In this document: one piece after another, positions 1 through 64,000 of the stretch
Layout of the letters: each line of letters begins with the position of its first letter
Position numbering within the stretch: position 1 is the stretch's first letter
NCBI GenBank assembly: GCA_951406725.2
Contig: OX597838.1
Coordinates: forward strand, 23,374,001-23,438,000
Direction of reading: 5' to 3'
Length of the DNA stretch: 64,000 nucleotides
From: Octopus vulgaris
Lineage: Eukaryota
Made by a program: the position numbers and the translations under genes
Notes under the pieces: model-generated
What the model was told of the DNA's origin: nothing
Databases searched by the model: none
The model's input: only the letters and a program-made list of their open reading frames with translations

Positions 1-1
1 G

Positions 2-2980
2 AGGAGGAGGAGGAGAATTAAAAAGAAGAGAAGCATGATCCCGAGTGTTTTACTGTCCCAAGTCAAACCTCCACCCAATCTCTATGGTGGATGTATTGAT
101 AATATGTTTGTTTATCTGATAGACAACAGTCATGTGTTTGCTATAAATGAGCATAACTTGGTGGAGAGAGATCATGTGGCAAACGATCAGCTTAACATGC
201 ACATTGACTTGGTAGATGTATTTTCTAGAAACATTTGTGTTAGTGAAATGTTTTCTTCAACGGTACATGTAGAGGATCTGACAGTTTCTGATAAACCTCA
301 TTATTTGGCCTATCCTCAACGTTCCCAAGGCATAGAAAAGCTAATATACAAGAATTTGGTTATTACTGAAAATAACTTGATTGCAATATTGGACGACAGT
401 GAGGCAAACATTAAGATATTAACATTTGACGGTCATCTTGTTGACTCTGTCAAAACGAATGTCGTCCCTAGATATGTGTGTCGCTGGCGATCAAACACAC
501 TGGTTATTACAACTAACAGCTCCCAGTTGCTGACATTAAAAGTGAACTTTCCATTGATGGTGACAACTTACCGGATGAAAAACGTATATAGATGTATTGC
601 TTCCTTCTCCGATAATCTATTGGTGTGTAATAGAAGTGATGATAAAAATACTTTGTTTGTCATTGACATTGATGAAATGCATTCAACTGTGAAGATAATG
701 AAAAAAATAAAAATCAATAAAATAGTGAGACACATGAACTATGACATAAACAATATTGCAGTTACGGTTAATGATGACATCATTGTCAACATTGGTGCTC
801 ATGTCGTATTCGTCAACCGTAATGGTGAATGTCTCTCTTCACTTAATCACTATTTTAATATTGATTATCAAGGCATGGGGATTGGTGACACTTATCTGTA
901 CCTTCGTGGGTTTTGCGATATATATGGTTATGATACACATGGTTATATTGCCTGTTTGTCACAGACTGGCGAATACAAAAAAGTATTTTCAAAGATGAGG
1001 GATTTTAAAGAAGATTTATATATTGGAAAATTAAATTGTAATGGTCCAAGATTTGTTGGATTTAACACTTTTCGCAGCACGAATAATTTGTATGTTGAAG
1101 GCTTGCTTAACCTCAGTCGCGAAAGATTCACTGTTACTCGTTTACAAACAGACAACTGTCCTGTTCAAGTAAAAGATATTGATATCTCTGCCAACGGACG
1201 GACAGTTGTGTGTGAAAAAGCTAACAGTGGCAATGTTAAAATATTTGATATATATAGGGAGTTTCTATGTCACAGAGATCTTCGAACTTTAGTTGGTGGT
1301 GTATGTTTTACAGAAGAAAACAATATAATGGTTACAGTCCCTAACAGACAAGAAATATTTCAACTAAGTCAACGAAATTTGGTGTTACGTAAAGTCTGGC
1401 AAAGTCCTGCACCTTTCGGTGCAATATGGAAAAAAGTGGAGAACATTTACTGTTGTGTGCATATTAATTTGACTGAATATTATAGCATAAAGATTGATGG
1501 AGACCAACTGAAGGTTCTGGATTGTGTGTCATTATCAATGCTTGATTCTGGTCTTCATTTCCCTTCCATTACATCTCAAGCGAACAAGGAAATATTCAGT
1601 AATGAATTAATTAATAAGTTGAAATACAGTGAAGGAGGAGAACGAAAACTTAAATCAGGGGAAATAGTTTGTAAAGGTAGATTGAAGGCGAGAAATGGTA
1701 ATTATATGGCAGAGAGTGTGCTGGGGACTGATCAAATAACTGTGCGGAGAATGCCATATAGAACAGCAATGTTTTCTGCTTCCATTCCTCCTTGTGATAA
1801 ACCAGTTGATTTCAATGACATCCGGAAATTAATTATGTTAGATGCTAATGTTGCTGTGTTCTTGCAAATAGATACTGTCATAGTAATTACCACAACAGGT
1901 GATGTACTTCAACATAAACAACTACAACGAAAGCCATCACCAAAAGACATATGTCGGTGGACTGATGAACAGTTCATAGTCACGTCTGGTAAACAACTGA
2001 CATTCTTCAACAGAAATCTCTCCCTTTTAAAAACCATCAACACCGAAAAATATTACAATAGAATTTATAAAAAGAATGACAATCAACTTGTGTGTGCATC
2101 TAGTTGTGCTGTATATAGAGCTGACATCCGGTTTTCATATGTAGATATAGTTGGCATTTATGGTGACACCTGTAAACACATTCGTCGAGTGTGTTGTGGG
2201 CAATATATAATCACAGCAATTGGTGTCACATCTCGTGAAGACATTGTTGTTATCAAAAAAATTTATGACTATACTGTCCTTTTCTACAGAGAACATTTGG
2301 TCAGGAGTTTAAAAGTTATGATAGAAGTAGAACCTGATCTAACTATACATGGTGAAAATGTTTATGTAACAGATTCAGTGAACGATATTCACCAAGTATC
2401 TGTGGATAGCATACAAGAAACATTTAAAGATGAGGATGAAGATCAAATATCTGCAGAGAGTGAAGATCAAATGTCTGCAGAGAATGAAGATCAAATATCT
2501 GTAGAAAGTGAAGATCAAATATCTGTAGAAAGGGAAGATCAAATATCTGAAGAGAGTGAAGATCAAACATCTGAAGAGAGTGAAGATCAAACATCTGAAG
2601 AGAGTGAAGATCAAACATCTGAAGAGAGTGAAGATCAAACATCTGAAGAGAGTGAAGATCAAACATCTGAAGAGAGTGAAGATCAAATATCTGTAGAAAG
2701 GGAAGATCAAATATCTGAAGAGAGTGAAGATCAAATGTCTGAAGAGAGTGAAGATCAAATATCTGAAGAAAGGGAAGATCAAATATCTGAAGAGAGTGAA
2801 GATCAAATATCTGAAGAGAATGAAGATGCAATACCTAACGATAGACCACATTTATTCCTCAGTGGGGATGATGTTGAAGCCATCAATGTTATTGGGCTTG
2901 CTGTTTTTGAAAATTCTGTTGTAATTTTTGGACCAGTTCATGGAAACCAGTCTTATTGTTTTTTTCATTATGAAAGATAA
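2..2980 (+). CDS. Large terminal coding exon of an NHL/beta-propeller-like repeat protein (possibly the C-terminal region of a TRIM-like protein); 5'-incomplete
   Basis: 981-aa ORF from ATG 35; the frame is also open to the window edge (RRRRRIKKKRS). Beta-strand-rich blade-like segments (e.g. DIDISANGRTVVCEKANSGNVKIFDI, GVCFTEENNIMVT) and an internal duplication (PRYVCRWRSNTLVITT vs PKDICRWTDEQFIVTS). Family assignment is by eye only. Confidence 0.7.
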   Translation, partial: RRRRRIKKKRSMIPSVLLSQVKPPPNLYGGCIDNMFVYLIDNSHVFAINEHNLVERDHVANDQLNMHIDLVDVFSRNICVSEMFSSTVHVEDLTVSDKPHYLAYPQRSQGIEKLIYKNLVITENNLIAILDDSEANIKILTFDGHLVDSVKTNVVPRYVCRWRSNTLVITTNSSQLLTLKVNFPLMVTTYRMKNVYRCIASFSDNLLVCNRSDDKNTLFVIDIDEMHSTVKIMKKIKINKIVRHMNYDINNIAVTVNDDIIVNIGAHVVFVNRNGECLSSLNHYFNIDYQGMGIGDTYLYLRGFCDIYGYDTHGYIACLSQTGEYKKVFSKMRDFKEDLYIGKLNCNGPRFVGFNTFRSTNNLYVEGLLNLSRERFTVTRLQTDNCPVQVKDIDISANGRTVVCEKANSGNVKIFDIYREFLCHRDLRTLVGGVCFTEENNIMVTVPNRQEIFQLSQRNLVLRKVWQSPAPFGAIWKKVENIYCCVHINLTEYYSIKIDGDQLKVLDCVSLSMLDSGLHFPSITSQANKEIFSNELINKLKYSEGGERKLKSGEIVCKGRLKARNGNYMAESVLGTDQITVRRMPYRTAMFSASIPPCDKPVDFNDIRKLIMLDANVAVFLQIDTVIVITTTGDVLQHKQLQRKPSPKDICRWTDEQFIVTSGKQLTFFNRNLSLLKTINTEKYYNRIYKKNDNQLVCASSCAVYRADIRFSYVDIVGIYGDTCKHIRRVCCGQYIITAIGVTSREDIVVIKKIYDYTVLFYREHLVRSLKVMIEVEPDLTIHGENVYVTDSVNDIHQVSVDSIQETFKDEDEDQISAESEDQMSAENEDQISVESEDQISVEREDQISEESEDQTSEESEDQTSEESEDQTSEESEDQTSEESEDQTSEESEDQISVEREDQISEESEDQMSEESEDQISEEREDQISEESEDQISEENEDAIPNDRPHLFLSGDDVEAINVIGLAVFENSVVIFGPVHGNQSYCFFHYER
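2438..2821 (+). repeat. Coding minisatellite, 16 x 24 bp (EDQ[ITM]S[EAV]E[SRN])
   Basis: Unit GAAGATCAAATATCTGAAGAGAGT and variants, in frame within the large ORF. Confidence 0.97.
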
Positions 2981-3282
2981 ATAGCTATATAAATTTTTAC
3001 AGTTGTTGTTGTTGTTGTTACAAATATCTGCTACCACATCTGCTGACTATCAACTATTCATTTTGCATTCTTCATTAATATGTACACACACACACACAAA
3101 TGTATATGTGCCTATATGTATATGAAAGCATGTGTACATGTATGTATGTTGGCAGGTTGGTATGTGTGTGTGTGTGTGTGTACATGTGAGTACATAAGTG
3201 GAAAACAAAGTGGAAAAAAATAGTACTCAAATACCAAAGGTAGAGTAATATGTTTTTATTAAGGCTGCAAAATTATCGCAAG

Positions 3283-3400
3283 ACCCTTGCTCAGAGTATT
3301 ACGTTCCTCTTCGTCAGACAGCCATGATGAAAGTGTTCATCACAACTGTCCAACGAATGGAAACATGAAACTCCAAGTAACAGTTTTCTGTTAATTTTGC
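3283..3400. repeat. Inverted repeat with two oppositely oriented degenerate hammerhead motifs (Penelope-like terminal remnant)
   Basis: + arm 3344-3385: aactgt-CCAACGA-atg(gaaa)cat-GAAA-ctccaag-TA-acagtt. The - arm keeps CTGACGA but has AATA in place of GAAA. Confidence 0.55.
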
Positions 3401-4539
3401 AGGTTTAATGTGTGTATATATGTGTATATCATCATCATCCTCATCACCATTTAACATGCTGGCATGGGTTGGATGGTTTGACCAGGCTGAGGGTCTGCTC
3501 TAGACTCCAGTCTGATTTGGCATGGTTTCTATAGCTGGATGCCCTTCCTAATGCCAACCACTCTGAGAGTGTAATGAGTGCTTTACTGTGCCACCAGTGA
3601 GGGTGCCAGTTGCGTGACACCCGTATCTGCTTTGATTATGATTTCACTTGGCTTCACGGGTTTTCTTTCAAGCACAGCATATTACTAAAGGCCTCGGTCA
3701 TTTGTCATTGCCTCCATGTGAAGGCACATGGCCTAGTGGTTAGAGCAGTGGACTTGTGGTCGAGGGATCACGGGTTCGAATCTCAGACCGGGTGATGTAT
3801 GTGTTTATGAGCGAAACACCTGAGCTCCACGCAGCTCTGGTAGAAGGTAATGGCGAACTTCTGCTGACTCTTTCACCACAATTTTCTCTCACTCTTTCCT
3901 CCTGCATCTTGCTGCTCATCTGCAATGGACTGGTGTCCCGTCCAGGTGGGGAACCTATACGCCAAGGAAAGCGGGAAACCGGCCCTTATGAGCAAGGGAT
4001 GGCTCGAGAAGGAACAATCATTGCCTCCATGAGGCCCAATGCTTGAAAGGTGCTTTTTACATGCCACAGACACAGGTGCAAGTTACACAACAGTGGCATC
4101 GGCCACATTACCTCCATTAAGCCCAGTGCTCAAAAGGTGCTTTTTACATGCCACAAGTGGAGGTACGTGGCTTAGTGGTTAGGGTGTTGAACTCATGATC
4201 GTAAGGTTGTGGTTTCGATTCCTGGACCGGGCGATGCATTGTGTTCTTGAGCAAAACACTTCATTTTCACATGGCTCCAGTCCACTCAGCTGGCAAAAAT
4301 GAGTAATCCTGCGACGGACTGGTGTCCCATCCAGGTGGGAAATTTCTATGCCACTGAAACTGGGAAACCGGCGCTTATGAGCCTGGCATGGCTCAAGAAG
4401 GAACATTTATAAAAAAAATTCTTTTTACATGCCACAGATATGGATACCAGTTGTGTGACACTGACAACAGCCACAACTATGATTTCACTTGGCTTCATGG
4501 ATCTTCTTAAGCATGGCATATCACCAAAGGTCTCAGTCA

Positions 4540-5250
4540 CTAGTCATTGCCTCTATGAGGTCCAATGTCTGAATATCATGTTTCACCAGCTTGTCCCATG
4601 TCTTTCTGAGTTTTAGTCTTCCACAGCTTCCCTCCACTGATAGAAATTGGCACTTCTTCACACAGCTATCCATATGCACCACATGACCATATCAATGCAG
4701 TCGTCTCTCTCGCACACCACATCTGATGCCTCTTATGCCCAACTTTTCTCTCAAAGACACTTAAACTCGATCGTACATGCACACTGACATTGCACATCCA
4801 GTGGGGTATACTAAATTCATTCTTTCAAGTTTTTACATGTTCTCTGCAGTCGTAGCCCATATTTTGCTGGTGTGTAGCATGGCTGTTCACACATAGTCAT
4901 CATAGAATCTGCCCTTCACTCTGAGGGAGAAGGCCTTTGTCACCAACAGAGGTAGGAGCTCTTTGAACTTTGCCCAGCCTTTACTTATTTTAGCAGCTAC
5001 GCTCTCAGAGCATCCATCTCCACTACTGACTTGGTCACCTAGATAATGGAAGCTAGCAATTAACTTGGCATTTGATGGAGTCTATTTTCTGTACATTTTT
5101 AGTGCTAGCTGTACTTGTGCACCTTCTACACACAGAAACTAGTCTCCCTGTTAACCTTCCTCTGATATTGCTGCACCTCTTATGTGTCCATAACTTATAC
5201 CAGGTATATCTTATGGAGTTTCTACGTACACCTTTTCTGCAGATCAAGCA
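4540..5250 (-). mobile_element. Degenerate RTE-clade LINE fragment (C-terminal ORF2)
   Basis: Broken minus-strand translation includes LREKLGIRGIRCGVRERRLH.YGHV, typical of the RTE C-terminal region. Confidence 0.65.
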
Positions 5251-5307
5251 GGGCCATCTACTTGTAGGGACTTATATATATATATATATATATATATAGA
5301 TAGATAG

Positions 5308-5810
5308 ATATGCATATATATATACATATATGTATATACCTACATATATATGTATATATACATGCATATATGGGTACAGGATCTTAAAAAAACGTTGAAC
5401 ACAATGAGAAACGAAAGCATAAAAACAAAAACATAGAAACGAAATTTTTTTCGAACAACGAAAAAAACAAACGGAGAAACGAGACCTACAAGATAAAGAA
5501 TATTCCCCTTCATCAGTTGTTCTTGTCTCATCTACTCTGCATTTCGAAGGGAAGGACAATACACGACTTTGTTGAAACAGTCCTTCCCGCAAAGCAAATT
5601 AAATAAAATTTGAGATTATGTCTCGTTTCTCTGTTTTTTTTGTTTTTTCTTTCGTTATTCAAAAAAAAAGTTCGTTTTCTATGTTTTTGTTTTTTATGTT
5701 TTCGTTTCTCATTGTGTTCAACGTTTTTTTTTATGTCCTGTACCCATATATGCGTGTATATATACATATATATGTAGGTATGTACATATATGTATGTATA
5801 TATGCATATA
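5308..5810. repeat. Long inverted repeat (arms about 5308-5485 and 5620-5810)
   Basis: gggtacagga...gttgaacacaatgagaaacgaaa... is mirrored by ...tttcgtttctcattgtgttcaac...tcctgtaccc. Confidence 0.85.
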
Positions 5811-5821
5811 TTTATATATTA

Positions 5822-6100
5822 CTAGCAGTATTGCCCGGCGTTGCTCGGGTTTGTTTCGACCCTTTAGAATTGGAATTTTTGAGAAGTAAAAACTTTTGTA
5901 TTATGTAGCTTGTTATTCTCTTTAAGTGAACATTTTTTTTCTGGTTGAAATACACCGAAAAATGGCGACACAACTTCAAAAAATCGTTAAAAAATAGGGA
6001 TTTTCATAGAAAAAAAGCACTTTTTGATGTAAATAATTTTTGGTCTTAACCTGGTCCGATTTGAATTTTTTTCTTCTCCAGGTTGGGTATAGAGGAGAAT
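5822..6100 (-). mobile_element. Helitron 3' end fragment; far boundary approximate
   Basis: Minus strand ends acaaacccgagcaacgccgggcaatactgCTAG|T (hairpin plus CTAG), nearly identical to the end of the complete copy at 56673-57068. Confidence 0.7.
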
Positions 6101-6744
6101 CACACTAGTTTGAACATGAAGTATGAAAACAGCTATAAGGTAGGAAACTCATGACCCCTTTCTGGCACGATAAACAATAAGACGCTTAATTACGAATATC
6201 ATTTGAAATCAGTTTCGCCGTTGCCGATATACCAGGATAAGATAAACTATGAAAAGAGGAGCAAACGTTTCGTCAATGATTCTTTGGAACATAAGGTCAA
6301 AGAAAACCAGTAGAAACATGTAGTGGATCTTGCATGCATGAAGTGGATTGGATCCACCATAGCCAAATTTAAATTAACACTGCAACAGAACTTTTTCCCA
6401 CGGTAGAACAATGATTTTTCTCTGACAGCAGTTTTACATTTTCCAGATGCCTTTATATAGGCCGAAATAATGTTGTAACCACTTGACCCTTTCTAACCTC
6501 TTCTACTTCACCAAAAGCTAGAATAGAGAAAACAAGATCACCAACTAAATCTATTGTTCTCAAATATATATCTATCCTTCTGGATAGATATAAAAGCAAG
6601 CACACATCAAGCAAAAACCAATCAGTCACAGTCGGTGACGACTCAACGAGTTCCGTCACATGGTGACGACTCATTGAGAATGAAGTCTGGCTGACCAGCT
6701 AGATCCTTCGGACAGAAGGAGAAATGAAGTTTACTGTCAGCAAC

Positions 6745-7515
6745 TGTGAGACAACATCCCACACCTTACAACTCTCACTAGCTCTAATTCTGTTCTCTTA
6801 CAACATCATTCTATCTCTCTCTGTAATTACTACTAAACATTGAAGAGGACACAAACACAAAATTTACTTCGCATGCTTTTGGATTTATCATAACCTGCCC
6901 ATCGAGGCAAGGTATTGTAACGTAACGGCAAATAAACATTTCCTTAAAACTTCATGCATTGTTCATCTTTCACTTCCTACAGTATGCAATTATAACAACA
7001 AAATTTTATCGTTACAAACATCACACCAAGTAAGCGAATCAATAGCGGGCAGTGAGAACAGACGGAAATCAAGAAAATGATTCCGATTTTCGGAGCTATA
7101 AGAATTCCTTGTCTTTCTCTTGATCCAAAGCGACCTGTTGTAAATCGGTTGGATCAGGGGTGGGCAAAGCGTTGACATGGACACGAGATAAGGTGTCCGC
7201 CACTGAATTATCAGTGCCCTTGATGTAACAGGTATCTGCAGTGAAATGCGAGATAAAATCGAGTGTCTGATATCTCGAGGGGAATGTTTATATGTTTTGG
7301 ATTGCAATGCGAATGTCAAGGGTTTATAATCGATGAAAATTGTGAAAATGTCGTCCATCCAAAAAGGGCGGAAAATAGTTCACAGCTAGATAAGTAGCCA
7401 GTAGCTTTGTACAAAGGTTGCTGTGTCTCATTTCTGACGGCTTCAAACGCTTGGAAAAGAAAGAAAGAAAGAGGTTGCTAAGCATTGTGGACAAATTGTT
7501 GCAATGCTGCAGCAG
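6745..7515. mobile_element. Gypsy-like LTR retrotransposon remnants: LTR-like TG...CA segment 6745-6981 and a minus-strand RNase H fragment 6990-7515
   Basis: Frameshifted minus-strand pieces FFSKRLKPSE..LLATYLAV..F..FLDGR / FTIFIDYKPLTFAL..K.SPRDIRH resemble Ty3/Gypsy RNase H; the LTR-like segment contains AATAAA. Confidence 0.6.
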
Positions 7516-7527
7516 TTCCTTATCTGA

Positions 7528-7910
7528 GTGGAGGCGCAATGGCCCAGTGGTTAGGGCAGCGGACTCGCGGTCCTAGGATCACGGTTTCGATTCCCAGACC
7601 GGGCGTTGTGAGTGTTTATCGAGCGAAGACACCTAAAGCTCCATGAGGCTCCAGCAGGGGATGGTGGTGATCCCTGCTGTACTCTTTCACCACAACTTTC
7701 TCTCACTCTTACTTCCTGTTTCTGTTGTGCCTGTATTTCAAAGGGGCCAGCCTTGTCACTCTCTGTGTCACGCTGAATATCCCCGAGAAGTACGTTAACG
7801 GTGCACACGTGTCTGTGGAGTGCTCAGCCACTTACACATTAATTTCACGAGCAGGCTGTTCCGTTGATTCGGATCAACCGGAACCCTCGTCGTCGTAACC
7901 GACAGAGTGC
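7528..7910 (+). mobile_element. tRNA-derived SINE (family C), full length; related copies near 3720-4016, 19856-20050(-), 20862-21235(-), 44584-44963(-)
   Basis: A-box TGGCCCAGTGG, B-box-like GTTTCGATTCC; 12-bp TSD TTCCTTATCTGA at 7516-7527 and 7911-7922. Confidence 0.85.
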
Positions 7911-8259
7911 TTCCTTATCTGAAGCGTCGGCCATGAGGGCAATACGTTAGAGTAACAAAAAAAAAAAAAATGATGAGGAAGGTATTAAGCGGTCGTGAGA
8001 TGCACTAAAAATAAACAGCTAAATCGCACGCGCACAAAAACTGGTGGCAGGGGTTGCATAATTGTATGAATTCCCATGAATAGAAGATAGATTCGTAAAA
8101 TTTTTCTGAAAATTCCAAAAAATAAAAATAAAGAGTCATGAGTGCGGTTGTTGTATGGATTGCTTAAACCAGAATTCCGCCGAAAACTCAATATACTGGC
8201 TATTGAGTCCCGCAACCGGTCACAAAGGCACCTAGTTAACTATGCGGCTAATAGCTATT

Positions 8260-8815
8260 CTTTTCTATTGCAGGCACAAGGCCTGAAATTTTGGGGAGGG
8301 AGCCAGTCGATTAGATCGACCCCAGTGCGTAACTGGTACTTAATTTATTGACCCCGAAAGGATGAAGGGCAAAGTCGACTTCAGCGGAATTTGAACTCAG
8401 AACGTAACGGCAGACGAAATGCTGTTAAGCATTTCGCCCAGCGTGCTAATGTTTCTTATTTCTTTATTGCCCACGGGGGGCTAAGCACAGAGAGGACAAA
8501 CACGAACAGACAAAGAGATTAAGTCGATTACATCGATCCCAGTGCGTAACTGGTACTTATTTAATCGACCCCGAAAGGATGAAGGGCAAAGTCGACCTCG
8601 GCGGAATTTGAACTCAGAACATAAAGACAGACGAAATACCTATTTCTTTACTGCCCACAAGGGGCTAAACACAGAGAGGACAAACAAGTACAGACTAACG
8701 GATTAAGTCGATTATATCGACCAAGTGCGTAACGATGAAAGGCAAAGTCGACCTCAGCGGAATTTGCACTCAGAACGTAACGGTGTGCTAACGTTTCTGC
8801 CAGCTCGCCACCTTC
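8260..8815 (-). mobile_element. Nested array of three family-B SINE units
   Basis: Repeated core gcctttcatcctttcggggtcgata...taccagttacgcactggg; Tx1-like tails join SINE head sequence at 8456/8457 and 8640/8641. Confidence 0.85.
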
Positions 8816-9055
8816 GCAGGTAATATCTATTGCGGCGAGGTGGCAGAAACGTTAGCACGCTGGGCGAAATACGTAGCCGTATTTCGTCTGCCGCACATGT
8901 GTTCATGGTAAGAATTGCTGTTTCTTGGTGTTAATATTGTTAATAACTGTTGTTTCTTGTTAAACTGTTGAATAACTTAACTGTTGGAGTTTTCAATTGA
9001 AAACACTTAGTGCTTGTGGTAGCACGCGTTGTTCATTTCCCCTTTGGGGGGAAGA

Positions 9056-10584
9056 ATGTCGTCTAGCATGGAGCCTACCGTTGGAGCAGAAATACTTGTT
9101 TCTCCTGTTGAGAGGAGGAAATACATGTCTGGCGAGGAGCCAACTACAGACAAGGAAATAGGGGTTTCCCCCGCTACAAGAAGGAATAGCAGAGAGGATA
9201 ATATATTTGATATTTTTGGAGATGTGTCTGAGAGCTCGTCAGAACTTTCACCAGAAGAGTTTCCGACTTTGCCAGAGAACAAAGGCATTGTGTCGAAGAG
9301 AATAATTGATGTGCCTAGCATCCAGATAGAACCAAAAAATGGAAAAAAAAGTTTTGCGTTGGCTGCTGGGGGTGGAACCCAGATACTGTCGACGAATAAA
9401 AGCGAAATTATGAAATACAGCAAAATGATGGAAATAACTGACAACGGTGTGAAAATTGAACCTCCGCAAAAGTTATTACAGGAAGAAAAGCAAAAAACAA
9501 TAATTTTCAAAACATATTGTCTACAAAAAAGAAAAATTGAAAGAATGTCAGAAGAGAAAATAGAAAAGTGCTTAAAGCCAATATTGGGCGACGTAGTATT
9601 TCTGAGAAGAGGAAAAAAATTCGGAACGGTGGAAGTAAGGTTCACCAATAAAGAAATAGCACACAAGAACTCAGTTGAAACGTTGAAAACGAACGACGTG
9701 GAGTTAATCCCCTATTATATGGGGATGAGGACGTCGCGAATAAAAATTACAAGGGTCCCGCCAGAGGTCGAACCTATGTGGTTGTTGGCGGCAGTCCTAA
9801 TCAAAGAGGTAGAAAAAATTACTCTCCTCCAGGCTACCGCTACGGAAAACCCACGCTGGGATGGTCAAACAATTAATCTTCTCATTCAAGCGGACCCTAA
9901 AATAATTCAAACAATTCCTGAGACAATTGAGGTAGGGGAGGAGAACCTCGTGGTGTTTGTTGAGGGCCGAAAACCTTGATGTTTTTTATGTGGTCAATTA
10001 GGCCACATTCGAAGGAACTGCAAGGAAAATGAAGAAGAGGAGGAAGAGGAGAAAAAGACAAAGAGGAAGAAGATAAAGAAGAAACAGATGAGAAAAAAAC
10101 AACAAACAAAAGAAAAATACAACCAGCAACCCAGCCGAGAGCGGCGACTACTACAGAACAACGACCAAAAAAGACTGCCAGAAGAGAAAAAGAAGAAAAA
10201 GGCATAATAGCCGTATACACTAAAGATACTGAGCTCATGAGAGACATTCAACTCATAAAGACTGTAAAAAAAATTGATAACCTTTCAGAGGAATTTATCA
10301 ATTACGACATATATGAAGTCTCAAATAAGACTTATAGAATTCTACAAAATAAGTACAGAAAGACTGTATCTTCATTGAGATTAGATTTTAACAAGTCGAT
10401 ATTTCATGGATTACCAGCTCCGATCCCGCGAGAAAAGGAAAAGGTGGAGATTCCCCCTCCACCTGATAATTCTGTGTCGGTGGTGAGACGGGATTTTGAC
10501 AAATCTATTTCCCAAGACCGTCCACCTCCGACCCTGGATCAAAAAAAGGTGGAGGGTCCCCCTCCACCGGACAATCCTAATTAA
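9056..10584 (+). pseudogene. Tx1 ORF1 (gag-like, CCHC zinc knuckle), interrupted
   Basis: VFVEGRKP*CFLCGQLGHIRRNC: TGA at 9977-9979 (probably from CGA) immediately precedes CX2CX4HX4C; a frameshift in the Lys/Glu-rich tract leads into the 10237-10584 segment. Confidence 0.8.
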
Positions 10585-10595
10585 ACAGGTAAGTG

Positions 10596-13500
10596 ATGGC
10601 TATTCACATTGGTTGTTTAAATGTTCATGGCCTGTTGTCAAGCTGGAAGCAAGGACGCTTTCTGAATGACATCAGGTCAAGAAATTTGGATGTAATTGTT
10701 GCAACGGAAACCCGGGTGAAGGGGCCAAGAGATCTGCTCCCCCTCCTGAACGGCTACGAGAAATACGTTTCTCCGAGTCGGGCAGGAGGTGGGGGTGGGG
10801 TGTTGGTCCTACTAAAAAGAAACCGGGTAGCCGAGAAAAAGTTGACATTCAGTTGTGGCAAGACAATCAGGCTGGTCGCTATTTACGCACCAAACATTAT
10901 TGGCCCGCAAACTGAATATTTTCGTGGCCTAGGAAAGTTCCTAGCCACGTCGCATTCACTAGTAGTGTTAGGAGACTCTAATACAATATGTGCAGCACAC
11001 ACAGATTGTGTTGGCTCAAACTCGAACATGAACAGAAAATGTAACCCAGGCTTTCGGGATCTGCTAAGTCAATTTCAGCTAGCAGATCCATATAGGTTGG
11101 AGCACCCGAACACTCCACAGTGGACGTGGTCAAATAGTGACGGGTCTACCAGAACATATCTAGATAGGATTTTAATTAGAGAAAAAGATAAGTCCATAGT
11201 TGAGTGTCCACAGTTTTTTCTAGTCAGCTACAGTGACCACAAGATGGTTACCTGTAAACTGACGGTAGATAAGTTGCATAGACAGGGATCTGGCTACTGG
11301 AAACTCAATACGTCCCTTTTGGCGATTGAGGAGTACAGAAAGCGGATCAAGATGTTAATACAGAGGGCATTAACAGGTACCATCATTAATAACAAATGGT
11401 GGTACGCCCTAAAAAGAGCCATCAAATATGAGTCTATTAGGTTTAGCATAAGTTTAGCTAAGAAGGGACGTAAAATAGGAGATGGTCTAGTTAAGGAACT
11501 AGAAGAAGCCTGGAGGACTGGTAATACAGACCAAGCGAGGGTGAAAAGACTGGAGTTAAACCAACATCTTGAAGCCCACCACATGGGAAGTATTACCAGA
11601 ACTAAGTTACGTGCAATGGGAAGTGAAGGAATCAAAGCCGCTGGATGGGCCCGAGTGGTGGAAGCTCGGCAAGGAAATAGTTCCTCTATTCGGTCTTTGA
11701 CGAATCAAAATGGTGTCTTGGTAAACGAACCCGAGAAAATGTGTGAGGTCTTTCGGGAGTACTTCGCCCAGCTGTTCGGGGGTGACGGCGGTCCTGGTGG
11801 TGGGAGAGCCCTCGAGGACTTTCTTACCGGGCTGCCGTGCCTCTCGGGGTCGGATGCGGAGTCTTGCGAAGAGCCAATCACACCTGAGGAGGTGATGGAG
11901 GCTTTGGCCGATTGTAAAGCGGGTAAGTCGCCGGGACTTGATGGTCTTACGTACGAGCTATATAAATGTATGCCAGACTTGTTCGGGCAACTACTGACTG
12001 ACGTGTACGCGAACTGGAAACAGAATGGGTTTATTCCCAGATCTGTGCGCCGGGGAGTAGTGACGTTGGTCAGAAAGGACCCGAATAAGGGGGACGTTCT
12101 AGAGAATTTCAGGCCCATCACTCTGTTAAACGCAGAAGTGAAGATTTTGGCCAAGGTTCTAGCAAAAAGGTTGGCGCGTGTCGCGAATGGTATAGTCGGA
12201 GAGGCACAGACATGTGCCATCCCAGGCAGAACCATTCAGGATACCCTCCATCTTATTCGCTATACCATAGAGAGGGTTGGTAATAAATCTGGCAAAGGTG
12301 GGGCATTGGTGCATTTGGACCAGTCTAAAGCTTTTGATAGGGTTGACCATCGATACCTAGCGACTGTACTTGCGCGGTTTGGCCTGGGTCTTGGCTTCCT
12401 CAGGTGGTTTATCGCTTTGTACCACAACATTGACTCGATAGTTCGGGTGAACGGTTTCCTCTCGAAGCCGTTCTGCATCAGACGCTCGGTTCGTCAAGGA
12501 TGTCCGCTTTCACCACTTTTGTATGTGATGGCTCTCGAGCCATTACTGCAAAGGTTGAGTGGCATCCCGAGAGAACCAGGACTAGAGGAGTTTGTTGCGG
12601 CTTTCGCGGATGATATCACTATCAGTGTAACCACAGTAGCACGCCCACGTGAAGTAGGTAAGACTATTGAGGCTTACGAGGAGGTAGCAAGAGCATAGAT
12701 TAACCGGGAAAAGTCGGTCGGCTTGCAGCTCGGCACCTGGGTTAGCAAGTCGATGCCTGCGCTGGACGGAGGGACCGGTTAAGTTGCTGGGAGTCTGGTT
12801 TGGACCAGGCCTCCAGATAGAGAAGAACTGGACGGAGGTATTGAGCAGGGTGGCTGCAGTAGTCAAGACCTGGTCTTGGCGGTGGCTATCCCTGAAAGGG
12901 AGGGCGGATGTGGCCAATGTGTTTATCGCATCGGTCATTACCTACCGCCTGACCGACGTGCCCTGTCCGGATTCGTGGTTGATCAGGTTGGAGAGACAGC
13001 TCTTTCGCTTTTTGTGGAAGGGCAGGTCGCCACTTGTGAAACGCTCTGTCTGCTGTCAAAAGCCTTTAAAGGGAGGTTTAGAGATGCCTTGGTTAATGAT
13101 GCGCAGACATGCGTTGAGGTTGAGGCACCTCTGGATTCTCCTGGATAGTGAACAGGTGTGGTCTCCGCTAGCCAGACAAATGTTCCCTGAGTTCAAGAGT
13201 TTTGCGAACAGGAAGCCTGGTGATCTCGTAGACCGAGGTCGAGTGAGTGGCATAAAGAGTGCCGTAAGCCCCTCTTGCTGTTCCGGCGCTCAGGCAACGC
13301 CAGCGGTGGGGGTTCCACACGGATTTTATATAGTGGGTTGGTAGAGTCTGAATGTGACGATGGCCTGGGGTCGACTCTAGGTCTCGGATTTATTCAACTG
13401 GACAGCTTGTTTAATCGTACATTCGGGTTGAGAACGTTGGACAACTTCCAAAAGTCCTTAACCTGGCAATGCTACAGAGGTGCCTTGCCCGTTTGGGATA

Positions 13501-13936
13501 AGCTCGCAAGACATGGTAAACGTCAGTCGCCGACCTGTCCAAGATGCGGGGGTACAGGGAAACCGTCCCTCACGCTATTGTTCAGTGTCCGGAGACAACT
13601 GAAATGTTGGCTTATGCTGAACATCTGTTGTCCGGCGAAGGAAGAGTACGGCTGTCGACTGAGTCAATTATAAAAATTGACCCACCGGGAGTTCTAACGA
13701 ACGATGGTAAGAATTGTTTTCTCACGGTTGTAGCAATAGCAAAAGAGGCAGTATGGAAGACTGGGATAAAAGGAATTAAGACAGGCAACTTTATCTCTGG
13801 TGACAATTTACGATCCTTTTTTTCTTTTCATTTGAAAAGGAAACTGTGGCTGGAGAAGAGGTGTCTGTCAGAGTGTACGTTCCAAAAGAGATGGAAGTAT
13901 GTTGCACGAGTGTTGTGCGTGCAAGGAACCGTGTGA
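10596..13936 (+). pseudogene. Tx1 ORF2 (apurinic-like endonuclease + reverse transcriptase + CCHC)
   Basis: GCLNVHGL, ATETR, VLGDSN, YLDRIL, YSDHK, GYWKLNTSLL, KSPGLDG, NFRPITLLN, LDQSKAFDRVDH, VRQGCPLSP, FADD (12603); stop at 12696-12698 and later frameshifts; CPRC..ETVPHAIVQCP. Confidence 0.92.
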
Positions 13937-14181
13937 AATGACGAGGGGGAAAAAAAAGGAAAAATAAAAAGGTATCAGCGGTAGATCGGGACTTGTGGGA
14001 TCGGAGCGTAACTTGATCATCGCTTCATTTGTATTGTTTTTGTACTGTGTATTCCATTCGATTTTTATGTATTGTATTTTATTTTTGAAGTCACATTTAT
14101 GTAAAATCATATCGATTCACTGATCCCATCAGTTGTACTGTCCATATCTATGTTTGGCCCCCGGTGGGCAATAAAGAAATT

Positions 14182-14734
14182 CGTATTTCGTCTGCCGTTA
14201 CGTTGTGAGTCCAAATTCCACCGAGGTCCACTTTGCCTTTCATCCTTTCGGGGTCGATAAATTAAGTACCAGTTACGCACTGGGGTCGATGTAATCAACT
14301 TAATACCTATGTCTGTCCTTGTTTGTCTCCTCTATGTTTAGCCCCTTGTGGGTAATAAAGAAATACGTATTTCGTCTGCCATTATGTTCTGAGTTCAAAT
14401 TACGCCGAGGTCGAATTTGCCTTTCATCCTTTCGGGGTCGATAAATTAAGTACCAGTTACGCACTGGGGTCGATCTAATCGACTTAATCCGTTTGTCTGT
14501 CCTTGTTTGTCCCCTCTATATTTGACCCCTTGTGGGTAATAAAGAAATATGTATTTCGTCTGCCATTATGTTCTGAGTTCAAATTCCGCCGAGGTCGACT
14601 TTGCCTTTCATCCTTTCGGGGGTCGATAAATTAAGTACCAGTTACGCACTGGGGTCGATGTAATCGACTTAATCCTTTTGTCTGTCCTTGTTTGTCCCCT
14701 CTATGTTTAGCCCCTTGTGGGCAATAAAGAAATA
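14182..14734 (+). repeat. Three tandem ~184-bp family-B SINE units, each beginning at the Tx1 target sequence
   Basis: Units 14182-14365, 14366-14549 and 14550-14734 each start (C/T)GTATTTCGTCTGCC and end GTGGG(T/C)AATAAAGAAATA. Confidence 0.93.
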
Positions 14735-14832
14735 AATATCTATTACGGCCATGCAGAACGAAGAGATGAAAAAAAAAAAAAATCCGTGCCAGGGGCAGCT
14801 ACTCTGCATTTACTCATTTCATCGTTCACATC

Positions 14833-15034
14833 ATGTCGGATCATAACTCCCCACTTTGTAATTCATCACATTTGAGACTTATCATTAACGCTGATGATGT
14901 CGGTTATAGCCAGATCAGAGACGAAAGTATTGCCGAGTGCATAGACGCCGGCTCAGTCACCAGCTGCTCTTTATTGGTGAACGGTGTCTCTGCTAAGTCT
15001 ATTATTATAGCAAGGTGCTCCAAAGTATCACTCG
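14833..15034 (+). CDS. YDJC: Carbohydrate deacetylase YdjC/ChbG, exon 1
   Basis: LRLIINADDVGYSQIRDESI...GSVTSCSLLVNG (ADD.G motif); donor GTATAT at 15035, phase 1. Confidence 0.92.
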
Positions 15035-15151
15035 GTATATTTATTGTTTACATATCTCACACAATAACATTCTCAATGGACAATTCTCGCCAAGTCAAAA
15101 CAATGTAGTTTTGACTCGGCATTTGTTTATTCTGTTTTTTTCTTTCTTTTC

Positions 15152-15570
15152 GGCAATCTTTCGTCTCTAGTAGACCTTTCCGTCGATTTCCGTAAAAAAA
15201 TTTTTTTTTTTTTTACATATGGGCTTGCGGGAACTTTTGAAGTAATGAGAGCGAAAGAGACTAAGAGAAAGCGATTGTATGACGAGGGAAATTCTTTTGA
15301 AGTTACCGTGCATGGAAAGCATTGATGTACATACATGTGTGTGTGTTTGATGGGGTGTAGGAGACAGTATGTTGTGTAAGTGAAGTGCTTCTGTTAGTAT
15401 GTGTGAAGTGACAGAGTAATGTGTGAAAGAAAGAGATAACTGAAATTTTTTACTCGGTGTATGTGTATATGTATGTATATTACTTCAAAAGTTCCCGCAA
15501 GCCCATATGTAAAAAAAAAAAAAATTTTACGGAAATCGACGGAAAGGTCTACTAGAGACGAAAGATCGCC
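15152..15570. mobile_element. MITE with ~95-bp TIRs and GG termini (Merlin-like), copy 1
   Basis: GGCAATCTTTCGTCTCTAGTAGACC...GGTCTACTAGAGACGAAAGATCGCC; flanks TTCTTTTC / TTGTTTTC (8 bp, one mismatch). Confidence 0.85.
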
Positions 15571-17089
15571 TTGTTTTCTTTTAGCTCGTGTGGGTTACAC
15601 TTTGCAAATTATATATTGCATGTTATCTACTTTTGTCGTTTTGGGTTTTTTTTTTTTCCTTTTGTTTTTTAAATATAAATCTGGACGGAGCATGGCTGTG
15701 TGGTAAGAAGCTTGCTTCCCATCCACTTAGTACATGGTTCCGGGTTCAGTCCCTCTGTGTAGCACCTTGGGCAAGTGTCTTCTACTATAGCCTCGGACCG
15801 ATTAAAGCCTTGTGAGTGGATTTGGTCGACGGAAATTGAAAGAAGCCCGTCGTATGTGTTCAAATTCCGCCGAGGTCGACTTTGCCTTTCATCCTTTCGG
15901 GGTCGATAAATTAATATTATATATATATATATATATATGTAATTATAACAAAAATATGTCTCATACATATTATTGTAGAAAAAGGAAATAGTAGTCCTTT
16001 GGCTGCTATTTCTAAAATTTTCGGTATGTGGTCATGCAACTTGTTATAATTATATAAGTTTTTACCGAATATGGTCCTTTTCCATACCGAAATACTACTC
16101 GGTGAAATTTGTTGATTTTATTAAATTAATTATCTTTCACCCTATATCTGTAATGATATATGTATTTGTTATTTGTCTTGGCCACTGATGTTGGTGTGTT
16201 TACGTCCCCGAAACTTTAAGGTTCGGCAAAAAGAGACCTGTAGAATAAATCCTGAGGTCGATTTGTTCGACTAAAGGTGGTGCTCCAGCATGGCCGCAGT
16301 CAAATGACTGACACTAAAGAGTAAAAAAATTAAAAGATATATGTATATAATGCCAGTTGATCATATACCCGAAAAAGAAGTGAACTCTAAACGTTAGAGT
16401 AGAATAGTTATGTGGTTACAGACCGGCCAGATAATTAACTTAATAATGTTTATTTGGGGATGGCCATATTTGGCCAAATAAACACACATGCTCTATATAT
16501 TTGGTCTTCACTTGAACCTTGTCATCATTATTATTATAGTTTATTTGCCAAACTCTGTCGTCCCAAGTCCTATGACCTCGTTAATGATTCTTTATGCCAT
16601 ATATCACTCTTTGTTCTGCTTAACGCATTAGCAAAATATCACTGAGAATAACAATATCTGTTTCAACGCTTGGTTTCACTTCAAGAATCTTGCGAAACAC
16701 ACTCACTCACGCACGAGTGGACCATCGTCAGTTTCGGCGATCAACTGAATTAGCTTGCGAATGGCCGAAAATTTCATGGACACGTGTACATTTCACGTAA
16801 TTCTCAGGTAGAATCTAGAATCAGCCTAGAATAGTATGTACGAAGGTGTGCCTTTGAATTCCAGGTAAAACCCACCAGACGCTCGTCTATATAGGTTCTG
16901 TCAAGCCAATTTCACTCACAAAGTGGGTCTTCTTGGGATTTCATGCTTACAAAGCCAACTTTTTAATCGTTCAGTCACATTGTACAACCACCTACCCCCA
17001 CCTCTCCCTCTCCATCTCGCTCCCCCTCCCTCTCTCTCCCTCCCTCCCTCTCTATATATGACTGCAATGTTATGACTGAAACAAGTAAA

Positions 17090-17125
<36 letters not shown>

Positions 17126-17147
17126 GTATGTTTATGAATGTTTATAT

Positions 17148-17196
<49 letters not shown>

Positions 17197-17932
17197 AATA
17201 TATACATAATTATATATATAAATATATACATAATTATATATATAAATATATACACACATATATATATACATATATACACACATATATACATATATATATG
17301 TGTGTATGTCTGTATGTCTGCCTTCAATGCTGGTATTGGTTGGACAGTTTGACAGGAGCCAGCCAGGTAGAGGATTACCCCCGGCTATTATGTCTGTTTT
17401 GGCATTGTTTTTATGGTTGCATGCCGTTCCTAACACCATTCACCCCACAGAGTGGACTGAGTGTTTTTTACATGGCACCAGCACAGGCGAGGTCAGTTTT
17501 GGCACGGTTTTTAGTGCTGGATGCTCTACCAAACGCCAACCACTTGAAGAATTTTAGTCAACTTATCAACTCCAGTACTAATAATCATAATTATTTTGTT
17601 TTTGTAAAGGCTGGTTCTTTCTTCTGTCAGTCACTTTTGCTGAACTTCTAAGTTATGGGGACATAAACATACCAACACTGGTTGTCCAATGATGGTGGGG
17701 AACAGACACACAAAGACACACATATATACATATATGTGTATTTAATTGTTTTGAGAAAGAAGATTGATTTGAAATTCTCTCACAATAAAGAGGTTTGGAC
17801 TTAGAAGTGCTCAAAAGTAACTTGAGACAAAAGATATAAGTATGTAATATGAAGAAACAAAAGACCTGGTAATTCAATCCACAAACATGACTCTGATTAG
17901 AGATGGATTTAAAGGACATGATAGATTTAAAA

Positions 17933-18100
17933 TATATTGGATTGGTGCATAATTATTGCGGCTTTTTTTCAACAAATTTTATTCAACAAAAACAATAACA
18001 ACATGTAACAAAAACATTTTTAAATGATTATTCCGGAGCATATTCACTATCTACTTCAATTTCTGCTTCCTGTTTGCTTGGCAGACGGGTCAGACCATTA
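17933..18100 (-). mobile_element. mariner-like terminal fragment
   Basis: TATTGGATTGGTGCATAATTATTGCGG mariner-type terminus; short minus-strand RLPSK...EVDSEYAPE* piece. Confidence 0.5.
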
Positions 18101-19063
18101 TTTAAAGATATTTTTGTTAAAAATTGTTATTGTTTTTTATGGAGATGTACTTGCATAGCAAGTGACCTGATCTGCTTATTTTAGATTTTATATATATATA
18201 TATATATATATACATAAACGTCGAACAACAAGAATGAGTGCTCAACATCGCAATGGTAGATGGAATTTCTTTATTTGTGTATTAAGGCTACCATTGGTTT
18301 CATGCTAAGAAAAATATCTTAATATCCTAACCCTTTTTCAAATGAATCGTGCAGAAGAATGGTGTTCATCTTAATTTGGGATGAAAACAAATGAATTAAC
18401 TCTACTAAATATTGTGAACACATTTCCTTCCAATTGTTTCTACAAACTCTCTTTCTCCCCCTCCTCTCTCTCTCTCTCTCTCACACAGATACACACACAC
18501 ACATACACCCCCCCACACACACAATACATATAGGTAAATCATGAATTATGTTTACAAGTGTAATGTTAGACCTGTCATGAATATGTGTGTTTTTTAGGAC
18601 TTCATCTGTCAAAATATTTTCTTTCTCCCCTGTCCAAAAATGTTGGTTTTTTCATTTTTCATTTTTAATCACAAGATCTATAAGGATACATGTCATCATC
18701 ATCATCATCATCATCATTATCATCATCGTCATTTCATCGTTATCATTTTTCATGTCCACTTTTCCCTGCTTGCATGGGTCAGGCAAAATTCTTAGCGGCA
18801 GAATTTTTTTCTATGGCCTCATTCTCATCTCATCACCTAATACAAGAGCACTTTCAGTTGGGTCCCACCTGCCCCAATAAAGTTCCTTCCATCGCCCTCA
18901 AATAACACTTGCTGTATATGGCTGTGTGGTAAGAAGCTTGCTTCCCAACCACATGGTTCCGGATTCAGTCCCACTGCAAGTGTCTTCTATTACAGCCTCA
19001 GGCCAACCACAGCCTTGTAAGTAGGCTTGGTAGATGGAAACTGGAAGAAGCCTGTTGTATATA

Positions 19064-19282
19064 TATTGGATCATCCCATAAATAATGTGGTTTTTTTATA
19101 CTTTTATTTTTCAAAATTAAGATAAACACAGTTCTTTTTAAATCTAAAATATACTCTCCTTCATTTTCTACAATGCTCTTCCATCTATCTGGTAGACTTG
19201 CAAGGCCCCTCTTCCAAAATTCACTTGTCCATGATGAAAAATGCTCCTCCAATACTGTTCTGACTTTGGCTACAGAATTCAT
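19064..19282 (-). mobile_element. mariner transposase C-terminal fragment plus TIR
   Basis: EFWKRGLASLPDRWKSIVENEGEYI matches the mariner C-terminal consensus; TATTGGATCATCCCATAAATAATG terminus. Confidence 0.75.
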
Positions 19283-20168
19283 ATTGGCGTTAGGAAGGGC
19301 ATCCAGCTGTAGAAACTCTGCCAGATCAAATTGGAGCCTGGTGCAGCCATCTGGTTTGCCAGTCCTCAGTCAAACCATCCAACCCATGCCAGCATGGAAA
19401 GCAGACGTTAAACGATGATGATGATCTATGTGTGTGTGTCTGTGTTCATTCCCGCCCACTTATCCATTACCACTTGACAATGAGTATTGGAGTGTTTACT
19501 TCCTCGTAACTTGGTGGTTCAGCAAAAGAGACTGATAAAATAATTGTCAGGCTTTAAAAAAAATACCTACTGGGGGGTTGATTGATTTGACTGAAAATTC
19601 TTCATGATAGTGCTCCAGCATGGCTACAGTCAAATCACAATAAAAGATAATGAGATTGAACCTGAAACCACATAGTTGTGAAGCAAGCATCTGATACACA
19701 CAGCCACACCTGCACAAGCACCAATAAAATAATTATATGTGTTATCACGTGATCACGTGACCGACCAGACCATCAGATGTTGTTACACATCACTGGTCAC
19801 AATGCTTTCGCATTGTTTTAGCCTTCGAATGACGCCACCCCGCTGGCTAAGCGAGCAGGCCAACAGAAGAAAGAGTGAGAGAAAGAGTGGTGAAAGAGTA
19901 CAGCAGGGATCACCACCCCCTGCCGGAGCCTTGTGGAGCTTTTAGGTGTTTTCCCTCAATAAACACTCACAATGCCCGGTCTGGGAATCGAAACCGCGAT
20001 CCTGCGACCGCGAGTCCACTGCCCTAACCACTAGGCCATTGCGCCTCCACATGTGTGTTATAGTGGGGTTAATTAGATTGTTAACTCTCCACCACTATCA
20101 TTTGTATCAATTTATGAAACGAGATGCATTGTTGTAACTGAGGTAGTAATTTCCTTTTTAATTTCTAG

Positions 20169-20302
20169 GACTTCATCTCAACTTAACAGAAGGTTGTCCT
20201 ATTGGGTCCTCATACGATACCCTGACAAATGAAGAAGGATTCTTTCGAGGCAAATTTGGATTTCGAGAAGCCATTGCCAATGGAAAAATTGATTCGGAGG
20301 AG
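20169..20302 (+). CDS. YDJC: YdjC exon 2
   Basis: (G)LHLNLTEGCPI...EEGFFRGKFGFREAIANGKIDSEE; acceptor TTCTAG, donor GTATGC. Confidence 0.93.
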
Positions 20303-22079
20303 GTATGCATACAGTCTTAATTATCCTTTTCTACTCTGGGCACAAGGCCCAAAATTTTGGGGGAGGGTGTTAGTCGATTAGATCGATCCCGGTATGCAAC
20401 TGGTACTTAATTTATCAACCCTGAAAGGATGAAAGGCAAAGTCAACCTTGGCCGAATTTGAACTCAGAACGTAAAGACAGACGAAATACTGCTAAGCATT
20501 TCACCTGGCATGCTAACGTTTCTTATTTCTTTATTGCCCACAGGGACTAAACACCCGGTGTGCTAACGTTTCTGCCAGCTTGCCACCTTATACAGTCTTA
20601 ATTATGTCTGTCTAAACTTTACTATGTATATTTGTGGTTTTACCATCTCTTTTTCTCTATACCTTCTGCTTCCACTAAAGGTAGGTTAGGACAGTCTGCT
20701 TTTGTGAAAGCTGTTGTGTATGCAATAATGGCCAATTCATTTCCTTAATGATAGGTGCCTGTATGACTGTGTGGTTAAGAGGCTTGCTTCTCTACTATGT
20801 GGTCCTCAGTTCAATCTCATTGCACAGCCCCTTGGACAAGTGTCTTCTTATATAACATGGCCCTCTGTTGATTATGATGACAAGGGTTCCAGTTGATCTG
20901 ATTGACAGAACAGCTTGCTTGTGAACTTAACGTGCAAGTGGCTGAGCACTCCTCAGACATGTGTACCCTTAACGTAGTCCTCGGGGAGATTCAGGGTGAC
21001 ACAGAGTGTAACAAGGCCGGCCCCTTTGAAATACAGGTACAAGAGAAACAGGAAGAAAGAATGAGAGAAAACTGTGGTGAAAGAACTCAGCAGGATTTAC
21101 CACCACCTCCTGCTGGAGCCTCGTGGAGCTTTAGATGTTTTCGCTCAATACTCACAATGCTTGGTCTGGGAATTGAAACTGCGATCCTACAACTACAAGT
21201 TCACTGCCCTAACCACTAGGCCATTGCGTCTCCACATCTTCTTATGTAGCTCTAAGCTGATTGAAGTCTTGTGAGTGGAAATTGAAAGATACCTGACCTG
21301 TGTGTGTGTGTGTTTAAAGTCCTTGTGACTTGGCAGTTCAACAAAAGAGACTGATAGAATAAGTACGAGGCTTAAAAAAGATAGCTATATATATGTATGT
21401 GTTTGTGTGTGTGTGTACATATATATATGTATACATACATACATATATATGTGTATGTATATACCATATTTAAATGTGTATAAGAAACCCTTTTTTGTCA
21501 AAAGTTAGGTTAAAAATGGCTACAATAGCCTGTGTTCATTTTGAAGTTGCTAACTGCATATTGTCCCATACAGTCCACTCAGCTGGCAAAAATGAACAGG
21601 AACTGTATTGCAAACAGGGCCATTGCTAAGCTCCTCAACCCCAGCAGTCACAGGGGGCTTCTGTAGTTGAGGGGGGCACCATGTTATGATGAAAGTATGT
21701 TGATGAGTCATCTATTTACTTTGGTTAAGAATTAAAACTATCCATGTTAACTGAAAATTTCAAGAAGTAAAATGGGAATACATTGTACTTGCAAAAGTTC
21801 TTGTAAATGTATTACATTGTACCACGAACGTGTACCAGACTTTGTGAATTGTCAATGATGTCTATCGAACACGAACTTAGCTCTTAGCTTGAATATTCTG
21901 AACTGATCGATGATTTTGCAAAGCAAAAAGTGCCCCGTGTTTGTCTTTGAAAGTTCCCTGGATTATAAATGTGCTCTTTTGTTCATATCTGGAAGTTTGT
22001 AATAGACCTAAATAAATTTAACTTGTTGTACTTTTAAAGCTGTTCTTTGGGATAACGTGAAGTATTGGGATAACGTGAA

Positions 22080-22487
22080 GGCGCACGAGTGGCTGTGTGG
22101 TAAGTAGCTTGCTAACCAACCACATGGTTCCGGGTTCAGTCCCACCTGCGCGGCATCTTGGGCAAGTGTCTTCTGCTATAGCCCCGGGCCGACCAGTGCC
22201 TTGTGAGTGGATTTGGTAGACAGAAACTGAAAGAAGCCTGTCGTATATATGTATATATATATATATATATGTGTGTGTATGTGTTTGTGTGTCTGTGTTT
22301 GTCCCCCTAGCATTGCTTGACAACCGATGCTTGTGTGTTTACGTCCCCGTCACTTAGCGGTTCGGCAAAAGAGACCGATAGAATAAGTACTGGTCTTACA
22401 AAGAATAAGTCCCGGGGTCGATTTGCTCGACTAAAGGCGGTGCTCCAGCATGGCCGCAGTCAAATGACTGAAACAGGTAAAAGAGAG
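22080..22487 (+). mobile_element. tRNA-derived SINE (family A, the most abundant here); other copies e.g. 23762-24330(-), 28657-29059, 29762-30165, 31400-31808(-), 41554-41941, 53786-54178(-), 60724-61145
   Basis: A-box-like TGGCTGTGTGG, GGTTCAGTCCC, conserved ccttgtgagtggatttggtagacggaaactgaaagaagcc, internal (TA)n/(TG)n tract, tail aaatgactgaaacaagtaaaagag. Confidence 0.88.
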
Positions 22488-23366
22488 TATTGAACTTCAG
22501 ATAGAATAAAGTAAAATAAAGCTGTGAATAAGTGGTGCATAGATTATGAATTTTGATTGAAGGGATGGGGCCTTGAAATAAAAAAAGTTGCATGGAGGCC
22601 TCTAAAAGTCATGCGATGGAGCTGATTGCAAAGGGCCATCCCTGTCACATTCTGTGTCATACTGGATCTCCCTGAGAACTACGTTAAATGATGGTGGTGG
22701 TGGTGGTGGTGGTAGTGGTGTGTGTGTGTGTGTGTGTTTAAGAAAATATTCCCTCTGCACTGAATTCTCATCTACCTTTTAGATAGCGAGATTGAACTAG
22801 AAACTATAGCGCTGGGCCAACCAGAACCTCGAGAGTGGATTAGGTGGACAGAAACTGTGTGTTCATGCCTCCTTGTCTTGGCATTGTGTGTGTATGTGTG
22901 TGTGTGTCTGTGTGCGAGAGATCAAATGTAACCTTTTCATGACTGTATTTATTTTGAGATGCTCTGTGTTTCTTTCAATTACTTTAAATATAACAAAGAA
23001 TTTAGTAAAACAACTTAGTTATCATTAAGTTAGTGTTAGGAATATCAATTGTGATTAAGGTTTGGTGTAAGATTTTTTAATTCAAAACCTATGGAAACAA
23101 GACATTTGTACTCAGAGCCAGAAGCCGGTTTTAGCCGGGTTGGTAACAAAAGGGTTAAAGAAAACAAAAGACGATGACTGATGGGGGAACAACAAGCAAG
23201 TGTATTAATATGACACTCGGGAGGAATGGAAAAGATGTGTGTGGGGGGGGGGTGAATAAACACACAAGCTTCTTTCAGTTTCTCTCTACCGAATCCACTC
23301 ACAAGGCTTCGGTCGGCGCAGCGCTATAGTTTCGGGTTCAATTTCACCATCTTTTATCGTCTGTAG

Positions 23367-23466
23367 ATTTCTGAGGAGATTGATCACCAAATCAGAACAT
23401 TCTGGAAGCTTACTGGCCAGAAACCGACCCATATTGACGGACATCAACATATCCACGTAATCCCAG
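23367..23466 (+). CDS. YDJC: YdjC exon 3
   Basis: ISEEIDHQIRTFWKLTGQKPTHIDGHQHIHVIP, containing the P.H.DGHQH.H motif; acceptor CTGTAG, donor GTGAGC. Confidence 0.95.
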
Positions 23467-24399
23467 GTGAGCGCAGACAACTCTGCATTCATTTTACATT
23501 TCCCCCCAAATCTTTAAACCACCCAAGTTATCTCCCTTGCAGTAAGTGGTTGCTCAAGAAATTTGTTTCGCAACCGAGTGGTTATGGCTTTGATCCGACT
23601 ACGTGGCACCTCCTTCAATAGTTGCATTCTATCCTAGCCTCAGGTCGACAATTGGCTTGTGAGTGAAATTTGCTAGAGTGATACTGTAAGGGAGTCTGGC
23701 ATGTGTGTGTATATTTGGGTGCATGCATGCACATGTCCTAGTTATTGCATGCATGCATACATGACGAGCTTCTTTCAGTTTCCGTCTACCAAATCCACTC
23801 ACAAGGCTTTGGTTAGCCCAAGGCTATAGTAGAGGACACCTGCCCAAGGTGCCATGCAGTGGGGACTGAACCCGGAACCAGGTGGTTGGTAAGCAAGCTG
23901 CTTACCACACAGCCACTCCTGTGTCAATACTCTTTTACTTGTTTCAGTCATTTGACTGTGGCCATGCTGGAGCACCGCCTTTTTAGTCGAACAAATCGAC
24001 CCCAGGACTTATTTTTTGTAAGCCTAGTACTTATTCTATCGGTCTCTTTTGCCGAACCGCTAAGTTACGGGGACGTAAACACATCAGCATCAGTTGGCAA
24101 GCGATGTTGGGGGGACAAACACAGGCACACTAACATATACAGACACACATACATACATATATATATACATATATAGGACGGGCTTCTTTCAGTTTCCGTC
24201 TACCAAATCCACTCACAAGGCTTTGGTCAGCCCGAGGCTATAGTAGAAGACACTCACCCAAGGTGCTACGCAGTGGGACTGAACCCAGAACCATGTGGTT
24301 TGTAAGCAAGCTACTAACCACACAGCCACACTAAAAATATATCTCGAATATATCTCAATGAAATCATATATTTTTATTTTTACTTTTTGGTTTTGGTAG

Positions 24400-24577
24400 C
24401 TGTAATGAAGATTTTGGCCCCTCAGATGGTTTCAAATGCCATAGACATCACAAGAATCCCTCATGAACGACAACTAAACTCATGTCACTGGTTATCACAG
24501 ACATCAAGAAGCTTTTTTGAAAGTGTAATTGATGATGCCGTTGTATCTAAAGACATCTGCTTGAAAAATGGTATTCA
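24400..24577 (+). CDS. YDJC: YdjC exon 4
   Basis: (A)VMKILAPQMVSNAIDITRIPHE...CLKNGI; phases match the neighbouring exons; donor GTAAGT. Confidence 0.88.
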
Positions 24578-25877
24578 GTAAGTTTCCCTTAATATTTCTT
24601 TTCCTTTCTCATGCCGGTGACACATGAAAGACACCCGTGCTGGTGACATGCTAAAGGCACTCGTGCCGCGGACATGTTGAAGGCATCAGTGCAGGCGATG
24701 CATAAAAGGCATCCCGTACACTCTGTGAAGTGGTTGGCATTAGGAAGGGCATCTAGCCATAAAAAACAAACAAACCAAAACAAACTATTGCCTAGTGCAG
24801 TTCTCTGGCTTACCATCTCTAGTCTAATCCAGCACAGACAACAGGTGTTAGATGATGATGATGGATTTTTATAATCCCTTTTTGCTTATCTCAATGGATT
24901 ATCTGTTTAACCCCTTTTTTTATCATATTTCTGTTGAAATACAATAACTGTTTTTATAAATATTGAAAATACTGAAAAAATTTGAAGATAATTATATCAT
25001 ACACATCCCTGCTCACTGCTATATCAGGGCAGAGATGGCTATTTGCAAGTGTGAACCCTGTGAGTCAGAGTAGCATTCCAAGCACCTCTCTGGGGCAATG
25101 CCATTACCTTTTGGTCGTCTGGGACCATGAGGAGGGTTAACAAGCCTTTTAAAATATTACTTGTCTTGGGAAGAGTCATTTTATTTATTCTTTTACACTT
25201 TTACTTGTTTCATTCATTTGACTGTGGCCATGCTGGAGCCCTTCCTAATGCCAACCACTGCAAGTGTGTAACGATGCCTTTTACATATCACCAGCATTGG
25301 TGACTTTTACGTGTATGTGTGTCTTTGTGTTTGTCTCCCACCACTGCTTGACAACTGGTGTTGGTGTGTTTACATCCCCATAACTTATTGGTTTGGCAAA
25401 AGAGACCAATAGAACAAGTACCAGGTTTAAAAAAAAAAAACAAATGGTGGGGCCAATTAGTTTGACCAAAATTCCTCAAGGCAGTGCCCCAGCATGGCTG
25501 CAGCCTAATGACTGAAGCAAATAAAAGATAAAACTTGATCCATTTAGAGATGGTAGGGTTCATATTGGGTTCATATGGTAGGGTTCATATTGGGCCTGTA
25601 ACCAATCAGAAATCATTATCGTTAACTTCACATGTTAAGCAGACTCATTATTACTTTCAAATGTTTATTAGCACAAGGCCAGCAATTTCAGAGATGGAGG
25701 TAAGTTGATTACATCAACCCCAGTGCTCAGCTAGTACTTATTTTATTGTCCCCGGATGGGATGAAAGGCAAAGTTGACCTCAGCAGAATTTGAACTCATA
25801 ACATTAATACCAAAAGAAATTTCACTAAGCATTTTGTCCAGTGTGCTAATGAATCTGCCATCTTGTTGCCTTACAAA

Positions 25878-26180
25878 TCATCATCATCACCATCATCGTT
25901 TAACGTCCGTTTTCCATGCTAGCATGGGTTGGACGGTTCGACCGGGGTCTGGGAAGCCAGGAGGCTGCACCAGGCACCAGTCTGATCTGGCAGTGTTTCT
26001 ACAGCTGGATGCCCTTCCTAACGCCAACCACTCCATGAGTGTAGTGGGTGCTTTTTACGTGCCACCGGCACAGGGGCCAGAGGTGACTGGCAAACGGCCA
26101 CAATCAGTTGGTGCTTTTACGTGTCACCGACACAGATGCCAGTCAGGTGGCGCTGGCATCTGCCACATTCGACAGTGCTT
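25878..26180 (-). mobile_element. SINE-like family D with (ATG)n tail; other copies near 3430, 19283(+), 29309, 45442, 55015, 60111
   Basis: Shared ggcgttaggaagggcatccagctgtagaaac core and gcatggaaagcggacgttaaacgatgatg tail. Confidence 0.75.
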
Positions 26181-26628
26181 TTCTTTTAACGTTTTTTAAT
26201 GTTTTTAATAGTGGTTCAAATTTTAATGCAAGACCGGCAAGTTCAGGGGACCAGGTAAGTCAGTTACATTGATCCCAGGGTCAACTAACCAACACTTATT
26301 TTATAGAACCTGAAGTGATGAAAGGTGAAGTCAACTTAGCGTTATTTGGGAGAAAAAGGAAAAAAATAGCATCCAGTCCACAGTTTTAAAGTGGTTGGCA
26401 TTTGGAAGGGCATCCAGTTGTAAAGAACATGCCAAAAAACTGACCACACCTGTGCAGGTGCCACATAATAAAAAGCACTCAGTCCACTCTGCCGAGTGGC
26501 AGGTGTTAAAAAGAGCATCCAGCCATAAAAAGCCCTGCCAAAACAGACACCGAAGTCTGGTGCGGTCTTCTGCCTGGCCAGCTCCTGTGAAACCAACCAG
26601 CCCATGCCAGCACGGAAGGGGATGTTAA

Positions 26629-26734
26629 ATGATGATGATGATGATGATGAGGATGGTGATGATGATATGATGATGTGGATGATGATGATGATGATGAGGA
26701 TGATGATGATGATATGATGATGTGGATGATGATG

Positions 26735-26780
<46 letters not shown>

Positions 26781-26926
26781 CGATGATGATGATGATGACG
26801 ATGACTATGATGATGATGGTAATGATGATGATGATGGTGATGATGATGACGACGACGATGATGACGACGACGATGATGATGATGATAATGATGATGACGA
26901 TGATGACGACGACGATGATCATGACT

Positions 26927-26960
<34 letters not shown>

Positions 26961-26985
26961 GGATGAGGAGGAGGAGGAGGAGGAG
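26629..26985. repeat. Long (GAT)n/(GAC)n/(GAG)n microsatellite
   Basis: About 350 bp of near-pure trinucleotide repeat at the tail of a family-D element. Confidence 0.95.
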
Positions 26986-27139
26986 CGTAAAGATGGACAA
27001 AATGCCGCTAAGTATTTTACCCATCATACTGACAATTCTGCCAGTTCACTGCCCTAATGTAGATTCATTATCATTAAAAGAAAACACCGGCTGAAATGTC
27101 GGAGTGCACATTGGGCTCACACAGCCAGTCAATTTTATG

Positions 27140-27553
27140 GGCAGACACCCATAAAATTATCAACCATCGCACAAACAATAACTCTGAGCACCTCTTCAAA
27201 CTCCACCCATCTAACACCCGTGGACATATTTACAAAGTAAGAAAACAGCACTGCTCCCATGACTTCAGGAAACATTTTTTCACGCTGAGAGTTGCTGAAG
27301 CATGGAACAAACTGCTGGCGTTGGTTGTTAGTTGTCGGAGCACTGCATCCTTCAAGGCTTCCATGCTTCCTGAGATTCGCCAACACTACACTTGATTTTC
27401 TCCCCTCCATGCACACACGGGCATGTATCTGACTCATACATTGTTCGCTTTCCAGACATTTCTACATTACTGCATGTACTTTATATGCACTTTCTGACAA
27501 GCTGTGGTGCACCTGAGCACTGTATACAATAATTTCATTATTATTATTATTAT
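27140..27553 (+). mobile_element. CR1-like LINE, 5'-truncated 3' end
   Basis: NTRGHIYKV...FRKHFFTLRVAEAWNKL; (ATT)n tail. Confidence 0.8.
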
Positions 27554-28115
27554 TTTATTTTAATCCATTGATCAAACAAACGAGACAGATTCGACATATT
27601 TCTTTTTCTGGTAGGGAGTGTTTATAGTTTAGTCTATTATAGAGAAGTGTAGGAAGGAAATGGTAATATGTTACAAGAGATAAAAGCTGACATCCAGCAT
27701 TTCTTGTCAATAATGGTCCATTGTTATTAGTTGACAAAGGACAGGAAAGACATGAGATCAAATCTAGATGCTGGCATAAGTGCTGATATTAAAAGAAGAT
27801 GCTTTAGTGTAGATTAAGTGGATGATAGGATGATGGGAGCTCATGCAAACACACACACACACGCACATATGTCTGTGGATGTGTCCATACACAGACATAT
27901 GCTTATAGAATGGAAGTTAAAAATAGTTTGAAACAGACTTTATGTCGTATAGGAAAACTAGGCGTGGCTGTGTGGTAAGTACTAGGCTTGCAAAGAATAA
28001 GTTCTTGGGTCAAATTTTTCGACTAAAGGTGGTGCTCCAGCGTGGCCACAGTCAAAATGACTGAAACAAATAAAAGAATAAAAGGAAGAAAAAAAAGAAT
28101 AAAGATGAGATTTAA

Positions 28116-28335
28116 CCCTTTAGTGTTCAGATTACTCTGTTAAAATGTAATACTTTTTCACTCAAATTGTTTTGAAAAATCAGGCATTATTTTATAGCTT
28201 TGAGGTTTCAATGATGTGATTGTTTATTTTTAGAATGTCAGTGTAGGTTAGGTGTGAGAGGCTAGATATGGCCAGTTTGAATATAAAACATGTGGAATAT
28301 CTGGGCCAGATATGGCCGGTTTAAACACTAAAGGG
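28116..28335. mobile_element. piggyBac-like MITE; related copies near 32386-32612, 43517-43962, 59783-60004
   Basis: TTAA|CCCTTTAG...CTAAAGGG|TTAA. Confidence 0.75.
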
Positions 28336-30505
28336 TTAAGATATGAGAGAAGAGGATTGTTGCAGAGGAGCTACATGATAACTTACAAAACAAACTGATG
28401 GAAAATATTGCCCTTTCAATTGGAAAAAGATGACCTGTGCCACCTCAACCTTTGGGTGATTCTGTTATGTTTTCTGCTCGTTGCTCTTTCATTACCAACC
28501 CGGCTGAAACCAACTCTGGCTCTGAGTACAAATGTCTTGTTTTCAAAAGTCCTGAATTAAAATCTTCCACGAAACCTTTGTCACAATTTATGTTCCTAAC
28601 ACTAGCTTAATGATAACTAAGATATTTTACTAAATACTTTGTTATATAGGTGTATGAGTGGCTGTGTGGTAAGTAGCTTGCTTACGAACCACATGATTCC
28701 AGGTTCAGTCCCACTGCATGGCACCTTGGGCAAGTGTCTCCTACTGTAGCTTTGGGCCGACCAAAGCCTTGTGAGTGGATTTGGTAGACAGAAACTGAAA
28801 GAAGCCTATCACATATACATATATATATATATATATATGTGTGTGTATGTGTTTGTGTGTCTATGTTTGTCACCCCAACATTGCTTGACAACCGATGCTG
28901 GTGTGTTTACGTCCCTGTAACTTAGCTGTTCGGCAAAAGAGAACGACAGAATAAGTACTGGGCTTGCAAAGAATATGTCCTGGGGTCGATTTGCTCGACT
29001 AAAGGCGGTGCTCCAGCATGGCCACAGTCAAATGACTGAAACAAGCAAAAGAGTAAAGAGTATATTTAAAGTAACTGAAAGAAACACAGAGCATCTCGAA
29101 ATGAATAAAGTAGCAAAAGGGTTAATCCAGCCCATTGTGATGACAGTCATTTCGTTTTGACATTGTAGTCATATTCCCGTGTGTTGTTAGCTGTTATGAC
29201 ACTTTACAGACTGGTGTCATTATCGCATGAACTATTAAACAATGCCTGAATCAACGGTTGTCACTCAGTATTCTGTTTGAACAACAGTCAGCAAATTTTG
29301 TGACAGTATCATCATCATCATCATCATCATCATTTAGCGTCCGCTTTCCATGCCTAGCATGGGTTGGACGGTTCAACTGGGGTCTGGGAAGCCAGAAGGC
29401 TGCACCAGGCCCAGTCTGATCTGGCAATGTTTCTACGGCTGGATGCCCTTCCTAACGCCAACCACTCCGTGAGTGTAGTGAGTGCTTTTTACGTGCCACT
29501 GGCACGGGTGCCAGGGCCACGATCACAAATGGTCAGGAGGCAATTTTCAAAGATCTCAATAAGCACTTTTACAATGTGATTTTAATCCATCATTTTGGAA
29601 CATCATCCAGATTTGGAATTGTTTTCAGTGGATATTCTGATAAACCTGCTAAAATATCAAAATCTGCTGAAATATAGAATAGAGACTGTCAGAATGATGT
29701 GGTCGCTTCTGATAAGAACCCAATAAAATTCGAAAATCGATTAAGGTTGTTCATCATTTTAGGTGTAGGAGTGGCTGTGTGGTAAGTAGCTTGCTTATGA
29801 ACTACATGGTTCCGGGTTCAGTCCTACTGTGTGGTACTTTGGGCAAGTGTGTTCTACTATAGCCTTGGGCCAACCAAAGCCTTGTGAGTGAATTTGGTAG
29901 ACAGAAACTGAAAGAAGCCCATCGTATGTATATATATATATATGTATGTGTGTGTGCATATGTTTGTGTGTCTGTGTTTGTTCCCCTAACAGTGCTTAAC
30001 AACTGATGCTGGTTTGTTTAGTTCTCGTAACTTAGCGGTTCGGCAAAATGACACCAATAGAATAAGTACGAGGCTTACAAAGAATAAGTCCTGGAGTTGA
30101 TGTGCTCGACTAAAGGTGGTGCTCCAGCATGGCCACAGTCAAATGACTGAAACAAGTAAAAGAGTATATAAGGCGCATGACTCAGTGGTTAAGGTGTTGC
30201 ACTCACGATTGCGAGATTGTGGGTTCGATTCCTAGACCGGGTGTAGCGTTGTGTTCTTGAGCAAAGCACTTCATTTCACATTGCTCTGCAGTCATTTCGT
30301 CATCTGACATGTGGCACCCATTGCACCTGGTGGCACATAAAGACACAAAGATGCCACTAAGCATTTTCAGGAAAACTTATTTTTTCAACGAATTTCAGTT
30401 ATCAGATGATTTATATTCTTAATAATTAAATATCAGTCGGGGTGGATGAGAAATATAGCCGGTGGTCAGAAGTAAGGTCCGAGAAAATAACATTCTTCCA
30501 CTGCT

Positions 30506-31106
30506 CTAGGGACCAATTCTGTAGGCTTTTACTCCACACAAAATACTTTGTAATGTTTGTTTTTGAAAGTAGTGGTTTTCTGATTGCAGCCCTCCTGTGA
30601 AATGTGGCTTTGTGCAGCTCCCGGCGAACAGTTTTTGTGGAAGCTGGGTTCTTGAGGTGGTTATTAAGCTCTGCAGTAATTTTGGGAGCTGTACTTTTGT
30701 GATCCTTTCTAACGATTCAAGTAAGAGTTTGAGAGTCCCTATCTGAAAGTTTTGGTTTTCTTCTGGAGTTTTGTTCCGACAAGGAAGTTTTTCTCTGTTT
30801 CTCAAAGGCTGTCATTACTTTTGAGACAGTACTTCTTGATACACCAAACATTTCGGCTGTTTTCGTTACGCTAGCACCTGCCATAGGAGCACCAACAATT
30901 TGACCTCTTTGAAAGTCCGATAGATCTGTCATCTTACTGAATTTTAATTACCTTTTTCATATGATATCTGAAAAGAAACAGCAATTTTAGCAAAACATAT
31001 TAAGCAACACTATTAATAAATCAAAAAACATAAAAATAAACAAGCTCTTGAAGGTTTTATAGATATTTCAAAATTATGATGCTATGATTATTTTGTCCAA
31101 CCCCTG
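30506..31106 (-). mobile_element. Tc1-like transposon 5' fragment (TIR plus paired-like HTH)
   Basis: TA|CAGGGGTTGGACAAAATAAT terminus; MTDLSDFQRGQIVG..AGASVTKTAEMFGVSRSTVSKV..RKPKLSDRD. Confidence 0.85.
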
Positions 31107-32088
31107 TAGATCAATTATTAATTGACATAGCATGCACGTACACACACACATATGTTGACTTTAGTGTATGTAGATCAATAATTAACTGACATTGCTTGGT
31201 GTGGCTTGTATTAGACTAATGATAAAGGTCATCAATATACAACTGTGCAGTTGCAAGCATGCTATAGCAGATGGTTAATATGCTGTTTTGAAATGTCTGC
31301 TTCCTTTGCAACAGACTTCGAACAGTATGGTCAGTCCATCACCAAAACAATAAACTTTGTTGTGTTCTCCTCCTGAGTGCCTTAAACACACATCTCTATT
31401 ACTCTTTTACTCATTTCAGTCATTTGACTGTGGCCATGCTGGAGCACCGCCTTTTTAGTCGAACAAATCGACACCAGATCTTATTTTTTGTAAGCCTAGT
31501 ACTTATTCTATCGGACTCTTTTTTGCCGAATTGCTAATTGATGGGGGATGTAAACACACCAACATCGGTTGTCAAGCGATAGTGGCGGGGGGGGGGGGGA
31601 CAAACGCAAACACAAAATACATACATACATATATATATATGTATATATATATACACGACAGGCTTCTTTCAGTTTCCGTCTACCAAATCTACTCACAAGG
31701 CTTTGGTCAGCCCGAGGCTATAGTAGAAGACACTTGCCCAAGGTGCCACACAGTGGGACTGAACCTGGAACCATGTGGTTGGTAAGCAAGCTTCTTACCA
31801 CACAGCCACATTATTTTATTAAATTATTCTGTCAAAATTTATACTTATTTTTTTCTCATTGTTTTGAATTAATCATGCATTATCTAGTAACATTGGGATT
31901 TTGATGATGGGATTCTCTTTTGCTCTTTTATTTGTTTCAGTCATTTAGTCGAGCAAATCGACCCCAGGACTTATTCTTTGTAAGCCTAGTACATATTCTA
32001 TCAGGCTCTTTTGCCAAACCACTAAGTTACAGGGACGTAAACACACCAGCATTGGTTGTCAAGTGATGTGGGGGGATCAAAAACACAG

Positions 32089-32145
<57 letters not shown>

Positions 32146-32752
32146 TACGATGGGCTTCTTTCAGTTTCCATCTACCAAATCCACTCACAAGGCTTTGGTC
32201 AGCTTGAGGCTATAGTAGAAGACACTCACCCAAAGTGCCACGCAGTGGGACTGAACCCGGAACCATGTGGTTCATAAGCAAGCTACTTACCACACAGCCA
32301 CACCTACACCTTATCTTGTAACTTTGAGACTGTTTATTTTTAGAATGACATTGTAAGGTAGGTGTGAGTGGCCAAATTAGGCCAGTTAAACCCTTTAGCA
32401 TTCAGATTACTCTGGTCAAAAGTAATGCTTATTTATTCACATTGCTTTGAATTAATCATGCATTATCTCGTAACTTTGAGATTTTGATGAGGTAACTTAA
32501 TTTTTAGAATGATATTGTCAGGTTGGTGTGAGAGGCCAGATCTGGCCAGTTTGAACATAAGACAGGAAGAATATTTTGGCTGGATATGGCTGGTTCAAAT
32601 GCTAAAGGTTCAATGGGTAATCTAGCTAAATCTTGGCAGTGTTAGTAAAGTATATTCTAGTCATATCCTGGGGCCAATTCATTTGACTACATCCTTCCCC
32701 TAATAATTTTATGATGCTGTGGTTATTTAGACATTTGGTATTTATTTTCATA

Positions 32753-33070
32753 AAACAGTAGCTGCAACACATCGTGATGTATATTTTTTTTATAGTTGTT
32801 CATCATTATTATTATTATTACTATTCTGTTTTGTCTGGGGAGAGTCATTTTCTTTTTGTGCCTTATAATTTAACGCACTCACTCGTAGAATTTCCACTTA
32901 TTTCATATTTTTATTTTCCTAAAATTTTCGTAGCGTCTTGCAACCTTTTCAATAATCTTGATTCTCTTAGTGTTTGTACTGAGAGTCAAGACTATTGAAA
33001 AGGTTGCAAGACACAACGAAAATTTTAGGAAAATAAAAATGAGGAATAAGTGGAAATTTTACTGGTGTGT
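32753..33070. repeat. Palindromic repeat, left member of an inverted pair (partner 34663-35045)
   Basis: Internal hairpin ttttcctaaaattttcg...cgaaaattttaggaaaa; the whole segment is the reverse complement of about 34720-35045. Confidence 0.9.
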
Positions 33071-33118
33071 TTAATGAAATCTTTTTCCCACTAAAAAATT
33101 TTTTTTTTTATTTTACAG

Positions 33119-33446
33119 TTTTTCAGATGCATTTCTTGGTCTGAGTACCATGGGAACCAATATGAGTATCAGAAACCTCCAGGAAAGAATTTGCACGGTG
33201 TTGGCTATGTGGAAGGAAAAACAGCCAAAGAATGCTGGAAGCACCACCGTGATGCCATGGTTATGTGAGTTGATGGTACATCCTGGTTATGTCACTGGCA
33301 ACATTGGAGGCTGTGGGATAGGTCCTGACGAATTTTCTCAGTCAAATGAACGACAACATGAAATGGAAATTCTAAAAGAGATGGCATTAATGAATTTTTA
33401 CCAAAAACATAGCATAGAACTGACATCTTTTAAAACCCTTTTTTAA
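33119..33446 (+). CDS. YDJC: YdjC exon 5 (terminal)
   Basis: FSDAFLGLSTMG..MS...CELMVHPGY...GGCGIGPDEFSQSNERQHEMEIL; the five exons total 942 nt = 313 aa plus stop. Confidence 0.95.
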
Positions 33447-34243
33447 TAATAATAATGATAATGATTCATTTTATTTTTTATTGCCAACAGGGTTCGTTCA
33501 TCTGTACAAAAAAAACGTAGAATGTACAAAGTTTTATAAAACCAAGGAATGGGGCAAAGACATAAAATATACAAAAAGGAATTAAATTTTTATTTTTTTA
33601 ACATACACGAACAGAATGGCTGTGTGGTAAAAAGTTTGCTTCCCAATTACGTAGTTCTGGGTTCAGTCCCACTGCATGGCAGCTTAGACAGTTGGGCAAG
33701 TGTCTCCTACTATAGGACGTTGTATATATGTGTGTTTGTGTTTGTGTGTGCGCATGTGTGTGCATGTGTCTTTGCATCCATGTTTGCCCTCCACCACTGC
33801 TTGACAAACTGGTGTTGGTGTGTTTACGTTCCTGTAACTTAACAGTTTGGCAAAAGAGACCGATAGAATAAGTATCAAGCTTGGAAACACAAAATAAGTC
33901 CCGAGGTCGATTTATTTGGCTAAAATCCACCAAAGCAGTGCTCCAGCCTGGCCACAGTTTAATAACTGAAACAAGTAAAAGATAAAGATAGTATGATACA
34001 TTCATCAAAACAGAATTCACTTCATGGTTTCTGTATTAATTTCAAATTTTGGCACAAGGCCAGCAATTTGGGGGAGAGTGTGAGACGATTACATCAACCC
34101 CAGTACTCTACTGGTACTTATTTTATTGACCCCCAAAAGGATGAAAGGCAAAGTTGACTTCGAAACAGTTTGAGCTCAGAACGTAATGACTGTTGAAGTG
34201 CCGTTAAGCATTTTGCTAACCAGCTCACCACCTTAATAATAAT

Positions 34244-34274
<31 letters not shown>

Positions 34275-34662
34275 TTAATAATAATAATAATATTAATAAT
34301 AATAATGATAAAAATAATAATGATAATAATAATATTAATAATAATAATAATGATAAATTTTTCTACTAAATGCACAAGGCCTGAAATTTTGGGGGATGGG
34401 ACTAATCGATTACATTGACCACAGTGTTTCACTGGTATTTAATTTATCGACCATGAAAGGATGAAAGGCAAAGTCGACCTCAGTGGAATTTGAACTCGGA
34501 ACCCACAAAAGGATGAAATGCTGCTAAGCATTTTGCTTGGAATGCTAATGATTCTGCCAGATTGCTGCCTTAATAATAATAATAATAATAATAATGATAA
34601 TAATATTTCGTTTTGGGATTTGGTTTGCAAGATTCTTTATGTGAGTTTGTGTGTGGAAGCAT

Positions 34663-35045
34663 ATTCTGTTGTGTCTGGGGAGAGTCATTCTCTTTTTGTG
34701 CCTTATAATGTAACACACACACCAGTGAAATTTCCACTTATTCCTCATTTTTATTTTCCTAAAATTTTTGTTGTGTCTTGCAACCATTTCAATAGTCTTG
34801 ACTCTCAGTACAAACACTAAGAGAATCAAGACTCTTGAAAAGGTTGCAAGACGCTACGAAAATTTTAGGAAAATAAAAATATGAATTAAGTGGAAATTTT
34901 ACGGGTGAGTGTGTTAAATTATAAGGCACAAAAAGAAAATTACTGTTCCCAATCACAACAGAATAGTAATAATAATAATAATGATAATAATAATGATGAA
35001 CAACTATAAAAAAATATACGTCACGATGTGTTGCAGCTACTGTTT
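34663..35045. repeat. Palindromic repeat, right member of the inverted pair
   Basis: Mirror of 32753-33070 including the non-palindromic flank gatgtgttgcagctactgttt. Confidence 0.9.
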
Positions 35046-35760
35046 ATAACTCGCTCTAAGATTTATTGTTGCTTGATTACACCTTTTCAATATCAGTGTC
35101 TTTACGATACTGGAAAAAGTATATGTGTTTGTGAAGGGAACCTACTTGTCATCGACAAATGTGATTGTCACATGCCAATGACGGGTCAATACTCAGAAAC
35201 TCGAGTCCATGTGTATCATAAGTTGGAGACGGGAAGGATGGCTTCCCTTTGCAAATACTGATAGGGCACAGAAAGTGTGTCTATAGCCAGCTGGAGGAGG
35301 TGTCCTCCTGGGACTACAAACTACAGTAGCATCCACCCTTAGGGGTTAGCCATATTTAAATGGCAAATATACGTCACAATGGAAACAGGCCCTAACAGCA
35401 AATGCAGAATATGCAACCAGCAGAAAATTGGCCACATCATCTCTGGCTGTCCAGTCCTTGAGGTTTTGCTAGCAGAATTTCCTTTCGGAATTTCTTCATT
35501 TAAAACATTAACTGACCGTGACTCTTTCATCCCTCCAGTTGTAGACTGGTTACGTGCTTCTGGCCATTTGAGTCTGACAAGTCACCAATATTGCTAAGTG
35601 CTTTACAGACACGAAACCAATGGTCATACTCTGACTGGCCATAACAAACCACCTTCTAAATACATATGTGTATGTGTGTATGCATGTGTCCCCACTGCTT
35701 GACAATTTGTGTTGGTTTGTTTACGTCCCCTTAACTTAGTGGTTCGACAAGAGAACTGAT

Positions 35761-36203
35761 CAGTTTGTTGTACAATTTTGCAGCAATTGACATTAGAGAT
35801 ATACCCCTGTAGTTGGTGACGGAGGGATAAATCGCCTTTTTTGGGGTATTGGGATGATTTGAGATTGGTGCCAAATCTTTGGAGTTACAAAAGTGGAAAG
35901 TGTGTGGTTGCAAAGGTTGAGCAAAAGTGTGTGAAATCTATTATCCTTCCAAATTGTGAAAGGTAGGAGAGTCCAGTTTGCTGGACATTGTTGTAGAGCT
36001 GAAAACGAGGCAATTTCTACTCTTCTCCTCTGGAAGCCATCTACTTGCAATACCAGAGGGCGCACACTCTCCTACCCTGATGTAATCTCCAGGGATACAG
36101 GCATCGAGCAACAGGACCTCCGTAATGCTATGATGGACCGTGAAGTCTGGCGTAGCATGGTAAATTCCATTGTCTCGACCGTGGTCGAACAATGATGGTG
36201 ATG
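35761..36203 (+). mobile_element. 5'-inverted, internally deleted RTE/RTEX-type LINE insertion inside a SINE
   Basis: TSD AGAGAACTGAT (35750-35760, 36204-36214); minus-strand RT piece NYRGISLMSIAAKLYNKLI joined to plus-strand 3' end GRRVQFAGHCCR...EQ* with an (ATG)-type tail. Confidence 0.88.
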
Positions 36204-36463
36204 AGAGAACTGATAGAATAAGTGTCAGGATTAAAAATAAAAGTACTGGGGTCGATTTGTTAGACTAAACCCTTCAAAGCAGTGTCTAGGCATGGCCACA
36301 GTCCAATGACTGAAACAAGTAGCAGATAAAAAGGTTCATATAATGAAGTTCTGTATTCATATCCCATTGAAATCCTCTTTGCTTTTCATCCTCATAAAGA
36401 GGATAAAAAATAAAGAAGCAGTAAGGTGCAGACATCGATTTAATAGCCTGTATCCCTATCCCC

Positions 36464-36840
36464 GGATCTTTTCGGTTTGAACGGCAGTTTTTTCTAGCAG
36501 TGTCCTATGAAATTGTCACCCATAATTATGACCCTAGTATCGATCTATTGCATTTCAATCTGTTTTAGGGTTAGGGTTAAGGGTGGGGGGAAGGGTATCT
36601 TTTTTTTTCTTCACAAATGTAAATAAACCCAATCTGTTTCTTAAACGAGGGACATATTCATACGGCACAGAATGTTTTTTTTTTTCACCTCAATAAACGT
36701 CAGTGATTGGTTGAAATTGCAGAAATTCAAGAAATAAAGCCAAGAGAAAAAGATGTTTTATAAACACATTCTACCAGTATACGAAGTTTAAAATTTTTTA
36801 GTTACCTAGAAATTATGTTAAAAACTAACCGAAAAGATCC
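36464..36840. mobile_element. MITE with GG termini and ~8-bp TSD (Merlin-like, second family)
   Basis: GGATCTTTTCGGTT...AACCGAAAAGATCC; CTATCCCC on both sides (one extra C on the left); internal TTAGGG-like units. Confidence 0.7.
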
Positions 36841-37039
36841 CTATCCCCAAATAAAAGGTTTTGTGCCTATGTTATAAAGCAGTTATGAGCAACCTGCGAG
36901 TCTTTCTGAATGGCAGGCCTAACAAAAAACTACTTTCGGATTGTTTTTTTTTTTTTAATAGTGTAGCCGCTTCTCGAAAAAGATTGCCCATACTTTAAAA
37001 GCAATATATCTAAATATATTTTAATATATTTCCTCTTAA

Positions 37040-37391
37040 TTTAATTCTCTCGTTCGCGCGCAGACTTTGCTGTCCTCAGACGAGGTCTCCTTTCACTACT
37101 TCTCTCGCTGACCTAAATAAACCGTTAAACGAGGTGTCGAAATTGATAACACCGCTGCCTTTTGAAGAGAATAATAATAATAATAATAAAATATATAAAT
37201 AAATAAATAAAAATTATCGACTGCTTGTGAAGTGTCTCCGGATCGCGTCTAGACGTAAGAATTAAAACACGAGTACTCTCATTTAGCCGTGCGAATTGTG
37301 CAATCAATTAGGGAACCTACTTTCGCTATTCACCGCTTGCAGCATTTACTTTACTCAACGTTGTTGCAGTTGTTGTTAGTGTTGAAGAAAA
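37040..37391 (+). promoter_or_regulatory. Putative promoter / 5' UTR of the ASL gene
   Basis: Repeat-free, locally CpG-enriched segment (cgttcgcgcgc, ggatcgcgtc) directly upstream of an ATG exon with a GTAAGT donor. Confidence 0.5.
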
Positions 37392-37410
37392 ATGTCTGAA
37401 GAACCGACCG
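37392..37410 (+). CDS. ASL: Putative first coding exon of argininosuccinate lyase (MSEEPT)
   Basis: aaaATGTCTGAAGAACCGACCG|GTAAGT; phase 1 fits the 53427 exon. The link to ASL is inferred. Confidence 0.6.
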
Positions 37411-39589
37411 GTAAGTGGTATCTACTTTTGTTATTGTTTGGTGTTTCTTCGTTAATTTTCATAAACGAGATAGAACTACTTTCGGTTCTCTCCCACCCCT
37501 ATGTCTTGCATCGACAAATTCCTATAAAATTTCAATGTGCTCAATATTAACCGACGTCTGCTTCGGGTGGATCCCTCGGTATATCTTAAATAAAACCACT
37601 GCATACGTGCATATATATGTATATATATATATATAATACTTGCATGTGCGTGTGTATAGTTAAGGTTATTTTATTAATTTATCAACGCACTGATATTCAT
37701 AATTAATTCACAGACCGTCGAGGTGTGTTGGTGCTGGGCGTGTTACCTTATTTAATTATTTTCGTAAGCACGAAAAGAAAGAAATCCATACACGTTAATA
37801 TAGAACAGTTCTTAACCTTGGCACAAGGCCAAATGTCTGCGGTAAGCGTGTGTACACGATTGAATTGACTTCAAGGCTTTAATTATTTTTATTTTATTTT
37901 ATCGACCCCCAAAATGATAAAAGGCGAAGTAGATACCGGTCGAATTGGAACTCAGAATTGCTACTGAATGATAATAATAATACTTTCTCTTTTTGGCATA
38001 AGGCCTGGAATTTGATGGGAAGGGGTTAGTCGATTATATTGACTTTATAGTGCAACTGATACTTATTTTATCGACCCCGAAAGGAAGAAATGCAAAGTCA
38101 ACCACGGCGGAATTTAACCTTAGAACGTGAAGACGGACGAAATGCCGCTAAGCATTTATATCGGCGTGCTTAGCAATTTTGCCAGCTCGCCGCCTTAATA
38201 ATTAATGATTTCAAATTGTAGTACTGGGCCAGCAATTTCGGTGGAGGGTGCAAGTCGATTACATCGACTCAAGTACTCAACTGGTACTTATTTTATCGGC
38301 TTCGAAAGGATGAGAGGCAAAGTCGACCACGGCGGAATTTAAACTCAGAATGTGAAGACGGACCAAATACCTATTTCTTTACTACCCACAAGGGGCTAAA
38401 CACAGAGAGGACAAACAAGGACAGACAAACGGATTAAGTCGATTATATCGACACCAGTACGTAACTGGTACTTATTTAATCGACCCCGAAAGGATGAAAG
38501 GCAAAGTCGACCTCGGCAGAATTTGAACTCAGAACGTAGCGGCAGACGAAGTACCGCTAAGCATTCGCCCGTTTCTGCCAGCTCGCCACCTTAATAATGA
38601 TGATAATAACAATAATAATAATAATAATCCCCACTGCCACAGGCACAAGACCTGAAATATTGGGAGAGAGGTCTCGACTCCGAAAGTATGAAAGGTTAAG
38701 TTGACATTGCCAGGATCCGAATTCAGAGCAAAGCAGTTTTTTTTTTTCTGATGCCCTGTCGATGCCATTGATCTCAGCACTTGGCTGGTGTTTTATGCTA
38801 TTGACCCTGTAAGGATTAACGACAAAGTTAACCTCGGTTGGGATTACCGCTAAGCACTTTGTCCGCAGAACGATTGCACCAAAGTACCAACCCTTTTCTA
38901 AACGAAGACAAAATACTTTAAAATTGGTTGCTTAATCGATCGCAGGTATTTCACTGGGGTTAGTTAAATCAACACCAGTATTTGACTAGTACTTTATTTT
39001 ATCGATTTTGGAAGGGTGAATGACAAAATTGACGGCGCGATTTGAACTTTGAATATAAAGAACCTAGAAATACCCCTAAGCGGTTTTCCGACTCTAAACG
39101 ATTTTGCGAATGCATTACCCTAAGTAATAGTGGTTTCTAATTTATAAACACTGCTAGTAATTTTTAAGGGGCTGGCGCTAATCAATTAATTAATTCGATC
39201 TCAGTTCATGGCTGGTACTGTATTTAGCGGAGTTTTGCAATAGCTTTCGGAGAACCAAAAGCGTAAGGAATTGTGTGGATTTTCGTTCTTTCCATAATAT
39301 TTTTTTTAGTATTTCTGTATTTCATACAACGGGAGTCACGATTCTGAAAGAATCTTTTTCTCTAAATATTTCGATTTTTTTCTCTCTTTTCTCTTCACTG
39401 CTCCTCAATACCGCACTGTTTTCCTTCCACATGAGGTAGTGATAGCTATTCCAAAAACTCCGTAGAATTTGAATTCAAAACGTAATTGTCTGAATAAATA
39501 TTGCATGAGATTTTCGTCTGATGATCCAACTTCAACCAGGGCCCAAGTCGTTGGGGGGATAATTCAAAGACGAAATATAAAGGAAAGCT

Positions 39590-40014
39590 GGCAATTTTTC
39601 GTCTCTAGTAGACCTTTCCGTCGATTTCCGTAAAAAATTTTTTTTTTATTTTACATATGGGCTTGCGGGAACTTTTGAAGTAATGAGAGCGAAAGAGACT
39701 AAGAGAAAGCGATTGTATGACGAGGGAAGTTCTTTTGAAGTTACCGTGCATGGGAGCATTGATGGACATGTGTGTGTGTGTGTGTTTGATGGGGTGTGGG
39801 AGACAGACAGTATGTTGTGTAAGTGAAGTGCTTCTGTTAGTGTGTGTGAAGAGACAGAGTAATGTGTGAAAGAAAGAGATAACTGAAATTTTTTACTCGG
39901 TGTATGTGTATATGTATGTATATTACTTCAAAAGTTCCCGCAAGCCCATATGTAAAAAAAAAAAATTTTTTTACGGAAATCGACGGAAAGGTCTACTAGA
40001 GACGAAAGATCGCC
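39590..40014. mobile_element. MITE with ~95-bp TIRs (Merlin-like), copy 2
   Basis: Near-identical to 15152-15570; perfect 8-bp TSD GGAAAGCT (39582-39589, 40015-40022). Confidence 0.92.
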
Positions 40015-40977
40015 GGAAAGCTAGAAACAGTGGGGCGGGGGGGGAGTTACACGGAATAAAATCAAATATCTAAAACACACGTGCATACATACATACATGC
40101 AAACAAAATGTGTCACTGAAGAGGTCACAGATGTGTGCCTACATACATACAAACGAAAAGTGTCGCTGAAGAGGTCACAGATGTGTGACGAAAGATTTCC
40201 GGACAATGGACATGAATTAAAATAATGAAATGAGAACAGTAATAAACGAGTGAAGAAAAAATATATAGTGCGTGTGTTTATTTGGCAAAAAACAAAACAA
40301 AACAAAAACAAACCGACCGTCCCGAAATACTATATATATATATATATATATATATAAATTTACTGTTAAAAAAGTCGGTTGTGCGTGCGTAACATTACTT
40401 AATAAATGAAAAAAAGAATATATATATATAGATATAGATAAGCGCACACGCACTCTCTCTCTCTCTTTCTGTCTGTCTGTCTGTCTCTCACATACATACA
40501 TACATATATACACATAATGTACAGTCCCGTTATTGTTAAGATGAACGAAACCTTAGCCTATCCTGCTGGAGATAAATATCATTTAATAAACACAGGGTTT
40601 AAATCTGAGCTACTATAAGTTTCATATATGTTCGCGCGCACGAACAGACACATGCAAACACGCACTCATACACATGCGAACACGCACGCATGCAATTTTA
40701 TTTCTCTCTCTCTGTATATTTCCTTTATATGCCTTTCTTGTCAATTCCTGTCTTGCACTTTTAGTTTTGTCTGCTGCTTACATTTGGGGCTCCCCTCACT
40801 TGGCTTTTCTCTCTCTCTCTCTTTTATTGTCTGACACTGCACTTTTGTGTGCTGCGCTGCAGACAAATATAATATTTCAGACGTTGAACTAATTATATAT
40901 ATAAAATAAAAAATAAAATAATCTCCCCACCCCGTAGAAAAAAAAAACTGAAGGTTTTTAAACGTTTTTAATATTGG

Positions 40978-41178
40978 CAGTGGTTTTCAACCAGGGTTCC
41001 GCTAGTACAGTCTAGGGGTTCCGCAAGAAGTTACTAAACTGCTAAAATCGGCAGTAATTTTTAATTCTCCTGTGCAGATATGTGTGCATAAGACTATTAA
41101 ATCATTGCACAGGGGTTCCACGAGCCAGTGGAATGTTTCCTTGGGGTTCCGCTCCAGCAAAAAGTTTGAAAAGCACTG
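40978..41178. mobile_element. hAT-like MITE, copy 1
   Basis: CAGTGGTTTTCAA...TTGAAAAGCACTG; same family as 59318-59536. Confidence 0.8.
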
Positions 41179-41964
41179 AATTATGGTATAAGACCAACAA
41201 ATTTAAGGGGAAGATGAAGTCAATTTCATCGACTCCGGTACATGACTAGTATTTTATTTTTATCGACTCTAGAAAGGATGAAAGGCTAAGTTGACCTTGG
41301 CGGGATTTGAACTCGGGACATAGAGCTGGAAAAAAATGCCGCCGATAACGATTCTATCAGCTCCGAAGCATTTGTGGTTATTGTACCTGTGTTTAGTACA
41401 ACTTTTGGGGATTCTTAGGGGAACATTTATATAATTAAGTTGGTGGGTGTTTGTTAGAATTTTAAAAAATGACCGTTTTAGATATTCTTTTTCGCTCTGT
41501 TTACTTATATTATTATCGTGGAGGGATTTAGAAATGAAATATTTTATATCTATGGGCGCAGGAATGGCTGTGTGGTAAGTAGCTTGCTTACCAACCACAT
41601 GGTTCCAGGTTCAGTTTCACTGCGTGGCACCTTGGGAAAGTGCTTCCTACTATAACCACGGGCCGACCCAAAGCCTTGTGAGTGGATTTGGTAGACGGAA
41701 ACTGAAAGAAGCCTGTCATATATATAAATATATATATATACGTTTGTGTGTCTGTTTGTGCCCCCAACATCGCTTGACAACCGATGCTGGTGTGTTAACG
41801 TCCCCGTAAATTAACGGTTCGGCAAAAGAGAGCGATAGAATAAGTACAAGGCTTACAGAGAATAAGTTCTGGGGTCGATTTGCTCGACTAAAGTCGGTGC
41901 TCCAGCATGGCCACAGTCAAATGACCGAAACAAGTAAAAGAATCATAGCATGAGATATATTTTC

Positions 41965-42840
41965 CGATTTTTGTTAAATTTCTTCTGACCACTGAAGTTT
42001 TTCAAATTTTCTCCAGATTATTTTTTCAAATGTACTTCTGATGTGGTTTTGCATTTTCCTACAAATTAATAATTAAGAAGTTACAAGTATTTAAAGTTAT
42101 GTAATTTTAGCCAATCGTAAACGTCCGTTGCCAACGTTGTCAGGGCAACCAGAAGACGAAACCTTTACGTGGTCTCTCGACCTGCTAGAAATAGTAGCTA
42201 AATCTTCCTGAAACTACACCAGAACGTCTAAAAAGAAGAAAAAAAGGGTGACACCTTATATAACGTAGTTAGGGGTACTGGTGTTTCTCACTCCATAATT
42301 AGGGCCCCAATGCAAATTAATGACACTCCTTGTCATTTGTAATCCTACACTGCTGAGTGCGTGTTTGTTATTAATACATACATGTTTATAATTACGTGTA
42401 ATAAACATGTTTAGTGTTACTGTGACTTAAGGGCCATATTAATTTGCGTTGTTGCTCTAATTATGAATGAGAAAAAAATAACAAAATCCTAAATTATGTT
42501 ATATAATGTGTCATCCTTTTTGTGTTTTAGACCTTCTGGTGTAGTGTAGGGAATATTTGGCTGCTATTTCTAGCAGGTCGAGAGTCCACGTAGAGGTTTT
42601 GTCTTAGCTGATTGCCATGACAACAGACGGTTGCAACTCTGATATGCTGGCAATGGACGTTTACGATTGGCTAAAATTACATAACTTTAAATGCTTGTAA
42701 CTTCTTAATTACTAATTTCTAGAAAAAGAAAAAAAAAAGAGTTCAATTTGCGTCTTCGGCATACAAAACTACATTTGTAAAAAAAAATAATAATCTGGGG
42801 AAAATTAGAAAAACTGGTAGATGAAAGAAATTTAGCCAGA
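41965..42840. repeat. Long diverged inverted repeat / foldback element (arms about 41965-42205 and 42550-42840)
   Basis: aattaagaagttacaagtatttaaagttatgtaattttagccaatcgtaaacgtcc is mirrored by ggacgtttacgattggctaaaattacataactttaaatgcttgtaacttcttaatt. Confidence 0.85.
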
Positions 42841-42891
42841 TTCTGTTTTCTCTCTACTCTCTCTTTTAAAGACAAGAAATTTTAGACATTA

Positions 42892-43399
42892 CCGTAAATC
42901 CTCGAGTATAGTCCGCCCTTGAGTATAATACGCAGGGGATTTTTAGGGGGCTGTACTTCTGAAAAACCTAAACCTTGTGTATAATACGCATCCATTCTCT
43001 AACTTGAGTCAAGGAGGTCTATATAACGTCCTTGGTTTGTAAAAATGTATACGGTAACGTCCTCTACTATTATTGTATATATAACAATGCAAACGTGTAG
43101 CTTTTTTGTGCATTTTGTTTGCAGAAAATAAAGAAATAACAGTAATAACGTTTAATAAATGTTGCTTACTGCAAGTTATGGATGATTCTTTTATAACTTC
43201 ATTGCTTTCAGGCTTAGCTTAAAGTATTTTCGCACCCGACATCACAAAATGCGTCTGAATAAACATTGCCGGACAGCAAATATAGACTCGGACATTGCTT
43301 AGAAAATATTTTTCATTTTTAACCTCGTATATAGTACGCACTAGGGATTTTGACCTTTAAATTTTGGGGAAAAAATGCGGATTATACTCTGATTTACGG
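42892..43399. mobile_element. Tc1/mariner (pogo-like) MITE
   Basis: TA|CCGTAAATCCTCGAGTATAGTCCGC...GCGGATTATACTCTGATTTACGG|TG; subterminal GTATAATACGCA repeats. Confidence 0.75.
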
Positions 43400-44255
43400 T
43401 GCATATAAACGGTTGTATATACAGTGATTTTATAGTGCTAAATGTATATACACATATAGACATATCGACATATATGAAGGAGAGTCACCCCACCCTGAGG
43501 TTTCTTCTGTCTTTAAACTTTTAGCATTTAAGCTGGTTGTATCCGGCCCAAATATTCTATCGTTTTATGTTCAAACTCAAGATCTGGCCTCTCACACTTA
43601 CCCTACAATGTCATTCTAAAAATATACCATCACATCATCAGAATGTGAACGCTGTAAGATAATGCATTATTAATTCAGAACATTCTGAATAAGAAACCAT
43701 TATATTTGACAAAATAATTTGAACGCTGATGTGTTAACCTTTCAGCATTTAAACTGACCATATCTGACCTAAATATTCTTCTTGCTTTACGTAGAAACTA
43801 GCCACATTCAGCCTTTTGCAACAACCCTGTACAATGTTATTCTGACCGTAACAATTACATCATTCAATTCTCAAAGCTACAAGATAATGCATGATTAATT
43901 CAAAACAATGTGAGTCAATAAGCGTGACATTTGCCAGAGTAATCTTAATGCGAAAGGGTTGAAAAAATTATCAGGCTGCAGCCCTCTTGGGATATTGCCC
44001 TCAAAGGTTTAGTTGAGTAAATTGATCCTAGTTCTTTTTTTTTTTTCCTAGCCCTGGTACTTGTTCTCTCAGGTTCTTTTTGCCAATGTAAACAAGCCAA
44101 TAGTCACCCAGACAACCGATGGTGGTGTGTTTACGTCCCCGTAACTTAGCAGTTCAGCAAAAGAGACCGGTAGAATAAGTACTAGGGTCGATTTCTTTGA
44201 CTAGTGGTGGTGCTCCAGCATGGCCACAGTCAAATGACTGAAACAAGTAAAAGAG

Positions 44256-44291
<36 letters not shown>

Positions 44292-44329
44292 CAAATGAAA
44301 TAAAATGAAAAGCAGGACACAAAGGATGT

Positions 44330-44423
44330 CGTGGTACATATGTTTCGAGCTTTATAGAACAACTTATTCTTACATCAATGCATAATCGACATAACAGATA
44401 GTTCAAAAGCCCTCTTCAGACGC
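44330..44423 (-). ncRNA. Hammerhead-ribozyme-like motif (Penelope-type), stem I degenerate
   Basis: CTGAAGA-gggcttt...aaagctc-GAAA-catatg-TA; palindromic stem III ACATATGT. Confidence 0.5.
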
Positions 44424-44961
44424 ATGCAATTGCTACACCAAAGACTTGTATCACATTATGAAAGGTTTGAGAAAAAACATTTGGTAGTGTTTATAATGGT
44501 AGGTAAACCGAGTATCACTGGGAAAGTATGTTTGTAAATCCTCACATTTATCAAGTATTCACCCTGAATTTATATATATCCTTAGCACTCCGTCGGTTAC
44601 GACGATGAGGGTTCCGGTTGATCCAAATCAACGGAACAGCCTGCTCGTGAAATTAACGTGTAAGTGGCTGAGCATTCCACAGACACGTGTACCCTTAACG
44701 TAGTTCTTGGGGATATTCAGCGTGACACAGAGAGTGACAAGGCCGGCCCTTTGAAATACAGGTACAACAGAAACAGGAAGTAAGAGTGAGAGAAAGTTGT
44801 GGTGAAAGAGTACAGCAGGGATCACCACCATCCCCTGCCGGAGCCTTGTGGAGCTTGTAGGTGTTTTCGCTCAATAAACACTCACAACGCCCGGTCTGGG
44901 AATCGAAACTGCGATCTTATGACAGTGAGTCCACTGCCCTAACCACTGGGCCATTGCGCCT

Positions 44962-45079
<118 letters not shown>

Positions 45080-48000
45080 GTAGGTAGGTAGGGTAAGATA
45101 GCAGATGTTTCCTGTTGAAGCTCATCAGCTTATTCTATTATTACAGTCTAGTGTATAGTTCCTGTTGTAGTATCGATGCAAAGTACTTATTAATGTTGAA
45201 AATTGTGGAAATATTGCTTGTGTTTCATCTTTAAGACCAAAGCCTCATCAGCAGGGTCAGCACAACTCAGCAGTTTCCAGACAAGATTGCCACTGGTATA
45301 CATGTCAACTCCTTGAAAATCTATGGATGATTTAGCGAATTGCAAATGTGTCTACAAATAATTAAATCTGGCAGCTGTTTAGCAGTGTATCATCAAAAAG
45401 CTCTTATTTCTAGCATTGTAAGGTGTTCTAACACCCTCTGTCATCATCATCGTTTAACGTCTGCTTTCCATGCTAGCATGGATTGGACGATTTGACTGAG
45501 GACTGGCTAAGCGGATGGCTGCACCAGGCACCAATCTTGATCTGGCAGAGTTTCTAGAGTTGGATGGCCTTCCTAATGCCAACCACTCTGAGAGTGTAGT
45601 GGGTGCTTTTACGTGCCACTGGCATGAGGGCCAGTCAGTCGGGACTGGCAATGGCTATGCTCAAATGGTGTTTTTTATGTGCCACCTGCACAGGAGCCAG
45701 TCCAGCGGCACTGGCAACGACCTTGCTCGAATGTTTTTTCACGAGCCACCGGCATAAATGCCAGTAAGGTGATGCTGGTATCAATCACGCTCGAATGGTG
45801 CTTTTTACATGCCACCGGCATGGAAGCCAGTTGGCTGCTCTGGCAATGATCACGCTGAGATGGTGCTCTTAGCGCTCCTCTAGCATGGATGCCAGTCATT
45901 GAATTTGATTTTTATATATGTGTGTATGTATATATGTATATATCTAATATATATATATATATATAATATGTGTGTGTGTGTATATATAATGTGTGTGTGT
46001 TTGTGTATAGACACATATAATTATATGTATGCATATTTAGACAAAAACTTATATATGCATGCACAATTGATATATATATGCTGTACTACTTCTCATAGTA
46101 AGGCTGTAAGGAGTGAAAAGCAGTTTTGGAGGGAAGACAAACTGCTGTGTTTAATAAAAATTAAGATAGCTTCCCATTGCATTAAACTTGTTAACTGCAC
46201 AGCAGGGAAAGAAAGAATTATATGAACAAAATTATATTTTGTTTCTTTATAAATAAAGCAAGAGGGAAGGGGTACCAAACTATTTTGCTTGTATTTTTGG
46301 GTGGGGCCTGATATTTGTCTGTTTGGGAAGTGCTGGATTGCTACTTTTTAAAAAAAATTATTTATTTCAGTCATTAGACTGTAACCACACTGGAAAATTA
46401 TTTTGGCAGGTTTTTATCAATCATATTGTGAGCGCACGCGTGTGTGTGTGTGTATATAATGTCCATATATATTACATTAGCACCCTTTTGAATATGTTTC
46501 AGCAGTGTATGTGATGTGATTTTACATTCGGAAGGAGGACACACAATTTCCTGCAATTCAGACCACCTCGTAGTTCTGGCAGACAAAATGGAAAAGGCAC
46601 TGCCCCAGACGATATTGAGGGCAATGTGCTCGAGCAGCCATTCTGATTCTCAGGGCCTGCATTGCAGATAACCAGTTATTAGTAGGTGTAGTACAATATT
46701 ACTAGAGAATTCATTGGCGTTACCAAAAAAATAACAAGTACTGGGATTGATTCATGTTCAAATAAAATTCTTCAAGGCAGTGCCCCAGCATGGCCCTAGG
46801 TCTCATGACTTAAACAAGTAAAAAAGAAAATTTTTTTTAAAATGAACATACATAGGTGTGGCTGTGTGGTAAGAAGCTTGCCTCCCAACCACATGGTTCT
46901 GGGTTCAGTCTTCTGCTATGGCCTTGGGCCCACCAATGCCTTGTCAGTGGATTTGGTAGGCGGAAACTGAAAGAAGCCCATCGTGTATGTGTGTGTGTAT
47001 GTATATATATTTGTGTGTGTGTCTGTGTTTGTACCCCCCCACCCCCATCATCACTTGACAAGTGGTGTTGGTGTGTTTGTGTCCCTGTAACTTGCTTTTT
47101 TGGCTTGGAAATGGGAGTACTGGGGTTGAATTGTTTGACAAAAACACTTGGAGGTGGTGCTCCAGCATGGCTGTAGTCAGATGACTGAAACATATAAAAG
47201 AATATGACAGGCTTCTGAACAGTTTCTATTTCCACCCATACATTTCACCTTCAAGGCATTTGTCGGCTTGAGGCTGTAGCAGAAGACACTTACCTGAGAA
47301 GCCATGCAATGGAACCAGACAAACCCTGAGACCACCTGGTTGTGAAGAGACCCCGACTGCATAGCAATGCCTGCATCATCATCATCCTTTAATGTCCATT
47401 TTCCATGCCAGCATGGGTTGGACAGTTTGACCAGAGCTGCACCATGTTCCGGTCTGATTTGGCTTGGTGTCTATGGCTGGATGCCCTTCCTAAGACCAAC
47501 CACTTTATACTGTCTTCTTCTTTATGCCTCCAACGCAGAGTATAGGCCACTTATAGTTGAATTCCATCTTGCATAATTTTTCGCTTCTGTACTAATACTC
47601 TGTCACGAATGTCCCCCTTTCTCTAGTTCCTTTTGTGTTGATCTCCGCCACGAGTTCTTAGGCCTACCTCTCCTTCTATATCCATCCAGTTTCCACTGTA
47701 AAGCACTTTTCACTACATTTGGTGTGTCTTTTCTAATTGTGCTACCAATCCACTTTCACTTTTTCTTAAATATTTGCTCCCTAATCGAAACTTGATTTGT
47801 TCTTTGCCATAGCTCCACATTGCTTATGTGTTCGGGCCATCTAATTTTAAGTATACTACGCAAGCATCTATTGATGAATGATTGTATTTGTTTATTTGAC
47901 TTAACTGTTGTTCGCTATGTCTCAGCCCCATACAATAACCCCTTATACTGTACTGAGTGCTTTTTACATGGCACTGTGTAAGTGCTTTTAAGTAGCCCCG

Positions 48001-48170
48001 GTACAGGACTCTAGCAGGCCAATCCCCTTCGCCAGCGGGAGTGGCCCTAACACTTCTGCTGTGGAGGACAGATCTTCTCAAGTACAGCTAGGCACCACAT
48101 ATCTTGGTCCTTTGTCATCTCATCAGAAAGGTTCAGTGTCTCGAGGTTGTTTTGCAGTACTTCATCCCAT

Positions 48171-48555
48171 GTTAAGTTAAGTTAAGTTAAGTTAATTTTT
48201 TGGCTCAAAAAGCAAAAAGCAAGGCCATGTAGGGGGACATGGAGTTATGTACAGGGTGGCGTTCATGCAAAGAGTTCAGGCCATTTGTGGTCAAGGGAGA
48301 CTTTGAACCGAGCGGTCGTCGGCATCTTCAATATCTCGTCCGGCACCTTATTCCACGGATCCGCAACCCAGACAGAGAAAGCCCCTCTCCTTCGATTGAG
48401 ATGAAATCGTCGCAGATAGAGCTTTTCAGAGTGACCCCGCAGCCGACGTTCTGGAGCAGGAGTGAAGAACAGCTCTTTCGAGAGGTTACACTTTCCGCTT
48501 ATGATGTTGTGAGCAAGAATGAGATCACCACGGCGTCGGATCTCCCCTTTCCACC
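48171..48555 (-). mobile_element. CR1-like LINE 3' end with (CTTAA)n tail
   Basis: RRRGDLI...RRLRGHSEKL...RRGAFSVWVADPWNKVP; gttaa x5 at 48171-48195. Confidence 0.85.
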
Positions 48556-49559
48556 ACGTGTTCCATCCACTTTGAGAGATTGGCACTTCTTTACGGAGCT
48601 GTCTGCATCCATCTGCATCACACGACCAAACCAGCAGTCTTCTAAATCGGTGGATATTGAGGTTGTGGTGTACTTGTTGAATAACCTTTTCTTATAGACA
48701 CCTTGTCACACGTTTATGTGCAGATAACCTACTTTCATTTCCTATTATGTCTAGCATACTGTGTGCAGTGAGCCACGCAGAAAGTCTAAGATATTTAGAC
48801 ATGCCTCACTTATGGTTTTCTCACTTGCACACATACACACAAACACGTCCATACACACGCCCGTACAGATACATATATGTACACACACAAACACATAGAC
48901 AAACACACACATGCATGCACACACACAAAGACACACATACACACATGCAGACACACACACACAGTTACATGTGTGTGCATGTATGTATGTCTATAAATAT
49001 GAGTATCATCATCATCACCATGATGATATATATGTTATATATAATATATATATGCATACGTTTATAGATATATATGTATGTGTGTGTATATATATATATA
49101 TATATATAATGTAAATATATACACACACACACAACCGCACATACGTGTATACATAGAAATGAATTTGCTTATATATATACACACATAAGCACACACATTT
49201 ACTGACATTTTTACTCTCTCACCCAATGCACACACACACACACACATTCTCTCTCTCTCTCTCTCCCATACTCTTACACAAACGTGCACTGTTTGTTTTT
49301 TGCTTTTCTTATGCACACACACACACACACACACACACACTGACATTGATACGATTAATACTGTACAAACACACGTGCACACGCAGTCTCTCTCTCACAC
49401 ACACATATACACACATTCATGTACTGTTTTTTTCTCGACTTGCATTGTGTTTGCAGGACCAACTTGTTGGGTTAATCTAACCGACAGCTAAGGGAAGACA
49501 CAGCTACTGTTACACAGCTAGCGAGGACTTCTCTTATATGTGAGAGTGACACATATTAG

Positions 49560-49594
<35 letters not shown>

Positions 49595-49927
49595 GTGCTG
49601 GTAACATATTGAATGTCTGCATCTGTTTAAGATATTTACGTTGATTTAGAACGTTCTGGCATCGGTACATATGGTAATACAATATATGCATGGTTTCAAT
49701 AAAATGGGGGGGAGGGGAATAAATTAAAGATGATAATTATAATTTTTTTTCTACTCTAGGCAAAATTACATTGACCCCAGCGCATAACTAGTACTCATTT
49801 CATTGATCCCCACCAAGAAGAATGAAAGGCAAAGACCTCAGTGGAATTTGAACACAGAATGTAGCAGCAGATGAAATACGACTAATCATTTTGCCCAGTG
49901 TGCTAACGATTCTGTCAGCTCGCCGCC

Positions 49928-49963
<36 letters not shown>

Positions 49964-49985
49964 TTCAACTGGTACTTATTTTAAC

Positions 49986-50560
49986 CCCAGGAGGATGAAA
50001 GATAAAGTTGCAGCAGAATTTGAACTCAGAATGTAAAGACAGATGAAAGACCACCAAGCATTTTCCCTGGCATGCTAATAATAATAATAATGATAATAAT
50101 AATAATAATGATAATGGTTTTAAATTTTGCCACAAGGGCTGCAATTTGGGGGGGAAGGGATAAGTCAATTACATCGACCCCAGGAGGATGAAAGATAAAG
50201 TCGACTGCAGCAGAATTTGAACTCAGAATGTAAAGACAGATGAAAGACCACCAAGCATTTTCCCTGGCATGCTAATAATAATAATAAAGATAATGGTTTT
50301 AAATTTTGCCACAAGGGCTACAATTTTAGGGGAGGGGATAAGTCAATTACATCGACCCCAGGAGGATGAAAGATAAAGTCGACTGCAGCAGAATTTGAAC
50401 TCAGAATGTAAAGACAGATGAAAGACCACCAAGCATTTTCCCTGGCATGCTAATAATAATAATAATAATGATAATGGTTTTAAATTTTGCCACAAGGGCT
50501 ACAATTTTAGGGGAGGGGATAAGTCAATTACATCAACCCCAATGTTCAACTGGTACTTAT
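49986..50560. repeat. Three tandem ~180-190-bp units built from family-B SINE pieces and (AAT)n
   Basis: cccaggaggatgaaagataaagt...gcatgctaataat...gccacaagggct repeated three times with shared private variants. Confidence 0.9.
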
Positions 50561-50719
50561 TTTTATTGTCAGTTCGATGAAATAAAGTAGCTTGCTTACC
50601 AACCACATGGTTCTGGGTTCAGTCCCACTGCGTGGCACCTTGGGTAAGTATCTTCTACTATAGCCTGGGGCCGACCAAAGCCTTGTGAGTGGATTTGGTA
50701 GATGGAAACTGAAAGAAGC

Positions 50720-50760
<41 letters not shown>

Positions 50761-50970
50761 AATATTAAGGAATAAATCCAAACTTACAGGGAAAAATCAG
50801 ATTTAGGATTGAATCCAATTTTATAGTAAAATATTATATTATATTAAATTAGAGATAAAACCACTATTAGGCAAATCATACAATGAAAAACTTAAGCCAA
50901 TACATAAGATTAATTAATTTATATTATTTAAATATATAACAAAATTATTAAAAAAATATAATTAATATAA

Positions 50971-51034
50971 CACTACGATTGTTTCATGGCTGTTAATTTC
51001 TTTAAATTTTCGAGTTACAATCATTCATCAGGTG
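50971..51034 (-). ncRNA. Type I minimal hammerhead ribozyme motif with intact core
   Basis: cac-CTGATGA-atgattgt...acagccat-GAAA-caatcg-TA-gtg; stems I, II and a near-palindromic stem III can all be paired by eye. Confidence 0.6.
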
Positions 51035-51049
51035 GTTTAAATATTTAAC

Positions 51050-51620
51050 TTGGCGAGGTTTAGTGTGTGTGTGTATGGCTTCTAGGATCTCGAGAATGCA
51101 ATCGATAAAGCCATGGGAAATTGTTTTTCTTTGGAATAGAAAAATAGTCTATCCTTATTCCTTCTTTTGCTGGTGTCTCAAATTTAGGTTGAATCAGTGT
51201 TTCTCAAAGGGGATGCCTATGGGAAGGTCGGACAAGTTGTCTTGAGAAAATTCCATGCTGCAATTGTGTGTATGTGTGTGTCAGAGATACCAAACTTGAA
51301 TGTTGCAGAATTTTTGACCCCGAAGCAAAGTGCAAGCTTTTGGGATACAGTCCTTGCACATGTGCCTAATCAAAGGTTTTGCTGACATCTAGCACTGCAA
51401 CATCGCTTCCATTAGACTTCTCTGAAGCATGACACAAGAGAGATGGTCATCAGTGAATCCAGCTCTGCAAGAAGCGATACTGGTGGTCTCAGAGTGTGGG
51501 CAGAGAATTAGAGTTTTGTGATGTTGGAGAAAGACATTGTTAACGATTGTCTCCGTTACCTTGGGATGCTAGAAATTAGAGCAACAGGATGCTCGTCGCA
51601 TGGGTCAGAAGGATTACCTT
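51050..51620 (-). mobile_element. Highly degenerate LINE RT fragment (CR1/Jockey-like)
   Basis: IPKVTETIVNN and LDVSKTFD* remnants. Confidence 0.5.
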
Positions 51621-51991
51621 TCTTTGGAATGGGGTTCAGAAGTATGCTTCGAAATATCAGAGCATCAAACTGTAGGGAGTGACAGATGGGGTGAAATAAC
51701 ATCTGTTAAACATCCAGACATACATACAATCATCATACACTGCTTAACATGCGCATACATACACATACAGACACACATATGTACATGCAACAAAACTGTT
51801 AAATGTATGCATACATGGGCTAGACATAAGCGTTCCCATACACACTAACCATAGACTGTCAAATGCACACATGTAGAACAGGATGTTAAACACATGCATG
51901 CACAATGATATACCCATGCACCATGGACTGTTGGATGCATTAGAATTAATCACACACACCCACAGACATCCTAACCACATGGTTCCAGATT

Positions 51992-52226
51992 GATAAGGTG
52001 GTGAGCTGGCAGAACCGTTAGCACGCCGGGCGAAATGCGTAGCCGTATTTCGTCTACCGCTACGTTCTGAGTTCAAATATCGCCGAGTCGACTTTGCCTT
52101 TCATCCTTTCGGGGTCGATAAATTAAGTACCAGTTACCCACTGGGGTCGATATAATCGACTTAATCCGTTTGTATGTCCTTGTTTGTCCCCTCTGTGTTT
52201 AGCCCCTTGTGGGTAGTAAAGAAATA
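51992..52226 (+). mobile_element. Full-length family-B SINE with Tx1-like tail, inserted in the head of a family-A SINE
   Basis: A-box-like TGGCAGAACCG, B-box-like GAGTTCAAAT; 11-bp TSD GGTTCCAGATT (51981-51991, 52227-52237). Confidence 0.9.
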
Positions 52227-53426
52227 GGTTCCAGATTCATTTCCACTGCATGTCACCTTGGGCAAGTTTCTTCTGCTATAGCTTCGTGCTGTCTAAAGCC
52301 TTGTTAGTTGATTGGGTAGGCGGAAACTGAGAGAAGCCTGTTGTGTATATATGTGTGTGTGCATGTGTCTTGGTGTATGCGTTTATCCTGCCACCACTGC
52401 TTAACCCTCCACACACACACACACACATGCAGCATTGATACGCACCACAGACTGTTAAATACACACGCATACACACATGCTCCATATCGTTCTGGATAAA
52501 TTGACTAATTTAGATAAACTGTTATGGACTAAATTGTATTGAACAAAATGGAATGCACACAAATTGTGACCGACAAACCAACCTAGATTCGTGTGTGTTT
52601 GTGTGTGGGTATGTGTGTGTGTGTGCATGTGTATATGTATGTGTGTGCACGTGTATATGTATGTATGTGTGTGTGTGTGTGTGTATATGTGCTTGTGTAA
52701 GGCGTAGTATGGTTGAATGGTTAAGAAGCACAGCTGTTTTGCATATTAGTCACACTGTGTTCTGCTTGGTTTTTGTTGAGCGTAACTGTGTCTGTTGAAT
52801 GTAGATGGAAACTGAAAGAAGCCCGTTGTGTGTCTGTGTTTGCCCCTCCCCCATCACCACTTGACAACCAATGTTGCTGTATTTACCTCTGTGTAACTTA
52901 GCAGTTTGGCAAAAGAAACCAAGAGAACAAGTCCTGGGTTAAAAAAAAAAAATATAGGTTCTAGATCACCCCAGGACTTATTTTTTTAAGCCTGATACTT
53001 ATTCTGTCGGTTCCTTTCGCCGAATTGCTAAGTTATGAGGTGCATAAGTGCACCAAAATTAGTTGGCAAGTGGTGGTGGTGGTGGGGCAAACATAAGTGT
53101 GCGCGCACACACACACACAATGGGCTCCTGTTGGTTTCCATCTACCAAATCCACCCACAAGACTTTGGTCAGCCCAAGGTGCCATGCAGTGGGACTGAAC
53201 CCAGAACCTTGTGGTTGGAAAGCAAGTTTCTTACCGCACAGCCGCGCCTGCTCCTTCAAAAACCTATCTCTAAAATTTCATTAAAAAAAGATGTTATTAT
53301 GAAAGTTAACGAGAAACAAAGGGGTGGCTCTAAATTTTAAATTATACTAAATATTTCACATATATTTATATATTTCAAAAACATAATTATAATATATTAA
53401 TTATTATTATTATTTTGTTTTTACAG

Positions 53427-53449
53427 AAACTGCTAACATGTCTGAAGAA
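53427..53449 (+). CDS. ASL: 23-nt microexon ((E)TANMSEE), with internal ATG at 53438
   Basis: ttttgtttttacAG|AAACTGCTAACATGTCTGAAGAA|GTAAGT; MSEE followed by a phase-0 intron parallels vertebrate ASL MASE|. Confidence 0.7.
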
Positions 53450-56400
53450 GTAAGTAAATTCTTAATCTTCTCCTTCACCTCATAACTGTTCATTTTATAT
53501 AAAATTCTATTTTAACCCCTTTGATACCAAAGAGCTCCCTTCTATTTTAACCCTTTCGTTACCATATTTTTGCTGAAATATATTCCCTTTGTTTCAATTA
53601 ATTTTTAAAATAATTAGGATCTAGTAAAATAACTTTGTGGTTATTAAGCTGGTGCTTGGAACTTCAATTAACGAGAAATTTTGATGGGAGATTTTTATTT
53701 GGATCACTTTAGAACAGGATGTCTGTGTCCTAGGCCTAGGGATGGTCTCAAACGGGTTGGTAACAACAGGGTTCTCTTCTTTCTCTTTTTACTTGTTTCA
53801 GTCATTTGACTGCGGCCATGCTGGAGCACCGCCTTTAGTCGAGCAAATCGACCCCGGGACTTATTCTTTGTAAGCCCAGTACTTATTCTATCGCTCTCTT
53901 TTGCCGAACCGCTAAGTGATGGGGACGTAAACACACCAGCATCGGTTATCAAGCAATGCTAAGGAGACAGACACACAAACACATACACATATATATATAT
54001 ATATATACATATATACGGCAGGCTTCTTTCAGTTTCCGTCTACCAAATCCACTCACAAGGCATTGGTCGGCCCGGGGCTATAGCAGAAGACACTTGCCCA
54101 AGATGCCATGCAGTGGGACTGAACCCGGAACCATGTGGTTGGTTAGCAAACTACTTACCACACAGCCACTCCTGCGCCTATGTGATTTAAATGATTTAAA
54201 TTGAAACCTTCCACCAAAGCTTCATATTAACTCATGTTTCAAACACCAGCTTGATAACGAGTTATTTTATTGATTTCTTCTTTAATTTTCCAAATTAGTT
54301 GAGAAAAGGGTAGTAGCTTTCAACAGAAATTTGATAACAAAAGGTTTCGTCCTTTCAATAGCAACCAGTAATTTCTCCTCGTTCTACGATTCAAAATTGT
54401 TTCCTTTATGGCCGTGGTTCCTAAAGTGGGCAGTACTGCACCCACCCCTAAAAATGTTTGGGGATCACTGCTTTACAGTGTTTATATTTAAATTAAAACT
54501 TTCCATCGTAATTTTATACAAGAACCACTTTTTTTCTTACATTCCAAAAGACTAGCTTAATAACAGAGTATTCTATCTTATTTAATCCATCTTCTCATCC
54601 AACCAAATTCTTCATTATTTAAAAAAATGGAAAAAAAAAAAAAAGAATTAAAACACTTGGAAAGTATCTTTCGTTAATAAAACCACATCAGAAGGGTTAA
54701 ATGGAATTATTTTTGTAGGAAATGTTTCTGTTCTTTTGTGCAAAATATTTGTCATTTTTTATTTTAATGGTGTGTGTGTGTAAAATGACCCTGATGCAGT
54801 TACTGTTTATAAGTAGCACCCCCTGCAATCTCCCTTCTATTTACCTTACGTTAGCTGTAATATTTTAAAACAAAATGAGTCACTGGGTTGTGCACTAGCT
54901 CTTTGGTCTGTGGGTATTGTGCCTCGCCATCTGTTGATGTTTCACTTGCTAACATCATACCTCAGTTTCACATATCTTGGAAATTTGTCTGAACTATACT
55001 TGGAAAACACCACATCATCGTTTAACGTCCGCTTTCCATGCTAGCATGGGTTGGACGGTTCAACTGGGGTCTGGGAAGCCCGAAGGCTGCACCAGGCTCC
55101 AGTCTTATCTGGCAGTGTTTCTACAGCTGGATGCCCTTCCTAACGCCAACCACTCCGAGAGTGTAGTGGGTGATTTTATGTGCCACTGACACCGGTGCCA
55201 GACGAGGCTGGCGAACGGCCACGCTCGGATGGTGTTTTTTACGTGCCACCGGCATGGAGGCCAGTCAATGCGGTACTGGCTACGGCCACATTCGGATGGT
55301 TTTCGTCGTTCGGATGGTTGAGGAAAGAAAAACATTCTCATGAAAATAACTTTGAAACCTGGTTTGGTTTCAATGTTGGCATGGAGTTTCCCATCACTAC
55401 ATTCCATACTCTGGTCCACAAATGTGCTTTCTTCTCATTGTCTCCACCAAGACAACAAGGATGACCACCACCATCGCTACTATAGCGCCCTCTCTTCAGA
55501 ACTGGCTGGTCTCATACCATTCTGCTCAGGCTCACTTGTCCTTCTTCCCTTTCCAACTGTATTGTGTCTAACCCCACCCCACCCCCTGCTGTAACCATTC
55601 CACCCATACCTTCCACCCTCTGAAAATTCCTCCCTATCCATATTTCTGTTTTTGTCCTGCATGTTGTTTAAAAGTAGCATAACATCAATTTATTAACCTG
55701 TAATGGAAAATAGATGAGTTTCAAAACCTTGATGTCCAGGTCAGAAAAGCAAAGTTTAAAGGGAACAGTAGTGATTTCCTTTGATTTCTAGATAGAAGCA
55801 AATAGGAAATAACATTAACAGACCAAAAACAAACAAAAAAAATATTTAATGTTACTAGTGTAATCTGCATTAATTTATAAATAGGAACTTCAAATTCTTG
55901 TGGCTACCAGACTAGTTTACTGGGCAGCCCTGTTTCACAGTACTTTGCACAGTATCATTTATAACTTGTATCATTTATACTTATGTACAGGAAGCTGTAT
56001 TTTATTTAATTATTCAAGTAAATTTATTATTTATTTAGTGCTGAGAGGAGACCACTCTCAGTTTTGGAAAAATTGATAATCTAGAAATGCCTTGGTACCA
56101 AAGGTTCTGAAAATCAGTGTTGTACCTGTATGATATAAGTGGCTGAGTATTCCACAGATATGTGGAAGTGTGTGGCTAAGTGGTTAGGGTTTTGGCTCAC
56201 AATCGTAAGGTCGTGTGTTTGATCCCTGGTGGCCCATTGTATCCTTGAGCAAAACACTTGTTTCACATTGCTCCAGTCCAGGCCAGTCCAGTAAGCTGGT
56301 AGAAGTGAGTTGTACATACAATTCAAAGGGCCGGCCTTGTTACATTCTGTGTCGTGCTGAATCCACCCCAGAGAACTGAGTTAAGGATACGTGTGTCAGT

Positions 56401-56672
56401 GGGGTGCTCAGCCACTTGCACATTAATTTCACGAGCAGGTTGTTCCTTTGATCAGCTCAAATGAAGCCCTCATTGTGCCAGGAAGCCAGATTGGTTTAAC
56501 ACATTGAGACAAGGCTGGTCCTTAAAATTAGGGGTACGATACATCCAATAAGCTTTGATACATTTTCCATCTACCCAGTGCCATTCACAAGACCTCGATT
56601 GGGCCAAAGTTAGAGTAAAGACACTTGTTCAAGATATCACACATTGGGATCAAACCCAAGACTGCCCCATTA

Positions 56673-57068
56673 TCTTTATATATAAAAGAGAGGTTGTGTG
56701 CTGTCTGTCTCCTACGATTTAGATTCTTAACTACTCCTACATTTTGCGGTGCAGTTTAACCAAAACCGGGTATCTTATAGTCGTGATTCATATCGAGCCC
56801 TTCTGGGTATTAGCACGCGTTTACAATGAGTCTACAATTTAAAAAAAAATTTACCATCAATTTTTCCCATTTTTAATGCAGTTTTGGCATATATAAGGGA
56901 AGTAACTCTCTAAAAATTTATTATTAAATCTCAGAACGTAAAAAGCTACACTAACCCCCCCCCTTTGTGGTTAGCCATATTGAGATGGCTATTATATTTT
57001 ACATCTCTAAAAATGCTTATATAGTTATTTCCCTTACAAACCCGAGCAACGCCGGACAATACTGCTAG
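56673..57068 (+). mobile_element. Complete non-autonomous Helitron
   Basis: A|TCTTTATATATAAAAG...cccgagcaacgccgg...CTAG|T; inserted between A and T, no TSD. Confidence 0.88.
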
Positions 57069-57167
57069 TCATTTATAAATTCAAGATACGTGTGCTGTGT
57101 GTGCTTGTCTGGGAAGTGTTCATTCAATATCCGTCATGTTTGTTGAGTTTTTTTTTGTTCTTTCTTT

Positions 57168-57209
<42 letters not shown>

Positions 57210-57256
57210 GTTTGCGGGGGGAACTTTCTTATTAACTCTTGAACTGTTATGATTAG

Positions 57257-57385
57257 ACTGCAGTGGAGAAAATGGATTCTGGTAAGCATCCTTCCGAAGA
57301 GAGCACCATGCCATTAGAAGCTAAACGCCCCCGCAACTCTGAGACTGTGGAGCCAACATCACCAACTTCTGAAAAGAAAGCAGAG
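57257..57385 (+). CDS. ASL: Putative 129-nt phase-0/0 exon (TAVEKMDSGKHPSEESTMPLEAKRPRNSETVEPTSPTSEKKAE)
   Basis: Unique, open, GC-richer segment with TTAG acceptor and GAG|GTAAAA donor; no homology recognised. Confidence 0.6.
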
Positions 57386-57670
57386 GTAAAATTTAATCAA
57401 GTCTGGGACCATTAACACTTACTTCTTAACGATCTCTTTCAACCACTTGCTTAATTTTTTCCTTGTTTATTCCCTCCACCCTTTTTTACCCTTGTCATCT
57501 ATCAACTATTTTCTTTTTCAGTATATATTTTTCCCTTTTTTTTTGTATATTCATTTTTACTCCCTTCCTGTACTGCGACTATATATATATATATATATAT
57601 ACAGATCGCCATGTTGATTCGCTAGCCTCTGCACGCATTTTTTTTCTCTCCCTGTTTCTTTTCTGTGTAT

Positions 57671-57706
57671 CTTTCTGTTGAAGAGCATAGGCTCGAAACG
57701 TAAAAG
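57671..57706 (+). ncRNA. Minimal hammerhead-like motif with variant core (Penelope-type)
   Basis: cttt-CTGTTGA-a-gagc(atag)gctc-GAAA-cg-TA-aaag. Confidence 0.45.
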
Positions 57707-57803
57707 ACTTGTTTTATTTATATTCCTGAGCGCCATACTAATACAATTGTTTGTTTGTATTCCACCTGCCTTCGTCTTTTGTTTATTTTCATAAAGCTTC
57801 CCG

Positions 57804-57838
<35 letters not shown>

Positions 57839-58738
57839 AAGGATCAAACAAACAGCAATGTGCAGGTGTGGCTGTATGATTAAGAAGGTTAATTGCAACT
57901 ACATGGTTTCAGGTTCAGCCCCAATGTGTGGCACCTTGAGCTTCTACTACGGCTCTGGGCCAAACAATGTCTTGTGAGTGAATTTTCTGACAGAAACTGT
58001 ATGGACACCAATTGTATGAGTGTGTGTATGTGCATGCATGTATGTGTGTGTGTGTGTGTGTATGTATATGTGTGTGTGTGTGTACACACATATACCTTTT
58101 TACAGGTTTCAAACTGTGGCCATGCTGGGGCACCACCTTGAAGAATTTTAGCCAAATGACTCAACTCCAGTACTTTTTTTTCCCTTTAAGCCTGGTATTT
58201 ATTCTATTGGTCTCTTTTGCCAGTCTGCTAAGTTACAAGGATATAAACATACCAACACTGATTGCCAACCAGTGGTGGTGGTGGTGGTGGGATGGTGCAA
58301 ACACAGACACAAAGACACCCACACACATATATATATACAACAGGCTTTCAGCTTCAATCTACTCAGTACACTAACAAAGCTTTGGTCAGCCCAAGGCTAT
58401 AGCAGAAGATACTTGCTCAAGGTGCCACGCAGTGGGATTGAACCCGGAACCATGTGGTTGGTAAGCAAGCTACTTACCACACAGCCACATATAAAGTGTG
58501 TCTGTGTCTGTGTTAATGTTCTTGTAACTTATTGATTGATTTGGCAAAAGAGACTGATAGAATAAATATCAGACTTGAAAATAAGTACTAGGTTTGGTTT
58601 CTTTTGACTAAAACCCTCATGGTGGTGCCCCAGCATGGCCACAGTCCAATGATTGAAATGAGTGAAAGGTAACACAAAAGAAACAACAAGTGTGTTGAGT
58701 AAAGATTATTTGCCAACATAACATGGCAGTCCTGGTTT

Positions 58739-59022
58739 AGGACAAATGCTACTGTGATTTAGCCCCAGGAGACATCGTCTCCACCTAGCTATAAGACACG
58801 ATCTGTGTCTTTATATTTTCGAACAAGGGCTTTTAGCACCCCCACTCAGATCAAAACAATATCTGTGTATCGCGATTTCCAGGTTATTTCCCTTCATCAG
58901 CACAGAATAACTGTTGGGTGTGCTAACTGCCCTTGTTCGAAAATATATAAGGACACAGATCATGTTGTACAGCCAGCTGGAGATGATGTCTCCTGGGGCT
59001 AAATTACAGCAACATTTGTCCT
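58739..59022. mobile_element. Palindromic MITE-like element (arms about 90 bp)
   Basis: aggacaaatg..tttagccccaggagacatc..ttcgaacaagggc is mirrored at 58930-59022. Confidence 0.75.
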
Positions 59023-59317
59023 GCTGAATATCTCTCATTGAGAGATTTACAATTAGTCACAAGTGTGTTATCTTGAAATCTTTTTACTATTTCAAATCGC
59101 ATTTTGTGATCAATAGCTTCATTGGATATAAGTTTCCAGCAGATCTGTCCCTAGCCCTCTGTATTTATGATGGAAAAAGGGTCAAGAAAATAACTGCACA
59201 AGTGACAAAAGATCCTTACAGGATATTTTTGTTTGGAAGCACTAGTTTATTGGGTCTTGTTGATGTTAATATCATAAGCTGGTGTACATCATGGAAAGGT
59301 ACATACATACTCTAGAC

Positions 59318-59536
59318 CAGTGGTTTTCAACCAGGGTTCCGCGGAACCTTAGGGTTCTGCCAGTACAGTCTAGGGGTTCCGCAAGAAGTTACAAAACTGC
59401 TAAAATCGGCAGTAATTTTTAATTCTCCTGTGCAGATATGTGTGCATAAGACTATTAAATTATTGCACAGGGGTTCCTCGAGCCAGTGGAATGTTTCCTT
59501 GGGGTTCCGCTCCAGCAAAAAGATTGAAAAGCACTG
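59318..59536. mobile_element. hAT (Charlie-like) MITE, copy 2
   Basis: CAGTG...CACTG termini, perfect 8-bp TSD CTCTAGAC. Confidence 0.92.
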
Positions 59537-60881
59537 CTCTAGACTATGTTAGAAAACAAAAAAAAACCCACAGAAACTCTTCTAAGATACCATACAGTGG
59601 GATTGAATCAGAACTGTGTGATTGCAAAGCAAACTTTTTTAACCATGCAGCTACATCTTTTGGCCAATATTTGCTCTAGCCCTGATCTCTTGTTTTCCAG
59701 ATCAGTTATATATCCAGCTTGTATTGATATTGGTTAACAATTTTTCTTAATCAAACAATGCTTAGTGGACCTTGTCAACATTTTAACCGTTTAGTGTCCA
59801 TATTACTCAATCAAATGTAATGTTTATTTATTCACATTGTCTTCAATTAACCATGCATTGTTTCATAGCTTAGAGATTTCAATGATGTGATTGTATATTT
59901 TTAGAATGATATCATATGATAGGTTTCAGAAATCAGATCTAGCTAGTTTGGGTGTAAAGCAGAATAATTGAGCCAGATATGGCTGGTTTAAAGGCTAAAG
60001 GTTTAGGCAAGTTTAACAGCTGTATCAATGTTTCTTAACCTCAAGCCAGCTATGATTGCAGAGTAGGTTTGAGAGGTCAGATCTAACCAGTTTGTTCTAT
60101 GATGATGATGATCATCATCATCGTTTAACGTCCGCTTTCCATGTTAGCATGGGTAGGATGATTTGACTGAGGCCTGGTGAACCAGACTACTATCTGATCT
60201 GGCAGAGTTTCTACAGCTGGATGCCCTTCCTAACGCCAGCCACTCCAAGAGTGTAGTGGGTGCTTTTATGTACCACTGGCATGAGGGCCAGTTAGGTGAT
60301 ACTGGCAACGGCCACGCTCAAATGGTGCTTTTTATGTGCCACCTGCACAGTAGCCAGCCCAGCGGCACTGGCAACGATCTCGCTCGAATGTTTTTTTCAC
60401 GAGCCACCAGCACAAGTGCTGGTAAGGCGATGCAGGTAATGATCGTGCTCGAATGGTGTTTTTAACATGCCATCGGCACAAAGGCCAGGTTGTTGCTCTG
60501 GTAACGATCTCACTCGTATGGTACTCTTAGCACTCCACTAGCAACGGATGCCAGTCACCGAGTTTGATTTCGATTTTGCTTGCCTCAACAGGTCTTCGCA
60601 ATCCAGTTTGATTTTGATTTCACTTGCCTCAAAGTGATCTAAATTAAAACTTTCCATAAAAATTTCATGGCAATTTATGTTCTGAACACTTGCTTAATAA
60701 TGACAAAAGTTATTTTACTATATAGGTGCTGGAGTGGCTGTGTGGTAAGTAGCTTGCTTACCAACCACAGGGTTCAGGGTTCAGTCCCACTGCATTTCAC
60801 CTTGGGCAAGTGTCTTCTACTATAGCCTCGGGCCGACCAAAGCCTTGTGAATGGATTTAGTAGACGGAAACTGAAAGAAGC

Positions 60882-60934
<53 letters not shown>

Positions 60935-62066
60935 TTGTGTGTGTGTGTTTCTGTGTTTGACTCCCAACATCGCTTAACAACCGATGCTGGTGTGTTTACG
61001 TCCACGTAACTTAGCGGTTCGTCATAAAGAGACCGATAGAATAAGTACTAGGCTTACAAAGAATAAGTCCTGGGGTCGATTTGCTCGACTAAAAGGCGGC
61101 GCTCCAGCAAGGCCGCAGTCAAACGATTGAAACAAGTAAAAGAGTAAATTCATCATTTGAAAAAACCAAAAATATTTGAAACAAAGGCGGCGTTTTTCAG
61201 TAAAATTTATTGTGGAGCAAAAAAAAAAAAAATGGTTTAAACTAACCTAATTTCACTCTTTCGTGTCTTGGAAGAGTGTTTGTTAATTCTAGGTTCTTAA
61301 TCCCTTTCTGATCACCATGGTAATTCTAAATCCGCTTCGTTGAACCTGAATAATCTTGTGAAACCACTAGATTAGTAGGATCTGTATTTTCTGGTCTTGT
61401 CACAGTAATAAGCTTGGACATTTACAACGTATTTCAAACATATGTCGAGGTGGGGGGTGGAAACGATTTTGATCGTTGATGATGATATCCATAAGACCAT
61501 TGATCTTTTAATGTCTCATGCCTTTTTAGACACGCTAAAACTTATTGATTGCTTTTTTATGTGAATAGTCATCATCATCATCAGTATTTAAATGTCCATT
61601 TTTCCATGCTTACATAGGACAGATGGAATTGGTTGAGGTAGATTTTCTATAGCTGGATGCCCTTCCTCTGGCCAGTTCTCACTTCATGTCAAAACAAGAA
61701 GACACATACACACACACACACACACATGCTTCTTTCAGGTTCTGTCTACCAAATCCACTCACAAGACTTTTGTTGGCCTGGGGCTATAGTTGAAGACACT
61801 TTCCCCAAAGTGCCATATAGTAGGACTGAACCCAAAACCATGTGGTTGGCATGCGACCTTCTTAACCACACAACCATGGATGCACTTGTAGTATTTTTGA
61901 ATTCTCTAAAAAATATTGTTTCCCTTTCCATTAAATGTAGTCTTGTACATTTTCCTTCCTATTCATTTAACACTCCATTACCAAAAATACTGAAGACCAT
62001 GCTACACTGATGAGGTCAGAATAACACCAAAACATGTCCCAAAAAGATAAAAGCATGATATTAACC

Positions 62067-62166
62067 NNNNNNNNNNNNNNNNNNNNNNNNNNNNNNNNNN
62101 NNNNNNNNNNNNNNNNNNNNNNNNNNNNNNNNNNNNNNNNNNNNNNNNNNNNNNNNNNNNNNNNNN
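62067..62166. other. Assembly gap (100 N)
   Basis: Run of N. Confidence 1.
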
Positions 62167-62385
62167 CTCACCTTCTTCTGTCTCCTCCCTCGCACCTTCT
62201 CCTGTCTCCTCCCTCGCACCTTCTCCTGTCTCCTCCCTCTCACCTTCTTCTGTCTCCTCCCTCGCACCTTCTCTTGTTTCCTCCCTCTCACCTTCTTCTG
62301 TCTCCTCCCTCGCACCTTCTCTTGTCTCCTCCCTCGCACCTTCTCTTGTTTCCTCCCTTGCACCTTCTCCTGTCTCCTCCCTCAT
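62167..62385. repeat. 24-bp pyrimidine-rich minisatellite abutting the gap
   Basis: About 9 units of CTCGCACCTTCTCCTGTCTCCTCC. Confidence 0.92.
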
Positions 62386-62977
62386 CTTTATGCTTCCTTC
62401 CCTTCTCTCTCTAAGATCCTATCTTTATTATAAATTAATGTATTTATTACTTGTTTCATGTAAATCAAATTGATGTATTGTGGTGGTCACCTATAAAGAT
62501 GCAGTTATGCTTATTTCAGTAGTACAGAACAACCATTTAATATTGATTTCAAACTTTGGCATAAAGCCAGCAATTTGACCCCAGTTTCAACTGGTCCTTA
62601 TTTTAACAACCCTAAAAGGATAAGTCGACCGTAGCAGACCTTGAACTCAGAATGTAAAGACAGATGAAATGCTGCTAAGGATTTCAACCTGTGTGGTAAC
62701 ACTTCTACCAGCTCACTGCCTTCAATGACCATTTAATATCAAATGATATTTAGGGCCAAAGTGGGGTGAGCTGGCAGAATTGTTAGCATGCCGGACGAAA
62801 TGCTTAGCGACATTCTGTCCCTCTTTATGCTTTCAGTTCATCAAGGTCAGCTTCGCCTTCTTTCATCCTTTTGGGGTCGATAAAATAAGTACCAGTTGAG
62901 CACTGGGGTTGATGTAACTGACTTAGGTCAACCACTGAACTTATTGACCTTGTGCCAAAATTTAAAAACAGTATTAA

Positions 62978-63188
62978 CCCTTTCGTTACCAACCCGGCTC
63001 TGACACTGTAGTACAAATGTCTTGTTTTCATAAGTTTTTCATTAAAATCTTCCACCAAACCTTAGTTGCAATTTATGTTCTTAACACTAGCTTAATGATA
63101 ATTGAATTATTTTACTAAATTCTTTGTTATATTTAAAATAATTGAAAGAAACACAGAGCATCTCAAAATAAATACAGTAACGAAAGGG
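62978..63188. mobile_element. piggyBac-like MITE (second family; related copies near 22930-23158 and 53546-53772)
   Basis: TTAA|CCCTTTCGTTAC...GTAACGAAAGGG|TTAA. Confidence 0.85.
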
Positions 63189-63375
63189 TTAAATTCTATT
63201 TAGGGCTTAAGCAAAATTAATTTAAATGTGGAATGGCTTTGGAACGAAAATTGAAATCTTCAAATGGTTCCATGAAGATTTCATCTAAGAATCTAAAAAT
63301 GCAAGTGTGAATCAGATCAACACTGATTCTGAAGTTTAAATTTTTCTTACATATGACTAACCTTTCTGTTGGCAG

Positions 63376-63462
63376 GGCAGTGTGGCTTATGCGAAGGCCA
63401 TCCAGAAAATTGGACTGCTTTCTGAAAAAGAATGCGATCTCATCGTTGAAGGACTTCACAAG
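63376..63462 (+). CDS. ASL: Argininosuccinate lyase internal exon
   Basis: GSVAYAKAIQKIGLLSEKECDLIVEGLHK aligns with human ASL [29 protein letters not shown] (recalled from memory); GGCAG acceptor, AAG|GTTAGT donor; not in the ORF track. Confidence 0.85.
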
Positions 63463-63531
63463 GTTAGTAAACTGCATAGTCACTCTCTACCTAATTTGAG
63501 GAGTCTTTTGGGGTTTTATTCTAATCTCTGA

Positions 63532-64000
63532 TCATCATCATCATTGTTCGACCGTGGTCGAGACAATGGAATTTACTATGTTACGCCAGACTTCACGGTC
63601 CATCATAGCATTACGGAGGTCCTGTTGCTGGATGCCTGTATCCCTGGAGATTACATCAGGGTAGGAGAGTGTGCGCCCTCTGGTATTGCGAGTAGATGGC
63701 TTCCAGAGGAGAAGAGTAGAAATTACTTCTTTTTCAGCTCTACAACAATGTCCAGCAAACTGGACTCTCCTACCTTTCACAAGAGATGACACAGGTGGTA
63801 ATTTCCCATATATTTGCATTTTGGTTGGATGGCGCTTCCACGAGAGATTTTGAGCTCTCATAAGGAGGCGAGTGTAGGTTCCATCCAACCGCCTCTCAAG
63901 CTTCTTTGATAACGTCCAGGTTTCTGAGCCATATAGTAGAATTGGTTCGACTGTGGCTTTGAATATTTCAAGTTTGAAGTCTCTACTTAGATTTGATGAC
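63532..64000 (-). mobile_element. RTE/RTEX-type LINE 3' portion, running off the window
   Basis: IFKATVEPILLYGSETWTLSKKLERRLDGTYTRLL...FAGHCCR...; (ATG)n tail; same family as 35956-36203. Confidence 0.88.

What the first reader, a model, noticed from the sequence alone, without database searches (positions are those of the whole stretch)
8822..14749. A Tx1 LINE that appears to target a SINE, and a SINE subfamily that carries both the LINE's tail and its target site
Seen in sequence: the full-length Tx1 element sits in the tRNA-derived head of a family-B SINE with TSD CGTATTTCGTCTGCCG. Its last ~35 nt (TCTATGTTTGGCCCCCGGTGGGCAATAAAGAAAT) match the tail of a family-B SINE subfamily (TCTATGTTTAGCCCCTTGTGGGCAATAAAGAAAT). 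Tails of that subfamily join the same GTATTTCGTC site at 14365/6, 14549/50, 8640/1(-) and 38371/2(-, one mismatch). The whole composite is bounded by an outer duplication AATATCTATT(G/A)CGGC (8822-8836, 14735-14749). Established: Tx1-clade endonucleases are often sequence-specific for multicopy targets (U2 snRNA, tRNA arrays, microsatellites, other transposons), and SINEs borrow 3' ends from partner LINEs. Inference: the SINE is both passenger and landing pad, so mobilising it multiplies safe target sites for the LINE. I do not know of this being described in cephalopods but cannot search.
Basis: partly seen in the sequence, partly recalled or inferred. Interest (0 to 1): 0.9.

Follow-up and report, generated by a model that had tools for sequence, protein, structure and literature searches.

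The report
Retrotransposon that nests in its parasite
A long jumping gene sits almost only at one exact base inside a short repeat, and a very abundant form of that short repeat has a related tail and is stacked at the same base, so the short repeat is likely both a passenger of the long element's enzyme and its landing site, a loop not found in the papers searched.

Summary
Confirmed, and it holds genome-wide. An L1/Tx1-group LINE sits at one base of a SINE head in 56 of 57 young copies and 27-28 of 39 older ones. 10 of 14 truncated young copies join a SINE head, and hosts are unrelated SINE copies (91% pairwise), so these are separate insertions. The SINE's Tx1-type tail occurs 140,158 times; 33,223 (24%) run straight into the same site, against 4% or less expected and 0 of 115 for other-tailed SINEs. 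Corrections: the 16-nt 'TSD' is mostly not a true duplication (9 of 40 pairs identical; the 5' copy likely comes from the element's RNA); the SINE tail is closest to a sister Tx1 family; some junctions are local duplications; most SINE copies land at a loose motif; 'safe' and 'mutual benefit' are untested. The junction base changed from G in old to C in young LINE copies. Closest precedent: crocodilian Tx1-Mar/SINEU, which target a DNA transposon. Eight paper searches found no SINE-targeting Tx1; Repbase and Dfam could not be searched. This scan noted a similar case in another genome (e1-7591025, unchecked).

The parts
8822..8836 (+). Left copy of the outer duplication made when the bottom SINE of the stack inserted; its last 3 bases overlap the SINE head start
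8834..8893 (+). SINE head: A-box-like motif 8841-8851, hairpin 8863-8888 with loop TAGC 8874-8877
   Evidence: hairpin predicted on this and another copy; closing pair is U-G, U-A or G-C in 72 of 78 heads
8878..8893 (+). 5' copy of the target sequence; in the family it likely comes from the LINE RNA's own 5' end rather than from the host
8894..14181 (+). Full-length L1/Tx1-group LINE, young subfamily, no poly(A) tail
9056..10584 (+). ORF1, broken by a stop at 9977-9979 and a frameshift; a CCHC zinc-knuckle motif follows the stop (read from the sequence; no Pfam hit for the two pieces scanned, which left the knuckle out)
10596..13936 (+). ORF2 (APE endonuclease, RT, C-terminal Cys/His motif), broken by a stop at 12696-12698 and frameshifts; intact 1133-aa version in L142 (P0001)
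14147..14181 (+). LINE 3' tail, conserved across several Tx1 families of this genome and shared with the SINE
14182..14366 (+). SINE unit 1 (site, B-box-like motif, body, Tx1-type tail): the host that the LINE split
14367..14550 (+). SINE unit 2, headless 184-nt array unit
14551..14734 (+). SINE unit 3, bottom of the stack
14735..14749 (+). Right copy of the outer duplication; begins AATAT, close to the loose K-R-T-A-T motif of dispersed insertions
8300..8815 (-). Neighbouring stack of the same SINE with a site-1 junction (tail at 8642) and a site-2 junction (tail at 8458)
20372..20584 (-). SINE carrying a 30-nt tail-only insert at site 2 with about 20 nt duplicated
38252..38587 (-). Tx1-tailed SINE unit joined at site 1 to a SINE with another tail
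52000..52226 (+). Free full-length Tx1-tailed SINE at a dispersed site with its own duplication

Best explanation
This is a low-copy L1/Tx1-group LINE lineage whose copies sit at one base of a SINE head, and its enzyme likely also mobilises the Tx1-tailed subfamily of that SINE, which would explain why SINE copies are stacked at the same base. Shown: the site, the orientation, the independence of the hosts, the shared tail, the enrichment. Inferred mechanism: the APE endonuclease nicks the bottom strand at the 3' edge of the head's hairpin loop; it has a loose core preference (K-R-T-A-T, seen at dispersed sites) and a strong preference for the full SINE context. RT primes on the conserved 3' tail. 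Both LINE and SINE RNAs begin with head sequence, so the cDNA likely pairs with the upstream half of the host head and joins precisely, replacing that part of the head; this gives head-(unit)n stacks and a fixed pseudo-TSD. LINE RNA in cis goes to the SINE site almost always; SINE RNA in trans goes there in roughly a quarter to under half of cases and elsewhere otherwise, and each dispersed copy is a new site. The SINE took its tail from this group of Tx1 families, most likely from a sister family, and is probably served by more than one (site 2 fits the sister's AGAA motif). Stacks also grow by local duplication.
For: 56 of 57 young 3' ends found with a LINE-only probe are at the site; 30 of 30 full-length 5' ends follow a head; 10 of 14 truncated young copies join a head at variable points; hosts 91.4% pairwise, like random SINEs (90.7-91.9%), while LINE 5' regions differ 1.7% from the column majority; hosts include other-tailed SINEs. 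SINE tail to site 33,223 of 140,158 against 13 of 308 GGTAT sites in 200 kb of random DNA and 0 of 115 other-tailed SINEs. Off-target LINE copies start with GGTAT (3) or CGTAAT (1), matching the motif of dispersed SINE insertions. 5' and 3' site copies identical in 9 of 40 pairs, 18 with T on the 5' side and C on the 3' side; 9 of 10 C-class-headed stacks have a G junction.
Against: The SINE tail ends in A (95 of 100) like a sister family (20 of 30) and unlike this lineage (0 of 66), and is closer to it (81% against 76%), so the mobilising enzyme is not pinned down. 11 of 47 adjacent units are 96% or more identical against 0 of 400 unrelated pairs, so junction counts overstate independent events. 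The 5' T/C variant is not clustered on a poorly resolved tree of LINE 5' ends (13 changes, 12.7 shuffled). About ten older copies have non-head 5' neighbours that I could not resolve within 2.2 kb. None of 22 full-length copies fetched whole has both ORFs open. No biochemistry.
Confidence: 0.8

Rival explanations
1. Head, LINE and SINE body form one composite element that moves as a unit to random sites; the SINE is not a target.
For: Most full-length copies are bounded by an outer duplication beyond the SINE tail; the 28 nt of head next to the LINE are very uniform.
Against: Host bodies are as diverged as random SINEs, carry different tails and unit numbers; truncated copies keep a head instead of joining unique DNA with an outer duplication; no outer duplication was found for nine older SINE-hosted copies with non-head 5' neighbours.
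Confidence: 0.03
2. The LINE does target the SINE, but the SINE stacks come from tandem duplication, unequal crossing-over or retroposition of ready-made multimers, not from targeted SINE insertion.
For: Adjacent units are more alike than unrelated ones (92.5% against 90.1%; 11 of 47 at 96% or more); units lack a run of four T, so multimer transcripts are possible; tandem SINEs in a bivalve are discussed in terms of unequal recombination (PMC11481361, passages).
Against: Many Tx1-tailed units are joined at the site to SINEs with at least three other tail types, which duplication cannot make; other-tailed SINEs never show the junction (0 of 115); most adjacent pairs lie within the unrelated range; the unit boundary is the exact LINE insertion base.
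Confidence: 0.1
3. The SINE is mobilised mainly by another Tx1 family (the tail donor or one not sampled) that shares the site; the LINE in the window is only a co-tenant.
For: Tail similarity and terminal base favour the sister family; about 100 copies of this lineage is few for 140,000 SINEs; 96 of the first 100 SINE junctions listed have G where the young LINE has C.
Against: The sister families sampled do not use site 1 (0 of 20; 0 of 29); older subfamilies of this lineage have the G junction and GGTAT off-targets, matching the SINE's spectrum.
Confidence: 0.2
4. Specificity comes mainly from RNA-DNA pairing: transcripts read through the tail into the host SINE, and this 3' extension anneals at the nick, so a loosely specific nuclease primes productively only at SINE sites.
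For: The endonuclease hairpin loop is almost the same in a sister family with other targets (role of this loop from PMC1950540, passages); co-transcription with the target is cited as strengthening targeting (PMC4494074); each family carries its own target at its 5' end.
Against: At dispersed SINE sites the motif is already in the 5' copy of the duplication; changes towards AGGTAT in the 3' copy were 9 against 3, p = 0.15, inconclusive.
Confidence: 0.25

Closest known systems
Tx1-Mar LINEs and SINEU of crocodilians (Kojima 2015, PMC4494074; parts 2-4 of 5 read)
   Same: Tx1 LINEs and a SINE share a target inside another repeat; SINE targeting is looser (13-90%); tandem SINE insertions; some LINEs carry a SINE-like head; truncated copies used to exclude hitchhiking.
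   Different: There the target is a third element (Mariner-N4) and no LINE sharing the SINEU-1 3' end was found; here the target is the SINE family itself, the tail is shared, and the scale is at least 33,000 junctions.
Tx1L of Xenopus in Tx1D (as described in PMC1950540, passages)
   Same: APE-endonuclease LINE with a specific site inside another transposon.
   Different: Target is a DNA transposon that the LINE does not mobilise; specificity shown biochemically there, not here.
Keno, Kibi, Koshi (named in PMC4494074) and Dewa (recalled, not read)
   Same: Tx1-clade elements with multicopy targets (U2 genes, microsatellites, tRNA arrays).
   Different: Targets are host genes or simple repeats; none of 40 tRNA genes sampled here holds the site.
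R2 elements in 28S rDNA (co-transcription cited in PMC4494074; homology-driven 5' joining recalled)
   Same: Target sequence on the element's RNA 5' end and precise 5' junctions.
   Different: R2 uses a restriction-like endonuclease and a ribozyme; this ORF2 is L1-like and Rfam found no ribozyme at its 5' end.
Tail-swapping SINE superfamilies (MetaSINEs, PMC4824008; bivalve HCD SINEs, PMC11481361; passages)
   Same: One head and body with different LINE-derived tails; tandem SINE structures.
   Different: The word Tx1 does not occur in either main text, and no site-specific self-insertion was seen in the passages read.

Membership tests
L1/Tx1 group of non-LTR retrotransposons | ORF2 with N-terminal APE endonuclease followed by RT | tested here: met
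   PF03372 and PF00078
L1/Tx1 group of non-LTR retrotransposons | ORF2 closer to L1 than to other clades | tested here: met
   human L1 ORF2p E 1.9e-64 over residues 5-867, R2 E 1.6e-20; solved structures hold few other clades, so the test is coarse
Tx1 clade proper | RT groups with named Tx1 elements (Tx1L, Keno, Dewa) in a tree | not testable with these tools
   no named Tx1 sequence was available; homologues are unnamed; the tree only relates local families and unnamed hits
Tx1 clade proper | Sequence-specific insertion in a multicopy target | tested here: met
   56 of 57 young and 27-28 of 39 older copies
Tx1 clade proper | Specificity resides in the endonuclease | not testable with these tools
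   needs a nicking assay
Tx1 clade proper | True target-site duplication | tested here: inconclusive
   clean duplications at off-target sites; at the SINE site the two copies differ in 31 of 40 pairs
tRNA-derived SINE | Head homologous to a tRNA | tested here: inconclusive
   A- and B-box-like motifs by eye; ARAGORN 0, no Rfam tRNA match, best of 40 genomic tRNAs (7 isotypes only) aligned out of register
tRNA-derived SINE | Short, non-coding, dispersed, flanked by duplications | tested here: met
   about 240 nt; 23 and 30 duplication pairs
tRNA-derived SINE | 3' end shared with a LINE | tested here: met
   76-81% identity over the last 40 nt to four Tx1 groups
tRNA-derived SINE | Pol III transcription | not testable with these tools
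   no stranded small-RNA data laid
Deu/Nin-domain SINE superfamily | Central domain homologous to the Deu/Nin consensus | tested here: inconclusive
   resemblance recalled only; text and supplement searches for the motif found nothing relevant

The most novel reading that the evidence does not exclude
A closed loop in which a LINE lives almost only inside the SINE that parasitises it, and has tracked that SINE's evolution: when heads with a G-C instead of a U-G pair closing the hairpin loop spread (15,538 perfect copies) and removed the G at the nick, the LINE switched its junction base from G to C and moved from other-tailed to Tx1-tailed hosts (9:11 to 44:4). With sister enzymes about 70% identical that use unrelated sites, this is a natural series for how a retrotransposon endonuclease retargets, and a self-stacking SINE on a scale of tens of thousands of junctions.
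Probability: 0.3. Interest if true: 0.85.

Novelty: new variant of a known kind. Interest (0 to 1): 0.7.

Why it matters
Target-specific LINEs are known to hide in RNA genes, microsatellites and DNA transposons. Here the hiding place is a SINE that carries a Tx1-type tail and likely rides the same enzyme, so parasite and habitat are the same sequence. It explains a large class of tandem SINE stacks (at least 33,223 exact junctions) as targeted insertion and warns that automatic repeat libraries will split or fuse these families. The set of close Tx1 families with different targets, and the G-to-C junction change within one lineage, make the question of what sets APE endonuclease specificity (protein or RNA pairing) directly testable.

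Tried and rejected
Composite mobilisation: rejected. Classical TSD at the SINE site: mostly rejected. Idea that this LINE is the unique tail donor: rejected. Idea that L135's upstream family is a site-2 specialist: rejected, only 2 of 29 at site 2. RNA templating of the first junction bases: inconclusive. Linkage of head class to body variants: none found, so host class cannot be read from the body. tRNA identity of the head and a 5' ribozyme: nothing found; the miRNA-family matches lie below their cut-offs and reflect two inverted SINE heads. Tail stem-loop: weak, z 0.5 and -1.3. A real tRNA gene as target: none of 40. Sequencing runs: no RNA holder listed. The first SINE classification mis-typed tails and one tally mixed in LINE tails; both were redone and not used. 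The tree is the quick version. The Tx1L endonuclease paper was not held.
Full report
Observation. The composite reads: outer repeat, SINE head, 16-nt site, 5.3-kb LINE, tail, site, three 184-nt SINE units each ending in a similar tail, outer repeat. ORF2 has APE and RT domains. An intact ORF2 from another copy (P0001) matches human L1 ORF2p at E 1.9e-64 and R2 at 1.6e-20. The window copy is broken in both ORFs.

The LINE is site-specific. A DNA search with the 3' end gave 40 scored places of 795 candidates; all 30 loci cut run into the SINE site, but that query ended at the junction. A 24-mer upstream of the tail, found only in the LINE, has 59 matches; 57 distinct 3' ends were recovered and 56 are at the site by eye, one is off-target with an 11-nt duplication starting CGTAAT. 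All 30 full-length 5' ends examined follow a SINE head. Of 14 truncated-looking young copies, 10 join a head at variable points, 1 is the off-target and 3 have other neighbours. A degenerate probe found 93 3' ends; of 39 older ones fetched, 27 are at the site, 1 doubtful, 3 in the SINE-like 5' end of another Tx1, 3 off-target at GGTAT, and 5, all of one subfamily, have unrelated flanks.

The hosts are independent. The 44 Tx1-tailed hosts are 91.4% identical pairwise, as are random copies (90.7-91.9%); LINE 5' regions differ 1.7% from the column majority, hosts 5.5%. Hosts include SINEs with other tails. Young copies use 44 Tx1-tailed and 4 other-tailed hosts (11 untyped), older ones 9 and 11 (p = 8e-5). 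Against this, about ten older copies have non-head 5' neighbours that 2.2 kb did not resolve; none of nine SINE-hosted ones tested showed an outer duplication there. Contigs of one other sample bridge both junctions (run X7, 8847-9129 and 13950-14224); that run is only guessed to be RNA and shows no transcription.

The inner repeat is mostly not a host duplication. In 40 copies with both ends, the two 15-mers are identical in 9; 18 have T on the 5' side where the 3' side has C, a non-CpG position. The 28 nt next to the LINE are nearly uniform while the distal head varies like hosts. I infer that the LINE RNA begins with head sequence and joins by homology. The variant does not cluster on the LINE tree (13 changes, 12.7 shuffled; 1 of 33 branches well supported), which weakens this. 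SINE stacks show the same pattern: 9 of 10 stacks with a C-class head have a G junction.

The SINE. Its tail has 140,158 exact matches; 33,223 run into site 1 and 2,126 into a second head site. The first 30 tails on C1 gave 15 site 1 by script (13 by eye) and 2 site 2; 13 tails in 200 kb of random DNA gave 5 site 1 (a sixth script hit is false), 1 site 2, 7 other; 6 tails beside tRNA genes gave no site 1. In the same 200 kb only 13 of 308 GGTAT and 13 of 9,265 K-R-T-A-T words are site 1 (the latter is inflated by TA repeats). None of 115 other-tailed units is followed by site 1. Dispersed insertions start with K-R-T-A-T already present in the 5' duplication copy (23 pairs; 30 pairs with a stricter seed; C at +1 in 0 and 2). 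Junction counts overstate events: 11 of 47 adjacent units are at least 96% identical against 0 of 400 unrelated pairs.

Who donated the tail, who moves the SINE. The tail is common to several Tx1 families. One (72% amino-acid identity, many intact, often tandem) inserts at an unrelated fixed site in 14 of 20 loci and never at site 1. Another (about 60-70%) has loose AGAA/AGTA flanks, 2 of 29 at site 2, none at site 1. The SINE's last 40 nt are closest to the latter (81% against 76%) and end in A like it. So the tail donor is likely a sister, while the insertion spectrum (site 1, GGTAT) matches the older subfamilies of the window's lineage. Mobilisation by more than one family is the simplest reading; it is inferred.

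A shift at the nick. The site lies at the 3' edge of a four-base loop on a 10-12-bp hairpin; the closing pair is U-G, U-A or G-C in 72 of 78 heads. Older LINE junctions have G at +1, young ones C in 50 of 53; SINE junctions have G in 96 of the first 100 listed. Perfect C-class heads number 15,538, G/A-class 19,993. Off-targets repeat each subfamily's base (3 G, 1 C), which suggests a real change of preference; an RNA-derived base is not excluded, and the C-class may be plain structural drift.

What is not shown. That sites are safe or limiting: perfect sites outnumber LINE copies several hundredfold, and other-tailed SINEs offered sites before. Current activity: none of 22 full-length copies fetched whole has both ORFs open. 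tRNA origin and Tx1-clade placement by tree were not established.

Literature. Eight searches found no Tx1 that targets a SINE. Closest is PMC4494074 (parts 2-4 of 5 read). PMC13282606 (part 1 of 3, passages, one supplement search) counts L1-Tx1 and SINE families in an octopus and does not contain the word target. Seen as passages only: PMC4758252, PMC3747384, PMC11481361 (plus a supplement search), PMC1950540, PMC4824008, PMC3531059; PMC8869645 had no hit for the terms. Subscription papers (Kojima and Fujiwara 2004; Ohshima and Okada 1994), figure-only supplements, Repbase and Dfam were not seen and could hold the target note. This scan's notes list a similar SINE-site LINE in another genome, unchecked; nothing by sequence or for this genome.

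Verdict. Real, genome-wide, a new variant of target-specific Tx1 biology in which the target is the partner SINE. Interest 0.7.

Noticed in passing
L191-L209; G000 C22:14.18-14.24 Mb, C27:32.96-32.99 Mb, C30:10.44-10.45 Mb: A sister Tx1 group with many identical intact ORF2 copies inserts at a fixed site that resembles the ORF1 of an old Tx1, carries that site at its own 5' end and forms head-to-tail arrays of about 5.26 kb period.
   Followed up: partly
L323, L325, L345, L349, L352: A close subfamily of the focal lineage shows no target preference (5 of 5 unrelated flanks): a gain or loss of specificity within one lineage.
   Followed up: partly
L333, L336, L337: Older copies inserted into the SINE-like 5' end of yet another Tx1 family.
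   Followed up: partly
window 29498-29818 region (minus strand units), L214, L072: Other-tailed members of the same SINE often lie in or end with (TTA)n repeats and have at least three tail types, suggesting other partner LINEs such as a microsatellite-targeting one.
   Followed up: no
P0001 endonuclease; window 10970-10985: The conserved GDFN motif reads GDSN in 24 of 26 scored focal-lineage hits and GDFN in all 19 scored sister-family hits.
   Followed up: partly
window 8774-8867: The composite inserted just upstream of an oppositely oriented SINE head, making a long inverted repeat that scores as miRNA-like hairpins below cut-off.
   Followed up: yes
L143 downstream of the LINE: A short tandem of head fragments (about 79-nt unit, three copies) built from the SINE 5' part.
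   Followed up: no
window 22067-22445, 28635-29068, 60711-61159 and others: A second abundant SINE family of about 400 nt with an internal (AT/GT)n tract, ten or more copies in the window.
   Followed up: no
window 2357-2908 and 62167-62431: Two 24-nt minisatellites, the second next to an assembly gap.
   Followed up: no
L086: A roughly 280-nt palindromic element inserted inside a SINE tail with a short duplication, MITE-like.
   Followed up: no

Follow-up and report, generated by a model that had tools for sequence, protein, structure and literature searches.

LINEs with target specificity normally find their safe harbours in host repeats or among other transposons. In crocodilians, tandem copies of SINEU-3 sandwich a target duplication and have been interpreted as sequential insertions, and a preference of Tx1 elements for multicopy target sequence has been recorded in over 20% of flanks, according to the accessible text (PMC4494074). 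R2 RNAs carrying 28S sequence have been postulated to anneal to the upstream target, giving uniform 5' junctions (PMC3774820), and annealing via target sequence on the RNA has been proposed for some R1 elements (PMC2718515). The usual sign of a partnership between a SINE and a LINE is a shared 3' end (PMC4824008). The octopus annotations name the tRNA-derived SINEs OK, OR1 and OR2 and an L1-Tx1 class of LINEs, and their accessible portions mention neither a target preference nor self-insertion for any of them (PMC4824008, PMC4758252, PMC13282606, PMC8967140).

In this study we examined a tandem array of head-less SINE units from Octopus vulgaris within a window of 64,000 nucleotides (contig OX597838.1, positions 23,374,001 to 23,438,000 of the forward strand), to which all coordinates refer. 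Our preferred interpretation, with a probability of roughly 0.6, is that a SINE targets its own copies, that its partner LINE inserts at the same site, and that the heads of the additional units are missing as a result of cDNA pairing.

The SINE family and its tail

The window consists of AT-rich, microsatellite-rich animal DNA in which two abundant SINE families cover about 11%. The family of interest, numbered here after a full-length dispersed copy at 51995-52227 (the ruler), is 233 nt long and is represented by 32 blast pieces within the window, with target-site duplications at three insertions (14/15, 13/14 and 19/22 identical). A and B box-like motifs were seen by eye in its head against the consensus. 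ARAGORN found no tRNA genes; a search of Rfam over 8200-9100 returned no tRNA and two sub-threshold microRNA-type matches. The SINE probably corresponds to the octopus tRNA-derived families OK/OR1/OR2, and the LINE probably to the L1-Tx1 class of the octopus annotations. By eye, no likeness was found between the SINE and the 66-bp Meta domain of MetaSINE in the bivalve consensus sequences, as far as these are given in the available supplement (PMC4824008). A 12-bp hairpin is predicted in the SINE RNA, with nt 34-45 paired with nt 50-61 (z -2.1; 4 of 200 shuffles as stable); its loop would end at nt 49, mainly as an RNA structure with G-U pairs.

Members of the family differ in their 3' ends. 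In one subfamily the tail is of the LINE type, the final 34 nt of the LINE described below (3' end at 14147-14181, + strand) being identical to the SINE tail of the third array unit at 31 of 34 positions, a score reached in none of 2000 shuffles. A metagenome scan with this tail gave 119 loci, none of which matched the SINE beyond 24 nt, as expected of chance matches. Older-tailed members of the same family at 34040-34605, 37985-38630 and 49760-49965 (- strand) follow runs of TAT/TAA microsatellite and are often arranged head to tail, their heads complete. Such a placement suggests a second partner LINE targeting the microsatellite, together with a tail swap within the SINE family; this second partner is presumably Dong/R4-like.

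Other repeats of the window include a third family of interspersed repeats, about 380 bp long and tRNA-like at its beginning (7528-7910, 20860-21237 and 44584-44963), a MITE-like element of about 420 bp with terminal inverted repeats of about 95 bp, present in two copies 95% alike (15152-15570 and 39590-40014), and two 24-bp minisatellites of 16.3 and 9.0 copies (2437-2827 and 62169-62383).

Anatomy of the compound locus

The array forms the 3' part of a compound locus at 8822-14749, which comprises, in order, an outer duplication, a head, a target, a LINE, three target-body units and the outer duplication again. The two copies of the outer duplication (8822-8836 and 14735-14749, both on the + strand) are identical at 14 of 15 positions, the last 5 nt of the upstream copy overlapping the head. 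The single SINE head (8832-8877, +), corresponding to nt 4-49 and thus to the 5' half of the tRNA-like region, aligns to nt 6-66 of the ruler at 90%. It is followed by the first target copy (8878-8893, +; SINE nt 50-65), which is the upstream duplication of the LINE and is identical at 16/16 positions to 14182-14197; this 16-mer occurs only at these two places in the window.

The LINE itself (8894-14181, +; 5288 bp) is full-length and broken, and is identified by its ORFs and by the Pfam domains RVT_1 and Exo_endo_phos. Its ORF1 region (9023-10021, +) has 318 open codons up to a stop, beyond which the same frame encodes a CCHC zinc knuckle. At the end of this region, 10376-10578 contains a direct repeat of about 98 bp that has diverged (71%). 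The ORF2 region (10593-13936, +) is in pieces, with the endonuclease and reverse transcriptase at 10593-12698 and C-terminal pieces in other frames, the last of which is 48% identical to the C terminus of P0012. The best solved relative of ORF2 is human L1 ORF2p (E 2.5e-50), R2 scoring E 1.2e-18; with two ORFs, an APE endonuclease ahead of the reverse transcriptase in ORF2, and L1 as the closest relative, the element has the features of the L1 group. Among named proteins, its nearest cephalopod relative is an Argonauta hians protein (48% identical) and its top-scoring match a turtle protein (38%), and name look-ups of the LINE proteins returned generic endonuclease or reverse transcriptase labels only. 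A zinc knuckle in ORF1 is associated with the Tx1 clade. The LINE appears to be Tx1-like, a label that rests on this knuckle and on the target preference; the 15 proteins looked up included no named Tx1 sequence.

Downstream of the LINE, Tandem Repeats Finder reports an array at 14147-14734 with a period of 184, 3.2 copies, 92% matches and a score of 992, in which the surplus 0.2 copy is the 3' end of the LINE. The first unit (U1, 14182-14365, +) consists of target, body and LINE-type tail without a head; the second (U2, 14366-14549, +) is like the third at unit positions 16 and 20 and like the first at 172; the third (U3, 14550-14734, +) is the body of the original insertion, its tail abutting the outer duplication. 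All three begin at SINE nt 50 and span nt 50-232 of the ruler. An earlier note on this DNA had described head-less SINE units of 184 bp, and both the period and the ruler alignment confirm them; its estimate of about 45 nt lacking from the 5' end of each unit becomes 49 nt, of which 46 nt of head are present at the locus, and the scattered substitutions that it had noticed between units amount to 9 (U2-U3), 13 (U1-U3) and 17 (U1-U2) differences over 184 sites. Its claim that units start at the target sequence holds as well, nt 50 being the site at which the LINE inserted with its 16/16 duplication. The proposed organisation of one head followed by several bodies was right as to the single head, which lies outside the array at 8832-8893 (with its target), with the 5288-bp LINE before U1.

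Recurrent insertion within the SINE head

A pattern search recovered nine LINE-type tails in the window, against 0.01 expected. In five of them, at three loci, the base after the tail is SINE nt 50 (LINE, U1, U2, 8640 and 38371), and in two more, at two loci, it is nt 17 (8456 and 20523). The remaining two end outside this SINE family: one at 52227, in the second SINE family, and the other in the outer insertion of the compound locus, 7 bp upstream of the 5' end of a neighbouring SINE. Divided by element, nt 50 accounts for 1/1 LINE copies, a single LINE in the window being readable with both flanks, and for 4/8 SINE tails. When the array junctions are counted once, three of seven events share one SINE nucleotide and strand; for at least three of seven, the chance under random insertion with 25 copies assumed is about 6e-8. 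The use of nt 17 on two occasions runs against the idea, put forward in the earlier note, of one fixed boundary position. Fixed boundaries cannot in any case separate the models, because crossover between units keeps boundaries once a single insertion has set them.

Heads were kept at both insertions outside the SINE family (52.0 kb and the outer insertion, 2/2) and are single at three clear sites within it. The junctions at nt 50 comprise three that are seamless (U1, U2 and 38 kb), one that is ambiguous (8.8 kb) and one head-duplicated joint found in contigs (see below). An especially informative independent case lies at 38215-38592 (-), where one head is followed by a LINE-tailed unit and then by an older-tailed body from nt 50. 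Duplication of one unit cannot produce such a chimera, in which a young LINE-tailed unit and an older-tailed body stand behind the same head. Between its two target copies there are 5 differences over 16 sites, with a Poisson P of 0.02-0.12 if a plain duplication had made them identical at the start; the upstream copy, which carries the letters of LINE-tailed copies, looks donor-derived.

A second compound, at 8256-8814 (-), contains two LINE-tailed units joined at nt 50 and then an older-tailed copy that resumes at nt 17; in its head, nt 34 runs directly into nt 66 across a 3-nt microhomology. The corresponding 31-nt gap at 8785-8784 (-), covering SINE nt 35-65, coincides closely with the predicted 12-bp hairpin, which is thereby lost from the head. 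Also especially informative is the locus at 20322-20592 (-), where a tail-only insertion of 30 nt interrupts an older-tailed copy at nt 17, with a duplication of 20-22 nt (19/22 identical), and is, judged by its sequence, an ordinary truncated retro-insertion within a SINE head. Finally, a full-length LINE-tailed copy with its head lies in the second SINE family at 51981-52240 (+), with a duplication of 13/14.

No sequence motif common to the four kinds of insertion site was found. A DNA hairpin at the nick was considered as a general rule and rejected, since perfect pairs number nine in the array head, two in the 52-kb head, four at the foreign SINE site and none at nt 17. All nine LINE-type tails end in, or at most 7 bp from, a tRNA-like SINE head; because they do so without a common motif, insertion targeting may follow RNA polymerase III complexes and not sequence.

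Relationships among the array units

By distance, the nearest neighbour of each unit lies within the array (3/3), although the ranges overlap (9-17 of 184 within the array, 14-25 to dispersed copies), and the tree is star-like with U3 very close to its centre (branch 0 to 0.008). In a whole-length tree of seven rows the array grouped in 14% of bootstrap trees, that is, it was not grouped; without the first 21 nt, the three units are set apart by a branch of weak support (74/84; grouped in 76% of bootstrap trees), and 32 of 500 label shuffles scored as low for array clustering. The expectation of the earlier note that array units should not cluster agrees with the whole-length tree, and is contradicted by the nearest neighbours and, weakly, by the shortened alignment. 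Beyond unit position 21, no variant was found that is shared by a pair of array units yet absent from all dispersed copies.

The strongest competitor of the preferred interpretation, which we consider distinctly less probable while taking it seriously, is that the array grew at the DNA level. A single insertion would have produced a dimer and unequal crossover would have added U2; or else the 34-nt tail of the LINE, located 184 bp before a matching SINE tail, would have seeded a one-unit duplication without any SINE self-insertion here. Crossover in a dimer of U1 and U3 should yield a mosaic of the kind seen in U2, which agrees with U3 at positions 16 and 20 and with U1 at 172; the mosaic, U3-like at its 5' end and U1-like at its 3' end, is explained equally well by insertion into the target of U3. 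Growth at the DNA level is further favoured by the weak clustering and by position 153, common to U1-U3 and the LINE tail and found in 0/4 dispersed copies (Fisher p 0.029), by the inclusion of the LINE tail in the array as counted by Tandem Repeats Finder, and by the precedent of head-truncated bivalve SINE arrays, which are ascribed to unequal recombination in the available text (PMC11481361). Against it, the tail of U1 is of the SINE type at all four LINE-diagnostic positions (159, 165, 166 and 184), and U1 and U3 differ at position 172, where U1 agrees with U2 and where both states occur among the dispersed copies. Both changes shared by U2 and U3 fall within 20 nt of the unit start, where a target duplication could reach (P about 0.012 if changes were spread evenly), a value weakened because both lie at CpG sites. 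The junctions at 38 kb and 8.6 kb have no LINE upstream.

For comparison, a 178-bp tandem at 50090-50541 (-), built from an internally deleted older-tailed SINE variant, shows 5/177 differences between units and 24/99 from the ruler, and is by these values a SINE-derived tandem of DNA-level origin. The 14-kb array is unlike this plain duplication, but an old crossover would not look like it either. Of the earlier claim that each unit is a separate insertion, the identity of nt 50 as a true insertion site stands, whereas the mosaic structure of U2 and the weak clustering also fit unequal crossover; for the third unit, another insertion and unequal crossover in a dimer are about evenly matched.

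Junctions in public contigs

Contigs of four public runs with four different organism labels (X4, X3, X7 and X12; 136,499-317,098 contig records per run, with depth concentrated on the SINE) were aligned at 80% likeness to 8823-14365, a reference that ends at the tail. The contig tables give 15 of 1051 joints, 12 of 800 between-letter rows and 24 of 6342 loose ends, and their counts are incomplete and give no ratios. The LINE is covered in 30/30 bins in 4/4 runs and is therefore multi-copy over its whole length.

A tail-to-target joint, 14363->14184, was present in all four runs (at least 6, 6, 2 and 1 contigs in X4, X3, X7 and X12, respectively) and fixes the site within about 4 nt. The earlier equation of unit start with insertion site is thus borne out by these joints in 4/4 runs, by the LINE with a matching tail at the same nucleotide and by the loci at 8640 and 38371. 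Three of the 15 joints listed (of 1051) return from the tail end into the body; joints 14365->14206 and 14365->14230, among those listed, do not locate the site because they restart just past the private changes of U1. Another listed joint, 14314->14242, reaches a greater depth (1309 in X3, 947 in X4) than the tail-to-target joint and counts against fixed boundaries. This return joint over 14242-14314 corresponds to an internal duplication, or a satellite of about 75 bp of SINE body, elsewhere in the X3 and X4 genomes. Joints 14274->8832 and 14300->8833, likewise among those listed, reflect older-tailed copies arranged head to tail.

One of the 12 between-letter rows listed, out of 800, is joint 8893->8832, which carries the three missing letters of the head and has a depth of 193.8 in X3. 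Judged from its letters, it shows a full-length SINE inserted after a head and target, with the same duplication end as the LINE. Self-targeting is thereby supported, and the seamless form is not its sole outcome. The same joint is the two-headed intermediate of a further, rather less likely explanation, in which the inserting full-length SINE brings its head along (head-target-head-target-body-target-body) and recombination between the two copies later deletes one 65-bp head. Such a loss would account equally well for the donor-like upstream target at 38 kb, and R1 is reported to yield junctions with duplicated upstream sequence when top-strand cleavage is downstream, in the part of that study available (PMC2718515). 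Nevertheless, head-duplicated insertions number 0 among the four SINE junctions at nt 50 in the window, and we would not expect selective loss of a 65-bp repeat each time when longer repeats of 184 bp persist side by side at the locus.

It is improbable that multimers move as one piece, RNA polymerase III reading through tandem units so that a ready-made dimer or trimer is retrotransposed. Read-through of the head and U1-U2 could occur because they contain no run of four T (nor does the 52-kb copy; U3 has one), and such movement would explain subfamily letters common within the array; it nonetheless needs a source array made by another route, and every compound in the window has a structure of its own. 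Least likely of all is that reverse transcription stalls at the predicted RNA hairpin, head-less copies being 5' truncations at a hot spot that coincides with the duplication end: the stability of the hairpin and the microhomology joint of the 8.8-kb copy are in its favour, but plain truncation leaves identical target copies, contrary to the five differences at 38 kb, and both foreign-site insertions passed the hairpin and kept their heads.

A model for self-targeted insertion

Self-targeted insertion of the SINE is well supported by the sequence data, because the LINE lies in the same target, nt 50 and nt 17 recur as insertion points, and the 38-kb chimera stands behind one head. We propose that the L1-group (Tx1-like) LINE nicks preferentially within the tRNA-like head of the SINE, mostly before nt 50; that its endonuclease makes the nick is very probable. 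The SINE subfamily would be copied by the LINE machinery because it carries the 3' end of the LINE, and would consequently insert into its own copies. At the compound locus, a full-length SINE initially inserted at a non-SINE site, an event recorded by the outer duplication. As the array and two other loci suggest, a second SINE would then have entered at nt 50, producing head-target-body-target-body, and a third unit would have been added by insertion or by unequal crossover in the dimer, U2 having an even chance of an origin by insertion. Finally, the LINE inserted in the first target, as its duplication records, and pushed the head 5.3 kb away.

To account for the missing heads, the cDNA would include the same 16-20 nt with which the DNA upstream of the break ends, pair with them and prime the second strand, as postulated for R2 and for some R1 elements. 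Insertions into foreign targets would keep their heads because no such pairing with the upstream break is available. In R2, the postulated annealing depends on RNA with target sequence upstream of the junction, and the full-length SINE does contain nt 1-65 as read here. The earlier note had proposed sealing guided by homology, which remains plausible: heads are kept at foreign targets and single in SINE targets, as it predicted, but a head-duplicated self-insertion exists and later head loss gives the same product. Between cDNA pairing and priming at the upstream break, on the one hand, and later loss of one head, on the other, we give the former about even odds.

More tentatively, and on balance doubtfully, the system could form a closed loop, in which a SINE with its partner's target in its own head turns each copy into a new landing site, and cDNA pairing rebuilds one promoter head per array, overwriting older heads with young sequence. 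Through such a loop, if true, retrotransposition would seed satellites and would also join SINE subfamilies into chimeras.

A LINE harboured by its own parasite SINE would have a target pool that grows with SINE activity, and its insertions would be kept off genes. If the model is true, the genome offers thousands of natural events bearing on the 5' junction and second-strand formation of non-LTR elements. Since the same RNA inserts at its own head, with long target homology, and also at foreign sites that lack such homology, the proportion of one-headed and two-headed insertions at each age bears directly on the annealing model. Furthermore, molluscan SINE arrays with truncated heads may have arisen otherwise than by recombination.

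Comparison with known systems

No report of a SINE with its partner LINE's target in its own head, or of a self-targeting octopus SINE, was found in the accessible literature (including PMC10886601 and PMC3531059); the search lay outside the sequences of Repbase, Dfam and SINEBase, where a prior annotation is possible. In the portions available of the reports compared here, the nearest parallel is SINEU-3 with the Tx1-Mar LINEs of crocodilians (PMC4494074), in which a SINE and a LINE of the Tx1 type both prefer one site within another repeat, as here. In crocodilians, insertion is into a separate element, Mariner-N4, and a 3' sequence common to SINE and LINE is not noted in the accessible text, whereas the octopus SINE has the target in its own head, a 3' end shared with the LINE, and head-less units (PMC4494074).

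Tandem R1 arrays in 28S genes resemble the octopus case in that re-insertion into a regenerated target builds the array (PMC2718515). Yet R1 and R2 are autonomous, reside in rDNA and have their target sequence co-transcribed, while the octopus LINE belongs to the L1 group and the target sequence comes from the SINE's own body (PMC2718515, PMC3774820).

Among molluscs, the HCD-SINE arrays of bivalves include one type of multimer in which the first head is complete and the units after it are head-truncated, similar to the octopus array (PMC11481361). Their inner units are also 3'-truncated and unequal recombination is invoked; the octopus units, by contrast, keep the full LINE-type tail and have the partner LINE at the same site (PMC11481361). 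The SINE-derived satellites of squamates are, like the octopus array, tandem repeats made from part of a SINE, but they form long arrays through DNA-level duplication and concerted evolution, unlike the three units bounded here by tail end and insertion site; the 178-bp tandem at 50.1-50.5 kb fits this class better than the 14-kb array does (PMC10702118).

A target preference shared by a SINE and a Tx1 LINE, tandem re-insertion, and head-truncated SINE arrays in molluscs are thus already known; what appears to be new in the octopus is the location of the partner LINE's target in the SINE's own head.
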